This document shows, one piece after another, positions 1 to 64,000 of a stretch of DNA of 64,000 nt (within the stretch, counting starts at the first letter, position 1; the number at the start of each line of letters is the position of its first letter). The position numbers were made by a program, and so were the translations under genes. The DNA comes from Candidatus Bathyarchaeota archaeon (GTDB taxonomy: Archaea; Thermoproteota; Bathyarchaeia; Bathyarchaeales; Bathycorpusculaceae), in contig CAVTZU010000010.1 in the NCBI GenBank assembly GCA_963739305.1, positions 53,279 through 117,278 of the forward strand, given 5' to 3'. The notes beneath the pieces were generated by a model. That model saw only the letters and a program-made list of their open reading frames with translations, was not told the DNA's origin and did no database searches.

Positions 1-1
1 C

Positions 2-220
2 ATCTTTGACCCATCGGGAGGCTATGTAGCGGGAGCTGTTTACGCGAATGTTAATTCAGGTGCTCTGATGGCGTTGGGGCTAACACGAAGCCCTGACATC
101 AGAATAACAGCGCTTGGCCTTCTCCAGCACTTTAAGCCCAGACTTTATCGCTCCGACTACAGCGCGGTAGCGACTTCAAAACTGGTTGTTCTCCAGTTAG
201 GACAGATGGGAGGAACCTAG
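2..220 (+). CDS. 3' end of an upstream gene (partial), probably pilus-locus associated
   Basis: Frame 2 is open from the window start (IFDPSGGY...KLVVLQLGQMGGT*) to TAG at 218-220, 1 nt before the next ATG. Confidence 0.6.
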   Translation: MFDPSGGYVAGAVYANVNSGALMALGLTRSPDIRITALGLLQHFKPRLYRSDYSAVATSKLVVLQLGQMGGT

Positions 221-221
221 C

Positions 222-2996
222 ATGAACAACCGCGGACAATTCTCAATCATTGCCGCTCTGCTTGTAGCAGTGGTGCTCATAGCAACTGTCGTGGCCACGT
301 ACTCGAGTATCCGCAACAGCACACTTCCCGAGCAACCCCCTATCCAGAGCGCCATAGACGAAACCAACTTAGCCGTGAAAGAGATCTTAGGTTTCACAGT
401 TGGTTACTACGATTCGATTCTGAAGAGTACGGGAAACCAAACGTATGCACAGCAACTTGCTATAAACTATCTTGAAGGCGGACTAGAGTACACCGCAAAC
501 ACACACCCAGATTGGGGAACATCATTTAACGTTACAAACTCTCAGTTATTGACAGTCTGGTATTCAAGCGCCAGCTTTAGTTCCGGCAACCTCACAGTTA
601 ACTACAACCTGACAGGCCTCGGAATATACGGCATAACATACAACACCTTTTGCAGCCTGCAGGTGCAGGTTTTGCCGACCGTAAACGATGAAGCTTACGT
701 CAGCGTCACGATGGACGGAAGTGAGCCCCTCGTGAACCTCGGTGGAAACAACTTCAACTTCTACCGCTACGAAACTGCCAGCTACGATTGGAACCTGATC
801 AACCCAACCGGCAATCTCCTATCGTATTCCAACGGAACTTATCAGATTGACATACCATCAGGGGTAGACGTCAACTCTTACCTGGTTCAAGTTGAGGATC
901 AGAGAGGAATAATGGTTGTGGCATCCTCTTTCAACACCTACACCTGCAGCTTGACATGGACCGCTCCTTCGAACATCACTGTGACACCGACACAGCATTA
1001 TGTGGACAACAATAGTTCAGACGTTGATTCTTCCCCCAACATAGGCATCCAAAGCAACTTCACGGCAATGCAAAGTGGACCAAACGGAGTAACGGACACG
1101 TTAACAGAAGGCATCACAACTGCAGCGGTTCCAGAGACATGGGTTTCACCGTTCCAATACGAAGGAAGTGGATGGTCAAACGCACCCTATGCTTATGACA
1201 AGAACAATCTCACAGCAGCTTCGGAATCGATCAGTAAGAACAAGTGGAGTGATTATCTGATCTTAGACACAAGCGCAGTGAGTTGCCACAAGATTAGTTA
1301 TATAATTAACTGGGACCCGCAAATCGATGAAATTCAGGTTTCAATCTACAACGGTGCATGGATAAATGTGTATGACGGCAACGGCGCTGGAATGAACAAC
1401 GTGTGGACGAATCAGAGTTTCTCTGAAACCTCAGTGACAAAGATGGAATTCCGTTTCCATAACGGTGACAAAAGCGATGCTCATAACGCATATGTCTATG
1501 AAGCCCAATTCCTTCAAAGCGCTACACCCCAAAACTGTCGGTTGGACATAGAGGCCCAATGGACAAATGTCAACCTCACACAACCGAATCAATGGTTGTG
1601 CATTTACGGAGGAACAATGTCCGCAGAGGACATCAGAGTAGACGTGAGAAATGGTTCAACCTGGATAAACCTGTTCACCGACCTGGTCAGCGGATGGAAC
1701 AACATCTCAGTCTCACAATACGTAAATTCCCCGACATTTACGATAAGATTCAAAGACGGCACTCAGACCTCAGACCCTGTTCAAGACAGTTGGCAGATAG
1801 ACGCCGCGCTCCTCCAATCCGGAACAGCGACAATGGCGAGCGCTGGAACCAGCGACACTATCGTTGCTGAGCTGCTGCAGAACGGGGCAATACGATGGCT
1901 TGGACAAAACCTACAGCTCACCGTGCAGGCCAAACCTATTCCGCCGATACCGGTGAAATCGATCCACGTGAACGAAACCATAGCTAACATAACCTCTGAG
2001 GTGCCATTCCAAATTGAAGACTGGGCTTCGGCGTATACAATACCAATGGGGCTCACGAACAATGCGAGCGTTTTCAGTGGGACAAACATGATTGTCTTCC
2101 TCGCCAATTCAAATGTTCAACAAGTCACGATTTGGTGGAATGGAAGCGACACAGCTATTCAGACACCTAACGCATATACGGACAAATACTTCACCGGCGA
2201 CAATATCGCTAACGGTTTCTTGACGAATGGCATTCTCAGCCTAAGCATAGATGGTTCTTTCAGAGTTACATCAACACAAAACAGTGCGACTGCTACAGCA
2301 ACGTTTATGCGAATCAATGGGCAAGCCAGCACGTACGGATCAATTCCGACTTACTCAATCTACCACGGCATAGTCAGGGACATCGTCCATCAAGAAGCAG
2401 AATGGAGCAACGGAGCACCCAACTGTCCAAACCTGTACGCACACATAGTCTTGACGTTACCCGCAAACGCAACCTACTACACGTACCAGCTAAGACTGAT
2501 GTTCGAAAACTCACCGCAGACCAGAAGCATAACAGATCTCTGTCCCTTAAGTCTAGCAACCTCTATAGGAGGACCTGAAACAGAGGATGGAGTCTTGGCT
2601 GGGAACCCGAACCCATCGAACTCAACAGGCTTGTACTACAATCAATCCGCGTCTAATTGGGCACACCACTGGAGCCAATTCATCCAAGGAACAAAGGGCG
2701 CGGGAATCATGTTCACAGACAACGCCAATCAAGAACTCTATGTCTTTGATAACATCGCCGGCAACTCGACGGGAGCAATCAAAGTTTCTAACTCCTCGAG
2801 CAACGTGATTGAACTTCAACCTGTGTCGAATCTGAAATCGGCCAGCTTCACTTATCCGTTGGACGTAATTTGGTACGGTGCAGTAGCAACGTTTGACGGG
2901 AAAACTCCGATTTATGAACAGGTAAGTGGCGTCAGCACAGGCTTGTGGTTGCTTGTCGAGTATCCGCCAACGGTTACGATTACAACAGGAAACTAG
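222..2996 (+). CDS. Giant (924 aa) class III signal-peptide (pilin-like) surface protein
   Basis: N-terminus MNNRG|QFSIIAALLVAVVLI; Asn/Ser/Thr-rich beta-type body with many N-x-S/T sequons; next to a pilin and a prepilin peptidase. Confidence 0.75.
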   Translation: MNNRGQFSIIAALLVAVVLIATVVATYSSIRNSTLPEQPPIQSAIDETNLAVKEILGFTVGYYDSILKSTGNQTYAQQLAINYLEGGLEYTANTHPDWGTSFNVTNSQLLTVWYSSASFSSGNLTVNYNLTGLGIYGITYNTFCSLQVQVLPTVNDEAYVSVTMDGSEPLVNLGGNNFNFYRYETASYDWNLINPTGNLLSYSNGTYQIDIPSGVDVNSYLVQVEDQRGIMVVASSFNTYTCSLTWTAPSNITVTPTQHYVDNNSSDVDSSPNIGIQSNFTAMQSGPNGVTDTLTEGITTAAVPETWVSPFQYEGSGWSNAPYAYDKNNLTAASESISKNKWSDYLILDTSAVSCHKISYIINWDPQIDEIQVSIYNGAWINVYDGNGAGMNNVWTNQSFSETSVTKMEFRFHNGDKSDAHNAYVYEAQFLQSATPQNCRLDIEAQWTNVNLTQPNQWLCIYGGTMSAEDIRVDVRNGSTWINLFTDLVSGWNNISVSQYVNSPTFTIRFKDGTQTSDPVQDSWQIDAALLQSGTATMASAGTSDTIVAELLQNGAIRWLGQNLQLTVQAKPIPPIPVKSIHVNETIANITSEVPFQIEDWASAYTIPMGLTNNASVFSGTNMIVFLANSNVQQVTIWWNGSDTAIQTPNAYTDKYFTGDNIANGFLTNGILSLSIDGSFRVTSTQNSATATATFMRINGQASTYGSIPTYSIYHGIVRDIVHQEAEWSNGAPNCPNLYAHIVLTLPANATYYTYQLRLMFENSPQTRSITDLCPLSLATSIGGPETEDGVLAGNPNPSNSTGLYYNQSASNWAHHWSQFIQGTKGAGIMFTDNANQELYVFDNIAGNSTGAIKVSNSSSNVIELQPVSNLKSASFTYPLDVIWYGAVATFDGKTPIYEQVSGVSTGLWLLVEYPPTVTITTGN

Positions 2997-3112
2997 TTGG
3001 TGCCCAACATGGTTGAATTGATTGCTCAGGTTACTTATGATCTGAATTTCAGGTTCACACAGGTTAAATATACAATCGCAAGATTTCATAGACAAAAGAA
3101 AGGTGAGAATAC

Positions 3113-3550
3113 TTGATAACCAAAACGGGAAAATCAAGAAAGGCCATATCCCCAATACTCGCAACTCTCTTATTGGTCGTCATAGCCGTTGCTGCAATCG
3201 TCGTGACCTATGCTTGGATTATGACTTATATGAACAACGCCGGGCAACAGGCAGGCGTCATGCTCTACAAAGCAAACGTGAACTTCTACAACGCTAGCGG
3301 CACCAAGAGAATCGACGTTGACATAGGCAACTCAGGAACCTCAGACACCACGCTAACGAAATTCTACATCGGACTCTCGACCTCGAATCTCGAGAACCAG
3401 ACAATTGCCCCTCAATCACTCGTGCACGGCGGAACAGCAACGATAACGATTGACTATAACTGGACAACAGGAACGACATACTACTTCAAAGTGATTTCCG
3501 ACAAAGGACAGACAATCGATTGGCCACAACAAGCACCGTCTACAGCATAG
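3113..3550 (+). CDS. Archaeal type IV pilin/archaellin-like protein
   Basis: RKA|ISPILATLLLVVIAVAAIVV class III signal; AAGGTGA SD-like site before the TTG; TATA-like TTAAATA at about 3064. Confidence 0.88.
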   Translation: MITKTGKSRKAISPILATLLLVVIAVAAIVVTYAWIMTYMNNAGQQAGVMLYKANVNFYNASGTKRIDVDIGNSGTSDTTLTKFYIGLSTSNLENQTIAPQSLVHGGTATITIDYNWTTGTTYYFKVISDKGQTIDWPQQAPSTA

Positions 3551-3659
3551 CGACATGATTCAAAGTATCGAAGGCTTCGGATGGAAGCCAACCTTCATCT
3601 TCTGAAAGAAGTCAAAAACTAAATAAACAAACAGTGACTCACGCATAGCATCTTGAAAG

Positions 3660-4475
3660 GTGCCCGGTTTGCTATCTTTCGACGCTGCAAGAACTGGCCT
3701 AGTCGTTCTTTTTTTCCTGTACTCTGCGTGGAGCGACTACAAATCTCGCGAAGTCAGCGACAAAGTCTGGATAGTTCTCGCCCCGCTTTCGTTAGGGCTA
3801 ACACTCGCAGAGTTCACTTTGTACGAACCATCCCAACTTGTCTCCTATGGCATATGCTTCGGGTTGACTTCAGTTTTTGCAATTATCCTCTTCTACACGG
3901 GAGGATTCGGAGGAGCAGACGCCAAAGCTCTCATGTGCCTCGCGTTAGCTTTGCCCTTCTACCCTGAACAACTCCTCACTCCCGTGGCGGGCCCACCTTC
4001 GCCGATTTCAACGAGCTTTTTCCCAATAACGGTCTTCAGCAACTCCGTGCTTTTCGCAGCCTTCAGCGCCGTTGCATTGCTCGGCTACAACGTGATTCAG
4101 CGCATGAAAACAAAAGAACCATTCTTTGAAGGAGATCTCGGAAGCGAATCTCTCGGAAAGAAAATCACCGTCATGATAACAGGCTACAAAGCTTCATACC
4201 TTAAGCTGAAGGAAAAATGGCACATTTACCCGATGGAAGACGTGGAAGAAACCTCAGATAAAGCGTTCAAAAGAAAACTGGTTATCCTTCCAAGGGATGA
4301 AGGCCGAGAGAAAATAGTGGAAAGACTAGGCACGGCTATGAGCGCGGGCATAATCAAAGACAAAGTTTGGGCAACTCCAGGCTTGCCGATGCTAATATTC
4401 GTGACTGCGGGACTAATCGTCGCCCTGTTTTTCGGAGACATCGTCTGGATCTGTGTACGTCTCCTTCTCAGGTGA
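3660..4475 (+). CDS. A24 family prepilin/preflagellin peptidase (PibD/FlaK/EppA-like)
   Basis: Multi-TM protein with SDYKSREV and GGADAK catalytic Asp motifs and a C-terminal WATPGLP. Confidence 0.9.
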   Translation: MPGLLSFDAARTGLVVLFFLYSAWSDYKSREVSDKVWIVLAPLSLGLTLAEFTLYEPSQLVSYGICFGLTSVFAIILFYTGGFGGADAKALMCLALALPFYPEQLLTPVAGPPSPISTSFFPITVFSNSVLFAAFSAVALLGYNVIQRMKTKEPFFEGDLGSESLGKKITVMITGYKASYLKLKEKWHIYPMEDVEETSDKAFKRKLVILPRDEGREKIVERLGTAMSAGIIKDKVWATPGLPMLIFVTAGLIVALFFGDIVWICVRLLLR

Positions 4476-4544
4476 AGTCGCCTACTTTTTAAAGGTGCAA
4501 ATCCTTGATCAATAAGCAACTCACTGCAGAAACGATGTGAAAAA

Positions 4545-5901
4545 TTGCCTAAACTCTTCGGAAGCTCAGGAGTTCGCGGTCTGGTAAACGTGGACCTCAC
4601 CCCAACTTTCGCATCGCGAATAGGCGCAGCAATCGCGACACAATCTAAAGCCAAGAGAGCGCTGGTGGCGCGGGACACGAGAACCTCAGGTCTCATGCTT
4701 GAAAACGCTTTGACCTCAGGGCTGATGGCAAGCGGAGTAGAATGTGACTCACATGGGAATAGTCCCGACTCCCGTGCTAGCTTTTATGACGAGAAAAATG
4801 AACGCAGACGTAGGCGTAATGATCACTGCTTCACACAATCCGCCGCGGTACAACGGAATCAAAATCTTCAACTCGGACGGCATGTCGTACACAGAAAAGG
4901 ATGAGAAAAAAATTGAAAGAACCCTCACTCGCAGACGATTTAGTCTTGCAGACTGGCAGAACATCGGCGAAACCAAACGATCAGAAGACTCGCTGGCCTA
5001 CCTAGAGGAGATAGAACGAGCTGTCAAACTCTACCGAAAATGGAACATAGTTGTTGATCCAGGTTGCGGAGCCACTTTTGATATTGCGCCAAGACTTCTT
5101 AAGAACTTGGGCTGCAGAGTGATTCCACTCAACGCTCAACCAGACGGTTTCTTTCCGGCCAGAAGTCCCGAGCCTAATGAACACTCCCTGAAATCACTTG
5201 CCGCGACGGTTGAAACTATCGGTGCAGACCTGGGCATTGCTTACGACGGAGACGGGGATCGAGTGGCGTTCATAGATGAAAAAGGCAGGGTCGTAGACTT
5301 CGATCGTGTCTTAGCGGCGTACGCGGCCTATGTAGCCAAAAAAAACGACGGTGGACTCGTAGTGACAAATGTGGAGGCCTCAATGTGCATAGAGAAAATG
5401 GTGCAGCGACACGGCGCGAAGGTGATGAGAACGAAAGTTGGAGACGTGTATTTGTCAGAAGCAATGAAAAAGAACAATGCAATTTTTGGAGGAGAACCCT
5501 GCGGAGCCTGGATACATCCACAATTCCATTATTGCCCAGACGGCATTCTATCTTCAGCCCTGCTTCTCAAAGCTCTTGAAGACGAAAACAGAAAACTGAC
5601 AGAGATGATCGCGGAGACACCAAAATACCAGACCTTGAGAAGAAACGTAGCTTGCCCAAATGAAGCAAAGTACGAGATTGTAAAGAGTTTCAGTGAAAAC
5701 TTTAGGAACGTTTTTCCACATGCGAACACTGTTTCAAAGGTTGACGGCATTCGAATATCGTTTGAAGACGGATGGATTCTAATCAGGGCATCCGGAACAG
5801 AACCTTTGGTCAGACTTACAGTTGAGGGTGAATCGTTAAAAACAGCAAAGAACATAATGAAAAAGGGTCTAATGCTAATCAAGAAATCGCTGGAAAAGTG
5901 A
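4545..5901 (+). CDS. glmM: Phosphoglucosamine mutase/phosphohexomutase, split by a +1 frameshift at about 4740
   Basis: KLFGSSGVRG in ORF 4545-4904; ITASHNP, DGDGDR and RASGTEP in ORF 4744-5901. Removing one base at GGAGTAGAATGTG restores SGVNVTHMGIVPTP. Confidence 0.85.
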
Positions 5902-5907
5902 AATGAA

Positions 5908-7176
5908 TTGAAAGCAGCAGTTCTCGCCGCCGGAGAGGGAGTACGACTCCAACCACTAACAGCGACCAGGCCAAAACACCTGATCAAGGTCGGTGGAAAA
6001 CCAATACTTGAACACTGCCTCAACACGTTGAAAGCTGCCGGAGTGAAGGAAGTTGTCATCGTTGTCAACTACATGGCAGACTCGATACGAACGTATTTTG
6101 GCGATGGAAAAAAGTACGGTATTGAGATCCAGTACGTTGAACAGAAAGGCGTGCTGGGAACAGGCAACGCTGTGAGTGTTGTTGAACCCTTCATGCCAAA
6201 GGACTTTGTCGTCGTCAACGGAGACATGCTTTTCGATGCGGAAGCCGTGAAAACGGTCATTGAATCGCATCAGAAGGAGACGCCGTCCGCCACTCTTGCC
6301 GTTGTTCCCGTCGAAAAACCAGAAAACTACGGCATCGTCGAGCTTGATGGTAACAAGGTGAAGAGAATAGTTGAGAAACCCCTGCCCAACCAGGCCCCAA
6401 CCAACCTTGCAAACGCAGGCATCTACGTGTTTTCCCCAGAAATCTTTGGGAAGATTAACCAGACATCACCGTCATCCAGGGGTGAATGGGAAATACCGGA
6501 TGCACTGACGCTTCTGATTGGCGAAAACAGACTGGTGACAGCCGTCAAGCTCGATTCCAAACAGTGGCTTGACATAGGAAGACCGTGGGACTTGCTTGAG
6601 GCAAATCGATGGGTGCTGACCAGAATCAGGCACCGAATAAGCGGGTTAATTGAAAACGGAGCACACCTGCTTGGACCAGTGACCGTTGCAGAGACGGCAA
6701 AAGTGCGCTCAGGAGCTTACGTTGAAGGCCCAGCCTACATTGATGAAGAAAGCGACATCGGCCCGAACTGCTACGTTCGCCCTTACACGAGTATCGGAAG
6801 AAAAGTCAGGATTGGAAACGCCTGCGAAATCAAGAACAGCATAGTTATGGATAATTGCCACATCGGTCATCTTTCCTACGTTGGCGACAGCATAATCGGG
6901 GAAAATTGCAACTTCGGAGCAGGCACCATAACGGCCAACTACAGGCTTGATGCCAAAGAAGTCAAGATGATGATCAAAGACAAAGTGGTAGAGACTGGAA
7001 GAAAAAAACTCGGCGTCATAATGGGTGACGGCGTCAAGACTGGAATCAATGCACTTTTCATGCCTGGCGTCAAAGTCGGAAATGACAGTTGGATAGGCCC
7101 GAATGTCTTGGTTCAACGAGACTTGCCACGCAAAAGTGTTGTTCTGCTGAAGCAAGACTTGAAGCAAGAAATCTGA
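5908..7176 (+). CDS. glmU: Bifunctional sugar-1-phosphate nucleotidylyltransferase/acetyltransferase (archaeal GlmU)
   Basis: LAAGEGVRLQPLT..RPK nucleotidyltransferase motif plus C-terminal hexapeptide repeats (HLSYVGDS); follows glmM. Confidence 0.88.
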   Translation: MKAAVLAAGEGVRLQPLTATRPKHLIKVGGKPILEHCLNTLKAAGVKEVVIVVNYMADSIRTYFGDGKKYGIEIQYVEQKGVLGTGNAVSVVEPFMPKDFVVVNGDMLFDAEAVKTVIESHQKETPSATLAVVPVEKPENYGIVELDGNKVKRIVEKPLPNQAPTNLANAGIYVFSPEIFGKINQTSPSSRGEWEIPDALTLLIGENRLVTAVKLDSKQWLDIGRPWDLLEANRWVLTRIRHRISGLIENGAHLLGPVTVAETAKVRSGAYVEGPAYIDEESDIGPNCYVRPYTSIGRKVRIGNACEIKNSIVMDNCHIGHLSYVGDSIIGENCNFGAGTITANYRLDAKEVKMMIKDKVVETGRKKLGVIMGDGVKTGINALFMPGVKVGNDSWIGPNVLVQRDLPRKSVVLLKQDLKQEI

Positions 7177-7244
7177 GTTGTTGTGGAAATCTTCCGAAAA
7201 CGATAAAAAGTCAGGACGCTGTTTCATTTGCAAGACGAAGGCCT

Positions 7245-7745
7245 ATGAAAGAAGAAAAAATGACGAAGCTCATACGGGAGCTGCTTCGGGATTCGAGAAG
7301 AAGCGACAGAGAGCTTGCAAGAGCAATTGGGGCTTCTCAACCAACCGTGACAAGAAACAGGAAACTGCTTGCTAACTACATCAGAAGTTACACGATTGTG
7401 CCCGAATTCGAAAAAGTTGGTTATGAAATCTTTGCCATCACTTTTGCTAAGGCTAAGACATACGAACGAGGGAAGGTTGATCAGAAACTGAATGTAGCAA
7501 CGAAATGGGTTATGAACCACCCGAACATCTTCTTCGCTTCTGATGGAGAAGGTCTTGGGAAGGACGCGGTCATCGTTTCCGTCCATAAAAACTATTCCAA
7601 ATATGCGGATTTCATGAGGGATTACACGGTGACCTTCGCAGACTTCATAACCGACGTTCAATCGTTCGTGGTCAGCCTGAAAACAGGAATAGTGATGAAA
7701 CCGTTTGACATCAAGTACATTGCTGAAGACGTAGAGATCACCTGA
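7245..7745 (+). CDS. Lrp/AsnC family transcriptional regulator
   Basis: HTH LLRDSRRSDRELARAIGASQPTVTR; start moved to ATG 7245 to avoid overlapping glmU. Confidence 0.85.
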   Translation: MKEEKMTKLIRELLRDSRRSDRELARAIGASQPTVTRNRKLLANYIRSYTIVPEFEKVGYEIFAITFAKAKTYERGKVDQKLNVATKWVMNHPNIFFASDGEGLGKDAVIVSVHKNYSKYADFMRDYTVTFADFITDVQSFVVSLKTGIVMKPFDIKYIAEDVEIT

Positions 7746-7823
7746 GCCACTTCAGAATTGCTGCTCCCTTAAAGTCCTAAATAGTTGTTTTGCTGATTCA
7801 TAATCAGAAATGGAGGTTTCGAA

Positions 7824-8252
7824 GTGTCAGTGGCTCAAAGGAAATACTTCACAGAAATATCAGCACTAGCAGACAAGAACGTCAACGTCGTTACTTCGAA
7901 TGGCAAAAGGTTCAGAGGCGTTTTGATCGGTATTAATCCCGACAATTTGAGCTTGTGCCTTTCAGATGCCAAGGACGAGGAAGGAAAAGTCATGCATAGG
8001 ATTTTCCTCAACGGAAGCACTGTGACCCAAATATTCACAGTTGAAAAGCCTTTCGACCTGAAGGCATTAGCTGAACGCCTTGAAAAGGTGTTTCCAACAA
8101 TGGTCAGGCTTTATGACGACAAAGGCTTCATTTGGGTAATGGATAAAGTCAAAATTACCGAAAAAGGCGTCGTCGAAGGCTCGGGTCCCGCAGCTGAACG
8201 AGTGCAAAAAGTCTACGAACAATTCATGGGTGAAGTCAAGGGCAAGACCTAA
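7824..8252 (+). CDS. Lsm/Sm-like RNA-binding protein with C-terminal domain (SmAP3-like)
   Basis: Sm1 motif V.VVTSNGKRFRGVLIG...NLSLCLSDA plus C-terminal GSGPAAERV; GGAGG SD upstream. Confidence 0.82.
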   Translation: MSVAQRKYFTEISALADKNVNVVTSNGKRFRGVLIGINPDNLSLCLSDAKDEEGKVMHRIFLNGSTVTQIFTVEKPFDLKALAERLEKVFPTMVRLYDDKGFIWVMDKVKITEKGVVEGSGPAAERVQKVYEQFMGEVKGKT

Positions 8253-9001
8253 ATAAACCAACGAAACTGCTGTTCTTCCCTCTTCTTTTCTTCTCCGACA
8301 TTCCTTATCAGGCCGAAAGACTCCAAAATCTTCTTGGTTTCTTCCGCAGCCAAATTCAACCTTGACAGGTCGGTGTCAACGTTTACCGACTTTTTCAGAA
8401 CCGACAGCGCTGCCCGAGTCGCTTCCACATCGGGATAAGTTCCCAAAGTGTCCACAAGTAAAGAGAAACTCTTCATTCCCCTAAGCCTCGCCAACCCGAC
8501 CATGATTCCTGCTATTCCAAAGACCTGCCCAACCATTATCTTCGTCCCCAATTCCAACAGCTTCTGGAGAGTTTCATGGTCAGAAGCTGCACAGTAGACC
8601 TGAGGGGGGGTCTTGACTTCCTCCTGCCTGAAACCGCCCAAGGTTATGACGTGCTTGCACTCCAGGTCTCTTGCGATGTCCAGAACGCGACCGCAAAGTT
8701 CGTACTGTCCTCCCGTGGTCAGAGCCTGGGTGTTTCCGTACCATATGACTATATCGCGTTCACCTTTTTTGTCGATGCCATAGTAGAGCTCGTTTATCGG
8801 TGAGAGAGTTCTTCCCCCTGCGGTCGTGACTGCCAAATCTTGAAAAGCCGAAGAATGAATCTCGGCGAAACGCGTGGCCTGAAACTCATTTATTAGATGA
8901 AGAGCTGCAATATTGGCCACAAACCCTATGCCTGGTAAACCCTCGATTAACAACGGGTTCTTGAGCTTGGGCTTTTCAAACATCTCGACCAGGCAAACCA
9001 T
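8249..9001 (-). CDS. PAC2 family proteasome assembly chaperone
   Basis: LIEGLPGIGFVANIAA, ITLGG and YPD motifs. Confidence 0.88.
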   Translation of the reverse strand: MVCLVEMFEKPKLKNPLLIEGLPGIGFVANIAALHLINEFQATRFAEIHSSAFQDLAVTTAGGRTLSPINELYYGIDKKGERDIVIWYGNTQALTTGGQYELCGRVLDIARDLECKHVITLGGFRQEEVKTPPQVYCAASDHETLQKLLELGTKIMVGQVFGIAGIMVGLARLRGMKSFSLLVDTLGTYPDVEATRAALSVLKKSVNVDTDLSRLNLAAEETKKILESFGLIRNVGEEKKREEQQFRWFI

Positions 9002-9087
9002 TTGACCGATTTCCTTTTTGCGGGTGAACGTAGTAGATAAAAAAAACGATGGTATAAGTGTGTTTTGATGGGCGAGAAGAACGGTGA

Positions 9088-11130
9088 CTACCTGAGAGTC
9101 ACGAGTTTCAGTTTCTCGAGGTCTCGTAAGATCTTCAGTGCATGTTCAGGGTTAGTCTCGCTGTACTCGGCTGAAACGGCTTTCATGATCTCGTACAAGC
9201 TTCGTTTTCCGTCCATGAAATTCAGAATCTCCGGCGCTTTCTTGTCGAATTCTCTGTCTTTTTCCTCGATCTCGAGGTACCATTCGAATTCTTTTTCCCC
9301 GAGCCCTTTCCTCACAACGTCAAAGCTAAGCGTTCCCTTGAACAGTCTTCGGGGAACTATCTTCTTCAAGTCGCCGCTTTCAGGTTCTTTCGTTTTAAGG
9401 GGCAACTGCAATTTCAGAGCTTTGGCAAAGTAATCCTGTACTTCATGGATTCTGGCAATTTCGCTTGCCCCCATTTTCCTAATGTCCTCACAGTAGGCGT
9501 TTAGAAGAGCGTTCAGTTCTGGGTTTTCCCCCAATCTCTTCACCGATTTGACAGCCTGTTGTTCCCGCCAGACTATGTGTTCAAGCTTGTCTTTGTAACG
9601 CTGCCCTATTCTGACTACGTCTATGGCCAGTTCCTCCGGTTTTGTTTTGGCCGCCCTTTCCTTGGTCTTGCCAATCTCTTGAACGGCTTCTCGCCTTGCA
9701 TCTTGAATTCGTGACATCCCTTTAGAAGCAACCTGAGCTGCGAGGACAAGAGCCTCCTCAGCACCAGCGTTCGCAAGCGTCAACATTGCGACCGTCGCAA
9801 TCCAGCCAACACGCTTCAGACTGTTCTCACTTACCTTATCGATTGTGTCCATGCTCGTATGATAGAACAAGTCAGGCCACTGCAGTAACATTACACAAGG
9901 GATACCTATCGTTGAATCGGTAAATTCCGCGTGGTCACTTCCCCCGCTGAACGACCCAGTCGCGTAACGAAACGTCGTGGTCGAACCGAAAGCCGAAGGC
10001 GTATCGAATTCCCTCACTGAATTCTCCATGAGGCCGAAGACAAAATCGTTCAGAAACGATGGCAGCGAGTCGGGAGTGCGATCGAGGTTAAGCGTCGACT
10101 TGCAGAGTTCCTGGTTTTGACCGACCATGTCAAGGTTAATGCCAGCGATCATTCTCGACGGGAGATCTTCATGCCGGTGCAGATAAACGATTGAACCAAA
10201 CGTCTCGGGAACCCAAAGGAAGCGGATGGTCCGCTTTGGTCGTTTAACCTTGCCCTTCGCGATCAAAGTACTGATTGTCCTGGCAATCTCCAAGAGGAGG
10301 CCACTGCCTGATGCGTTGTCATTTGCGCTAGGCTTTGGGTGACAAAGGTGAGCAATCAGAAATACCTCCTCTCTTTTCTTCGAAGTGCCGGGGATCGTGG
10401 CCGTCACGACATCGAGCTTTCCCGAAAAAAGTTTCGCGTCAACCTTTGCGTTCAACTTGACTGGCTTACCGCTTTTGAGTAGTGCTCGAAGCTGGTTTCC
10501 TTGTCTCTTGCTGAGTGAAAAACCGAACTTGACTTTTGGCAGTTCTTCCGCTGATGGCCAGATAGACTGATATGCATGTGCGTCGGGTATGTCTATGCTC
10601 TCTCTGACACCTGGCATTTCAAACGTTATTGTGTCGGTTATTACGCCTGCCGCTCCGCGCTTGTAGACGGCTTCTTCATGAACACGTTTTGCCCTGCCTG
10701 TCGCCAAAACAAGCTTGCCCTTCACGTCTTTTCCCTCATAGTCAGCCGGTTTGGTTCCTGCTCCGACGTCGACAAGTTCGGCCGTTACTCCTTTTGGCGA
10801 TGTTCCATTGCTGCAAGTGTGCAAGCATTGGGGAGTATCTTCGTAGGTCGCAATCAACTTTTCTTCAGGCTCAACGAGATGCAGTTCCGCGCTCTTCACC
10901 GTCCAACCGACTGGAGAAACGTAAGTCCAATATTTCTTCGAGCCGTCAGACTGAAATTGTTCGAGAACTGCGTCCTCAAGACCCATGTTGACCAGTTCGG
11001 TCTTGACGTACTCTGCGGCTTCATGGAACATCGTTGAAGCCTGGATCCTGTGATAACGAGATATTTGGGCAACGTAGGATTTTGCGACGTTGCCAGAGAG
11101 TTCATCTTTCACAACCTTGTTGAAACTCAT
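9088..11130 (-). CDS. M28 family metallopeptidase with PA domain (DUF4910-like)
   Basis: AHLCH, ANDNASG, VPET, NLDMVG, GSDH and YHTS zinc-peptidase motifs; C-terminal winged-helix-like tail. Confidence 0.85.
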   Translation of the reverse strand: MSFNKVVKDELSGNVAKSYVAQISRYHRIQASTMFHEAAEYVKTELVNMGLEDAVLEQFQSDGSKKYWTYVSPVGWTVKSAELHLVEPEEKLIATYEDTPQCLHTCSNGTSPKGVTAELVDVGAGTKPADYEGKDVKGKLVLATGRAKRVHEEAVYKRGAAGVITDTITFEMPGVRESIDIPDAHAYQSIWPSAEELPKVKFGFSLSKRQGNQLRALLKSGKPVKLNAKVDAKLFSGKLDVVTATIPGTSKKREEVFLIAHLCHPKPSANDNASGSGLLLEIARTISTLIAKGKVKRPKRTIRFLWVPETFGSIVYLHRHEDLPSRMIAGINLDMVGQNQELCKSTLNLDRTPDSLPSFLNDFVFGLMENSVREFDTPSAFGSTTTFRYATGSFSGGSDHAEFTDSTIGIPCVMLLQWPDLFYHTSMDTIDKVSENSLKRVGWIATVAMLTLANAGAEEALVLAAQVASKGMSRIQDARREAVQEIGKTKERAAKTKPEELAIDVVRIGQRYKDKLEHIVWREQQAVKSVKRLGENPELNALLNAYCEDIRKMGASEIARIHEVQDYFAKALKLQLPLKTKEPESGDLKKIVPRRLFKGTLSFDVVRKGLGEKEFEWYLEIEEKDREFDKKAPEILNFMDGKRSLYEIMKAVSAEYSETNPEHALKILRDLEKLKLVTLR

Positions 11131-11207
11131 GAAAGTAACACGTCCATGTCGGGCTTTGTATCTGGTGTATGTTTTTTATATGTGTATTTGTCTGTCATGT
11201 TTAAGGC

Positions 11208-12836
11208 TTGAGAATGTCTTTTGAAATCAAAGAAAAGGACTTGCTTGCAAGAATTGGCCGCCTTAAGACCAAGAGTGGAACAGTCGAGACTCCCCTGCTT
11301 TTTCCAGTCATCAACCCAGTTACACAACTCGTGCCCACGAGAAGTATGCGCGAAGAATTCGGTTTTGAAGCTCTGATAACAAACGCATACCTTCTGAAGA
11401 AACATGTAGGCGCCCAACTCAAGCAGGACGGTCTACACGATTTCCTTGATTTTGAAGGAACGATTATGACCGATTCCGGAGCGTACCAGATCCTCGTCTA
11501 CGGCGACGTAGAAGTGACGCCGAAAGAGATCGTCGAATTCCAAGAAACGATAGGATCAGACATAGCCACGATTTTGGACATACCCACAGGCTGGAAAGTG
11601 ACAGAGGAACACGCAGAAAAAACAGTTGATGAAACATGGAAGCGTGCCAAGGACTTCTTCAAGCAAAAGACCAGAGAAGACATTCTCTGGGTTGGACCAG
11701 TGCAGGGAGGAAGACACTTAGACCTTGTCGCCAAATCAGCCCAGCAGATGGGGAAGCTTCCATTTGAAATACACGCCTTAGGAAGCCCGACAGAAGTAAT
11801 GGAACGATACAGGTTTGACGTGCTTGTTGACATGATAATGACCGCAAAGATGAACCTCCCCATAGAAAAGCCACTGCATCTGTTTGGAGCAGGTCACCCG
11901 TTCATGCTTGCTCTTGCAATAGCGCTCGGATGCGACCTTTTCGATTCTGCTGCGTACGCTTTGTATGCTAAGCAAGGTCGTTACATGACAGAAACGGGCA
12001 CGTCGAGGCTGAACGAGCTGGAGTATTTCCAATGCACTTGTCCGAAATGCGCAAAGAATTCGCCCAAAGAGTTGTCTGAGATGTCACCAGACAAGGTGCA
12101 GACGTTCCTTGCCGAACACAACCTGTACGTAACCATGGCGGAGCTGAAACGAATAAAACAAGCGATAAAAGACGGAAGGCTTTGGGAACACATGCAGATG
12201 CGGGCACACTCGCACCCGTCACTTCTCAGCGCACTCAAGAAGCTCAAAAAATTCGAGGAGCACATTGAAAAACACGATGTCTCCGTTAAGAACAGCGGAC
12301 TCTTTCAGTTTGATTCTGTAGACTTGATGCGACCCGAAGTCGTTCGTTATCGAAAGAGACTTGCGGAAAGATATGTCCCGCCGAAATCGTCAATTCTGTT
12401 GCTCTCACCACAAACAAAAATGAAACCGTTTCACAAGTCTATGGAGTTTAAGGAAAGGGCACGTCACCTTAAAGAGGCGTTGGAAAGCAATACGAATGAG
12501 GTTCAGGTGTGTTTTTATGCGGCACCTTTCGGCGTCGTTCCAAGCGAACTGGATGAGATTTATCCGCTTTCACAAAACGAAACCGTGACTCCACCTGACT
12601 CTGACACGCGAAGCTACGTCGCGGACCAAGTGGCCGAGTACATTTCTCGCGCTCACTGCAAGATTGTCATCTTGCTTGACGATCCTGAGAATTGGGGAGG
12701 AACCATTCAGAAAAAGGTCCGAGCCCTCTGCAATAGCAGGAAAATCAAGTTCAGATACATAAACGCAACCAAGAACCCAAAAATCACGTCACACCGTCTT
12801 GACGCAATCTTGCAAACCTTGAGGAATCAAGCTTGA
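11208..12836 (+). CDS. tgtA: tRNA-guanine(15) transglycosylase (archaeosine)
   Basis: RIGRLKT..ETP, MTDSGAYQ, HLFGAGHP, FDSAAY and a CxCxxC zinc site. Confidence 0.93.
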   Translation: MRMSFEIKEKDLLARIGRLKTKSGTVETPLLFPVINPVTQLVPTRSMREEFGFEALITNAYLLKKHVGAQLKQDGLHDFLDFEGTIMTDSGAYQILVYGDVEVTPKEIVEFQETIGSDIATILDIPTGWKVTEEHAEKTVDETWKRAKDFFKQKTREDILWVGPVQGGRHLDLVAKSAQQMGKLPFEIHALGSPTEVMERYRFDVLVDMIMTAKMNLPIEKPLHLFGAGHPFMLALAIALGCDLFDSAAYALYAKQGRYMTETGTSRLNELEYFQCTCPKCAKNSPKELSEMSPDKVQTFLAEHNLYVTMAELKRIKQAIKDGRLWEHMQMRAHSHPSLLSALKKLKKFEEHIEKHDVSVKNSGLFQFDSVDLMRPEVVRYRKRLAERYVPPKSSILLLSPQTKMKPFHKSMEFKERARHLKEALESNTNEVQVCFYAAPFGVVPSELDEIYPLSQNETVTPPDSDTRSYVADQVAEYISRAHCKIVILLDDPENWGGTIQKKVRALCNSRKIKFRYINATKNPKITSHRLDAILQTLRNQA

Positions 12837-13438
12837 TTCAAGCAGACCTCCATCTCCATACGAACTATTCACCCGATTCATCGATAAGCCCCAAGGTGCT
12901 GGTAGAACAACTTTGTGTGCACCCGTCGATAAAGGTCATCGCGGTGACAGATCACAACACGATTCAAGGTTACGAAAAGGTTCGTGAACTAGCATCTGTC
13001 TACCCAGACGTACTTGTGATTCCCGGCGTCGAGGTGACCACGCCGCTCGGAGATTTGATACTGTTGGGCGTTGAAGAAAGTCCTCCAACGGCTCAGGACG
13101 TAAACGAGATAATCAGCTTTGCGAAAGAAAGAGCAGGTTTAATCGTCGTGCCACACCCGTTCAGAGACTGCGGACTTGGCAATTCAGTGAGGCATTATGC
13201 CGTTGATGCAATAGAAACGTTGAATGGAGGCACGCCTTCTCACGTCAATCAATTGGCCCAGAACCTAGCAAAGCGGTTAGGCTTACCCGGAGTTGCCGGA
13301 ACCGATGCCCACAACATTGACGAATTGTGGACCGTTTACAACGAAGTTCAAGCTTCAATGGATACGGATGAGATTTTGAAAGCAATCAAGAGAGGTTTGA
13401 TTAGAGTTTTCTCAACAAGAAAGTCAATATCTTTTTAA
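12833..13438 (+). CDS. PHP-domain phosphoesterase
   Basis: DLHLHT, TDHN, PGVE, PHP and GTDAH motifs. Confidence 0.88.
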   Translation: MIQADLHLHTNYSPDSSISPKVLVEQLCVHPSIKVIAVTDHNTIQGYEKVRELASVYPDVLVIPGVEVTTPLGDLILLGVEESPPTAQDVNEIISFAKERAGLIVVPHPFRDCGLGNSVRHYAVDAIETLNGGTPSHVNQLAQNLAKRLGLPGVAGTDAHNIDELWTVYNEVQASMDTDEILKAIKRGLIRVFSTRKSISF

Positions 13439-13481
13439 AAGAGCACAATCCATGATAACTGAAATAGCGGATGAAAAATAG

Positions 13482-14747
13482 ATGGCAAAGCTGCAGCTAA
13501 GATTTCTGGGTGGCACAAGAGAGGTTGGCAGGATCGCGATAGCGGCTAAGACCGAAAAAACCCAGGTCTTGCTTGATTATGGAGCAATGTTGGATCATGA
13601 ACCAGGGTTTCCCATGCACGTGCCACCGAAAGAGGTTGATGCCCTGATTCTTTCTCACAGTCACCTTGACCATTCGGGCGCAATCCCAATATTCTACGTT
13701 CAAGGCAAGAAACCTCTTTACACAAACAGGCTGACGGCAGAAATGAATCAGCTGCTCATTGCGGACTTCATCCATCTGTCAAGTTACTACCTGCCGTTCG
13801 AGTTCCTAGAGCTCAAATCGATGATGCAAAACAGCAAAAACATTGACTTCGACAGCGAACAAAAAGTCGGGGATATAACGTTCGAGTTCAAGAACGCCGG
13901 ACACATTCCAGGCAGCGTGCAGACGCTCATACAAGCTGAAGGAAAAAGACTGCTGTACACGGGCGACTTCAACCTCGCGAACACGAGGCTGCTTGATGGA
14001 GCAAAAATGAGCTACAGTGACCTGGACGCGGTCATAATTGAAAGCACCTACGCAAACGAAGATCATACCGATCGCCTAGAACTTGAAAAGCGCTTCTTCG
14101 ACGCTTGCACAGACGTCGTGGAAAGAGGCGGAACCGTCTTAGTCCCTGCTTTTGGAGTTGGCAGAAGCCAAGAGTTAGCATGCGTCCTGGCAGCACACCA
14201 CTTTGAATATTCAATAACGATCGATGGAATGGCACGTGAAGTCAGTAGGATCATGATGAGCTACCCACAGTTCCTCAAAGACCCAAGGGCATTCGCTGAC
14301 GCCATACATTCCACAAACTGGGTTGAGGGATGGAGAGACCGAAGACGAGCCATCAAAACACCAGGCGTCATAATCTCACCAGCGGGAATGCTGAAAGGAG
14401 GACCTGCGATCTTCTATGCCTCGAAGATTGGAAAGAGATCTGACAACGCTGTTTTCCTCGTGAGCTACCAGATTCCGGGAACTCCTGGGAAAGAGCTCCT
14501 TGAGAAGAAAATGTGTGTAATCGACGGAAAAATGAGGAAGATCAAGGCTCGTGTTGAACACTTCGATTTTTCATCGCATTGCGGCGCAAGCGAATTGAAA
14601 GAAGCGTTGAGAAGACTGGGTGGGAAGCCGAAGGTCTATGTCGTTCACGGCGCGGAGAGCAATTGTGAACTACTCGCAAAATGGGCAAAAAGTGAATTGG
14701 GGTTGGAAGCAACAGCGCCCCGAACTGGGGAAATTTTCAGCCTGTAG
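13482..14747 (+). CDS. Beta-CASP metallo-beta-lactamase family ribonuclease (aCPSF-like)
   Basis: SHSHLDH, AGHIPGS, YTGD, ESTY, FSSH and VHG motifs. Confidence 0.88.
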   Translation: MAKLQLRFLGGTREVGRIAIAAKTEKTQVLLDYGAMLDHEPGFPMHVPPKEVDALILSHSHLDHSGAIPIFYVQGKKPLYTNRLTAEMNQLLIADFIHLSSYYLPFEFLELKSMMQNSKNIDFDSEQKVGDITFEFKNAGHIPGSVQTLIQAEGKRLLYTGDFNLANTRLLDGAKMSYSDLDAVIIESTYANEDHTDRLELEKRFFDACTDVVERGGTVLVPAFGVGRSQELACVLAAHHFEYSITIDGMAREVSRIMMSYPQFLKDPRAFADAIHSTNWVEGWRDRRRAIKTPGVIISPAGMLKGGPAIFYASKIGKRSDNAVFLVSYQIPGTPGKELLEKKMCVIDGKMRKIKARVEHFDFSSHCGASELKEALRRLGGKPKVYVVHGAESNCELLAKWAKSELGLEATAPRTGEIFSL

Positions 14748-14759
14748 AGAGAATAAACC

Positions 14760-15323
14760 ATGAAAACTGGCATTCTGCGCCTTGGTCAAATAGATCCGGA
14801 ACTTGCTGAAAGACTTCGCGAAAGCCTCAACTCGATTTTCGCAGGTTTCGAACCGGAAATAGTCCCTGAAGAGATGCGCGTACCAGAAGAGGCTTTCGAC
14901 GTCGTAAGAAAACAATACGATGCAGATATCATCTTGAGAAAAATCGAAGACTACGCAGAAAAACAAAGCAGATTTGACCGTGTTTTGGGAGCCGTCGACG
15001 TAGATACCTTCGTCCAAAGATTAAACTTTGTATTCGGAAATGCAAAGTGTCCTGGAAAGGCAGCGTTGGTATCACTCTGGCGACTCAGACCCGAGTTCTA
15101 TGGAAGATCTTCAAATAAGGAACTGTTTTTTGGAAGAAGTGTGAAAGAAGCGGTTCATGAGCTCGGGCACACATTGGGATTGCAGCATTGCGCCAACCCA
15201 TTTTGCGTCATGCATTTCTCTAACGCGATAGTTGAAACTGACGTGAAAAAGAGTTTCTTCTGCAAGAAGTGTTCCGCTCAAGCAGAATGGGCAGCTGGAA
15301 ATGCGGGCATGAACCTTGAATGA
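14760..15323 (+). CDS. amzA: Archaemetzincin (M54) zinc protease
   Basis: HELGHTLGLQHC..CVMHFS...FCxxC. Confidence 0.9.
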   Translation: MKTGILRLGQIDPELAERLRESLNSIFAGFEPEIVPEEMRVPEEAFDVVRKQYDADIILRKIEDYAEKQSRFDRVLGAVDVDTFVQRLNFVFGNAKCPGKAALVSLWRLRPEFYGRSSNKELFFGRSVKEAVHELGHTLGLQHCANPFCVMHFSNAIVETDVKKSFFCKKCSAQAEWAAGNAGMNLE

Positions 15324-16152
15324 GAAGTTCAGAGCGCAACCTGTTCATCTGACGCCGATTCTAGTGAGCCTGTTCGTAGGGTTCTTGTGCACAGTACTTG
15401 TTATAGAATCGTCAATGAACGTGTATGCAGTCGTTCCTTTCCCTGAAGGAGTTGGGTCACTGGGCAACGGACTCTATTTCGTCATTCTCGCAGCGGTAGG
15501 AGCCTTCTTGCTGTACCTCCTCGTGAGACGCAATCGCCTTCGTCTGATCGCAGTAATAACAGGCTTTGCGATTACGGCAGCGGTTCTCCTTGTCACCGCC
15601 GTGTATCTGAGTGCGTTCTTCTCCATCTACTATGTTCCGTACGACACCTTTCTAATCATTGCAGCGTCTATAGCTCTGACGTTAGTAGCAGACTACGAGA
15701 TTTTTCGGGGAAAGGGAAACGGAAACGTTCTGACACTGCTGCTGCTCGGTGGAAGCTTGGGAGCGTTCTTGGGGGTCACTATTCCGACGTTGAGCGCCAT
15801 CCTCATCCTCAGTTTTCTGGCCATATACGACGTGTACGCAGTGTTCAGAGGCCCCGTTGGAAAAATCGCGACTGGAGGACTTGAACAACTTCGAGGACTA
15901 AGCGTGTCCTTCAAGGATGTCCAAATCGGTCTGGGCGACTTAACCTTCTACGCAATGCTCACCAGCCTCGTTATGGCGACTGCAGGCCTGACGACTGCTG
16001 GCCTGATCTTCTATGCAGTTTCTGTGACAGGCGTAATCATCGGAGCCTTTCTGGCATTCAAACTCCTCGAGAAAAAAGGAATGTTCCCGGGCCTACCCTT
16101 TTCCGTGGCCCTCGGCCTCACGCCGCTAATCGTCTGGCTTTTGCTTCGATAG
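15316..16152 (+). CDS. Presenilin/signal-peptide-peptidase (A22, GxGD) intramembrane protease
   Basis: Multi-TM; YD, IGLGD and PGLP (PAL-like) motifs. Confidence 0.85.
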   Translation: MNEKFRAQPVHLTPILVSLFVGFLCTVLVIESSMNVYAVVPFPEGVGSLGNGLYFVILAAVGAFLLYLLVRRNRLRLIAVITGFAITAAVLLVTAVYLSAFFSIYYVPYDTFLIIAASIALTLVADYEIFRGKGNGNVLTLLLLGGSLGAFLGVTIPTLSAILILSFLAIYDVYAVFRGPVGKIATGGLEQLRGLSVSFKDVQIGLGDLTFYAMLTSLVMATAGLTTAGLIFYAVSVTGVIIGAFLAFKLLEKKGMFPGLPFSVALGLTPLIVWLLLR

Positions 16153-16352
16153 AAACAAATACAAATTGTCCGAAAACCTTGATTCAGGTCCCAGTCCAGT
16201 ATCACGTCAGTTGGAACTCACGCCGAAAACCGGTCTTCGTCGATCCACAAACCTGTCGATTGAAACGTTGAGTGCATGTCAACGAAAGTTGTAGTCTGGC
16301 GACATAAAGTTTTAATCGCCGCCAAAATATCAACACCTCGACGCAGAAGGTT

Positions 16353-19160
16353 ATGTCTTTGACCACGGTGAACCTCGACAGAATTTTCAACCCGAAAAGC
16401 ATCGTCATCATAGGAGCTAGTGATGAAGAGGGCTCCGTTGGATACGCTTTAATGAAGAATTTTTTGGATGGCAAATTTGACGGCAAAATCTATGCTGTTA
16501 ACATCCGAAAAACGGAAGTTTTAGGGCTCAAAGCCTATGCAAGCGTGGGTCTTATAGCGGATCCAATCGATCTGGCGGTGATAGCTACGCCGAGCAGAAC
16601 CGTGCCTGACGTGCTCGAGCAGTGTGGAAAAGCGGGGATAAAAGGCGTGATAATTATCTCGGCGGGCTTCAAGGAAATAGGGGCTGAAGGCAAGGAATTG
16701 GAAGGAAGGATCAGCGAGATCAAAGAGAAATATGACCTTCGGATTATAGGACCAAACTGTTTGGGCGTCATCCGTCCAAGCAACCGTCTTAATGCCACTT
16801 TCATAAGCAAAATGCCCAAGCCGGGCAACGTGGCCTTCATATCGCAAAGTGGAGCACTTGGCTCCGCTATTCTTGACTGGGCGATACACGAGAACATAGG
16901 GTTCAGCAACTTCGTGTCCCTTGGCTCGATGATTGACGTTGACTTTGGGGATTTGATAGACTACTTCGGAACTGACCCAAAGACAAGAAGCATCCTCATG
17001 TACATCGAAGGAATAACGAAAGCACGAGAATTCATGAGCGCAGCTAGACACTTCGCCAGGACAAAGCCGATAATCGTCGTAAAAGCCGGAAAATTCAGCG
17101 AGAGCGCAAAAGCAGCAGCTTCACACACAGGCTCTTTGACGGGCGAAGACATGATTTATGACAAAGCTTTCAAACGAGCAGGCTGCGTCCGAGTTGACGA
17201 GATCGCTGACTTGTTCAACTGCGCCGAAGTCTTGGGAATGCAACCCTTACCGCAAGGTCCAAACCTCGCCATTATCACGAACGCAGGAGGACCAGGCGTC
17301 ATGGCAACCGACGCTCTGATAGCTAAGGGAGGAAAACTAGCCCCGATAAGCCCAGAAACGATGGAGAAACTCAACAAAGTACTACCCCCATACTGGAGCC
17401 GAGGAAACCCCATTGACATACTGGGAGATGCTAAGGCTGAAAGGTTCCGAGCAGTGGTCGAAACGTGTCTGGACGACCAGAACATAGATGGAATTCTCAT
17501 AATATACACAGCACAAGCGGTAGCCGAGCCTGTTCAAGTTGCAAAGAGCATAGTAGATCTTGTCAAGAGCAGAGGCTCTCACAACAAGACGATCTTGGCT
17601 TCATTCATGGGCTATGGAGTCGTCGAAGAAGCAAACCGCTTGCTGAACCAAAACAACATTCCAATATATTCCACGCCCGAACAAGCAATCAAGACCTACC
17701 AGTACATGTACCAGTACAAACGCAACTTGGAACTGCAGTATGAAACACCCGAAGAGCTTCCCGTTGACGTCGTTCCGCCAAGACGCCCTCTCATGGTGAT
17801 TATGAGGAACGCTGCGACGGAAGGCCGCGAAATAATGAACGAAGCAGAGGCAAAGAGGTTTCTCGAATACTACAATCTGCCTGTCGTCAAGACGAGAACC
17901 GCGCAGACCGAAGAGGAAGCCGCATTCTTGGCTTCACAGGTCGGCTATCCAGTCGTGTTGAAGATACTTTCGCCTCAGATAGTTCACAAGACCGACGCGG
18001 GCGGCGTCATCTTAGACCTCCACAATGAATCCGAGGTTCGAAGCGCATTCAACCAAATCATGAAGGCAGTGAAGCAATATGACCCCAGCGCTGAAATCTT
18101 AGGCGTCACTGTGCAGCAGATGGTCAAGGGCCAGGGATATGAAGTTATACTTGGTGCAAAGGCTGACCCACTGTTTGGACCAGTGATCCTGTTTGGGATG
18201 GGCGGCGTCGGAGTTGAGTTGTTCAAGGATTTTGCGATAGGAATTCCGCCTCTCAATCAGACCCTCGTGCGAAGGCTGATGGAGGAAACCAAAGTCTACC
18301 AACTTCTGAAAGGCTACAGAAACGTTCCCCCGGCAAACGTCAAATGTCTCGAAGAGATATTGGTCCGCTTCAGCCAATTGCTCGTCGACTTCCCACAACT
18401 CAAAGAAGTCGACATCAACCCATTGTTCATCAACGAAGAAGCTGCGATCGCCCTTGACGCTCGAATCGTGATCGACAAGGAACGTGTTTTCAAGAGGCTT
18501 GAACCTCATGAGCATCTTGTGATCACACCGTACCCGAAGAAGTACGAGACAATTTGGACCCTTCGTGACGGCAGAACCGTGTTACTGAGGCCGATCAAGC
18601 CAGAGGATGAACCTTTGTGGCTTGAGATGTTCCAGAACTTCTCAGAGCAATCGATAAGATACAGGTTCTTCCAGATCATCAAGGACACGCCGCATGAGAC
18701 AAGAGTCAGATACTGCAACATTGACTACGACAGGGAAATCGCGATAGTGCCCGAGCTGACAGAAAATGGGAAAAAGAGGATTCTCGGCGTCACACGCGTC
18801 AGCATTGAACCCGACGGTAAGAAAGGCGAGATAGCGTTCATCACGGCCGATCCGTGGCAACGGCTGGGACTTGGAACCAAGATGGTCGACTACGTGCTTG
18901 AAATATGCAAGGACATGAAACTTGAAACTGTCTACGCTATAATGCTTCAAGACAACTTCCAGGCCATCAACCTGATGAAAAAGATGGGTTTCAACATTGA
19001 ATATTCGGACGATGGAACGGTAAGAGCGACGCTTGACCTCAGAGGGGAAGAACTTATTCCATGCAATGAAACAAGAACCGTCCGAGAACGGCAAATCGAC
19101 ACGCAGCAACCACGAATGCAGCAGGAAGACCAGAAAGAAACTGAAGCGGTCTCAAGCTAG
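16353..19160 (+). CDS. ADP-forming acetate-CoA ligase (alpha+beta) fused to a C-terminal GNAT acetyltransferase (Pat/YfiQ architecture)
   Basis: CoA-binding domain, GPNCLG, SQSGA, SHTGSL, ATP-grasp HKTD.GGV; C-terminal LRPIKPED...WQRLGLGT GNAT. Confidence 0.9.
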   Translation: MSLTTVNLDRIFNPKSIVIIGASDEEGSVGYALMKNFLDGKFDGKIYAVNIRKTEVLGLKAYASVGLIADPIDLAVIATPSRTVPDVLEQCGKAGIKGVIIISAGFKEIGAEGKELEGRISEIKEKYDLRIIGPNCLGVIRPSNRLNATFISKMPKPGNVAFISQSGALGSAILDWAIHENIGFSNFVSLGSMIDVDFGDLIDYFGTDPKTRSILMYIEGITKAREFMSAARHFARTKPIIVVKAGKFSESAKAAASHTGSLTGEDMIYDKAFKRAGCVRVDEIADLFNCAEVLGMQPLPQGPNLAIITNAGGPGVMATDALIAKGGKLAPISPETMEKLNKVLPPYWSRGNPIDILGDAKAERFRAVVETCLDDQNIDGILIIYTAQAVAEPVQVAKSIVDLVKSRGSHNKTILASFMGYGVVEEANRLLNQNNIPIYSTPEQAIKTYQYMYQYKRNLELQYETPEELPVDVVPPRRPLMVIMRNAATEGREIMNEAEAKRFLEYYNLPVVKTRTAQTEEEAAFLASQVGYPVVLKILSPQIVHKTDAGGVILDLHNESEVRSAFNQIMKAVKQYDPSAEILGVTVQQMVKGQGYEVILGAKADPLFGPVILFGMGGVGVELFKDFAIGIPPLNQTLVRRLMEETKVYQLLKGYRNVPPANVKCLEEILVRFSQLLVDFPQLKEVDINPLFINEEAAIALDARIVIDKERVFKRLEPHEHLVITPYPKKYETIWTLRDGRTVLLRPIKPEDEPLWLEMFQNFSEQSIRYRFFQIIKDTPHETRVRYCNIDYDREIAIVPELTENGKKRILGVTRVSIEPDGKKGEIAFITADPWQRLGLGTKMVDYVLEICKDMKLETVYAIMLQDNFQAINLMKKMGFNIEYSDDGTVRATLDLRGEELIPCNETRTVRERQIDTQQPRMQQEDQKETEAVSS

Positions 19161-19384
19161 CCTGAATGATCGTTCCTATTACTTTTCGAGCGCGACAAGA
19201 TTTATATCGCGCAGTCAGCTTCGTTCCGAATATGACATATGTCCTAGATCAAATCAGAGTGACACATGAATGAGCAGAAAATGGAAAAAATCCGAAACAT
19301 ACATCAGAACCCGGTTTTGTAGACGTAAAGATTATCTACTCTCATCGAATCTCACATTTCCCCAATAGAAGGGGCGTCCGATAA

Positions 19385-20701
19385 ATGTCCAATTCAGTTT
19401 TGATCGTCGGGGGAGGCATCGCAGGGATACAAGCTTCGCTCGACCTGGCCAACCGAGGAACCAAGGTCTACTTGGTCGAGAAAACGCCGAGCATAGGCGG
19501 ACGAATGGCCCAACTTGACAAGACCTTCCCAACCCTCGACTGCTCAATCTGCATCTTGGCTCCAAAGATGATTGAATGCTTCCGGCACCCAAACATCAAC
19601 CTCCTCACCTACTCAGAAGTCGGGCAGGTGAAAGGCGAAGCAGGCGATTTCACGGTCAAACTCCTGAAGAAACCACGTTATGTGGAGACTTCAAAGTGCA
19701 CGGGTTGCGGGACTTGTATGGAGAAGTGTCCCGTAAAGATTCCTAACGAGTTTGACATGGGGTTGGGTAACAGAAAAGCGATCTATATGCCATTCAAGCA
19801 GGCGGTCCCTCTTGTCGCGACCATCGACAAAGAACATTGCCTGTACTTCCAGAAGGGAATCTGCAGAGTGTGTGAAAAAGTCTGTCCGTCAAAGGCAGTC
19901 AAATTCGACCAGATTCCTGAGGAAAGCACAGTGAACGTTTCTTCAATAATTCTTGCCACAGGTTTCGACGTCTTCAACCCGTCAGCGATGAGCGAATATG
20001 GCTACGGCCGATTCAAGAACGTTATCCAATCAATGGAGTTTGAAAGAATAATAAGCGCCTCAGGACCTACTGACGGTCATCTTGTCAGGCCCTCAGACGG
20101 AAAGGAACCAGAGAGCATCGTTTTCGTACAATGTGTTGGTTCAAGAAGCCAACGTGGAGAATTTCCTTTCTGTTCAAGCGTCTGTTGCGTGTATGCGACG
20201 AAGGAATCCATCCTGACAAAGGAGCATGCTCCAGAAACTGATGTCTACATAATGTACATAGATATGAGAGCGGTTGGAAAGGGGTTCCAAGAATTTGTTG
20301 ACCGAGCCAAGGAACAGCACGGAATCAAGTATATCAAGGCTCATCCGGGCGGAATAGCTGAAGACCCTATTACGAAAAATCTTCAGATCCACTATGAAGA
20401 AATAGTTACCGGCGAAATGAAAAAACTCGACGCCGGGATGGTTGTTCTCTGTCCTGCGTTGATTCCCAAGGAAGACAACAAGAAACTTGCTGAAGCAATA
20501 GGTCTGGAACTTGACAAATACGGGTTTTTTAAGTCCAGAAACAGCCTCACAGCGCCCGTAGACACAAACGTGCCTGGAATTTACGTCTGCGGTTACTGTC
20601 AGGGTCCGAAGGACATACCTGAAAGCGTCGCTCAGGCAAGCGGAGCAGCGGCCAGAGCTGCGGAAACGTTGATGTGTTTCACGAAGGAGGCAAAACCATG
20701 A
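19385..20701 (+). CDS. hdrA: Heterodisulfide reductase subunit A, N-terminal module (split form)
   Basis: GGGIAG FAD motif, LDKTFPTLDCSIC, two ferredoxin clusters, [16 protein letters not shown]. Confidence 0.88.
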   Translation: MSNSVLIVGGGIAGIQASLDLANRGTKVYLVEKTPSIGGRMAQLDKTFPTLDCSICILAPKMIECFRHPNINLLTYSEVGQVKGEAGDFTVKLLKKPRYVETSKCTGCGTCMEKCPVKIPNEFDMGLGNRKAIYMPFKQAVPLVATIDKEHCLYFQKGICRVCEKVCPSKAVKFDQIPEESTVNVSSIILATGFDVFNPSAMSEYGYGRFKNVIQSMEFERIISASGPTDGHLVRPSDGKEPESIVFVQCVGSRSQRGEFPFCSSVCCVYATKESILTKEHAPETDVYIMYIDMRAVGKGFQEFVDRAKEQHGIKYIKAHPGGIAEDPITKNLQIHYEEIVTGEMKKLDAGMVVLCPALIPKEDNKKLAEAIGLELDKYGFFKSRNSLTAPVDTNVPGIYVCGYCQGPKDIPESVAQASGAAARAAETLMCFTKEAKP

Positions 20702-22398
20702 ACGAGAAGGAAAAACCACGAATCGGAGTCTTTGTTTGCCACTGCGGCGTCAACATAGGTGCCGTGGTCAACGTCCCGGAAGTTGTAGAATACGCAAAGA
20801 CATTGCCCAACGTCGTACACGCCGAAGGAAACCTTTACACATGCTCATCTGAAGGGCTGAGCAAGATAAAAGAGGCAATCAACAAACACAAATTGACGCG
20901 GGCAGTAGTGGCTTCCTGCACGCCTCGAACTCATGAGCCATTGTTCAGAAACGCATGTGAAGAAGCGGGACTGAACAAGTATTTGTTCCACATGGCCAAC
21001 ATCCGCGAACATTGCAGCTGGGTTCATCCGAAAGAACCGGCGAAAGCAACCGAAAAGGCCAAGGAAATGATCAAAATGGCCGTGGCCAAAGCCACGTTGC
21101 TGGAGCCGCAGGAAGAACCAGAAATCGAGGTTCAACCCACAGCTCTCGTGATAGGCGGCGGCGTTTCCGGGATGACGGCGGCAGTCAGCCTTGCGAACCA
21201 GAAATTCAAAGTACATTTAGTCGAGAAACAAAAAGAGCTCGGCGGAAAACTCAATGAACTGTTCCGGCTATATCCGAATGACTGTTACACCTCAGAAATA
21301 TTGGAAGAGCTCGTGCAAGCAGTCCGCTCGAACCCCAACGTTACTGTTCACAACTCATCAACTGTAAAGCAAACCGACGGCTTCATCGGAAATTTCAAAG
21401 TCAAGGTGGATCACAAGGGCAAAGAAGAGCTTCTCGATGTCGGAACCATAATTGTGGCCACCGGAGCCGAGGTTCTCAAGCCGGCTGGAATGTACAGCTA
21501 CGGGGAAAACAAGAACGTTGTCACTCAGCTTGAACTTGAACAACTCATGAAAGAAAAGAGACTTGGAAAACCCAAGAACGTCATCATGATTCAGTGTGTG
21601 GGTGCGAGAGAAAACAAGGAGGGAGGCAGAAACTATTGCTCAAGAATTTGCTGTGCCGTTGCCGTCAAAAACGCTCTGTATATTAAAGAATTGTCTCCAG
21701 AAACCGAAGTTTCCATAGTCTACAGAGACATGCAGACCTACGGCAGAGAATTCGAAGAGCAATATGAAAAGGCAAGAGAGAACTATGTTCAATTCATAAG
21801 ATACGACGCTGAAAACCCTCCGGAAGTTGTCGCGTCCCCAGACGGCAGACTAGCAGTCAAGGTTCATGATGTCCTTCTCAACACTTCATTAGAGCTTGAC
21901 GCTGATCTCCTAGTTCTGTCAACCCCCCTCGTTCAACCCGGTGAAGCGAAAGAACTCTCCAAGATCCTGAAAGTCCCGCTTGGCGCCGACGGCTTCTTCT
22001 TCGAAGCACACGTTAAGCTTAGACCAGTAGACTTCGCCACTGACGGAATATTCGTCTGCGGAACGGCTCACAGCCCAAAGACCATCGCCGAAAGCATTGC
22101 CCAAGCCTACGCAGCCGCCTCAAGAGCGGGTATCCCGATGGCTCTAAAACGCGTTAGAACTGAAGCGATAACAGCGTTCGTCAAAGAAGAGACGTGCACA
22201 GGATGTGGCACGTGTGTCAAAATCTGTCCGTACAGCGCAATACAAAAGGACGAGAATGGAGTGGCAAGAGTGAATGATGTCCTTTGCAAAGGATGTGGAG
22301 TCTGCGCCGCGAGCTGTCCCGAAGAAGCGATCGACATGAGACACTTCAGCAACAAGCAGGTACTGGCCGAGGCAACCGCCTCGTTAGGAAGCGAGTAG
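20698..22398 (+). CDS. hdrA: Heterodisulfide reductase subunit A, C-terminal module (split form)
   Basis: [39 protein letters not shown] and a C-terminal 2x[4Fe-4S]; ATGA overlap with the previous gene and an AAGGAGG SD. Confidence 0.88.
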   Translation: MNEKEKPRIGVFVCHCGVNIGAVVNVPEVVEYAKTLPNVVHAEGNLYTCSSEGLSKIKEAINKHKLTRAVVASCTPRTHEPLFRNACEEAGLNKYLFHMANIREHCSWVHPKEPAKATEKAKEMIKMAVAKATLLEPQEEPEIEVQPTALVIGGGVSGMTAAVSLANQKFKVHLVEKQKELGGKLNELFRLYPNDCYTSEILEELVQAVRSNPNVTVHNSSTVKQTDGFIGNFKVKVDHKGKEELLDVGTIIVATGAEVLKPAGMYSYGENKNVVTQLELEQLMKEKRLGKPKNVIMIQCVGARENKEGGRNYCSRICCAVAVKNALYIKELSPETEVSIVYRDMQTYGREFEEQYEKARENYVQFIRYDAENPPEVVASPDGRLAVKVHDVLLNTSLELDADLLVLSTPLVQPGEAKELSKILKVPLGADGFFFEAHVKLRPVDFATDGIFVCGTAHSPKTIAESIAQAYAAASRAGIPMALKRVRTEAITAFVKEETCTGCGTCVKICPYSAIQKDENGVARVNDVLCKGCGVCAASCPEEAIDMRHFSNKQVLAEATASLGSE

Positions 22399-22399
22399 A

Positions 22400-23186
22400 A
22401 TGATTGACAAAGACGGGTTTGAACCGAAGATAATCGGCTTTCTCTGCAACTGGTGCAGCTACGCAGGAGCAGACCTCGCGGGCGTGAGTCGAATACAGTA
22501 TCCAAGTAACATACGCATCGTTCGGGTGATGTGCAGCGGGAGAATTGACCCAACGATCCCCCTCGATGTTCTCAAGATGGGAGCGGATGGAGTGATTGTC
22601 CTAGGATGCCATCCTGGTGATTGTCACTATGTTGAAGGCAACCTTTACGAGGAAAGAAAGATCAAGATGCTGAAGAAGCTGATTGCCCTAACCGGGCTGG
22701 AGCCCGAGCGACTTGAACTGGAATGGGTGTCCGCATCTGAGGGACAGAGGTTTGCCAGAGTTAGTGACTGAATTCACGGACAAAATAAAGAAACTGGGTC
22801 CTTCACCGCTTTCTGGAAAGCAACCTGACCAAAGGATCCTGGATAATGTGCGGGCTGCAAAAGAGGCTGCTTCAGACTTCAAACTGAGGGTTCTGGTTGG
22901 AAGAGAAAGGGAACTTACCGAGAAGACTAACGTGTACACAGAGAAAATCCCGCAAGAAGAGTTTGATTCTCTTCTCGATGAGGTTGTGGAGGCAGAGTTC
23001 ATCCGTCACAAGATATACCTTCTGACAAGAAATGTGCCGCTCTCAGTCAAGGCTCTGGCAAAGGCAGTTGACAAGAAGCCTGCCGAAGTTCTCAGAGAGA
23101 TAGTTGCAATGCGCAGGGGGAACATGATAGGATTAGACCACGTTGAAGGGACCACTCCCTTCTACAAAGCCCTAGGGGTTGAATAA
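22400..23186 (+). CDS. mvhD: MvhD [2Fe-2S] protein with C-terminal extension, split by a +1 frameshift at about 22757
   Basis: [20 protein letters not shown] and GCHPGDCHY. Deleting one A in TTTGCCAGAGTTA joins ...GQRFA to ELVTEFTDKIKKLGPSP (ORF 22713-23186). Confidence 0.8.
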
Positions 23187-26100
23187 ATGTCTGAAGAAAA
23201 AGATGGAAAGAAAATCGGTGCTGTTCTAGTAGTTGGCGGCGGTGTTGCAGGGATACAGGCATCACTCGATCTGGCAGATTCTGGCTTCAAGGTGTATCTG
23301 ATCGACCAAGGCCCCAGCATAGGCGGAGTGATGGCTCAACTTGACAAGACATTTCCAACAAACGACTGTTCAATGTGTATCCTCTCACCCAAGCTTGTGG
23401 CAACCGGAAGACATCCGAACATTACGATATTGACGAATGCCGAAGTAACCGGTTTGAAAGGGAAAGCAGGAAACTTCGAAGTGAAACTTCGAAAGAAGAG
23501 CCGTTACGTAATCGAAGACAAGTGTAACGGTTGCGGTGTTTGCGCACAAAAATGTCCCATCGAAGCCGTTGACATGTACAACGAAGGATTAGGCAAGAGA
23601 AATGCAATCTACGTCGAATACCCTCAGGCGGTTCCGCTGAAGTATATGATCGACCGCGAAAAATGCATCGGATGTGGAACGTGCTACGAAATCTGCAAGG
23701 CAAACGCAATTCAATACGACCAAGAGGACAGTGAAGCAACGCTGAAGGTGGGATCGATAATTCTTGCTCCAGGGTTCGAACCCTTCGACGCGAGACTCAA
23801 GAGTGAGTACGGATACGGGCGTTTCGCTAACGTGGTGACAAGCATCGAGTTTGAACGTATATTGAGCGCTTCTGGACCGTATGGAGGACTTGTGTTAAGA
23901 CCTTCCAACGGGGAGATCCCGAAGAAAATAGCGTTCATTCAGTGTGTTGGATCCAGAGATTTCCAGATTGGAAATAACTACTGTTCAGCTGCCTGCTGCA
24001 TGTACGGGATGAAGGAGGCGGTCATAGCTAAGGAACATACCCCCTCAAAGCTGGAAGCAACGATCTTCTACATGGACATGCGTTCCTACGGGAAGGAGTT
24101 CGACTCCTACAGGATTCGCGCGGAAGACGAGTACGGGATACGCTTTGTCAGGTCAAGAGTTGCAGGCGTGACTGAAGATCCTAGAACGGGGAATCTTCAT
24201 GTCCACTATGTTGAAAATGAAAACCCCAAGACCGAAGAATTTGACATGGTTGTTCTGGCTACTGGAATGCAGCCGCCGAAAGACGCCAGAAAATTGGCTG
24301 AAAACCTGGGGATTAAGCTTGACAAGTACAATTTCTGTGAAACAGAAGTATTCTCTCCGATGGAAACGTCAAAGCCAGGTATATTCACCTGCGGCGCGTT
24401 CAGTGCTCCAAAAGACATCCCAGAAAGCGTTGCGCAGGCGAGCGGGGCAGCTGCAAAAGCGATGAGTGTAATTGCGGCCGAAAGAGGAACGCTTGCCGTA
24501 ACAAGGAAGTATCCGCCTCAGAGGGATGTCAGCAAAGAGGAACCACGCGTCGGTGTTTTCGTCTGTCATTGCGGTATCAACATTGGCGGCGTCGTGAACG
24601 TTCCGGCGGTAGTGGAATACGCGAAAACTTTGCCAAACGTCGCTTACGCTGAGGCTAACCTTTACACGTGTTCTCAAGATACTCAGAAACTCATTGCGGA
24701 GAAGATCAAGGAGAACAAGCTTAACCGCGTTATTGTGGCGTCATGCACTCCCAGAACTCATGAACCGTTATTTAGAGAGACCGTGCAGGAGGCTGGACTG
24801 AATCAGTATCTGTTTGAGATGACGAACATCCGTGATCAGTGCAGCTGGGTTCACATGCATGAGCCTGAAGAAGCAACCAAGAAAGCCAAAGATTTGGTGC
24901 GATCGGTCGTCGCGAAAGCCAGACTCATGAAACCTTTGGAAAAGCCCCTCATAAACATCACACCTGTTGCCTTGGTCATCGGAGGAGGCATTTCTGGAAT
25001 GACAGCAGCCCTGGAGCTGTCAAAACAAGGCTTTCAGGTGCATCTTGTCGAAAAAGAGAAGGAACTAGGTGGACACATGCGAACTGTCCAATACCTGCTG
25101 GAGGGAAAAGAGGATCCAAAAAAGAAACTGAATGCACTTGTCAAAGCTGTTGTGGAAAGCGACAAGATCTGCGTGCACACCTGTGCGGAAGTGATTGATG
25201 TTTACGGTTTCGTCGGCAACTTCAAGTCCAAGATAAAGCATCAGGACAGCAAGATCCAAGAAGTCGAACATGGAATCGTCATCGTTGCGACAGGCGCAGT
25301 CGAATACAAACCTGTCGAGTACCTCTATGGCAAAGACCCAAGAATCATGACGCAGCACGAACTTGAACAAGAGATCGCCAACGGCAAATTCAAGGCTAAG
25401 AACGTCGTCATGATCCAGTGCGTCGGTGCCCGAAACGATGAGAGACCCAACTGCTCAAGGATTTGCTGCGGACAAGCCGTGAAGAACGCACTGAAGATTA
25501 AGGAAACAAGCCCTGCCACCGAAGTGTACGTTTTGTACAAGGATTTGAGAGCGTACGGTTTCAAAGAAGACTGCTACCGCGACGCTGCAATGAAAGGGGT
25601 TCTCTTCGTCAACTATGACGATGAAAGAAAACCGCAAGTCTGCAACGAGGACGGCAAACTGAAAGTCACGTTCTGGGAACCAGTTATCAAGGAAGAGGTT
25701 GACGTAGAGCCAGACCTCGTGGTTCTGAGTGCAGCCACGATTCCCAATCCTGGAAACAAACGCTTGGCAGAAATGCTGAAGGTGCCACTCACAAAAGACG
25801 GTTCCTTCCTCGAAGCACACATGAAACTCAGACCAGTCGACTTCGCCACAGAAGGCGTGTTCCTCTGCGGAATGGCACATTCTCCAAAGTACCTTGATGA
25901 AAGCATTGCCCAAGCCTGTGCCGCCGCCGCGAGAGCGACCACCATACTTTCTAGGGACAAGCTTGAGATGGAAGGAATTGTCGCGAACGTGAACGAAGAC
26001 TTATGTAGTGGTTGTAGGGTCTGTGAGTACCTGTGTCCTTACGGTGCAGTTGAAATGAAGGACAAGGAAGGAAAACCCATCGCACACATGATTGAAGCTC

Positions 26101-26222
26101 TGTGCAAGGGTTGCGGTGCGTGCGGCACGGCGTGTCCAACCAAGGCCATTACGATGGGGCACTTCACGACTGAAGAGATACTTGCTCAAGTCAGAGCTAC
26201 GTTGGTGGAGGCAAAAGCATGA
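23187..26222 (+). CDS. hdrA: Large two-module heterodisulfide reductase subunit A (1011 aa)
   Basis: Both HdrA modules fused: two FAD motifs, [16 protein letters not shown] and several ferredoxin motifs. Confidence 0.92.
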
Positions 26223-26659
26223 AGGACAAAGACGGGTTTGAACCGAAGATAATCGGCTTTCTCTGCAACTGGTGCAGCTACGCAGGAGCAGACCTCGCGG
26301 GCGTGAGCCGGATACAGTATCCTCCAAACATCAGAATTATACGTGTGATGTGCAGCGGGAGGATTGACCCTGTTTTTGTTCTCGAGGCTTTCAAGGATGG
26401 TGCAGACGGCGTGCTCATTGCAGGCTGTCATTTACCATCAGACTGCCATTACATAAGTGGAAATTTCAAGGCATTGCGGCGAATCACGCTTCTGAAGAAA
26501 GCGTTAAAGGAATTTGGAATCGAACCAGAGCGTCTGCGACTGGAATGGATCTCAGCCAGCGAAGGAGACAAGTTTGCTGCTGTGGTTCGTGACATGGTGG
26601 GAGAAATAAAGAGTCTAGGACCTAACCCGGTTAAAGCCATGGAGGCTCAAGCACAATGA
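26219..26659 (+). CDS. mvhD: F420-non-reducing hydrogenase iron-sulfur subunit D
   Basis: [29 protein letters not shown] and WISASEG. Confidence 0.93.
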
Positions 26660-27174
26660 CTGAAAAGAAGTCGGTGAAAGCATCGGAAATCAAATCTGAT
26701 TTCAAGTATGAGATTTCGAAAATGCATGGCGGAGAAAAACTGATGCGATGTTTCCAGTGCGGAACATGCACGTCAGACTGTCCAATCGCTAGGTTCAGCG
26801 ACACCTACAGGCCCAGACAGATAATTCGAATGGCACAGCTTGGACTCAAGGATCGTGTGCTGAACAGTGACACTTTGTGGCTGTGTGCAGCATGCTTCAC
26901 GTGTACGGACAGGTGCCCACAGGACGTTGAGGTTGCAAGCGTCATACGCGTTTTGCGAAACCTCGCTGCGGAACAAGGACACATACCCCAAGTGTTCAAA
27001 GAAGAGTGCGCAAGCATACTTGAATCGGGCTACGCCTACAGGATTCCTGAGCTGAGGTTGAAGAAAAGAGACAGTCTGGGGCTGCCGCCTTTGCCGAAGG
27101 GCAATCCGGACAGTTTAGGCAAGAGTCTGCACGGCGTGAAGTTTCTAAAGCACGTTGAAAAAAAGGGTGACTGA
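26656..27174 (+). CDS. hdrC: Heterodisulfide reductase subunit C
   Basis: [12 protein letters not shown] and [15 protein letters not shown]. Confidence 0.92.
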
Positions 27175-27176
27175 GA

Positions 27177-28073
27177 ATGGCTCAAAAGAAGTTCCTTATG
27201 TTTCTGGGATGCGCGATTCCTTACCGTGTGTCTGCGTTCGAAGTCTCGGCACGGAAGATACTTGGAAAGCTCGGCGTCGAGCTGGTCGAAATGCCCGAGT
27301 TCAACTGCTGCGGTCTTCCATTAGACCCCGTCAGTCATGAGATGATGCTTATTTTAGCAGCGCGGAATCTTGCCTTAGCAGAAGAGAAAGGTTTGGACAT
27401 CATCACCTTGTGTCCTGGATGCGCTGGGACACTGAAGAAAGTCAACAAGATGTTGAAGGAAGACAAGGCACTGCGCGACGAGATAAACTGTCACTTGAAG
27501 GAGGCGGGGTTATGCTTCAAGGGAACCGTTGACGCGAAGCATTTCATGCAGGTGCTGATGGAAGACGTTGGACTGGACAAGATAAAGCAGTCAGTTGTGA
27601 AACCACTCACGATGATCAAAGTCGCCGAGCACAACGGCTGCCACATTTTGAGACCTAGGGAATTCATCGGTTTTGATGATCCAGAGGACCCGAAGATGCT
27701 CAAGACTCTGGTTGAGGCGACGGGCGCAACTTGCTTAGATTACATGGATGAGACTGAATGCTGCGGTGCCCCAAGTGTCGGTGTCAACGACAAAGTTGCT
27801 CTGCAGCTCGCTAGAGATAAGCTCAACCACATCAAACAGGTCAATGCAGAGGCCCTAGTAACCATCTGCCCATTCTGCCACATCATGTATGACACCAATG
27901 AGCTTCGAATTGAGAAAATGTTCAGCGAAGCTTACGGCATTCCGGTACTGCATTATCCGCAGCTGTTAGGCTTGGCGATGGGCATTCCCTCAGGAGAGTT
28001 AGGGTTTAATGAACTTCGCGTTGACAGTTCAAAAATACTCAAACAAGTTTGTGAGGCAAAGGTAAATGCCTAA
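27177..28073 (+). CDS. hdrB: Heterodisulfide reductase subunit B
   Basis: Two CCG domains (FNCCG, ECCGA) with CPGC and CPFC. Confidence 0.92.
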   Translation: MAQKKFLMFLGCAIPYRVSAFEVSARKILGKLGVELVEMPEFNCCGLPLDPVSHEMMLILAARNLALAEEKGLDIITLCPGCAGTLKKVNKMLKEDKALRDEINCHLKEAGLCFKGTVDAKHFMQVLMEDVGLDKIKQSVVKPLTMIKVAEHNGCHILRPREFIGFDDPEDPKMLKTLVEATGATCLDYMDETECCGAPSVGVNDKVALQLARDKLNHIKQVNAEALVTICPFCHIMYDTNELRIEKMFSEAYGIPVLHYPQLLGLAMGIPSGELGFNELRVDSSKILKQVCEAKVNA

Positions 28074-29049
28074 AGAAAAACTGAAAATAGCCTTCTACTG
28101 GGCAGCAAGCTGCGGCGGATGCGAAATCGCCGTCCTGGACATAAACGAGAAGATCCTTGACGTCGTGAACATTGCCGACATAGTTTTCTGGCCAGTAGCT
28201 ATTGATGTAAAGTACAAAAACGTAGAAGCGATGCCTGACAAGTACATCGACATCACCTTCTTCAACGGCTCAGTCAGAAGTGAAGAGCAGGAGCACATGG
28301 CCAAACTGCTCAGAAAGAAATCCAAGACGCTCGTTGCCTTCGGTTCGTGCGCGCAGGAAGGATGTGTACCCGGATTGGCCAACCTTCACGACCGAAAAGA
28401 AATCTTTGAAAAGGTATACGTGAAAAGCAAATCAATCTCCAACCCAACAGGCACGGTTCCTCAAACATCAACAAAAACCAAAGAAGGAACCCTGAAGCTG
28501 CCAGAATTCTATGACACGGTGAAGACACTGGATCAAACGGTTGACGTAGACTACTATTTACCCGGATGTCCACCACCCGTGAAACTAATCTTGGACGCAG
28601 TTGACGCCATAGCCAAGAACCAGTTGCCACCAAAAGGCTCCGTGCTGGCACCTCTGAAGTCCGTCTGCGACGAGTGTCCTAGAAAAAAGGAAAACAAGAA
28701 AATAACCAAGATATACCGCGTTCACGAAAAAACGCCAGAACCTGAACGCTGCCTGCTTGAACAGGGAATCATATGCATGGGTCCAGCCACACGCAGCGGC
28801 TGCGGAGCCCAGTGCTTAACGGTCGACATGCCCTGCACGGGATGCGGCGGTCCATGCCCGAATTCTCCAGAGCAAGGTGCAGCGATGTTGAGTGCGTTGG
28901 CTTCAATACTCGGATTGGAGAACGAGCAAGACCACTACAGTGAGGAGGACGTTGAAAAACTCATGGACCAGATCGTGGATCCAGTTGGAACATTCTACAT
29001 GTACTCTTTACCGGCATCGATACTGAGAAGAAAGGTGATGAAAGAATGA
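28066..29049 (+). CDS. mvhG: [NiFe] hydrogenase small subunit (group 3c)
   Basis: SCGGC, GSCA..G, PGCPP, CDEC, CMGPATRSGC and PCTGC. Confidence 0.92.
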   Translation: MPKEKLKIAFYWAASCGGCEIAVLDINEKILDVVNIADIVFWPVAIDVKYKNVEAMPDKYIDITFFNGSVRSEEQEHMAKLLRKKSKTLVAFGSCAQEGCVPGLANLHDRKEIFEKVYVKSKSISNPTGTVPQTSTKTKEGTLKLPEFYDTVKTLDQTVDVDYYLPGCPPPVKLILDAVDAIAKNQLPPKGSVLAPLKSVCDECPRKKENKKITKIYRVHEKTPEPERCLLEQGIICMGPATRSGCGAQCLTVDMPCTGCGGPCPNSPEQGAAMLSALASILGLENEQDHYSEEDVEKLMDQIVDPVGTFYMYSLPASILRRKVMKE

Positions 29050-30500
29050 AAGAGGTCATTATAGACCCTGTCACGAGGCTTGAAGGACACGGGAACATCT
29101 CAATATTCCTAAACGACCAAGGAGAAGTGGAAAACGCCTACCTCAAGATACCTGAGCTGAGAGGATTTGAACAATTCTGCGTCGGCAGACGAGCCGAGCT
29201 GATGCCGATTCTGACCACAAGAATCTGCGGAGTCTGCCCAGTTGCTCACCACTTCGCTGCAACCAAGGCGTTGGACGCAGCCTTCAACGTTGACCCTCCA
29301 TTAACGGCGAAGAAACTGAGAGAACTCATGTACGCCGGATACATCATCTACGACCATACACTGCACTTTTACTTCCTGGGCGGTCCAGACTTCATCGTCG
29401 GTCCAGATGCTCCACCTGAGAAGAGGAATATTCTGGGCGTGATCGAAAAGGCAGGGATGGATGTAGCTAAGGAAGTCATTAAACACAGAGCTTACGGACA
29501 GAGGATTACTCAGATACTCGGAGGAAAAGCAACTCATCCTGTGTGTGGACTACCAGGCGGAGTTTCTAAAGCGCTCAACGAAGAGGGCAGACAAGAAATC
29601 GAGAACATGGCGGCATCATCACTTGAATTCGCGAAATTAACGCTGAAGATATTCCACGACATCGTTCTTGGCAACAGCAAGTACGTTGACATGATCAAGA
29701 GCGACGCGTACACGATGAAAACCTACTACATGGGCTTGGTCGACGAACACAACAAAGTCAATTTCTACGACGGCAAGATACGCGTGGTCGATCCCGAAGG
29801 CAAAGAGTTCCTGAAGTTCGAACCGAAAGATTACTTGACACACATAGGCGAACACGTCGAGCAATGGACCTATGCAAAGTTTCCATACCTCAAGAAAGTC
29901 GGATGGAAGGGTCTAACCGACGGTCCGGACAGCGGAGTCTACCGCGTGGGCCCCCTTGGAAGATTGAACGCTTCAAGTGGAATGGCGACACCGTTAGCTC
30001 AAGCTGAATATGAAGAAATGTACAAGACCCTAGGCGGAAAACCCGTGCACGGAACATTAGCGTTCCATTGGGCACGCTTGATCGAGTTATTGTACGCGAC
30101 TGAAAGAGCCCTAGAACTCGTAAAAGACCCGGAGATCACGGACACAAACGTGCGCGCAAAGCCCGGCGAACCAACTGAAGGCGTTGGCGTCGTTGAAGCA
30201 GCACGGGGCACGCTGTACCATCACTACACGCTCGACAAGGACGCGTTGATCACGGACGTCAACATGATCGTGGCCACGACCAACAATTACCCGGCAATAT
30301 GCATGTCGGTCCGCGACGCGGCCAGAGGCGTAATCCACAATGGCAAAGTCGACGAAGGAATGTTGAACAAGGTGGAAATGGCCTTCAGAGCTTACGACCC
30401 GTGCTTTGGGTGTGCAACGCACTTCGCAGTCGGCCAAATGCCCCTGAAAATCGAAATCTTCGACAACCAGAAGAACTTGATCCAGACCCTGAAGCGATAA
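29046..30500 (+). CDS. mvhA: [NiFe] hydrogenase large subunit (group 3c)
   Basis: DPVTRLEGH, L1 RICGVC and L2 YDPCFGCATH followed by a cleavable C-terminal tail. Confidence 0.93.
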   Translation: MKEVIIDPVTRLEGHGNISIFLNDQGEVENAYLKIPELRGFEQFCVGRRAELMPILTTRICGVCPVAHHFAATKALDAAFNVDPPLTAKKLRELMYAGYIIYDHTLHFYFLGGPDFIVGPDAPPEKRNILGVIEKAGMDVAKEVIKHRAYGQRITQILGGKATHPVCGLPGGVSKALNEEGRQEIENMAASSLEFAKLTLKIFHDIVLGNSKYVDMIKSDAYTMKTYYMGLVDEHNKVNFYDGKIRVVDPEGKEFLKFEPKDYLTHIGEHVEQWTYAKFPYLKKVGWKGLTDGPDSGVYRVGPLGRLNASSGMATPLAQAEYEEMYKTLGGKPVHGTLAFHWARLIELLYATERALELVKDPEITDTNVRAKPGEPTEGVGVVEAARGTLYHHYTLDKDALITDVNMIVATTNNYPAICMSVRDAARGVIHNGKVDEGMLNKVEMAFRAYDPCFGCATHFAVGQMPLKIEIFDNQKNLIQTLKR

Positions 30501-30545
30501 ATCTTCCCTCCTTTTCTCATTTGAGCTATTTCTCATGGCGATCGT

Positions 30546-31067
30546 TTGGCGCCAACAAAAGCCCAAAGGCACACTATCGATCAGGAATTGAAGAAGTGGC
30601 TTTCTCACGCGGAAAGAATTGTTCTCGCAGGCATTGGAAACCCGATTCGAAAAGACGATTTCGTCGGGGTCAGAATTATCCAGAGTCTACGGAAGAAAAC
30701 GCCTTCAGAAAATGTTATGTTGATGGAGTGCGAAACGGTCCCAGAAGCATTTGCACAGCAGATAGTCGACTTCAAACCTTCCCATGTCTTGCTGATAGAT
30801 GCTGCAGTGCTCGAGCTGCAGCCCGGCGAGAGCAGACTGATTGAGCCTGAAAAGCTGGCGTCGCCTCCTGCATACTCAAGCCACATGCTTCCACTCAGGC
30901 TCTTCTGCGAATACATTTCACGGATGACGAACGCGAGAATTGCATTGCTGCTGATACAGCCGAAAGAAACGGATTTCGGAGAAGCGTTATCGCCGGAACT
31001 CGAGGTCTCTGCGAAGAAGATTTCAGAGATTTTAAGTTCGATTCTTCGCTGCAGAAGCGGAGTCTAG
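30546..31067 (+). CDS. hycI: Hydrogenase maturation endopeptidase (HycI-like)
   Basis: GIGNPIRKDDFVG, ETVPE, IDAA and SSHMLPL; directly after mvhA. Confidence 0.88.
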   Translation: MAPTKAQRHTIDQELKKWLSHAERIVLAGIGNPIRKDDFVGVRIIQSLRKKTPSENVMLMECETVPEAFAQQIVDFKPSHVLLIDAAVLELQPGESRLIEPEKLASPPAYSSHMLPLRLFCEYISRMTNARIALLLIQPKETDFGEALSPELEVSAKKISEILSSILRCRSGV

Positions 31068-31696
31068 TCCGCGAGGTTCTTCTTGAGTCGCAACTCATCT
31101 CTTATGGGCAAGTTTCCTATACCACGAAGGATCTTTCCGTGCTTTATCGCGATAGCGTTGGGTTTGACTTCGCAGATTTGAAAGCCGAGCTTTTGGTAGA
31201 AGCCTAGAGCTGGCAAATCGTCATTTGACGTTGAAACGAGCAGCATTTTCTTCTTGGTTCTTTCAGCTTCGCGCTCAACCTCCGCAATCAATCGTCTGCC
31301 AATGCCAAGTGATTGGTGCTCAGGCAGGATCCCGAGGGCTACGATTATCGTGGCGTCATCTAATTCTTCGGTTGAAACGAACCCGACGAACTTGTTTTTC
31401 AACCTCGCTACGTATCCTGGGAGTTCTGATACGTTGAATTCTCTGTCAAACGTGAGCTGTTCTTCTTCGCCCCAGAAGGTTCTGACGAATTTGCTGATGG
31501 ATCCCTTGTCCCCGTTGGACTTCTGGGTAATTGTGTAAGTCGGCTGGACCTTTTTCTCGTGATTTGGACAGATTGTTCTGAGTTGGGTGTGTTCTCCGCA
31601 GAGAAGTTGTCCGCAAACGGCACACTTGTACACGGCGTCTCTTGTGCAGTAGCGACACTTCAAACGTTCTTCCTCCTGTCTGTGATGTTCTGTCAA
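31064..31696 (-). CDS. GNAT acetyltransferase with N-terminal Cys/His zinc finger
   Basis: CRYC..CAVC..CGEH..CPNH, then QSLGIGRRL and TSNDDLPALGFYQKLGF. Confidence 0.8.
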   Translation of the reverse strand: MTEHHRQEEERLKCRYCTRDAVYKCAVCGQLLCGEHTQLRTICPNHEKKVQPTYTITQKSNGDKGSISKFVRTFWGEEEQLTFDREFNVSELPGYVARLKNKFVGFVSTEELDDATIIVALGILPEHQSLGIGRRLIAEVEREAERTKKKMLLVSTSNDDLPALGFYQKLGFQICEVKPNAIAIKHGKILRGIGNLPIRDELRLKKNLAD

Positions 31697-31755
31697 AAAG
31701 TATATAACAACAGAGCTTCAGTTAAGCTAGAAAAGTGTTTGAGGGAGTTTGGCAG

Positions 31756-32277
31756 ATGTGCGTGTTAGGCAAAGACAAGTTGAAAGAGCTTATCGACAAT
31801 TACAGAGTTGTTTATCCTTACGATTTTAATCTGCTAGATGGTGACGGGTACATACTGACGGTCAGGGAGGAGACGACTCTTCACTATCTGGAGCACAGGA
31901 ACCTGATATCTCATGAAGTGATCTTTGTCCCGCCAAACTTCGTGGCGCATCTCACAGCCAAAAGTAAGTACGGGCGTCTGGGGCTCTCGTTCCTGAACGC
32001 TGCCAAAGTTCACAGTGGATTCGTAGGAAGACTGGCGCTGGAGCTGGTGAACCTTAGCAACGATCATCATCCTATCACCATCAAACGTGGAGATCCCTTC
32101 ATGCACGTGGAGTTCGTGACGAGAGAAGGAGAGCCTTCACCGTACATGGGCGAGTACCAGTTCCAGTACATGAGCGAAGATGAGATGCAGATGTACGTTC
32201 CAATCATGAAAAAAGTGTTTCCGAACTACGACGAGCTAGGCAAAACTTGGTTCAAGAACAAGAGACTTCTAACTTAG
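31756..32277 (+). CDS. dcd: dCTP deaminase/dUTPase superfamily protein
   Basis: KSKYGRLGL, VHSGFVGRLALELVN and PYMGEYQFQ. Confidence 0.75.
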   Translation: MCVLGKDKLKELIDNYRVVYPYDFNLLDGDGYILTVREETTLHYLEHRNLISHEVIFVPPNFVAHLTAKSKYGRLGLSFLNAAKVHSGFVGRLALELVNLSNDHHPITIKRGDPFMHVEFVTREGEPSPYMGEYQFQYMSEDEMQMYVPIMKKVFPNYDELGKTWFKNKRLLT

Positions 32278-32420
32278 GACATTTTCGCGCGCCCTGACAA
32301 GTTGACTTAGAATTCATATTTCTAGGTCAGAAAGTAAATCAGTTATCTGAATAAGTATGCTTAGTCTTGACTGTAAAATGTTTAAATATCGCGGCTAAAG
32401 GTAAGCTAAGGGGAAAAACC

Positions 32421-32939
32421 ATGCGAGCCAAAAATTATAGAGCCGTAAAAGGACAGAACTACACGAGAAGAGAGTTCGTCAAAGGTTTTCCACAGCCTAA
32501 GATCACCAAGTTCACTATGGGCGACACGAAAAGCAAGTTCGAGTACGAAGGGAAACTGATATCCCTTGAAGCGGCTCAAATTCGCCACAACGCTCTTGAA
32601 GCTGCGCGTGTGGCTACTAACCGCATGCTGATGGAAAAACTCATAGACAAGTACCAACTGCAGGTTTATCCTTACCCGCACATCATACTTCGCGAAAACA
32701 AGATGATTTTCGGTGCACACGCAGACCGTCTTCAGGACGGCATGCGCAGGTCTTTTGGGAAACCGATAGGAACGGCTGCACGGGTCAGGCCTGGTCAGAC
32801 GATTATCAGTGTTTTCGTTAATCATGACGCTGTTGACCTTATGAAGGAATGTTTGAAACGTGGGAGCGCAAAGCTTCCTATGCCTTGTAAAATAACGATT
32901 GAGAAGTTGAACATCGTAGAGGCGAACCCCGTTGACTGA
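32421..32939 (+). CDS. rpl10e: 50S ribosomal protein L10e/uL16
   Basis: QIRHNALEAARV, LRENK..AHADRLQDGMRRSFGKPIG and KLP. Confidence 0.95.
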   Translation: MRAKNYRAVKGQNYTRREFVKGFPQPKITKFTMGDTKSKFEYEGKLISLEAAQIRHNALEAARVATNRMLMEKLIDKYQLQVYPYPHIILRENKMIFGAHADRLQDGMRRSFGKPIGTAARVRPGQTIISVFVNHDAVDLMKECLKRGSAKLPMPCKITIEKLNIVEANPVD

Positions 32940-35385
32940 AATGAAAAAAGATCTGGTTCTCTGGTTTGAAGATCTGAGAAAAACGGACATCCCGTCAGTT
33001 GGAGGAAAAAACGCAAACCTCGGAGAAATGACGAGCGCTGGCATACCAGTTCCGCCTGGCTTTGCGATCGCGGCCTATGCATACAAGAAATTCATCGAAG
33101 AAACTAACATAGCAAAGAAGATTTACGAGATTATCGATGAATCGGTAACGGACAAGAACGATCCGGCGCAGTATGAAGTGGCCTCTATAAAGATCCGCGA
33201 ACTGATCGAGTCGACCTCGATGCCTAAAGAAATAGAAAACGCTGTCAAGAACGCCTACGAAGAGCTGAACAGAAAATTGAACATAAAAGACACGTTTGTG
33301 GCAGTCAGGTCGAGCGCAACAGCCGAAGACTTGGCAGACGCGTCTTTCGCGGGGCAACAAGAGACCTTCTTGAACGTTCGAGGAGTCAAAGGCGTTCTCC
33401 AAAACACCGTGAAATGCTGGTCCAGTCTGTTCACTCCACGTGCAATCTTTTACCGCAACGAGAAAGGCTTCGCACACGAAAAAGTCTTCATCAGCGTTGG
33501 GGTGCAGAAAATGGTTAATTCTAGAGCCGCAGGCGTCATGTTCACGTTGAACCCCGTCACGGGGGACACCTCCCAAATCGTTATCGAGGGCAATCACGGT
33601 TTAGGCGAAGCCGTCGTGTCAGGATCAGTGACACCGGATGATTTTGTTGTTGATAAAGAGTCAATGAAGATAACAGAGAGAAGGATCGCCAAAAAGACGA
33701 TTCAATACATTAGAGACCTGAAGACCGGGCACACGGTGCATGAGGAAGTGCCCCTCGAGATGCAGGAGGTGCCGTGCGTAACTGACGAAGAGATCATCAG
33801 ATTAGCAGAGTTGGCCAAACGGATCGAGAAGCATTATGGTAAACCTCAGGATATCGAGTGGGCAATTGACCGCGATATTCCGACCGCTCCAGCAAACACG
33901 TTCATAGTTCAGTCTAGACCCGAAACGGTTTGGAGCCAGAAGACCTCGGAAGAGACAGCCAAGGGCGAAGGCGAAGAAGTCAAAACGCCTGAACTCAAAG
34001 TCGTCGTGAGAGGAATAGCCGCTGGCAGACGAGGCTTCGGAATCGGCGTCGCCCGAGTCGTGTCAAGCCCGCAGGAAGCTGCCAAAGTGATGAAGAAAGG
34101 CGACGTGCTTGTCACAGACATGACCAACCCTGATTACGTGCCTTTCATGAAGCTTGCCGGGGCAATAGTCACCGACAAGGGCGGAGTAACATGCCACGCA
34201 GCGATCGTCAGCCGCGAACTGGGCATACCTTGCGTCGTGGGAACCGAAAATGCTACGCAGCTCATGCTCACCGGAAAGGAGTACACGGTTGATTCGAGAA
34301 GCGGCGTCGTGTATGAAGGCGCAGTAGCAACGTTGACAGCGCAGCTTACCTCAGCCTCAGCAGCAGGTGCAGGTCAAGCAGCCGCAGGCGGAATGTTCCA
34401 AGCTGTGCCAACAACCGCAACCAAGATTTACATGAACTTGGGTGTGCCCGAAAAAGTCGAAGATTACAAGGACCTCCCGTTTGAGGGGATCGGTCTGATG
34501 CGCATGGAATTCATCCTGGCGAGCTACATTGGCACTCACCCGCTTGAGTACGTGGAATCGGGACGAAGCCAAGAGTTTGTTGACAAGCTTGCAGAGGGAA
34601 TCGCGACGGTGGCGAGGGCTATACAGCCGCGGCCTGTTGTCGTTCGATTCAGCGACTTCAAGACAAACGAGTACAGAGACCTCAAGGGCGGGGACAAATA
34701 CGAGATTGTGGAAGCCAACCCGATGCTCGGCTGGAGAGGTTGTAGCCGCTACATCAGCAAGTGGTACGAGAAAGCCTACAGGCTCGAGTGTCAAGCAATA
34801 GTCAAGTGTCGAAAGGAATGGGGACTCAAGAACGTTTGGGTGATGCTTCCAGTGGTACGTACGTTGTGGGAAGCCAAAGCTGTTCTTGAAATAATGCGGC
34901 AAGAAGGCCTAGAAAGAACGAAAGACTTCAAAGTGTGGTTCATGGCTGAAACACCGTCGATCGCAATAATGGCTGACGAATTCTCGAAGCTGGTCGATGG
35001 ATACTCAATAGGCTCAAACGACATGACTCAAGGAATACTCATGATTGACCGAGACTCGGAACGTCTGGGGCAGATGGGGTATTTTGACGAAAGAGACCCA
35101 GCCGTGGAAAGAATAATAGCGCACCTGATCAGAGTAGCGCACGAAAACGGGGCAACAGTCTCAATATGCGGAGAAGGCCCATCGAACCTTCCCGATTTCG
35201 CGGAGTTCCTGGTAAGAGTCGGCATCGACAGCATATCAGTAAACAACGACGCGGTGATAGCGACGAAGAAGCTCGTTGCAAGCATAGAACAGAAGATCGT
35301 TCTCGAAAGGCTCACAGAGATAAACGAGAGAGCCCAAGGACACCCATTGAAGAAGCCAGTTCAACCGTGGGAATGGAACCCATAA
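32932..35385 (+). CDS. ppsA: Phosphoenolpyruvate synthase (pyruvate, water dikinase)
   Basis: VGGKNANLGEM, AVRSSATAED, phospho-His motif GGVTCHAAIVSRE, SIGSND and SICG. Confidence 0.95.
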   Translation: MTEMKKDLVLWFEDLRKTDIPSVGGKNANLGEMTSAGIPVPPGFAIAAYAYKKFIEETNIAKKIYEIIDESVTDKNDPAQYEVASIKIRELIESTSMPKEIENAVKNAYEELNRKLNIKDTFVAVRSSATAEDLADASFAGQQETFLNVRGVKGVLQNTVKCWSSLFTPRAIFYRNEKGFAHEKVFISVGVQKMVNSRAAGVMFTLNPVTGDTSQIVIEGNHGLGEAVVSGSVTPDDFVVDKESMKITERRIAKKTIQYIRDLKTGHTVHEEVPLEMQEVPCVTDEEIIRLAELAKRIEKHYGKPQDIEWAIDRDIPTAPANTFIVQSRPETVWSQKTSEETAKGEGEEVKTPELKVVVRGIAAGRRGFGIGVARVVSSPQEAAKVMKKGDVLVTDMTNPDYVPFMKLAGAIVTDKGGVTCHAAIVSRELGIPCVVGTENATQLMLTGKEYTVDSRSGVVYEGAVATLTAQLTSASAAGAGQAAAGGMFQAVPTTATKIYMNLGVPEKVEDYKDLPFEGIGLMRMEFILASYIGTHPLEYVESGRSQEFVDKLAEGIATVARAIQPRPVVVRFSDFKTNEYRDLKGGDKYEIVEANPMLGWRGCSRYISKWYEKAYRLECQAIVKCRKEWGLKNVWVMLPVVRTLWEAKAVLEIMRQEGLERTKDFKVWFMAETPSIAIMADEFSKLVDGYSIGSNDMTQGILMIDRDSERLGQMGYFDERDPAVERIIAHLIRVAHENGATVSICGEGPSNLPDFAEFLVRVGIDSISVNNDAVIATKKLVASIEQKIVLERLTEINERAQGHPLKKPVQPWEWNP

Positions 35386-35452
35386 GAAGAACCCAGACCC
35401 ATTCTTCATTTTGACCAAAGCATACATTCAGCAGAAATGTGGATGTGCTGTA

Positions 35453-36454
35453 ATGAAAGATTTTGATTTGGAAGAGGAAAGAATCAAGCAAGTAATCCAA
35501 AAACTCGGAGCCAAACGCGTCTTGATACAGGTTCCAGAAGGCCTGAAGCCTGAAGCCCCGCACATCGCGAAAACGATCGAAAAACTCGGGGTGCAGTCAA
35601 TTATCTCGGCAGATCCGTGCTACGGCGGCTGTGACCTGGCCATAGCGGAGGCTGAAAGCCTCGGGGTTGACCTGATAATTCATTATGGACACACAAAGCT
35701 CGTGAAGTACGAGCGTGTTCCAACGCTCTACATAGAAGCACGCGCGACGCTTAAGGTCGATTCTACGGTTGAAAAAGCGTTGCCTCTCCTGGAGAAATGG
35801 CGCAAGATAGGGCTTGCCACGACTGTTCAGCACGTTCAAACTTTGGACGAGGTCAGGGAAACGCTGATTCGCGCTGGCAAGACGGTGGCAATCGGAGATA
35901 CCAGACGGTTAAGCTATCCAGGCCAGGTTATTGGATGTGATTACAGCAACGTCATTTCGATAGCGAAAGACGTTGAAGCCTTTCTGTTCATAGGTGGTGG
36001 ACAGTTCCACGCTTTAGGCGTGGCCCTCTCAACATCAAAGCCGACGATTGCGGCGGATCCGTTTGATCAAAGGGCGTTCTCTGTCGACGCTGAAGCACAG
36101 AAAATCTTCAAACAGAGATGGGGATGCATAGAAGAGGCAAAGAAAGCGAAGAACTTTGGCGTTCTGGTCGGAATGAAAGCCATGCAGAAAAGGCTGGATG
36201 AAGCCTTGGATATCAAGAAGAAACTCGAAGAAAATGGAAAAACCGCGTATCTCCTGGCCGCCAAAGAGATTACACCAGAAGTCCTGATGGAATTTCCGAA
36301 TATCGATGCCTTCGTGAACACCGCTTGCCCAAGAATTTCATTGGATGATGCCTCTAAGTTCAAGAAACCAGTTTTGACGACTAACGAAGCATTGGTGATT
36401 ATCGACAAACTCTCTTGGGAAGAGCTATGCAAGAAAGGCTTGCTAGAAAGCTAG
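35453..36454 (+). CDS. dph2: Diphthamide biosynthesis enzyme Dph2
   Basis: Q.PEGLK, CYGGCD, HYGH, GQVIGC and TACPR. Confidence 0.93.
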   Translation: MKDFDLEEERIKQVIQKLGAKRVLIQVPEGLKPEAPHIAKTIEKLGVQSIISADPCYGGCDLAIAEAESLGVDLIIHYGHTKLVKYERVPTLYIEARATLKVDSTVEKALPLLEKWRKIGLATTVQHVQTLDEVRETLIRAGKTVAIGDTRRLSYPGQVIGCDYSNVISIAKDVEAFLFIGGGQFHALGVALSTSKPTIAADPFDQRAFSVDAEAQKIFKQRWGCIEEAKKAKNFGVLVGMKAMQKRLDEALDIKKKLEENGKTAYLLAAKEITPEVLMEFPNIDAFVNTACPRISLDDASKFKKPVLTTNEALVIIDKLSWEELCKKGLLES

Positions 36455-37113
36455 ACCTCGAACTGATGCTTTCAAGGGTCAAGCCTCACCCGACGCCGAC
36501 GCCAAGTTTGGAGCAATACACCATCTCTGCTCAAGCAGCCGCAACAATGCTCTACTTGGCCGCCTACGCAAAAGGGGACATAGTCGGGAAATGCGTTCTA
36601 GACTTGGGCTGCGGAACAGGCAGGCTCGCCTTGGGAGCAGCATTCCTCGGCGCAAAAAGCGTTGTCGGTGTAGACATAGACAGAAAAGCTGTGAGAACCG
36701 CTTATCAGAATGCCCTAGAAGCAGGACTAAAGCAAAAGGCACAGTGGGTTTCAGGAGACGTTGATTCTGTTCACGGAACCTTTGACACTGTGCTGCAGAA
36801 CCCGCCTTTTGGCGTCCAAAAACGCGGGGCAGACAGGAAATTCATAAAAAAAGCTTTAGAACTCGGGACCGTAGCCTATTCTCTTCACAAAAGACCTGGT
36901 CACGACACTAATCTTGCTAGAAAACTCAACGCGAGCACCGACGGTGTTTTGGCTGTTCCTCCGTCGCCTTTTGTGAAGGAATTCATCGAGGAAAACGGGG
37001 GAAGAGTCCAGGCTGTTTATGCTTTGCTGATGACTATCCCCCGCATGTTCGAGTTTCACACTGAAAAGAAACATGACACTATCGTGGATTTGTACATAAT
37101 GCGAAATAGATGA
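36427..37113 (+). CDS. METTL5-family N6-adenine methyltransferase
   Basis: LEQY, DLGCGTG and NPPFG; conserved position between dph2 and csl4. Confidence 0.88.
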   Translation: MQERLARKLDLELMLSRVKPHPTPTPSLEQYTISAQAAATMLYLAAYAKGDIVGKCVLDLGCGTGRLALGAAFLGAKSVVGVDIDRKAVRTAYQNALEAGLKQKAQWVSGDVDSVHGTFDTVLQNPPFGVQKRGADRKFIKKALELGTVAYSLHKRPGHDTNLARKLNASTDGVLAVPPSPFVKEFIEENGGRVQAVYALLMTIPRMFEFHTEKKHDTIVDLYIMRNR

Positions 37114-37295
37114 GGTACTCAGGCAAAACTACTAATCCTTGTGATAGGTTGATGGAGATTGCATGCGCCCAGGCGAATCAAAAGGTTTATTGAGAGGCTA
37201 AGAAAGTAGAGTTATGATCGTTTAGGATTTGGCCTCAACAAGAGATGCCTACGCATTTGTGTTGGAGCTAATCGGAAACAAGAAAAGGGTTTGGA

Positions 37296-37910
37296 ATGAC
37301 TTCAAAATCCAATGAACAGAAAACTGGTCAGCTTGTTGTGCCTGGAGATCGCATCGGCGTCATCGAAGAGTTCATCCCGGACGATGGAACTTTTGTCAGA
37401 GACGGCGTGATCTACTCTAAAGTTGTGGGTCGGGTTTTAATTGATCTCGCACGCAAACGAGTCACAGTTCACCAGCTTACTGAGGGCGCAAGAGTGCCCA
37501 TTACAGGAAGTACAGTCGTAGGACAAGTTTCGAATGCACAAAACGAAACCGCAGGCGTCCGCATTTTTGAAATAGAAAACGACAAAGTTAACGGTGCTTT
37601 CGCGGGTATACTGCACGTTTCAGACGTGCAGATGCGATACGTGGACTCGATGTTCGACGTGTGCAAGGCGGGAGACGTGATCAGAGCCAAGGTGATCAGC
37701 GAAAAAAACAGAACTTATCATCTGTCAACGAAGGACAGGAACTTGGGCGTCGTCTATGCTTTCTGCTCGAACTGTGGTACGTTGCTGGAGCCAAGAAGAC
37801 AAGGCATGCACTGTCCGAAGTGTGGGCGAGTTGAAAGACGTAAACTTGCTTCAGATTATGGTGCAGGATTGATTGAAGGCAGGAAAGGTGAGGACGAAGA
37901 TGAAGGTTAA
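37296..37910 (+). CDS. csl4: Exosome subunit Csl4
   Basis: VVPGD.IG..EEF, S1 domain, C-terminal zinc ribbon and ERRKLA. Confidence 0.93.
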   Translation: MTSKSNEQKTGQLVVPGDRIGVIEEFIPDDGTFVRDGVIYSKVVGRVLIDLARKRVTVHQLTEGARVPITGSTVVGQVSNAQNETAGVRIFEIENDKVNGAFAGILHVSDVQMRYVDSMFDVCKAGDVIRAKVISEKNRTYHLSTKDRNLGVVYAFCSNCGTLLEPRRQGMHCPKCGRVERRKLASDYGAGLIEGRKGEDEDEG

Positions 37911-38184
37911 CGTGCTCATAAAGAGTCCAACCGAGCTTAAGATCGAGGTTGAAGGGGCGGGTCACACGCTCTGTAACCTGTTACAGAAGAAATTGTTGGA
38001 AGAAGAAAACGTTGATCTTGCGGGTTACGATATTCCGCACCCTCTTGCACCAATCTCGATAATATATGTCCGCACGAAGGGCAGGGTCAAACCCGAACAA
38101 ATCTTGAAGAACGCCATAGAGAAAACTCGGGAAATGAACAAGGAATTTGGAAAAGAGTTGGCCAGGGCGCTTAAGGAAAAGTAA
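37900..38184 (+). CDS. rpoL: RNA polymerase subunit L (Rpo11)
   Basis: EGAGHTLCNLL and AGYDIPHPL. Confidence 0.93.
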   Translation: MKVNVLIKSPTELKIEVEGAGHTLCNLLQKKLLEEENVDLAGYDIPHPLAPISIIYVRTKGRVKPEQILKNAIEKTREMNKEFGKELARALKEK

Positions 38185-38566
38185 CTCTTTCTTTTGCTGC
38201 GACGAGCAGGCGAGTCAACGCCTCGACTGGATCGCCGATTTTTCTGATTGTGTTAACAGCCTCGTCCAGGCGTAGACAGTTGTCGAGCCAAGCATAGACC
38301 GCCAAGGCTTCTGCTGCATCCGCGAGCGAGTGACGCGACATTCTCGAAGGCAAGTACTCTCTAAGCCCAGCCTTTCTGAAAGCTTCTGCAAGAATGCTTC
38401 CCTTCACTTTGGTACCTTCAGGCTCCCCTTTTTTGTTGGACAGGGCCAGTGAATAGACGAAGTTGATATATGAGTCGCCGAGAGACGACAATCCGCGATC
38501 GGCTAAGACTTCGCCCAAGCTTTTGCGTCTCCAAGAAAATGAGCAAGCTACTTTGTGCTCCTTCAT
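38171..38566 (-). CDS. Archaeal ribonuclease III-like (Mini-III-like) protein
   Basis: LSSLGDSYINFVYSLAL and ADAAEAL RNase III signature-like motifs. Confidence 0.75.
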   Translation of the reverse strand: MKEHKVACSFSWRRKSLGEVLADRGLSSLGDSYINFVYSLALSNKKGEPEGTKVKGSILAEAFRKAGLREYLPSRMSRHSLADAAEALAVYAWLDNCLRLDEAVNTIRKIGDPVEALTRLLVAAKERVTFP

Positions 38567-38725
38567 GCCAAACCCACCAAATCAGACTTCACCTTAAGTT
38601 AATAACCCATACTCTCCCATGATGCGTCTGCCTATAGTCTTGCCGATTTCTTTCAGTGCAGTGGAGGAACTTCTTAATATTCCAGCAACGCTCAACCTAA
38701 TCAGGTTCGAGCAGGGAGGCTCAAG

Positions 38726-39406
38726 ATGTCAAGGTTCAAGACCAAAGCCAAGAAAATAGTTGAAGTCGCTGGCTTGAAATGGACCCCGATTGCAGGGAAA
38801 TTTTCGACTCATCCAGATAAAGCTGGGGATTCTGGCAGAAAACTCAGCATATGCGACGCCCTTAACTTGGTCAAGCGTCGGAACCTCGTTCTTTCCCTCT
38901 CCAAGGAGAATTGTGTTTGTCCAGGTGGCAGACACTTCACTGGCCTGGAAATTGTTCCGTTAGAAACAATCGCCCCAGCCCTGATAACAAAGAGACACAA
39001 GGTCTATGAATCAACGAAAATCGCTCTGGATTCGATAAGTAAACAACCGCAGCCTGTGAATAGAGGCGAATTCCTCACGCTGGGCCCTCTTGAAAAGTTT
39101 GAGACGGATCCTGATTTTGTCTTTCTTATTGCCAACCCCGCGCAGGCTGACAGAATTCTTGGGCTGATTTCCTTCAAGGGCGCTGAGCCTTTCATGTATT
39201 ATCCTTCGAGCAGCATATGCTCAACGATAACTAATGTCCTGGCGAAGGGAAGACCTGAAATTAACCTCATCTCGTTTTTTGAAAGAAGAGCGGGCAAGTG
39301 GTCTCCGAACGAGCTTGTACTTGCGATGCCTTTGAAGGATTTTGAGGCAGCAGTGGAAAATTTCTCCCGTTCTGGGTACGGACACACAGAAACATCCAAA
39401 ACATGA
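38726..39406 (+). CDS. DUF169 family protein
   Basis: PI..KF, C..L, CPGG...GL, GPLE, PD.V..IANP.QA and ELV..P pattern. Confidence 0.75.
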   Translation: MSRFKTKAKKIVEVAGLKWTPIAGKFSTHPDKAGDSGRKLSICDALNLVKRRNLVLSLSKENCVCPGGRHFTGLEIVPLETIAPALITKRHKVYESTKIALDSISKQPQPVNRGEFLTLGPLEKFETDPDFVFLIANPAQADRILGLISFKGAEPFMYYPSSSICSTITNVLAKGRPEINLISFFERRAGKWSPNELVLAMPLKDFEAAVENFSRSGYGHTETSKT

Positions 39407-39557
39407 ACGGGTGAGACGCTGATCCCACCTGAGTTCGTTGCCACGCTCAAATTTTCCGAATCAAATTGAAGTTGTCCATCCAACGAAAAAAAGGCAACAT
39501 CACAAATAACTTAACAGTATCCTGTTGTATAGAATGGAAAGTGTCTGAGGAGTTGCC

Positions 39558-40145
39558 TTGCCCCCGAAGAAGTTCCGCATAATCAAGCCTGAAATCCGTG
39601 TTCTTGGCGTTGATGACGGTGTGTTCGTTCCCCACTCGAAGGGTTTCGCGCCGATCATCGGAGTGGTTTTTCGGGGAGGATACTGGCTTGACGGTGTGAT
39701 GAGCACCAGAGTCAAGGTGGACGGTTTTGACGCCACGGAGAAAATCGCGCAGATGATAATGAATTCACCACACCGCAAGCAGCTGCGGGTCGTAATGCTT
39801 GACGGAGTCACGTTCGCAGGCTTCAACGTTGTCGACATTAGGAAACTTAACCGTAAAACGAACCTTCCGGTAATTGCGGTGACGCGGGACAGACCCGACT
39901 TCGCGGATATTCATAGAGCGTTGAAGAATTTGCCTGACCCCGAGAGACGCTGGAGAGCGGTTCTCAGTGCAGGAGACATCTTTGCGGTCAACACTAGAGG
40001 CAGGAAAGAGAAAGCGTACATGGAGATAAGTGGGATTCTGGAGGAAGATGCTCGGACAATTCTGAAGGTAACGTCGACGAGGAGCAGCGTGCCCGAGGCT
40101 TTGCGGGTAGCGCACCTCGTGGCTTCTGGCGTGAGCAAAGTGTAG
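39558..40145 (+). CDS. DUF99 family protein (endonuclease V-like fold)
   Basis: RVLGVDDG, DGFDAT, MLDGVTFAGFNVVD and PEALRVAHL. Confidence 0.88.
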   Translation: MPPKKFRIIKPEIRVLGVDDGVFVPHSKGFAPIIGVVFRGGYWLDGVMSTRVKVDGFDATEKIAQMIMNSPHRKQLRVVMLDGVTFAGFNVVDIRKLNRKTNLPVIAVTRDRPDFADIHRALKNLPDPERRWRAVLSAGDIFAVNTRGRKEKAYMEISGILEEDARTILKVTSTRSSVPEALRVAHLVASGVSKV

Positions 40146-40225
40146 CTCTGCTGTTTGCTTGAACCAGAAAACATTTAAAAGAGACCTTGCTATGGCTAAT
40201 GAAACGAATAATGGGGAATGATTCT

Positions 40226-40579
40226 ATGGAATTTTGCCCGAAATGTGGCACTCGACTTATTCCAAAAAAGACAAAGAAAGGAAAGGAAGAATCATTGGTC
40301 ATGGCTTGCCCCAAGTGCGGTTACAAGAAACCTTCTGCAGGAAAGAAGGTGGAGCCGAAAGTTGCCAAGGTGATCCAGCATAAACCGCAATCCCTCGTGG
40401 CAGTTATTGGAAAAGAAGAGCAGAAACTGAGGACGCTTCCAACCGTCAGGATAGAATGCCCAAAATGCGGGAACAACTCGGCTTACGTCTGGCAGGTACA
40501 AACAAGGGGCGCAGACGAATCTTCAACACAATTCTTGCGCTGCACGAAATGCAGCTACACATTCAGAGAATACTCGTAA
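40226..40579 (+). CDS. tfs: Transcription elongation factor S
   Basis: MEFCPKCG..CPKC and CPKCG...QTRGADE...CTKC. Confidence 0.92.
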   Translation: MEFCPKCGTRLIPKKTKKGKEESLVMACPKCGYKKPSAGKKVEPKVAKVIQHKPQSLVAVIGKEEQKLRTLPTVRIECPKCGNNSAYVWQVQTRGADESSTQFLRCTKCSYTFREYS

Positions 40580-40682
40580 ACAATGTGCGTCTAAGGGAGA
40601 AGTACTCACAGCAGTTTGAAGCTGAGAGAAATTAGGCTACTCTGAAGCGTATTTGAAGAACTATGATGCAAGCGCACGCTAA

Positions 40683-40736
40683 GGTTTCGACTATGTCACG
40701 GAGTTTGACGGAGAAAAGCTGTTCAGGAAACGCGAA
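40683..40736 (+). pseudogene. Remnant of a tyrosine integrase C-terminus
   Basis: Intergenic DNA translates to GFDYVTEFDGEKLFRKRE, resembling the GF(E/D)YV..DG.K(L/I)FRKRK tail I recall for archaeal tyrosine integrases; an in-frame TAA precedes it. Confidence 0.55.
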
Positions 40737-40789
40737 CAGATTACCAATTCTTTTCTTCTGGCTTTTCCCATAGAAGGAAAAAATGGAGG

Positions 40790-41710
40790 TTATGTTGGGC
40801 TTGTTATGGTTGTTTTTGGCGGCACCGCAAGCGGTGTTCTTCTTCTCGCTAAGAAGACTAGTACTCCGATGCTCATGATTAGAAAACCCAATGCGAAGAT
40901 GAGCCAGGCGTATCCTTGCATCATGAGCAAGTTGCCGCTTCCCTGCAGAATCGATGCGATGGCGTCTTCAAACGTGGACCATTTTGATGTTTCATTTGAC
41001 CAAGCCTGCTGTATAGAGTCCAACGAGTTCTTGTAGTAGGCCGCGGCTTTGCTGAAGTCTCCTCGCATATAACTGGCGCTTGCCAGTGTCTTGGCGACAT
41101 TCGACTCCTGTAGCAGTTGCCTCGCGTTCGCTGTCAGAAATGGGATGCCGTTGAAATTGCTGGTCGGGTATGCGTTCACTTGTTGTTCGTAATCATTCGC
41201 CGCTGCTTGATCTGTGGAAAACACGGCGAAACCGTTGCCATTCATGGTCCAACTGTTTGTTATCCTTTTAGGGCCGGTTGTACTGTTCACGCTCTCCACG
41301 TAGATTGTGTAGCCATGCGTCACCAGGTTGGATGCGAACAACGCAGACGGAACTGTGAAGTTTATCACGAAAACGTGTGCCTGAGAACTGGCGATGCCAA
41401 ACGGATTATCCGGGCTGCACTCACTTGAAGTGTAGTTTACGCCCCAATCGAAACCCACCTTCACAGCGGAAACGTTCAGCTGACCAAGATAAATGTCGTT
41501 CGAAACACCTACAACTAAAAATGCCGACGTGTTTTCCTCATATGCTGTAACTGATGAGCCGTAGAAGGGATCATACTGGTTCCGAACAACCGTAGAGATC
41601 CAGTTGTAATTGTTAATCGAAGCCCTTCCTACTGGTGTGGTCAATCCGGCAACCAAAACAGCAGCGCACAAGACTATGCACATTGTAATTGTTATTTTCA
41701 TCTTTCTCAC
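40790..41710 (-). CDS. Secreted, C-terminally membrane-anchored hypothetical protein
   Basis: N-terminal signal peptide, beta-rich domain, helical stalk, C-terminal TM followed by RRR. Confidence 0.75.
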   Translation of the reverse strand: MRKMKITITMCIVLCAAVLVAGLTTPVGRASINNYNWISTVVRNQYDPFYGSSVTAYEENTSAFLVVGVSNDIYLGQLNVSAVKVGFDWGVNYTSSECSPDNPFGIASSQAHVFVINFTVPSALFASNLVTHGYTIYVESVNSTTGPKRITNSWTMNGNGFAVFSTDQAAANDYEQQVNAYPTSNFNGIPFLTANARQLLQESNVAKTLASASYMRGDFSKAAAYYKNSLDSIQQAWSNETSKWSTFEDAIASILQGSGNLLMMQGYAWLIFALGFLIMSIGVLVFLARRRTPLAVPPKTTITSPT

Positions 41711-41911
41711 GTTCTATTTGGGTTTGAACGCAATCCAAATTGTACCTCAAGGTTAATATAACTTTAGCAGCCGCGCACGCAAGGACAGAGTCTCTGGTGC
41801 GATTTGCTACAATGTTCTTCTGAGTCAACATGAGAGATGTCGCCATATGTGTTTGAAGAATTACCTCCTCAAACCCAGTTGTTCAGAACTCAAAAACAGA
41901 AAAGTCTTCTA

Positions 41912-41939
41912 CTCTTCCTCATACTATATTACAGAAAAT
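41912..41939 (+). repeat. 28-bp direct repeat, copy 1
   Basis: CTCTTCCTCATACTATATTACAGAAAAT; 27/28 identical to 53624-53651. Confidence 0.8.
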
Positions 41940-41961
41940 CAGTTTGGGAAATTGAAGATTG

Positions 41962-44789
41962 TTATGTCCATGATTTTCCATAGTTTGCCGCCAGAATTAT
42001 GGCGTCATAGATATCTATGATTTCATCATTGTTGATGTCAACGTTTGAATCCCAAGATGATGTGGAATCGGGGAAACGTCGAAGTGATTCGCCAAGATGA
42101 TTGCATCATAGATATCAACGATCTTGTCTCCGTTGAGATCTCCCGGGATAGTGATGAAAACCCAGTTGCCGTTCATAGAATTGTCATTCAAGTCGGTTTC
42201 ACCCTCTAAGGGCGCAATGCGAACGCTCAAGCTATAGTTGCCTTTCGCCAGACTAGCAAGGTCCCAATCGCTAGAATAGATAATGGAATTGTTGCTTCTG
42301 AGCATGAATGTCTGATATCCGATGAACGTGTCATTGGCATAGAAAGATGGCGTTGAGCTCTTCGATTTTGCTGCCCTGATTTTCAAGATAGCACAGTCAC
42401 GTTTGTAGAGAATCCTTGTCCAACGATTGTTTTTGAAGATGAAATGTTCAAAGCTGCCGCATCGGGCGGAGTCCAAGGATTCATCAATGGATAATGGTCT
42501 ATGTTATTCGCATCTATGAGATAGGGAGTGTCTCCGATTCCATCACCGCCAATCTGGTCTTGAGCTGGACCCAGATACAAGTCTGTGCCGTTGTAGTCGC
42601 TCCAGTAGTTTCCACCTGAAGGATAGTCGTTTTTCCATATGTTTGTTGATTGCGTATACATTTGGACTTGTTGGACATTATTAATCAAGTTGTTATGGTA
42701 TATCGTGTTGTTGAATGATACGTCTATCAAGATGCCGCACGAGCCCGCTGAAATGTTGTTCTGCGTTACGAGATTGTAGTCTGTTGCGGTGAACTCGATG
42801 CCATATTGATTCTCGGCAAATTGGTTCCTGGTTATCGAGTTATTGTTAGAAGAGTAGATGAGAAGTGTGCCGCAGGTGTTCTTGAAAAACGTGTTTTCTA
42901 TGAGGCTGTTGTTTGAAGAGTATCGGCAGCCGATGCCGTAAATGTTGTCACTTGCATTGTTCATTTCTATTGTGCTTTTGGCCTCGCCGACAAGACTTAC
43001 TCCATACACGTTTTCTGCGAGCTTGTTGCCTTTAACTACGGAGTTACTTGAGTAAGCCAGCAATATACCTTGGTGATTGTGTGACAGCGATAGTTTTTCG
43101 ACCGTTATGTCTCTAGAGTCCACGACCGCCACGTATCCAGCATCTGGAGGAATTATTTCGCCAGTGCGGTTGACCCAATAATAAATGGGTTTGCCGTCGA
43201 CAGTGTTCGAAGTGTCTACTTCTTGGATGAAGTCTTCAAGTGTCTCTCCGAATACTCCAAAGTTGTATTCGTTCCCTGTCATCGCGTTGTTCGCAAGCGT
43301 GTTATTTGGTGAACTTCCAAGAAATGCCTTCGGAGTTGTTAATGATGCGGTAGTCGGTAAGATGGTTGCTTTCAGAAGAGGCGTCTATGGCAATTCCGCG
43401 TTCCTCGTTGGATTCAAAGGAATTGCGGATTATTGTATTATTAAATGCGTTTTCCACCCAGAGCCGACTATTGTTTTGAAAACGGTTTGTAAGGGACACA
43501 CAGCCGGTTACGTGGTCGAGTCCAACGCAGGCATCCGCCCAAGTGCCTGAATGTTGAACTGTGAAGCCACTCAAGGTTACGTTGTTCGCACTCAGTGCTA
43601 CGACACTGCCAGTGTCGCTTCCATCAATTATCGTAGAGCCTGCATTTTCCCCGACTAATGATATTGTTTTGTTTACGATGACATGCTCGTAATAAGTTCC
43701 ACTCCTGACGAATACTGCGTCTCCATCGTTTGCAGCATTGATTGCTTCTTGAATTGTTGAATAATCATCCGGAACCACGATGACTTTGGCTCCGGTCATG
43801 TCATAGTTGAGTGTAAATTGGCTGTCTGAATCGTTTTCATAACTGCCTAGATATGGAGAGTAAGTTCTAACGCAAATCTTGCTCCCTCCAGGACAGAACT
43901 GGAGTATTCTGAGCCATCCGTTTCCCCCGTTTATCCTGTCTTGATAATCTGCGAGGAGCTGGTATACTGTATGTCCATTCACCGCGTCTGCTCTTTCGGC
44001 CTCAGCGTGATTGTGACCGCAAAGAACCAGGAAGATTCTGTCTGCGTGCGGTGCAATTAAGCTATCCCATATTCTCTGGCCGATGTCTGTTCGGGTGCCG
44101 TCAACATTTAGGTAGCTGTGGGTCGTTACAATCACTCGTCTATTAGGAAAGTTTTGCAGCGTGCTATTGGCCCATGCTAGAACTTGGTCACTAGGTTGAT
44201 ATTGAAGGTGGAAAATCAGATAATCATCCTGACCACCTCGAAAGAGCTCGAAATTGTTGCTATTGTCGTTCTGATAGGCTCCGCCGTACCAACTCCTGCC
44301 GCTGAATCTGCTGTAGTTGAAATATATGTTATAATTGGCCACGTTTCCAGGCGATCCATCGTGGTTTCCCGGCAAGACGCCGTAGGACACGTTTCCAACG
44401 TCAAGCCTGCTCATGCTATTGTTCGCGTTGTTCCACTCACTGAGTGAACCATAATCATTGACTATGTCTCCTTCATGCGTGACAAACATTATGTTCATAC
44501 TCTGCGCATTGTCAGCGATCCATCGTGTTTGGTTATAAAAAATATCAGGGTAGCTTGCAGAATAGAATTGTGTATCTGGAAGAGCTATAATTGAGAAGTT
44601 TGTGGCCATCTCCGTTCCTGACAGGGAGGTCGGAACGTTCACTGGGATTCCACCGAAGGGTCTCGATCCAGCACTGTAATGAACCGCAACTGATGGCAGA
44701 GTCACCATCAGCAACACCATCAGGATCCAGACCGATAGTCCTTTTTTCAGCACTTCCTTTCTCCAGTATTTAGATAGTGAAATCTGCAA
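41962..44789 (-). pseudogene. Secreted metallophosphoesterase + NosD/beta-helix + CARDB-like + dockerin-like protein with at least 4 frameshifts
   Basis: PDTQ, GDIVN, GNHD and GHNH motifs; VPDDYSTIQEAIN NosD start; GGNYWSDY; GDLNGDKIVDIYDAI plus a second repeat VDINNDEIIDIYDAIILAANYG ending at TAA 41962. Frame breaks near 43320, 42390, 42345 and 42065. Confidence 0.75.
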
Positions 44790-45198
44790 ATATCATTTGC
44801 GGACAAATCTTCTATAGACACTGAAAGCTTTCAAGCCCAATTTTACCATCATATTGGAATCGGAGGTAACAATATGACCGAAATTAAAAACGAGTCCGAA
44901 GGCTCTTGCGTTGCACGAAATAGCGCGCGTGAGGAGAAAGCAAGAATCAACAGGTCAAGAGGACCACGGGCAATCACGTCAACTAACAAACTAACCAATT
45001 CGCGCGCGCGAAGCGAGTTGTTACACTTTGCCATTCTTTCAACATTGCTCAAAATTCGACTATTAAAATTGTTACAAAAGGATGATCTTTTACGCTGAGT
45101 CTCGTAGCGCGCGCTATTGCAGACAGACCCGACCCGCGCGCTATAATAGTACGAGGCGTAAATGCTATTATTACTGAACCAAACAAGGAAGTGCAGCC

Positions 45199-46257
45199 AT
45201 GAAAGCTCTCGTGCTAAGCGGAGGCAAAGGAACCAGACTGAGGCCGCTCACTTTCACGTTGGCTAAGCAGCTTATCCCAGTTGCCAACAGACCCATACTC
45301 GGCTACGTCCTCGACCAAGTCAAAGAAGCGGGGATAAAAACCGTAGGCCTCATCATAGCCCCGGAAACCGGAAACTACGTAAAAGACTACGTAAAAGATG
45401 GCCAAGAATGGAGCTTCAACGTCACTTTCATACCGCAAGAGCCACTGGGCCTGGCACACGCGGTCAAAACCGCCCAAACCTTTCTGGGCCAAGACGACTT
45501 TGTTATGTGCCTAGGTGACAACCTTCAAGGCGGAGGCATAACCGCGCTCGTGAAAAAGTTCAAAGACGAAAACCTCGACGCTCTTATACTGCTCAAAGAA
45601 GTGGATGAACCCACCAAGTTCGGCGTCGCTGTCCTGGACAAGAACGGTAACGTCATCAGACTCGTAGAAAAACCAAAAGAACCACCGAGCAACCTCGCCA
45701 TCGTGGGCACATACCTCTTTTCCAACAGAATCCACAAAGCCATAACAAAAACGAAACCATCATTTAGAGGTGAACTTGAAATCACCGACGCTATCCAACA
45801 AATGATAAACATGGGCTTCAACGTTAAAGCTGAAATCTTGGAAACATGGTGGCTGGATACAGGAAAAAAGGACGACATCCTCACAGCCAACGCAAGAATC
45901 CTCGATGAATACATACGACGGGACGTCAGAGGGAAGGTGGAGAATAGCTCCATTGAAGGAAGGGTCAAAATAGAAGAAAGCGCGAAAATTGCGAACAGCA
46001 CTATCCGAGGCCCCTGCATCATAGGAAAAAACACGACAATTCAAGACTCATTCATAGGACCATACACCAGCATAGGTGACCAAACGCAAGTCACAAACAG
46101 TTCCATCGAATACAGCGTAATCCTCGAAAACGCAGTAATAACGGGAATTGAAAGACTCGAAGAAAGCCTTTTAGGAAGAAACGCCAAAATTCTTAGCATC
46201 AAGGAACATAAGGCACTGAGACTCCACGTAGGCGACTACTCAGAGGTAGAATTATGA
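45199..46257 (+). CDS. rmlA: Glucose-1-phosphate thymidylyltransferase (long form)
   Basis: LSGGKGTRLRPLT..KQL.PVAN, LGDN, EKP, RGELEITDA and WLDTG. Confidence 0.9.
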   Translation: MKALVLSGGKGTRLRPLTFTLAKQLIPVANRPILGYVLDQVKEAGIKTVGLIIAPETGNYVKDYVKDGQEWSFNVTFIPQEPLGLAHAVKTAQTFLGQDDFVMCLGDNLQGGGITALVKKFKDENLDALILLKEVDEPTKFGVAVLDKNGNVIRLVEKPKEPPSNLAIVGTYLFSNRIHKAITKTKPSFRGELEITDAIQQMINMGFNVKAEILETWWLDTGKKDDILTANARILDEYIRRDVRGKVENSSIEGRVKIEESAKIANSTIRGPCIIGKNTTIQDSFIGPYTSIGDQTQVTNSSIEYSVILENAVITGIERLEESLLGRNAKILSIKEHKALRLHVGDYSEVEL

Positions 46258-46769
46258 AAGAGTACGATCTCAAAGGCGTTAAAACACACGAAATAAACGT
46301 CATACCCGATGAAAGAGGTTTCTTTACCGAAGCCCTGAGACAAGATTGGAAAGACCTGCTTGAAGAAGACTGGATCACGCAGGCAAACGTTAGCAAGAGC
46401 TACCCAAACATGGTCAGAGCTTGGCACAAACATGAAAGAGGACAAATAGACACGTTCCTCGTGCTTGAAGGAGCCATGAAAATCTGTGCCTACGAGGAGC
46501 AAACTGGAAAAATGGCTGAAATCGTAGGCAGCGGCGAAAAATTGACTCTAGTAAGAATCCCAGGAAAATACCTTCATGGAACAAAAACCGTGAGCGATGA
46601 ACCCTCCCTCACGGTCTACTTCGTCACGCGTCTCTATGACTACAAGAACCCGGATGAAATCCGCCGACCGTGGAACGATCAAACAATAATCCCCACCGAA
46701 ATAAATGGCAAGAAGAACGATCCACGGGTCGGCAAACCATGGGACTGGTTTAGCCCTCCACACAAATAG
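46254..46769 (+). CDS. rmlC: dTDP-4-dehydrorhamnose 3,5-epimerase family (cupin)
   Basis: DERGFFTE, VRAWHKH, IP...HG and YDYKNPDE. Confidence 0.85.
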   Translation: MKEYDLKGVKTHEINVIPDERGFFTEALRQDWKDLLEEDWITQANVSKSYPNMVRAWHKHERGQIDTFLVLEGAMKICAYEEQTGKMAEIVGSGEKLTLVRIPGKYLHGTKTVSDEPSLTVYFVTRLYDYKNPDEIRRPWNDQTIIPTEINGKKNDPRVGKPWDWFSPPHK

Positions 46770-46782
46770 AGGCGAGAGCCGA

Positions 46783-47799
46783 ATGCACGTACTCGTAACC
46801 GGCGGTGCAGGATACATAGGCTCAATTCTCTCAAGAACTCTAATTGAGAAAGGCCACAGAGTAACAGTTCTGGACAGACTGTTTTTTGGAACCGGTCCAC
46901 TAGAGGATATCATGGACAAGATAACCCTAATCAAGGATGATGTTAGAGACTTTGAACCGTCAATTCTAAACGGCATAGATGCCGTTTTGGACTTGGCCTC
47001 GCTATCAAATGACCCCAGCGGCGAACTGGACCCACAGAAGACTCTCGAAATAAACTACAAGGGAAGAGTAAGAGTGGCCAAACTCTCCAAGACTCACAAG
47101 GTCAAACGATACGTTCTAGCCAGCACCTGCAGTGTCTATGGCTTCCAAGAGGGAAACTTGACTGAAGAGTCTCAAGTGAACCCGCTGACCACATACTCAA
47201 AAGCAAACGTTTATGCCGAAAAAGAAATCTTGCCACTAGCCGACGGACACTTCACAGTGACTGCCCTCAGGCAGGCCACCGTGTACGGACTTTCGCAACG
47301 AATGAGGTTCGACCTTGCTATTAACGGAATGGTCTTGGGGTTCTTCAAGAATCGGAAAATCCCGATAATGAGAGATGGCCAACAATGGCGTCCATTTGTG
47401 CACGTCAAAGACACGACCAACGCCTTCATCAAAACTCTAGAGTCTGAACCAGAGCTTGTCAATGGACAAGTATTCAACGTGAGCAGCAACGAACAAAACG
47501 TGCAAATCTTTGACCTGGCCAAGCTTGTAGCTGAAGCTGTCAACCTGCCCTTCAACTATGAATGGTACGGTACACCTGACAAAAGAAGCTACAAAGTAAG
47601 CTTCGACAAGATTAACAAAACCCTGAATTACAGGACAGCATACACATTGAAACAGGGAGCAAAAGAAGTTTTCGACGCTCTCCAAAACGGGAGAATAAAC
47701 CCGGACGATCCAAAGACAATAACAGTGAAGTGGTATAGCCATCTTTTGGAAATGCACAATTTCCTCAAAGATGTCGAGAAAAATGGGACGTTGCTATGA
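46783..47799 (+). CDS. NAD-dependent sugar epimerase/dehydratase (extended SDR)
   Basis: VTGGAGYIG, LASLSNDP, STCSVYG, R.ATVYG.S.RMRFDL and WRPFVHV.D. Confidence 0.85.
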   Translation: MHVLVTGGAGYIGSILSRTLIEKGHRVTVLDRLFFGTGPLEDIMDKITLIKDDVRDFEPSILNGIDAVLDLASLSNDPSGELDPQKTLEINYKGRVRVAKLSKTHKVKRYVLASTCSVYGFQEGNLTEESQVNPLTTYSKANVYAEKEILPLADGHFTVTALRQATVYGLSQRMRFDLAINGMVLGFFKNRKIPIMRDGQQWRPFVHVKDTTNAFIKTLESEPELVNGQVFNVSSNEQNVQIFDLAKLVAEAVNLPFNYEWYGTPDKRSYKVSFDKINKTLNYRTAYTLKQGAKEVFDALQNGRINPDDPKTITVKWYSHLLEMHNFLKDVEKNGTLL

Positions 47800-48656
47800 G
47801 AATAGTGATCATCGGGTCAACTGGTCAGCTGGGCACGGATCTCATGAAGTCCTTTCAAGCTGCAGATGAAGTCATAGGTTTGACACATCAGAACTTCGAA
47901 GTCACGACCTACGACAGCTGCCTCAAACTGAAAGAACTCAGCCCAGACGTTGTCATAAATACAGCCGCGTTTCACAGAACCGACCAATGCGAGGACGAAC
48001 CCCTGAAAGCTTTCTCTGTAAACGCTGTCGGAGCAAGAAACATAGCGCTAGTCTCAAAAGAAATGAACGCCACAACCGTATACATAAGCACAGATTACGT
48101 TTTTGACGGCTCCAAAACCGAAGCCTACAACGACACTGACCCACCAAACCCGATCAACACCTACGGAATCTCCAAGCTTGCAGGCGAACTCTTTACAAAA
48201 CAAAACCCCAAGTACTACATAACAAGAGTCGCAAGTCTTTTCGGAGAAGCGGGATCAAGCGGCAAAGGAGGCAACTTCGTAGAAACGATGATAACCAAAG
48301 CCAAGAGAAATGAACCCCTCAGCGTCGTCGACGATATGTGGATGAGCCCAACCTACACAAGAGACACGGCAGCAGCCATCCAGAGAATCATCAAATCAGG
48401 CATCGCACACGGAACCTACAACACAACAAATCAAGGCCAATGCACATGGTTTGAATTCGCGCAGGAAATATTCAAACAAACAGGTTTGACCCCTAACTTG
48501 ACGCCCACAAAAACCAACCAACTACAGTACAAAGCCAAAAGACCCAAATTCTCAGCTTTAACAAGCACAGAGCTGCCAAAGCATCGTATAATGATGCCTG
48601 AATGGAGAGATGCGCTACACAGATATCTCGTCGAAAAAAAGCACATCAATCCCTAA
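47796..48656 (+). CDS. rmlD: dTDP-4-dehydrorhamnose reductase
   Basis: GSTGQLG, ISTDYVFDG, YGISKLAGE, SPTY and RP.FS.L. Confidence 0.92.
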   Translation: MRIVIIGSTGQLGTDLMKSFQAADEVIGLTHQNFEVTTYDSCLKLKELSPDVVINTAAFHRTDQCEDEPLKAFSVNAVGARNIALVSKEMNATTVYISTDYVFDGSKTEAYNDTDPPNPINTYGISKLAGELFTKQNPKYYITRVASLFGEAGSSGKGGNFVETMITKAKRNEPLSVVDDMWMSPTYTRDTAAAIQRIIKSGIAHGTYNTTNQGQCTWFEFAQEIFKQTGLTPNLTPTKTNQLQYKAKRPKFSALTSTELPKHRIMMPEWRDALHRYLVEKKHINP

Positions 48657-48925
48657 TAACTTAACAAGCATCACACCTCAGTCTTGAACGAACAGCAAAG
48701 AAGTACAGACCAGTTTCGCGAGCACGAGTGTACTTGAATCCCTCTTTTTAGTTGCGATAGAGTAAACCACACATTCGCGCGCGAATCGTAAACCGGCCTA
48801 GCGTTCTTCAGAAAAACCCAAAAAAACACATCCTTCAGAATGCCTGGAGAACTTTGCATATAACATATATAGAATTGTTTCACAGCAATCATCGTTGGCC
48901 TCGCGAGTGGAAATGGGGCTGAAGA

Positions 48926-49726
48926 TTGAAGATTTCAGTAGTAATCAGAACCAGGGACAAGGAACGATATCTTGACGAGTTACTGGAAAGTCTGGCGGCC
49001 CAAACTGTTCGCGCGTCTGAAATAATTGTTGTCGACAACTATTCTACCGAAGAAAATCGCAGAACCATGGCGGAAAGTCTGGATGAAACCTCTCGAAACC
49101 GTTTCAGCGGTCTGGGGATGAGGCTTAAGCTGGTTACTCTGACGGACAGGGAATTCTCTCACGCTTATTCAACAAACTTGGGCGTCGACACTGCTGAGAA
49201 CGAATTGGTCTGCATAACGAACGCCCACTCGCTTCCGGTATCTCTGACTTGGCTGGAAGATGGGTTAAGGCATTTTGAAGACCGCAAGGTTGCTGGGGTC
49301 AGCGGGTTTTTCATCCCGCACGAAGATCAGACCGTGGCCGGAAAACTGGACGCTCTGGTATACTATTTTGGCCAAAAAGTGGCAGCGCAAGAAGACTGGT
49401 TCTGCACAATAAGCAGTATCATTAGAAAACAACTTTGGAGGATCTATCCATTCGACGAGAACTTGCCGAAAATCGTTCCAGAAACCAGGAAGTACGGATT
49501 AGAAGATTACGATTGGGGCCAAGAGATGATGGCTCGAGGCTACAGAATTGTGGTGGACCCGTCGTTCAGCGTCTTTCACTCGCATACAAAAGGCCTAGAT
49601 GAAGCAATGAGGAACGTGAAGAACTTTTTTGTTTACAGACGAATTCAGGAGAAGATACGAGCGTTTAGCAGGCCCAGAGGGTCATTCAGCAGAGTCTTCC
49701 AGATAAACTCAACAAGTCAAATATAG
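48926..49726 (+). CDS. GT2 glycosyltransferase (possible rhamnosyltransferase)
   Basis: ISVVIRT, IIVVDNYS, FDE..ED..W and VFHSH; next to the rml genes. Confidence 0.82.
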   Translation: MKISVVIRTRDKERYLDELLESLAAQTVRASEIIVVDNYSTEENRRTMAESLDETSRNRFSGLGMRLKLVTLTDREFSHAYSTNLGVDTAENELVCITNAHSLPVSLTWLEDGLRHFEDRKVAGVSGFFIPHEDQTVAGKLDALVYYFGQKVAAQEDWFCTISSIIRKQLWRIYPFDENLPKIVPETRKYGLEDYDWGQEMMARGYRIVVDPSFSVFHSHTKGLDEAMRNVKNFFVYRRIQEKIRAFSRPRGSFSRVFQINSTSQI

Positions 49727-49817
49727 GTAGAAACCAGAATCAAAGGTTCTGAAAAGCCAAAGCCATCGAAGACCTGGGGCAGGAAGTTTTCCAGCAAGTG
49801 ACTCGTTTAGAGGCGAT

Positions 49818-50321
49818 TTACTTGGTTTTTCCAGTATGACGCTCTTGCTCGAACATGGCAAACGACGCCTTTCGTTTGGTCTCCATCTCTTTATCACTCA
49901 TTTTGACTTGCTTCGAGATTGACCAACGGTGACCAAACGGATCGGCAAGCTGTCCGTAGCGCTCTCCCCAGAATTGATTTTCCATCGGCATCGTTACCTT
50001 TGCTCCTGCAGAAATGGCTTGTTTCCACAGTTTTTCCGCGTCCTTCGAAAAAATGTGAAGCGTCACGGTGCTGGCCCCAAGGGAGGTCGGTGATTTGACG
50101 TCGGAACCTGGGAACTCTTCAGACAACATTACTATCGAGTCGCCGATCTTGATTCGTGCATTCAGTATTCTTCCGTCTGGAAGAGGGTTTCTCCCGAGTT
50201 CTTTGGCGTTGAAAGCCTTCTTATAGAACTCGATGGCTTTTGCGGCTCCGCTGATCACGAGATAGGGTGTGACTGTGCGGAATCCTGAAGGAACAGGTCT
50301 GATCTCTTTTGACTTACTCAT
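49818..50321 (-). CDS. VOC/glyoxalase (PhnB-like) protein
   Basis: TVTPYL..GAAKAIEFYKKAF and QFWGERYGQLADPFGHRW. Confidence 0.9.
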   Translation of the reverse strand: MSKSKEIRPVPSGFRTVTPYLVISGAAKAIEFYKKAFNAKELGRNPLPDGRILNARIKIGDSIVMLSEEFPGSDVKSPTSLGASTVTLHIFSKDAEKLWKQAISAGAKVTMPMENQFWGERYGQLADPFGHRWSISKQVKMSDKEMETKRKASFAMFEQERHTGKTK

Positions 50322-50555
50322 AACAACCAACTCTCAACTAGAGAAGTTCACCACTTAAATCTTGTCAATCTCATTGTTGAGTGATCGCAGAGCGTCTAAT
50401 TGTCTTGATTTCTTGCGCAACGCGAGACATCCGAAAAACTATCGAATACAAGAATATGGAAGACGAAACAGCGTAAACCTTCACATCATGAAGACAACGT
50501 TTAAGCCCAAACGGAATTAAACATAACAAAACCTAGCTAGCGCTGGCGAAAGACT

Positions 50556-51626
50556 TTGGAAATCTGCGGATGTTCAGAATGGCTCTTGCAAAATGCTGGA
50601 CCGGTCATCAGATATCGAACAGCAACCGAACTTCTGCAAAATGAAAACAAGAACCCGTCCCTAGAAAAAGAACTCCTTACGAGCAACCTTGTGCGGTTTT
50701 GGCTTGAAAACCTGAATCCTAACCCTGATAGAAAGACACTGCACGGAGCAAAAACTGAGAGTTACGAAAACGTGATGGGTAAACTCTATGAATTCGGCCT
50801 CAAAAAAGGAGAACCCGTCATCGATACAAGAATGAGACCGTTTCGTCGCTGGATGAAGGAGCAGATAAGGCTTCCAAACGAAGGCTACCTTCCTGTATTC
50901 TACCGCACATTAACCGCTGCATTCCTCGTGCTGACCGGATACTCGGACGATGAAGCAGTCAAGGAATGGGTTCTCAGAAGGTTGAACACGGTGTACGCTT
51001 TTGCGAAAGAAGGTAGCCTGAAAGAGGCCTACGTGTCTCAAACAAAGTTTCCGGGCTTTCCAAAGGGTTTCAGAAAAACGCCTCTCCTAAACCCAGAACT
51101 GTATCCTAATGATGAGTTGAAACTCCCATGGATACATGACATAAACGCATTCTTGCACGCGCCGTTCATCATGGAAGATGCAAACCTCAGAGAAAAAGTT
51201 GAAAGCATCGTCAAATTTGTCCTCACCCCAGCCTATCAACGCTTGCACGTCGGGTACGGAGTGGTTCGACACCAATCCGGCAGATACTACGCAATGGGTT
51301 GGAGCGTTCACGTGCCCGCATACTTCGAATCAAACGTTTCTTCAAAAGAAGCTGGACACCTGTTGCTTCTGCTGAAGCTGCTAAGTCCGTCAAAAGCCGC
51401 CAGAGAACACGCTTGGTTCAAGCGTTCAATACAGATGCTAACTCGATTCAAAGGCGAAAATGGTCTGATGAGTTTTCCTCAAGTATTCTTGCCTGAGAAA
51501 CGATTTGGCTGTTGGATCCTGGGACATAGGATGGCGCTTGAGGAGAATCGAAGAGCCGAGAAAGCAATTCTATGCGAATCAACATTCAGGTTCCTCGAGA
51601 TAACATCACGTAATGTGTGCGCATAA
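50556..51626 (+). CDS. Hypothetical protein, possibly prenyltransferase/squalene-cyclase-like alpha-alpha toroid
   Basis: Long ORF; the WLLQNAGPVIRYRTATELL start resembles that family. The fold is only inferred. Confidence 0.55.
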   Translation: MEICGCSEWLLQNAGPVIRYRTATELLQNENKNPSLEKELLTSNLVRFWLENLNPNPDRKTLHGAKTESYENVMGKLYEFGLKKGEPVIDTRMRPFRRWMKEQIRLPNEGYLPVFYRTLTAAFLVLTGYSDDEAVKEWVLRRLNTVYAFAKEGSLKEAYVSQTKFPGFPKGFRKTPLLNPELYPNDELKLPWIHDINAFLHAPFIMEDANLREKVESIVKFVLTPAYQRLHVGYGVVRHQSGRYYAMGWSVHVPAYFESNVSSKEAGHLLLLLKLLSPSKAAREHAWFKRSIQMLTRFKGENGLMSFPQVFLPEKRFGCWILGHRMALEENRRAEKAILCESTFRFLEITSRNVCA

Positions 51627-51767
51627 CTAACCCGAACAAGAACCCTAAAAGGCCCGTCAACTTTAGCCTCACTTTCGTTTTCAACCATTAAAATCCTGTT
51701 TCCACACGCGAGTCAAAAACCTTGTATACGCCCTAAGGACAAATAGAGGGATGAGGAGGAGGAAAAA

Positions 51768-52712
51768 ATGGATGAAGTAGATTTGGCGATTCTAGCAGTG
51801 ACCGTAATCATCGTGGTCATCGTTCTAGCATGGTTGCTACAAGCATCAATACGACAAGTGAGACCGACGCAGAAAGGACTCGTGGAACGCATGGGCAAAT
51901 ACCATCGATTCGTACAGGGCGGCCTGACATTTTTGATCCCGTACATAGACAGAATTATCAAGGTCAACACGACCGAGCAAATGACACCTGTGCAACGTCA
52001 AGACGTCATTACTAGAGACAAAGTGTTCATGGGTGTAGACGCAGTTGTCTTCTACAAAGTCAAACTAGACGAGACAAGCGTAAAAGCTTCTGAGTACAGC
52101 GTGAACAACTACACCGTACAGATAGATACGCTTGCCCGCACGGTCCTCAGAGACATCATCGGCGGCATGGACATGACCGTCGCAAACACTTCAAGACACA
52201 TCATCAATCAAGAACTAAAAGAAGCATTAGACGAGCAAACAGAGTGTTGGGGAATTGAAATCGTTCGTGCAGAAATCAAAGACTTAGAACCTCCAAAAGA
52301 ACTGATTGCATCAATGGAATCCGTTCTAAAGGCAGACAATGACAGACAAGCCGCAGAGAAAACAGCGGTCGCACAGGCAACGCTGGCAACAGGACAGAAA
52401 AACGCTGCAATTCAAGTGGCCGACGGAGACAAACAGGCGGCAATTCTCAGGGCAGAAGGTCAAAGACAAGCAACAATCACCATAGCTGAAGGTGATGCCC
52501 AAGCCACAAAATTGCGCAATGAAGCCCTAACGACCTATTTCAAAGACAACGCAATCATATTCAAGCAGCTCGAAACAATCCAAGCATCATTAATGAACAA
52601 CACAAAGATGATCATACCAGAAGGCAAAGCACTGACGCTAATACTCAACGAACAACAAAACTTCGCAAAAGAAGTATTAATCCCGATTCCAACGCAACCA
52701 ACGAAGAAATAG
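51768..52712 (+). CDS. SPFH/band 7 (stomatin-like) membrane protein
   Basis: N-terminal TM, GLVERMGKY, QDVIT.D...VDAVV and AEG repeats. Confidence 0.9.
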   Translation: MDEVDLAILAVTVIIVVIVLAWLLQASIRQVRPTQKGLVERMGKYHRFVQGGLTFLIPYIDRIIKVNTTEQMTPVQRQDVITRDKVFMGVDAVVFYKVKLDETSVKASEYSVNNYTVQIDTLARTVLRDIIGGMDMTVANTSRHIINQELKEALDEQTECWGIEIVRAEIKDLEPPKELIASMESVLKADNDRQAAEKTAVAQATLATGQKNAAIQVADGDKQAAILRAEGQRQATITIAEGDAQATKLRNEALTTYFKDNAIIFKQLETIQASLMNNTKMIIPEGKALTLILNEQQNFAKEVLIPIPTQPTKK

Positions 52713-52738
52713 CCAGACTAGTTCTCGATGCTGGCCAG

Positions 52739-53368
52739 TTAAGTAGTGTTCTCGTAGAATGAACTAGGCATGGCTCTGGACCATGAGTCTGGATGCGTAT
52801 ACTTGACCATTGGTGCTTTAGCTTCAGTCTTTTCTTCTTCGGCAGACAGGATTCTCTTCATCTTCGCCAAAAGCTCGCTGTGCAACTCTTCATCGTGGAT
52901 AATCGTCTCAAGAATGCCCTTCAGATCTGCCACGTCTACATCGTAGGTTTCGCGTATCTCTTTTTCCATGTATTCAAGTGTCTTCAGCTGAACCAAACTG
53001 TAATACTCTTCGCCAAATGTGCTCTCCAAAATCGTCAGTTTCTTAACTAACGAAGGTGTGTTCAGACTGTGTGTCCTCCCTTCTTCGGCGATCTCCTGCA
53101 GAAGACGTTCGATCGTTGCACCGCTTTCACCAAAACGCTTTTCGCAGTCTTTTGTTTTCTTCTCAGATTTTGAGATACTCTCGCTTATTCCCTTCAAAAT
53201 TGCTGAATGTTTCTGACTGTCATAAGCAATGTAAAGCAGCAAGGAATGAACCAAAGGTATGTCAACTTTGTCAGAGAGACGCTTGTAAAGCAAGAACGTC
53301 TTTTCCTCCAGAACACTGGAGCACAACAGAAAATCCGCAATGCTATCTTGCCTCTTTTTTACCATCAC
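52739..53368 (-). CDS. Ferritin-like/rubrerythrin-fold protein
   Basis: Paired E...Y and D/ExxH helices (DSQKH, DEELH). Confidence 0.72.
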   Translation of the reverse strand: MMVKKRQDSIADFLLCSSVLEEKTFLLYKRLSDKVDIPLVHSLLLYIAYDSQKHSAILKGISESISKSEKKTKDCEKRFGESGATIERLLQEIAEEGRTHSLNTPSLVKKLTILESTFGEEYYSLVQLKTLEYMEKEIRETYDVDVADLKGILETIIHDEELHSELLAKMKRILSAEEEKTEAKAPMVKYTHPDSWSRAMPSSFYENTT

Positions 53369-53623
53369 GATTCCCTAAAGCGGGTTAGTACCTAGGGATA
53401 AATGACTTATGAATTCGGAATTCTGGTGCCCGCTCTTTCACAATACAGATCGTGTGAGCAAGCGCAGTCTCTCTGAACAATATGCAATGGTCTAGAACGA
53501 GAACACAGGAAGGTCGCCGTTTTTCTGTTTAATCAGCTGCTTTTTCACTAAACCAGGGTTTCTTTTTGTTGCGCAGAAAAAGATGCCGACAGAAATCACG
53601 GAAAAAGCCCTAATGCCGCCCCG

Positions 53624-53651
53624 CTCTTCCTCATCCTATATTACAGAAAAT
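53624..53651 (+). repeat. 28-bp direct repeat, copy 2
   Basis: CTCTTCCTCATCCTATATTACAGAAAAT. Confidence 0.8.
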
Positions 53652-53806
53652 ACTGATTTCATCATTCATTATCAAGGCACGAGGGTTACGTAGTACACGC
53701 TCGTTCCATGACCAATTCCTTTGGCGCGCGCTACGAGAGATGAGGTTTTCCTAAGGAGCTACGTGCCGAAAATTCCTAATACAAGCTGCAGCAGAACAAG
53801 GTAAAT

Positions 53807-54400
53807 GTGGCTGAGCATGAGGGTGGATATATGACAAAACCTTTAGCAACTTCAACTAGCAAACCTAGTGCGATCGTAGGGCCGAGTGCCTTTTTGACTT
53901 TGGCCGTCCCCGTCGTTGCGTTGATCGCAGCGTTGTTGAGTGGGAGTCTCCTTCTGTTGAATTATGTTCATGTGCTTATCGCCGCAACTTGGACGGGCAT
54001 AGACCTGTTCATGGGTCTTGTGATGAGCAGGGTGATGCGGGGTCTCTCCCCGCAAAGCCGCGTTGAGGTCATAAGGAAGCTTGTGCCTATGATGCTGTTC
54101 TTTATGCCGGGGTTGGCCTCGGTCGGCATAACTGCTGGAATCTACCTAGCTGGTCGTTTGGGGTTAAGTTTCTCCTCCACACCAATAATCACAGCTATCG
54201 TCATTGTCGTTATCTTGTCGGTTCAAGGCTTTGGCCTGATATTGCCCAATGAAGTTCGCGTCCTATTAGAGCTCAGGAAGGCAAACCCGAACACGGAGAA
54301 GGTTGTGAAACTTGGCATGAGAAACATCTACTTTGCTGGTAGTCAGACAATATTCCAGATATCAATAGTATTCGTGATGGCCTACCTGGCCGTCATGTGA
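53807..54400 (+). CDS. Hypothetical multi-pass membrane protein
   Basis: About five hydrophobic segments; YVHV...WTG.DLF. Confidence 0.7.
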   Translation: MAEHEGGYMTKPLATSTSKPSAIVGPSAFLTLAVPVVALIAALLSGSLLLLNYVHVLIAATWTGIDLFMGLVMSRVMRGLSPQSRVEVIRKLVPMMLFFMPGLASVGITAGIYLAGRLGLSFSSTPIITAIVIVVILSVQGFGLILPNEVRVLLELRKANPNTEKVVKLGMRNIYFAGSQTIFQISIVFVMAYLAVM

Positions 54401-54663
54401 TGAAGACTCTCTGCGAAGGATCTGCCTGAGATGGCAAGCGCGCGTTGAAGAAGTAAAGTAAGTGGAGTTCTTGGCGCACCGTTACTCCTTGAGTTCGAGC
54501 AGCCTTTGTTCGCGCTGTTAAAGGAGTGTTCAACAGTTAGAGGCCACTTAAGTCTAAACTTGATGAGTTCTTTCGTGTTTGCTACTAGCGCGCGCTATTC
54601 TTTCTGCTTACTTATATTTCACAACGTGCGGCAGTAGCGAAATTTGCTCTGTTAATCTTCTAG

Positions 54664-55554
54664 TCATTGATGAAGAAAATGTGGTTCATGCGCCAAAAAG
54701 ATGGTCATGAGGACGATTTGTTTTTCTTCAACCTTGTGGAAAAATCTCTGCAGTAGCGCTCTAAACGGCTCAGCCTCCAAGTATTCGCCTTTTTCCAAGG
54801 CTTCATGTTCATATTTCTCAATAAAGTTGCCTATCGACAAGGGGTCTTTGTATTGGCGTACGAGAACTGTTGGCGTTAATATTGCTAATGTTCCACTCTG
54901 CTTCAGCACTCGGTGCCACTCCCTCAAGGATTTCTCCAGAGAATCCTTTTCTGGAACTTCCACGACAATCTCTAGATCAACGAAATCACTTCTCAGCGGG
55001 ATGTTATCGTAAGTCCCGTTCAAGAACCACAAGTTGTCAAAATTGAGGTCCACGGCCAACGAGGCTGGCTTTATAAAGTATATCTTCGCTTGGGGCATCT
55101 TATCGTGAAGACAGCGCAATATTTTCTCGTGCATCACTGAATACTGGGGAGAAATGTAGGCGATTTCTCCTTTTTTATCCACGTTACTAGACAGTAGTTT
55201 GCACATACTGTTGAGAACATTTGTGCCAGCAGGCAGGTTGAGCAGGTACTCGCTGTAGAACCCGTGGACGGTCTCAATGGCATCCAAAAGAAGTCTCTCA
55301 CGTTCCTTCTTGCCTTTCTCGCCGATTCTGTACACTCTTTTCCGAGGTCCAAGCTGGCCTTTCTCCCATCGACCCTCAAGCAATCCGTCCCGCAACATCT
55401 CAGTAAGAACTCTGTACAAACGACTAATACCGACCTCAATCTTTTCAGAGGCAAGCTCCTTGTGAAGCTCATAACCGTAAAACTCTCTACTTCCAAACAT
55501 CCTGAGTACAATCTTCTTAAGGTCCTCTGTCCTCACGACTTTTGATTCTCCCAA
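54664..55554 (-). CDS. PadR-family regulator fused to a degenerate class I methyltransferase-like domain
   Basis: FYGYEL..LY..L..M..DGLL..W..GP.KRVY.I.EKG; C-terminal NIPLRSDFVD...LREWHRVLKQSGTL. Confidence 0.75.
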   Translation of the reverse strand: MGESKVVRTEDLKKIVLRMFGSREFYGYELHKELASEKIEVGISRLYRVLTEMLRDGLLEGRWEKGQLGPRKRVYRIGEKGKKERERLLLDAIETVHGFYSEYLLNLPAGTNVLNSMCKLLSSNVDKKGEIAYISPQYSVMHEKILRCLHDKMPQAKIYFIKPASLAVDLNFDNLWFLNGTYDNIPLRSDFVDLEIVVEVPEKDSLEKSLREWHRVLKQSGTLAILTPTVLVRQYKDPLSIGNFIEKYEHEALEKGEYLEAEPFRALLQRFFHKVEEKQIVLMTIFLAHEPHFLHQ

Positions 55555-55742
55555 TGACCCCGATTACGCTATAGCTAAGGTTCCATATCTTGAAAGCCTT
55601 GTGGTCAACTGCCTCGCGCCAAGGACGTCCCCTCTATATGCGAATTGGTACTATAGCCGTTGTTCGATAGACGCTTAAGAGCAGGTTTTCACTTGGAACC
55701 GCTCCAACGAGTGATTTCACTCAGGATAGGAGGTGAAACAGA

Positions 55743-56567
55743 ATGAGCAAAAACATACGCAACTATGCTGCGCTACTCCTTGCGATTATCTTAGCAGTAT
55801 CAGTAGGCAGCTTCGCCATGTTCACTATTCGTGCACAGAGTACTTCAGCATCTTCGGATCCCTCTCCAACTATCACGCTCACCCCACCCGCCGGACCTGT
55901 ACACACACCAATCACCGTCAATGGAATCGGTTTCAAATCTGGAGCAACTGTGAATCTGACCTGGTTCGGATTCATTCTTGACGTTCCAGGCATCACGGGG
56001 CATTTAGGCTACTATCCCATAAAAACTGGGATAACAGTCCCCTTAAGCGGAAACTTCAGCACCACAATATTAGCACCATATGACTTCTCTGATATCGCTC
56101 ACTTCGTTAACGCAACCCAGAACGGCGTTGGAACAGGCATAATAAACGCCACCTTCACCATCATGCCGACCCTGCAGCTGAGCCCTCAGAAAACCGTCTA
56201 CAAAGATGGGGCCCAAATACTCCTTCACGTATACGGCGGACCACTTGGAACAGCCGCGTTCCAGATGGGGCTTAACCCCATGAACGAAGTAGACGTACTC
56301 AAGTTCACTTATGACAACGCCCTTTGGGGATTTGCGACATCACACTTGCAGACTGAAGGACCCGTAGTGACAGGAGGCTTCGTAGGAGGAGACATCGGAG
56401 GTAACATAACAATAAGTTTCAAAGCAGTCGGATCAATGGGTTATCATGACATCAGAGGATACTTAGGCACAAAGAACGATCCGCCAGTGCCGTATCTACC
56501 ATGCGTAATAGGAGGCGAAGTCGAGTTCTACATCTGGGGTCTAACGCAACCCCAGCCACAAAACTAG
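55743..56567 (+). CDS. Secreted hypothetical protein with Ig-like repeats
   Basis: Signal peptide; PTITLTP..GP..T.ITVNG.GF; strong GGAGGTGA SD. Confidence 0.72.
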   Translation: MSKNIRNYAALLLAIILAVSVGSFAMFTIRAQSTSASSDPSPTITLTPPAGPVHTPITVNGIGFKSGATVNLTWFGFILDVPGITGHLGYYPIKTGITVPLSGNFSTTILAPYDFSDIAHFVNATQNGVGTGIINATFTIMPTLQLSPQKTVYKDGAQILLHVYGGPLGTAAFQMGLNPMNEVDVLKFTYDNALWGFATSHLQTEGPVVTGGFVGGDIGGNITISFKAVGSMGYHDIRGYLGTKNDPPVPYLPCVIGGEVEFYIWGLTQPQPQN

Positions 56568-56675
56568 CCATGCAAGAATGGTTCAAACTCTCTCCTCTTC
56601 TTTTCTCGAGTATCTATAAGCCGTCTCCATAAGCTTGCATCAGTTAGAATATCAGTTTCATGGTCAAGCGCGCTT

Positions 56676-56746
56676 AACCTTAATGCCTTTTCAGTACCAC
56701 TAATAAATCTTAAGTCCACGTTTCCGGTATAACAACCAACTGTAAA
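56676..56746 (-). repeat. 71-bp intergenic module, copy A
   Basis: Minus strand: TTTACAGTTGGTTGTTATACCGGAAACGTGGACTTAAGATTTATTAGTGGTACTGAAAAGGCATTAAGGTT. Confidence 0.8.
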
Positions 56747-56784
56747 GTCATGTCACAAGGAAGAAAAGAACGCGTTCAGCCAAT

Positions 56785-57768
56785 CTACTTTCTTCTTTTC
56801 CCTTGCGTTGCATGCTTGTAAAGAAACTCGAGATTGGCGACAAAAAAGTTTTCAATACATAGCCAAGTGTCGAATGGTGAGGGGATTGGTTCAAGAGATG
56901 CTTGCTCCACATGTTTGCCAGACTTTATCATGTTCACGACGATGCTTTCAAGTGATTGGATATATTGAGACATTACCGAAAGGTCTGTTGATCGACCCAC
57001 AGGACCATGACCAGGAACGGCAATCCGGACTCCTAACTTTTCAATCTTAGCGAGTGATTGTTTCCATTGTTCAGGAGAGCCACTTGCGAGGTAAGGATGC
57101 ATATTGACAAAAAGCAAATCGCCCATAAACGCAATTTTCTCTTTCGGTAGGTAAAGAACAACGTCACTGAATGTGTGACCAGCAAGAGGTAGAAGCTTTA
57201 TTGTTCTCTCTGTGCCGTGTATTGTGAGCCCATTTTCAAAAGTGATGTTTGGAAGTCTTGTCTTCAATTCACAATGCGATTTGCTTACACCCTGCATGTA
57301 AGAAATCAATAAAGCAAGTTCCCGCCGTCTTTTGGCATCTTTCTCAGTATCAAGTTTTGACTCCGCATCCATGATTTCCTTGAGAATTGTCTTTTTTTCC
57401 GATTTGATATTTTCAGGCTCGTTTCGGGCAATTGCTTCACGAGTCTTCACGGTGCTGACCATATCGACATCTGAACGAAAGACTTGGTTGCCGCGAATAT
57501 GGTCGTTGTGCTCGTGACTGTTGATAACATATGTGATCTTGTTTGAGGTCAGTTGTTCAGCAGCATTCAAAAGATCTCTGGCTGCTTCTGGAGAGAGGAA
57601 CGTGTCGAAGATGATGGTTCTGTCACCAATGTCGATGATACCAGCATTGCAGCTTGCATATCCCTGCTCAGAGGCAACTGCAGCATAGACACTATTCGCT
57701 AATCGTTCTATCTGAAAATGTTTCGACTCTGGCAGTCGAGGTGGCACTGCTGGACACTCCCCTTTCAC
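56785..57768 (-). CDS. Metallo-beta-lactamase-fold hydrolase
   Basis: NAGII, INSHEHNDHIRGN, GHT..D, GDL and PGHG. Confidence 0.88.
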   Translation of the reverse strand: MKGECPAVPPRLPESKHFQIERLANSVYAAVASEQGYASCNAGIIDIGDRTIIFDTFLSPEAARDLLNAAEQLTSNKITYVINSHEHNDHIRGNQVFRSDVDMVSTVKTREAIARNEPENIKSEKKTILKEIMDAESKLDTEKDAKRRRELALLISYMQGVSKSHCELKTRLPNITFENGLTIHGTERTIKLLPLAGHTFSDVVLYLPKEKIAFMGDLLFVNMHPYLASGSPEQWKQSLAKIEKLGVRIAVPGHGPVGRSTDLSVMSQYIQSLESIVVNMIKSGKHVEQASLEPIPSPFDTWLCIENFFVANLEFLYKHATQGKRRK

Positions 57769-57832
57769 TCTTCCACGTTGAACAAATAAAAGAATTGCTG
57801 CAAAATTAGGCTCTGCTCAGAGCTGTGCCTTC

Positions 57833-57903
57833 AACCTTAACGCCTTTTCAGTACCACTAATAAATCTAATGTTCCCATCTTCAAGCTAACGACAAACTGC
57901 AAA
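57833..57903 (-). repeat. 71-bp intergenic module, copy B
   Basis: Minus strand: TTTGCAGTTTGTCGTTAGCTTGAAGATGGGAACATTAGATTTATTAGTGGTACTGAAAAGGCGTTAAGGTT. Confidence 0.8.
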
Positions 57904-57921
57904 AAAGCGCATATTCTGATT

Positions 57922-58722
57922 TCATAAACCGTCCTTAAAGGTAGCCATCTTACCATGGAAGCGACGTGGGTCTCTCTGGATTATCTTCACTAAAGCTCGC
58001 GCGGCTGCTTCTGGAGTTATGATAATTCCTTGCTTCTGCATGTCCCCAAAGACACGATGTAGCATTTCAGCTCCACTGCCCTTTGCTTCCCGAGCGCCCT
58101 TCTGCAGATCAGTCTCAACAGCCCCAGGTCGATAAACGAAACAAGTTATCTCTGGGACCTCAGCAGCGAGTTGTCTCGCCAAATGCTCTTCCGCGGCCTT
58201 TGATAAGCAGTAAGCTCCAATTCCTTCTATGTTCCTCTCTGCAGCTCCAGACCCGAAGAAAACCGCTAAACCACTCTTCCTTCTGCGCAGCTCAGGATAA
58301 GAGAAACGCGCAATCTGGTAAGCAGCTAACACGTTAGATCCCCAGACATTCTCAAACACTTTTTCAGGAAGTTCGTACAAGAAAGGACCAGGATGTGCAG
58401 TTCCGGCATTGTGAATGAAACCAGTAAATTCGCCAATTCTAATCGCAGCTTTCACCATATTTCGCGCGTTGGAAGCCAAAGCAGCATCACCTGTCACGGT
58501 CAATGCGTGAACACCTTTCCGTCGAACTGCAGACGCTACTTCTTCAAGAAGTTCCCCGCTTCTGGCGTTCAAGACAAGGTTAACGCCATTTTGAGCCAGT
58601 TCTGAAGCCAAAGCACGACCGATTCCTCTCGAAGCCCCCGTTACAATGAATGTTTTGCTTCTTAGGTCTAGTCCGGTTGCCCCTTTGTCACACGTGCCGG
58701 AAGCAGTCTGGACATCACTCAT
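57922..58722 (-). CDS. Short-chain dehydrogenase/reductase
   Basis: TGASRGIG, HNAG, YCLSK and PG.V.T; GAGGTG SD before ATG 58722. Confidence 0.9.
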   Translation of the reverse strand: MSDVQTASGTCDKGATGLDLRSKTFIVTGASRGIGRALASELAQNGVNLVLNARSGELLEEVASAVRRKGVHALTVTGDAALASNARNMVKAAIRIGEFTGFIHNAGTAHPGPFLYELPEKVFENVWGSNVLAAYQIARFSYPELRRRKSGLAVFFGSGAAERNIEGIGAYCLSKAAEEHLARQLAAEVPEITCFVYRPGAVETDLQKGAREAKGSGAEMLHRVFGDMQKQGIIITPEAAARALVKIIQRDPRRFHGKMATFKDGL

Positions 58723-58800
58723 TATTGACACCTCGAAGACAGAGTTGAACAAGTTGATTATTAAAGACTACAGCTTCAGGACACGTGCTTCTCGCATTTC

Positions 58801-58870
58801 AACTGTAATGCTTTTCATATAGTACAATAAGTCTAATGTTCTCCTCCCCAACGTAACGACAAACTGCAAA
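58801..58870 (-). repeat. 70-bp intergenic module, copy C
   Basis: Minus strand: TTTGCAGTTTGTCGTTACGTTGGGGAGGAGAACATTAGACTTATTGTACTATATGAAAAGCATTACAGTT. Confidence 0.75.
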
Positions 58871-58906
58871 TAGACAGAAAGAAAAGGCGTGCGCAATATT
58901 GGTCGA

Positions 58907-59665
58907 TCAGATGTCGACCTGCTTTCGGACAAAGTCTACCATTTTCTCTGCCCAAAGCTCCAAGTACTCTTCTCCTTTGCCAGCTTCTCCTTTGCGAGAA
59001 TCACCAAGCACACCGTTCTTCGATACGGCTGTAATGCCTTGACTATACATAAGACCCATCATCTCATCATCGAAACTTCCCACAAAACCTTTTTCAGCAT
59101 TCTTCATGTCAACCAGGTCTTTGCGTATGGCTAAAACCATTGACGTTTCAGATTCACCTGCGTGAGCCCCTGATTCAGCAGCCGAAACTCCATGTCTAGA
59201 TGAAAACTCGGCAAGGACTTCAAAAAGACCTTTCAGATCAGTGTAAGACACGACTTTAGTTCCTTCAAGACTTTTGCTGAGCTCATCGGTCACCTCTCGT
59301 ACAGCATTGAAATTTCCGCCGTGAGATGGAAGTATAACGATGTTCTTGAACCCCTGCTTTGCCAGACTAACGCAATAGTCACGGATCAGATTTTTCAGCG
59401 TTTCAGGTCTAAGACTGATGGCTCCGGGGAACACCATGTGAGCATCGGAGCATCCTACGTTTATAGAAGGCGCTTGAAGAGCCCTACCAAGTTTCAAAGT
59501 CACTTTATTGGCCAAAACATCACCTTCCAACGTATCCGTACAGGTGGGCAGATGAGGTCCATGCTGTTCATTTGAGCCCACGGCGAATACAACCGTGCTA
59601 AAACCTCTGTCTAGGGCTTTCTGGATATCAACCCGCGTCATCTCGGACATGCGAACCTTAACCAT
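58907..59665 (-). CDS. Creatininase/amidohydrolase family protein (copy 1)
   Basis: GSNEQHGPHLP.TD, SHGGN and HAGE.ETS; start set at MVKVR, which has a GAGGAG SD. Confidence 0.9.
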   Translation of the reverse strand: MVKVRMSEMTRVDIQKALDRGFSTVVFAVGSNEQHGPHLPTCTDTLEGDVLANKVTLKLGRALQAPSINVGCSDAHMVFPGAISLRPETLKNLIRDYCVSLAKQGFKNIVILPSHGGNFNAVREVTDELSKSLEGTKVVSYTDLKGLFEVLAEFSSRHGVSAAESGAHAGESETSMVLAIRKDLVDMKNAEKGFVGSFDDEMMGLMYSQGITAVSKNGVLGDSRKGEAGKGEEYLELWAEKMVDFVRKQVDI

Positions 59666-59839
59666 TTGTGTCTCCTCGTCTTGTTGATCAAACGTGCCAT
59701 ACTCAAGCGACCTAGTGTTCACCATTTTGTTTCGGTTCAGGTATAACTTTTCCCCACCGTCAGGTTGGTTGGGGTAAAGTTTTATCCCAAACCCAAACCC
59801 CCAAACAGACCAAACTAAAAGGCTTAAGAGAATGAACAG

Positions 59840-60325
59840 ATGATTTTTCATGGGCGTATCAAAGTGCTTGAAGGCGGAAAGAGTTATTCAGACTATACTC
59901 AGAATCTTGCGAATGTTATGAATGGAATGTTGTTTTTCGCGGGCTTCACATTCACAGTAGTTGCGATTCTTCTCACTTCTCTTCCGAATCCAAGATCTAT
60001 ACAGTCACAGTTCACACTTCTCTTTCTCACTGCGATTTTTTACTTGACTGTCTTTCTTGCAATTTTCTTTTTGATAGACGTAACTCACCACATTGAAAAA
60101 GCTCCGCCACTGACTAGACAAAGAAGGATAGTAAACGTGCTTGTTTTTCTCACCTTTCTCTTGATTGGTCTAGCTTTTCCTCTGCTTTTTCTCCTTTGGG
60201 ATTTGACTTCGTTGGCTACTATTTCAAGCCTTATGTGGTTGCTCTTTGCTATCTCTATTCTTCTCTTCGTCTTCATGCCATTTCAAAAATGGCGAGCTGA
60301 TAAAGGTAAATCTGACAAAATCTAA
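59840..60325 (+). CDS. Hypothetical 4-TM membrane protein
   Basis: Four hydrophobic segments (FFAGFTFTVVAILL...). Confidence 0.7.
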   Translation: MIFHGRIKVLEGGKSYSDYTQNLANVMNGMLFFAGFTFTVVAILLTSLPNPRSIQSQFTLLFLTAIFYLTVFLAIFFLIDVTHHIEKAPPLTRQRRIVNVLVFLTFLLIGLAFPLLFLLWDLTSLATISSLMWLLFAISILLFVFMPFQKWRADKGKSDKI

Positions 60326-60405
60326 GAATCGATCGATCATAGCGCGTGCAATCCACAAGAATTAACGAAAATTCTTGTGATGCGCGCGCTATAATAGAAT
60401 GATTA

Positions 60406-60884
60406 TTAGATTTTGTCATATTTACCTCCATCAGCTCGCCATTTTTGAAATGGCATGAAGACAAAGAGGAGAATAGAGATAGCAAAAAGCAACCACATGA
60501 CTTGAATAGTAGCCAACGAAGTTAAATCCCAAAGGAGAAAAAGCAGAGGAAAAGCTAGACAGATCAAGAGAAAGGTGAGAAAAACAAGCACGTTTACTAT
60601 CCTTCTTTGTCTAGTGAGTGGCGGAGCTTTTACAATGTGGTGAGTTACCTCTATCTAAAAGAAATGCAATAAAGACGGTCAAGTAAAAAATCGCAGTAAG
60701 AAAGAGAAGTGTGAACTGTGACTGTATAGCCCTTGGATTCGGAAGAGAAGTGAAAGATCGCGACTACTGTGAATGTGAAGCCCGCGAAAAACAACATTCC
60801 ATTCATAACATTCGCAAGATTCTGAGTATAGTCTGAATAGCTCTTTCCGCCTTCAAGCGCTTTGATACGCCCATGAAAAATCAT
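60406..60884 (-). pseudogene. Frameshifted mirror copy of the 4-TM protein gene
   Basis: Fragments 60651-60884 and 60406-60591 match 59840-60325. Confidence 0.7.
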
Positions 60885-61058
60885 CTGTTCATTCTCTTAA
60901 GCCTTTTAGTTTGGTCTGTTTGGGGGTTTGGGTTTGGGATAAAACTTTACCCCAACCAACCTGACGGTGGGGAAAAGTTATACCTGAACCGAAACAAAAT
61001 GGTGAACACTAGGTCGCTTGAGTATGGCACGTTTGATCAACAAGACGAGGAAACACAA

Positions 61059-61817
61059 ATGGTCAAGCTTCGCATGTCCGAGATGACTCGGGTTGATATC
61101 CAGAAAGCCCTGGACAGAGGTTTTAGCACGGTTGTATTCGCCGTGGGCTCAAATGAACAGCATGGGCCTCATCTGCCTACCTGTACGGATACGTTGGAAG
61201 GTGATGTTTTGGCCAATAAAGTGACTTTGAAACTTGGTAGGGCTCTTCAAGCGCCTTCCATAAACGTAGGATGCTCCGATGCTCACATGGTGTTCCCCGG
61301 AGCCATCAGTCTTAGACCTGAAACGCTGAAAAGTTTGATCCGTGACTATTGCGTTAGTTTGGCAAAGCAGGGGTTCAAGAACATCGTTATACTTCCATCT
61401 CACGGAGGAAATTTCAATGCTGTGCGAGAGGTGACCGATGAGCTCAGCCAAAGTCTTGAAGGAACTAAAGTCGTGTCTTACACTGATCTGAAAGGTCTTC
61501 TTGAATTCCTTGCCGAGTTTTCATCTAGACATGGAGTTTCGGCTGCTGAATCAGGGGCTCACGCAGGTGAATCTGAAACGTCAATGGTTTTGGCCATACG
61601 CAAAGACCTGGTTGACATGAAGAATGCTGAAAAAGGTTTTGTGGGAAGTTTCGATGATAAGATGATGGGTCTTATGTATAGTCAAGGCATTAAAGCCGTA
61701 TCGAAGAACGGTGTGCTTGGTGATTCTCGCAAAGCAGAAGCTGGCAAAGGAGAAGAGTACTTGGAGCTTTGGGCAGAGAAAATGGTAGACTTTGTCCGAA
61801 AGCAAGTCGACATTTGA
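61059..61817 (+). CDS. Creatininase family protein (mirror copy 2, intact)
   Basis: Same motifs as copy 1; 8 amino-acid differences and no indels. Confidence 0.75.
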   Translation: MVKLRMSEMTRVDIQKALDRGFSTVVFAVGSNEQHGPHLPTCTDTLEGDVLANKVTLKLGRALQAPSINVGCSDAHMVFPGAISLRPETLKSLIRDYCVSLAKQGFKNIVILPSHGGNFNAVREVTDELSQSLEGTKVVSYTDLKGLLEFLAEFSSRHGVSAAESGAHAGESETSMVLAIRKDLVDMKNAEKGFVGSFDDKMMGLMYSQGIKAVSKNGVLGDSRKAEAGKGEEYLELWAEKMVDFVRKQVDI

Positions 61818-62001
61818 TCGACCAATATTGCGCACGCCTTTTCTTTCTGTCTATTTGCAGTTTGTCGTTACGTTGGGGAGGAGAACATTAGACTTATTGT
61901 ACTATATGAAAAGCATTACAGTTGAAATGCGAGAAGCACGTGTCCTGAAGCTGTAGTCTTTAATAATCAACTTGTTCAACTCTGTCTTCGAGGTGTCAAT
62001 A

Positions 62002-62794
62002 ATGAGTGATGTCCAGACTGCTTCCGGCACGTGTGACAAAGGGGCAACCGGACTAGACCTAAGAACAAAACATTCATTGTAACGGGGGCTTCGAGAGGAA
62101 TCGGTCGTGCTTTCGTTTCAGAACTGGCTCAAAATGGCATTAACCGTCTTGAACGCCAGAAAGCGGGAACTTCTTGAAGAAGTAGCGTCTGCAGTTCGAC
62201 GGAAAGGTGTTCACGCATTGACGTGACAGGTGATGCTGCTTTGGCTTCAACGCGCGAAATATGGTGAAAGCTGCGATTAGAATTGGCGAATTCACTGGTT
62301 TCATTCACAATGCCGGAACTGCACATCCTGGTCCTTTCTTGTACGAACTTGCTGAAAAAGTGTTTTAGAATGTCTGGGATCTAACGTGTTAGCTGCTTAC
62401 CAGATTGCGCGTTTCTCTTATCCTGAGCTGCGCAGAAGGAAGAGTGATTTAGCGGTTTTCTTCGGGTCTGGAGCTGCAGAGAGGAACATAGAAGGAATTG
62501 GAGCTTACTGCTTATCAAAGGCCACGGAAGAGCATTTCGCGACAAACCAATTCTGAGGTCCCAGAGATAACTTGTTTCGTTTATCAACCTGGGGCTGTTG
62601 AGACTGATCTCCAGAAGGGCGCTCGGGAAGCAAAGGGCAGTGGAGCTGAAAATGTACGTCCGTGTCTTTGGTGATATGCAGAAGCAAGGAATTATAAAAA
62701 CTCCAGAAGCAGCCGCGCGAGCTTTAGTGAAGATAATCCAGAGAGACCCACGTCGCTTCCATGGTAAGATGGCTCTCCTTTAAGGACGGTTTAG
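62002..62794 (+). pseudogene. Indel-riddled mirror copy of the SDR gene
   Basis: Reverse complement of 57922-58722 with many small indels. Confidence 0.7.
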
Positions 62795-62950
62795 TAAATC
62801 AGAATATGCGCTTTTTTGCAGTTTGCTGGTTGACTTGAAGATGGGAACATTAGATTTATTAGGTGTACTGAAAAGGCATTAAGTTTGAAGGCACAGCTCT
62901 GAGCAGAGCCTAATTTTGCAGCAATTCTTTTATTTGTTCAACGTGGAAGA

Positions 62951-63931
62951 GTGAAAGGGGAGTGTCCAGCAGTGCCACCTCGACTGCCAGAGTCCGAAAC
63001 ATTTTCAGATAGAACGATTAGCGAATAGTGTCTATGCTGCAGTTGCCTCTGAGCAGGGATATGCAAGCTGCAATGCTGGGTATCATCGACATTGGTGACA
63101 GAACCAGTCATCTTCGACACGTTCCTCTCTCCAGAAGCAGCCAGAGATCTTTTGAATGCTGCTGAACAAAGTAAACAAATCACATATGCCTATAGACAGT
63201 CAGCGAGCACAACGACCATATTCGCGGCAACCAAGTCTTTCGTTCGGACATGTGGATCTAGTCAGCACCGTGAAGACTTCGTGCGAACAAGTGCCGAAAC
63301 GAGCCTGAAAATATCAAATCGAAGAAAAAAGACAATTCTCAAGGAAATCATGGATGCGGAGTCAAAACTTGATACTGAGAAAGATGCCAAAAGACAGCAA
63401 GAAGTTTTCCTTTATTGATTTCTTACATGCAGGGTGTAAGCAAATCGCATTGTGAATTGAAGACGAGACTCCAAACATCACTTTTGAAAATGGGCTCACA
63501 ATACGCGGCACAGAGAGAACAATAAAGCTTCTACCTCTTGCTGGTCACACATTCAGTGACGTTGCTGTTTTACCTACGAATAAGAAAATTGCGTTTATGG
63601 GCGATTTGCTTTTTTGTCAATATGCATCCTTACCTCGCAAGTGGCTCTCCTGAACAATGGAAACAATCACTGGCTAAGATTGAAAAGTTAGATTATACCG
63701 GGTTCGTTCTGGTCATGGTCCTGTGGGTCAATAAACAGACCTTTTGGTAATGTCTCAATATATCCAATCACTTGAAAGCATCCATCGTGAACAGGGTTGG
63801 CAAACATGTGGAGCAAGCATCTCTTGAACCAATCCCCTCACCATTCGACACTTGGCTATGTATTGAAAACTTTTTGTCGCCAATCTCGAGTTTCTTTACA
63901 AGCATCTCAACGCAAGGGAATAAGAAAGTAG
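62951..63931 (+). pseudogene. Indel-riddled mirror copy of the MBL hydrolase gene
   Basis: Fragments IFDTFLSPEAARDLL, HPYLASGSPEQWKQ and LEPIPSPFDTWL lie in different frames. Confidence 0.7.
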
Positions 63932-64000
63932 ATTGGCTGAACGCATTCTTTTCTTCCTTGTGACATGACTTTACAGTTCGTTGCCGGAAACGTGGACTTA

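Follow-up and report, generated by a model that had tools for sequence, protein, structure and literature searches.

Correia elements, ERIC and REPIN are short, dispersed intergenic repeats able to provide promoters or terminators; they are palindromic or carry terminal inverted repeats, and they transpose. The attC sites of integrons consist of imperfect inverted repeats, with an R'' box (RYYYAAC) and an R' box (GTTRRRY). According to Ghaly et al. (2022, PMC9668308), archaeal attCs share their single-stranded fold with those of bacteria, and IntI is a tyrosine recombinase that has an additional, specific domain; arrays and CALINs are described there as tandem series of short, mostly co-oriented ORFs in which a site recurs at intervals below 4 kb, variable in content among relatives and mostly without an integrase. 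Putative mobile promoters (PMPs; Nijveen, Matus-Garcia and van Passel, PMC3575422) are similar non-coding DNA sequences before unrelated genes of one genome. They lie approximately 50–150 nt before the start codon and belong to no known mobile element; by definition, they share 80% identity or more across 50 nt or more and precede non-paralogous genes of a single genome. The same paper names Correia elements, ERIC and REPIN as promoter-bearing intergenic repeats of bacteria (PMC3575422).

In this study, a 64,000-nt stretch of DNA (the window) from an uncultured archaeon of the Bathyarchaeia, a group that is abundant in peat and sediment and has no genetic system, was analysed for a repeated intergenic module present in three copies, A, B and C. 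Like PMPs, the module is highly similar non-coding DNA before unrelated genes and has no link to a known mobile element. It differs from them in forming co-oriented arrays at variable loci beside a resident orthologous copy, in including a terminator-like tract, in facing convergent genes in a third of the copies and in its archaeal host. Copy B has 87% identity over 67 nt and 86% over 71 nt to two copies on contig C20 of the same genome (2051–2117 and 40–111), with unrelated flanking genes, and these pairs fall within the PMP definition; the A/B pair (79%, 71 nt) and the B/C pair (84%, 45 nt) fall just below it. Copies B and C lie at the distance from a start codon given for PMPs, and the copies facing convergent genes do not. 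The tandem co-oriented ORFs, the variable content and the lack of an integrase in most arrays are likenesses to integron arrays and CALINs, and the arrays found here have two or more modules at intervals below 4 kb, separated by co-oriented ORFs, which is the spacing used for CALINs. The module differs in lacking a fold, an R'' box and an integrase beside it, in not moving with the upstream gene and in resembling a promoter. It is also a short dispersed intergenic repeat like Correia elements, ERIC and REPIN, but has neither symmetry nor target duplications.

Modules in the window and their neighbourhood

The preliminary description of this locus had reported three co-oriented modules of 70–71 nt, one after each of the MBL, SDR and creatininase genes, and all three were recovered (Table 1), spaced 1157 and 967 nt apart and each preceded by an ORF on the same strand (creatininase before C, SDR before B, MBL before A). 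A repeat search of the window aligned A and B over their 71 nt without gaps, including a 35-nt block with a single mismatch, and aligned B with the 45-nt 5' part of C; MAFFT required one gap for C. The gap-free A/B pair, its 35-nt block and the gap in C agree with that description. The alignment also bore out GTT followed by purines as the 3' end of every copy. A TTTATTA box approximately 25 nt before this GTT had been described; it is present in A and B, starting 29 nt 5' of GTT, whereas C has CTTATT-G at 28 nt, with a 1-base deletion relative to A and B. The boxes begin at 56707 (A), 57864 (B) and 58831 (C), and transcription is predicted to start at the GG at 56679/56678 in A and at 57836/57835 in B.

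Table 1. Coordinates of the modules and neighbouring features in the window
Feature	Position	Strand	Remarks
Module copy A	56676–56746	minus	3' of MBL gene; faces convergent ORF
Module copy B	57833–57903	minus	between SDR stop and MBL start
Module copy C	58801–58870	minus	between creatininase stop and SDR start
Creatininase-family gene, PF02633	58907–59665	minus	GGAGA-ATG at 59665; Pfam match from residue 70
Short-chain dehydrogenase (SDR) gene, PF00106	57922–58722	minus	ATG at 58722
Metallo-beta-lactamase-fold (MBL) gene, PF00753	56785–57768	minus	first GTG at 57768
Convergent ORF facing copy A	55743–56567		274 aa
Proximal TATA-like box CTTTAATAAT	58757–58766	minus	between module C and SDR; 44 nt 5' of SDR ATG
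Proximal TATA-like box CTTTTATTTG	57783–57792	minus	between module B and MBL; 48 nt 5' of second MBL GTG
Pyrimidine/T-rich tract	56747–56775	minus	between MBL stop and module A
Equivalent T-rich tracts	57904–57912 and 58871–58890	minus	
Mirrored second arm, contig-end inverted repeat	60381–64000	plus	error-rich

The creatininase ORF is open as far as 59851, and the MBL gene has a second GTG at 57744 with GGGGAG just before it. The box of B starts 96–120 nt 5' of the two possible MBL starts, and that of C 105 nt 5' of the SDR start. Since both genes have canonical TATA-like boxes of their own 44–48 nt before their starts, the module is not needed as their promoter; the box CTTTAATAAT before SDR is a member of a small separate promoter family (GTAGTCTTTAATA). 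The three T-rich tracts preceding the modules appear terminator-like. Copy A faces the convergent ORF and adjoins the palindrome AAGCGCGCTT, as had been described, but the palindrome is not special to it, because the GCGCGC beside A is an intergenic post-stop motif found genome-wide. No tRNA genes were detected in window positions 40000–64000, and Rfam models had no match within the modules between 55500 and 60500, where one sub-threshold FsrA match lay outside them (59769–59848).

The last base of the window is the last base of the contig. The region 56733–60350 is mirrored at 60381–64000 with 90–100% identity and many 1-nt indels, and the second arm repeats C (61846–61932), B (62807–62896) and the start of A (63962–63999). 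This arm is probably an assembly foldback. In the assembled contigs of sequencing runs, depth was low at 58680–58863, which was not counted as evidence, and a contig joint from 57734 to 59763 was set aside, its shorter side being only 20 letters and a highly repeated motif being involved. The sole RNA run, in the form of contigs that cannot show transcription starts, covers the MBL gene with a likeness of only about 90%. Logan unitigs, at approximately 200 nt each, are too short to show transcription starts, circles or long-range order.

Anatomy and distribution of the module family

A profile built from A, B and C alone detected the module at 11 additional sites, spread over 7 other contigs of this genome (G000), with E values from 5e-16 to 0.045; the modules therefore form a family beyond chance. 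Covariance-model counts were 22 in G000 (3 of them in the mirrored arm), 13 in G009, 11 in G004 and 9 in G005, followed by 4 each in G008 and G001, 3 in G006, 2 each in G002 and G003, 1 in G010 and 0 in G007. Copy numbers thus range from 1 to approximately 19 between species, the latter in G000, a genome with 7.8% contamination in which copies on contigs C13 and C17, in DNA 97.5% identical, may be strain variants that inflate the count. By BLAST, the module was found in 9 of 10 genomes of the same genus and in none of the 14 other genera of the taxonomic family; it is confined to one genus of Bathyarchaeia.

An alignment of 38 copies shows conservation beginning at −13 relative to TTTATT and ending at about +35. 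The conserved parts are GGAACATTAGA, the TTTATT box and a stretch of approximately 22 nt that is probably the operator of a regulator. Archaeal transcription is expected to start at a distance from the box that is matched by +28/29, the box being centred at +3. The GG of GGTT, 28–29 nt past the box, is accordingly placed for a start, and initiation there is predicted from sequence. The edge of conservation coincides with this predicted start and not with a crossover motif. Genome-wide, TATA-like hexamers peak 31–50 nt 5' of start codons, and A makes up 41–53% at −6 to −3 of the box; the module has A, T, T and A there, and the ATTAGA directly 5' of its box is less A-rich than the general BRE-like signal of the genome. 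In archaeal core promoters, a purine- or A-rich BRE immediately precedes the box. Between 30 and 90 nt 5' of the box, TTTT occurs in 24 of 34 copies and TTTTT in 13 of 34, compared with 36% and 13%, respectively, of random intergenic 60-mers.

Around an invariant core of 17–20 nt, the 5' and 3' halves of the module occur in differing combinations. A crossover site would also fit this pattern, which counts against the propagated terminator–promoter module favoured below. Breakpoints of half copies were considered as a sign of crossover and dropped, since a partial copy without the core would escape detection. Two other candidates were rejected: a small conserved peptide within the module, because the ATG of copy B is not retained in other copies, and an RNA or DNA hairpin between box and GTT, because the paired triplets vary without consistent compensation in nine orthologous copies.

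The copy beside moeA and the arrays

One copy is orthologous in nine species. Next to moeA lies a small conserved gene, and the TTTATT of this copy is 46–47 nt 5' of its ATG, a distance usual for TATA-like boxes in this genome; this fixed spacing indicates that this resident copy is the ordinary promoter of the small gene. The promoter-like core of the module supports the earlier proposal that the module bears a promoter. The small ORF has 114–160 aa in 8 of the 9 species (114–123 aa in seven of these), and G001, the ninth, keeps this ATG, but its long ORF is called from a TTG at +72. The 114–123-aa protein has no Pfam match. The genes 5' of the resident copy vary between species, so the module associates with the gene downstream. 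From −13 to +50 the resident copy is conserved, against 68–70% interspecies identity in neighbouring coding DNA; a core that is nearly identical across species beside genes so diverged points to constraint rather than recency. It had been argued beforehand that copies found only as ordinary promoters of fixed, syntenic genes would speak against gene capture: the resident copy is of that kind in nine species, but other copies stand in variable arrays.

Arrays are seen at the conserved locus in which CDGSH is followed, after an interval, by the small gene and two moeA genes. The interval between CDGSH and moeA holds 4 co-oriented modules in G000, 4 in G001 and 2 in G009, and the genes between the modules are wholly different in the three species. 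When the G000 and G001 interiors were compared between these flanks, no DNA similarity was found except in the modules, and the G009 interior matches neither of them, modules again excepted. Tandem arrays with variable gene content, which the preliminary description had asked for, are thus present. G002 and G005 have a single copy only, in a divergent intergenic region, and G008 has 2 copies 7.4 kb apart. Variable arrays together with single-copy species give the geometry predicted if each insertion duplicates the site.

Other co-oriented arrays were found on contigs C32, C12 and C20 of G000. Between co-directional genes of G000, 9 of 10 copies are oriented with both genes, the exception being a truncated copy. 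Seven of the 19 G000 copies, including A and one at a contig start whose upstream side is unseen, face a convergent gene and so could drive no mRNA, and only 2 of 19 lie in divergent regions. As the genome has 322 convergent and 409 divergent regions, the module is biased towards the 3' ends of genes. The genes near copies encode mostly small accessory enzymes (SDR, MBL, SnoaL, glyoxalase, CMD, GNAT and EthD), and HTH regulators are found near some copies (HxlR on G000:C17 and G009:C9; DUF7347/ArsR-type in G008 and G004); these would be the leading candidates for the regulator that binds the putative operator.

Explanations for the arrays

The reading favoured here, which we rate slightly better than even, is that a terminator–promoter module has been propagated and that its arrays grow by recombination between copies. 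The portable intergenic unit would consist of the terminator-like T-rich tract, a constrained archaeal core promoter and the predicted start. The resident copy would drive the conserved moeA-side gene wherever it was found in the genus, and further copies, their number depending on the species, would have spread to places where genes for small accessory enzymes cluster. Within the window, the copies lie upstream of the proximal promoter of each gene; there they would provide a second promoter under common regulation and also a terminator for the preceding gene. Co-oriented arrays of differing content may arise because the copies are homologous over 45–70 nt: if a circle with one copy inserted at the resident copy, the new gene would end up between two copies. 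Against this reading stand the proximal boxes of the SDR and MBL genes, the copies that face convergent genes, the relatively A-poor bases before the module box and the G009 copy near a tyrosine recombinase gene. A promoter reused across a genus at up to approximately 19 genomic sites would offer a handle on transcription and regulation in Bathyarchaeia. If arrays do grow by recombination at the module, they would show how accessory genes can be amassed and expressed in an archaeon that lacks the machinery of integrons, and the propagation of promoters would gain a testable mechanism.

A stronger form, in which genes are captured through the resident promoter because circular DNAs that contain the module insert there, is held only tentatively. 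The promoter would be duplicated at every insertion and the new gene would arrive ready for expression; the system would be a functional analogue of an integron, integrase-free or with an unknown recombinase, in which a signal for transcription takes the place of the folded attC.

It is rather unlikely, in our judgement, that the module is purely regulatory, that is, a shared operator–promoter of a stress or detoxification regulon kept alike by selection, with arrays reflecting clustering and no role in turnover. The constraint on the core, the redox- and detoxification-type character of most flanking enzymes and the nearby HTH regulators all agree with it, and it would make the module an ordinary, though unusually sharp, case of promoter reuse. 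Against it stand the copies that face convergent genes, the proximal promoters already possessed by the window genes and the variation in copy number between species; co-oriented arrays adjoining the resident copy are not predicted by regulatory selection alone.

Less probable still is a dedicated non-canonical cassette system, in which a recombinase acting in trans inserts and excises units at the invariant core and the promoter is carried along. This is the original interpretation, a cassette capture system in which each insertion duplicates the site, of which the array geometry stands, while an attC fold, an adjacent recombinase and a site travelling with its gene were not found. In its favour, n + 1 modules accompany n units upstream of the resident copy (4 and 3 in G001, 2 and 1 in G009), gene content at the same locus is unrelated across species, two species have the single copy only and module halves reassort at the core. 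Four module fragments lie within 1.2 kb on G005:C8, one G009 copy is 1.15 kb from a tyrosine recombinase gene within an apparent integrated element, and the SDR genes of G000 and G009 share 93% identity yet stand in different arrays. The integron crossover G|TTRRRY mentioned earlier is matched by one of the three copies: GTTAAGC fits but GTTGAAA and GTTGAAG do not. The absence of an RYYYAAC box and of attC dyad symmetry, also noted earlier, was substantiated: no copy has an RYYYAAC partner, and DNA folds of 8 copies compared with shuffles gave no attC-like hairpin (z-scores +1.64, +2.03, −0.46, −0.65, −0.47, −0.38, −1.42 and −0.43). No recombinase adjoins the arrays: contig C10, which holds the array of the window, has no PF00589 (tyrosine recombinase) match, the nearest integrase-like matches in G000 are a broken one 6.2 kb off and a sub-threshold one 8.4 kb off, the nearest PF00589 gene in the complete genome G001 is approximately 308 kb from the array, and the serine recombinase PF00239 was found in none of 3 genomes searched. 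The creatininase gene has an orthologue in G008 (91%) and the SDR gene one in G009 (93%), both without the module, and that of the MBL gene (89%, G009) has no module A downstream, its upstream side being a contig end; homology ends at the stop codon. The coincidence of the conservation edge with the predicted transcription start also tells against cassettes, and partial-copy breakpoints carry no information.

A MITE-like non-autonomous element with an outward promoter and a transposase encoded elsewhere is very improbable: the copies are dispersed, genus-restricted and variable in number, and promoter-bearing miniature elements are known (PMC3575422), but a repeat search found no inverted arms within copies, no fold is present, the flanking GCGCGC is no target duplication, copies in co-directional contexts are oriented with the genes, and one copy is orthologous in nine species.

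Among viral contigs, 2 exact matches to the 19-nt core string showed no similarity past approximately 22 nt and are attributed to chance, the contigs being AT-rich. Rfam searches of three further stretches (L028, L056 and L029) returned only one tRNA, far from the modules. A second conserved unit, a non-coding element of approximately 135 nt, lies 3' of one module subtype in G000 (twice), G001, G004 and G009.

Module copies in the window and across the genus

Three repeated modules are present in the window (A, B and C). Repeat search and alignment showed A and B to be 79% identical over 71 nt without gaps, with a 35-nt block in common that has one mismatch, and C, in which one gap was required, matched B at 84% over the 5′ 45 nt of C. 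As the preliminary description had it, each module follows a same-strand gene, of the creatininase family (PF02633), the short-chain dehydrogenase family (SDR, PF00106) and the metallo-beta-lactamase fold (MBL, PF00753), and A faces a convergent ORF without Pfam match. A profile of the three copies found 11 further sites on 7 other contigs of the source genome (G000), with E-values from 5e-16 to 0.045; the similarity is therefore not due to chance.

Features of the window with their positions
Feature	Position	Strand	Remark
Module A	56676-56746	minus	after MBL-fold gene
Module B	57833-57903	minus	after SDR gene
Module C	58801-58870	minus	after creatininase-family gene
ORF convergent to A	55743-56567		
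274-aa ORF segment	55729-56659		
MBL segment	56794-57798		
SDR segment	57918-58674		
GCGCGC example	56667-56676		
GTAGTCTTTAATA promoter site	58757-58769	minus	
GGATAAAACTTTACCCC family site	59763-59800		
First arm	56733-60350		
Centre of mirror	60351-80		
Mirrored arm	60381-64000		inverted second copy of array

With a second-round profile and a sequence-only covariance model, 22 matches were counted in G000, 3 of them in the mirrored arm, and 13, 11, 9, 4, 4, 3, 2, 2 and 1 in nine further genomes belonging to the genus; a tenth, 65% complete, had none. BLAST detected the module in 9 of 10 same-genus genomes. Other genera of the family, represented by 14 genomes, gave no match, and of 16 genomes representing other families of the order, 2 had 23-29-nt matches only (E ~0.009). 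Copies in G000 are clustered, with 3 in the window, 4 on contig C32, 3 on C12 and 3 on C20. Those on C13 and C17 sit in DNA 97.5% identical and, given the 7.8% contamination of G000, may come from different strains and not be paralogues. The two contig ends (G000:C13:150000-158007 and G000:C17:1-8700; L027 and L028) have an ABC ATPase, a 546-aa ORF, the module, a peptidase A4 and an M50 peptidase in common at 97.5%, whereas the insert before the module consists of two NosD-like genes in C13 and a STAND NTPase in C17; they may represent strain variants binned together.

Module anatomy and the copy beside moeA

When 38 copies from ten genomes were anchored on the TTTATT box, the conserved part extended from -13 to about +35 (counted from TTTATT) and read tgGaACATTAGA TTTATTagTg.tac.G.aaa.gCaTtaaggTTAAa, with nothing in common past this point. 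The 45 nt upstream of the core can be grouped into related subtypes, each containing a TTTGCAG-like and a TGCCRTTAG-like box, and further upstream most copies have a pyrimidine/T tract, often with GCGCGC; TTTT was present in 24 of 34 copies, compared with 36% of random intergenic 60-mers. No Rfam family matches the module.

Among 19 copies in G000, 9 lie between same-strand genes, 6 (A included) have a same-strand gene upstream and a convergent gene downstream, 2 are in divergent regions, 1 at a contig start faces a convergent gene, and 1 shortened copy is opposite to both neighbours. A same-strand gene precedes 15 of the 18 copies whose upstream side is known and follows 11 of 19; between co-directional genes, 9 of 10 copies are co-oriented with them. 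The T tract and these contexts suggest a two-part unit, predicted from sequence to serve as a terminator for the preceding gene and a promoter reading onward. Before a gene the module would supply a second promoter; with no gene after it, it would be idle or antisense. In the window the SDR and MBL genes each have a TATA-like box of their own, 44 nt (SDR) and 48 nt (MBL) upstream of the start, placed between module and gene, and a gene's own box is similarly placed at several other copies. These proximal boxes sit poorly with the module as a plain promoter.

In archaea, the box centre lies about 26 nt from the transcription start. With the box centred at +3, the start would be predicted at the GG of GGTT (+28/29), and family conservation ends about 6 nt past this GG. 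An operator, also predicted, probably lies between box and start. Candidate regulators are DUF7347/ArsR-type HTH genes, seen beside copies at L090:5208-7928 (G004:C80) and L068:18204-19217 (G008), and HxlR genes near copies in G000:C17 and G009:C9.

The case for a promoter is strongest at one copy, here called resident, which is orthologous in nine species and lies directly upstream of a small gene beside two moeA genes. No Pfam family matches the small gene (114-123 aa in 7 of 8 ORF calls), whose product shows 53-75% identity between relatives. The ORF begins with an ATG placed 46-47 nt downstream of TTTATT in 8 of the nine species; the ninth has the same ATG, but there the long ORF was called from a TTG further on. 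Across the genome, TATA-like hexamers are most frequent 31-50 nt upstream of start codons. The promoter-like nature of the box proposed in the preliminary description is supported at the resident copy. Conservation there runs from -13 to the ATG, the adjoining coding DNA is only 68-70% identical, and the genes upstream differ among species, which argues that the resident module belongs to the downstream gene as its putative promoter.

One module subtype is directly followed by a ~135-nt non-coding element with a T run at its end, in G000 (twice), G001, G004 and G009, which likewise points to the module going with downstream sequence. The element (L028:5940-6075 in G000:C17, also L027, L056, L074 and L076) is 81-91% identical between species and ends CCCTGGCTTTTT; its 3′ 50 nt contain a tRNA T-arm-like GGATTCAACTCC and have relatives at other loci. 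The element gave no Rfam match and no ARAGORN call, and may be a small RNA or a tRNA-like gene that is split or contains an intron.

Variable arrays and the comparison with integrons

The locus between the CDGSH gene and the moeA pair, where modules (M) are oriented towards moeA, was compared among relatives. The arrays were 1) in G000:C32, SDR, M, SDR′, M, three ORFs, M, four ORFs, M, small gene; 2) in the one-contig genome G001, M, GNAT, M, 70-aa ORF and glyoxalase, M, CMD, M, small gene; and 3) in G009:C10, SDR and ATPase, M, 99-aa ORF, M, small gene. Flanking DNA of G000 and G001 matches at 90% and 68-70%; inside, the two arrays have the modules alone in common, and apart from modules the G009 interior matches neither. 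Two modules 7.4 kb apart are present in G008; in G002 and G005 the resident copy stands alone, in a divergent intergenic region. A non-canonical cassette capture system had been proposed, expected to show arrays of variable gene content among relatives and to be refuted if copies were only ordinary promoters before fixed, syntenic genes. Such arrays exist here in G000, G001 and G009; the resident copy does look like an ordinary promoter in nine species. Their n+1 geometry would be the expected outcome if module-bearing circles inserted at the resident copy by single crossover. At L089:4618-5842 (G005:C8), four module fragments on one strand occupy 1.2 kb, separated by nothing but a DUF1801 gene, possibly a scar of deletions between copies.

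The SDR orthologue in G009 (93%) lies in the moeA-side array with no creatininase gene beside it; the orthologues of MBL (89%, in G009) and creatininase (91%, in G008) are in other contexts, and window synteny with G001 stops near 55650. The window genes are thus mobile as well, in the sense of differing contexts. No module was found at these three orthologues (for MBL, on the downstream side), homology stopping at the stop codon or at GCGCGC; the module does not travel with the upstream gene. The 274-aa ORF, MBL and SDR segments are 89-93% identical to G009, compared with 67-79% for other genes common to both genomes, which suggests recent exchange within the genus.

The RYYYAAC box and attC symmetry are lacking, as had been noted: no R′′ box was found, and 8 copies folded as single-stranded DNA gave z-scores of +2.0 to -1.4, that is, no fold, and for two of the three window copies 195 and 198 of 200 shuffles folded better. 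The other expectation was a recombinase beside a copy. No tyrosine recombinase was found on the window's contig C10, in the complete genome G001 a distance of ~308 kb separates the array from the nearest one, and no serine recombinase was found in G000, G001 or G009. One of 13 copies in G009 does have an integrase at a distance of 1.15 kb; the small ORFs around it have no family match, and this copy probably rides on an integrated element. Because fold, R′′ box and adjoining recombinase are lacking and the site does not travel with the upstream gene, the array is judged not to be an integron. Compared with archaeal integrons as described in the main text of PMC9668308, where the word stem "Bathyarch" does not occur, the array form is alike and every other defining feature differs.

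Among described concepts, the putative mobile promoter (PMC3575422) comes closest; B and the C20 copies fall within its identity criterion. Among the titles listed in a limited literature search on promoter propagation, mobile promoters and archaeal integrons, none dealt with such a module in Bathyarchaeia, and an earlier description may be in print. We lean towards a propagated terminator-promoter unit, whose arrays arise as a by-product when copies recombine. That a dedicated recombinase acts in trans at the module, as in a cassette system, seems unlikely. Upstream and downstream module halves reassort around the invariant core, a pattern that fits recombination within the core by either mechanism.

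The mirrored contig end and other dispersed motifs

The window (G000:C10:53279-117278) ends at the last base of C10, and the array is present twice, in arms 90-100% identical with many 1-nt indels; the preliminary description had recorded the array itself and overlooked its second copy, which doubles the apparent module count in the window. SDR and MBL frames are broken in the mirrored arm. Two metagenome contigs tracking the first arm diverge into unlike sequence at ~60346 and ~60376 without turning back, which makes the second arm a probable long-read foldback artefact. A 477-nt metagenome contig, from a run that may share its sample with the assembly, runs from SDR through module C into creatininase with a single difference.

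GCGCGC occurs 1101 times in G000 (412 expected), 746 of them outside the ORF set, which leaves 17% of the genome; for the controls GGCGCC and GCCGGC, 52 of 384 and 29 of 328 are outside. It peaks 0-39 nt after stop codons and, more weakly, 40-100 nt before starts, and synteny breaks with G009 coincide with it. The palindrome reported to abut A is present, but being a genome-wide feature it is not part of the module.

A small promoter family, GTAGTCTTTAATA plus leader, lies ~44 nt before starts of unrelated genes, with 7 matches at ≤1 mismatch in G000, including the window site and its mirror, and was also seen upstream of a DUF4760 gene (G008:C14). Another dispersed intergenic family, (GGGTTT)n-GGATAAAACTTTACCCC-(AAACCC)n, has inverted G/C-rich arms and an AT-rich centre; it has 52 matches in G000 (≤3 mismatches to the 18-nt centre) and occurs in metagenome contigs at very high depth with many different flanks.
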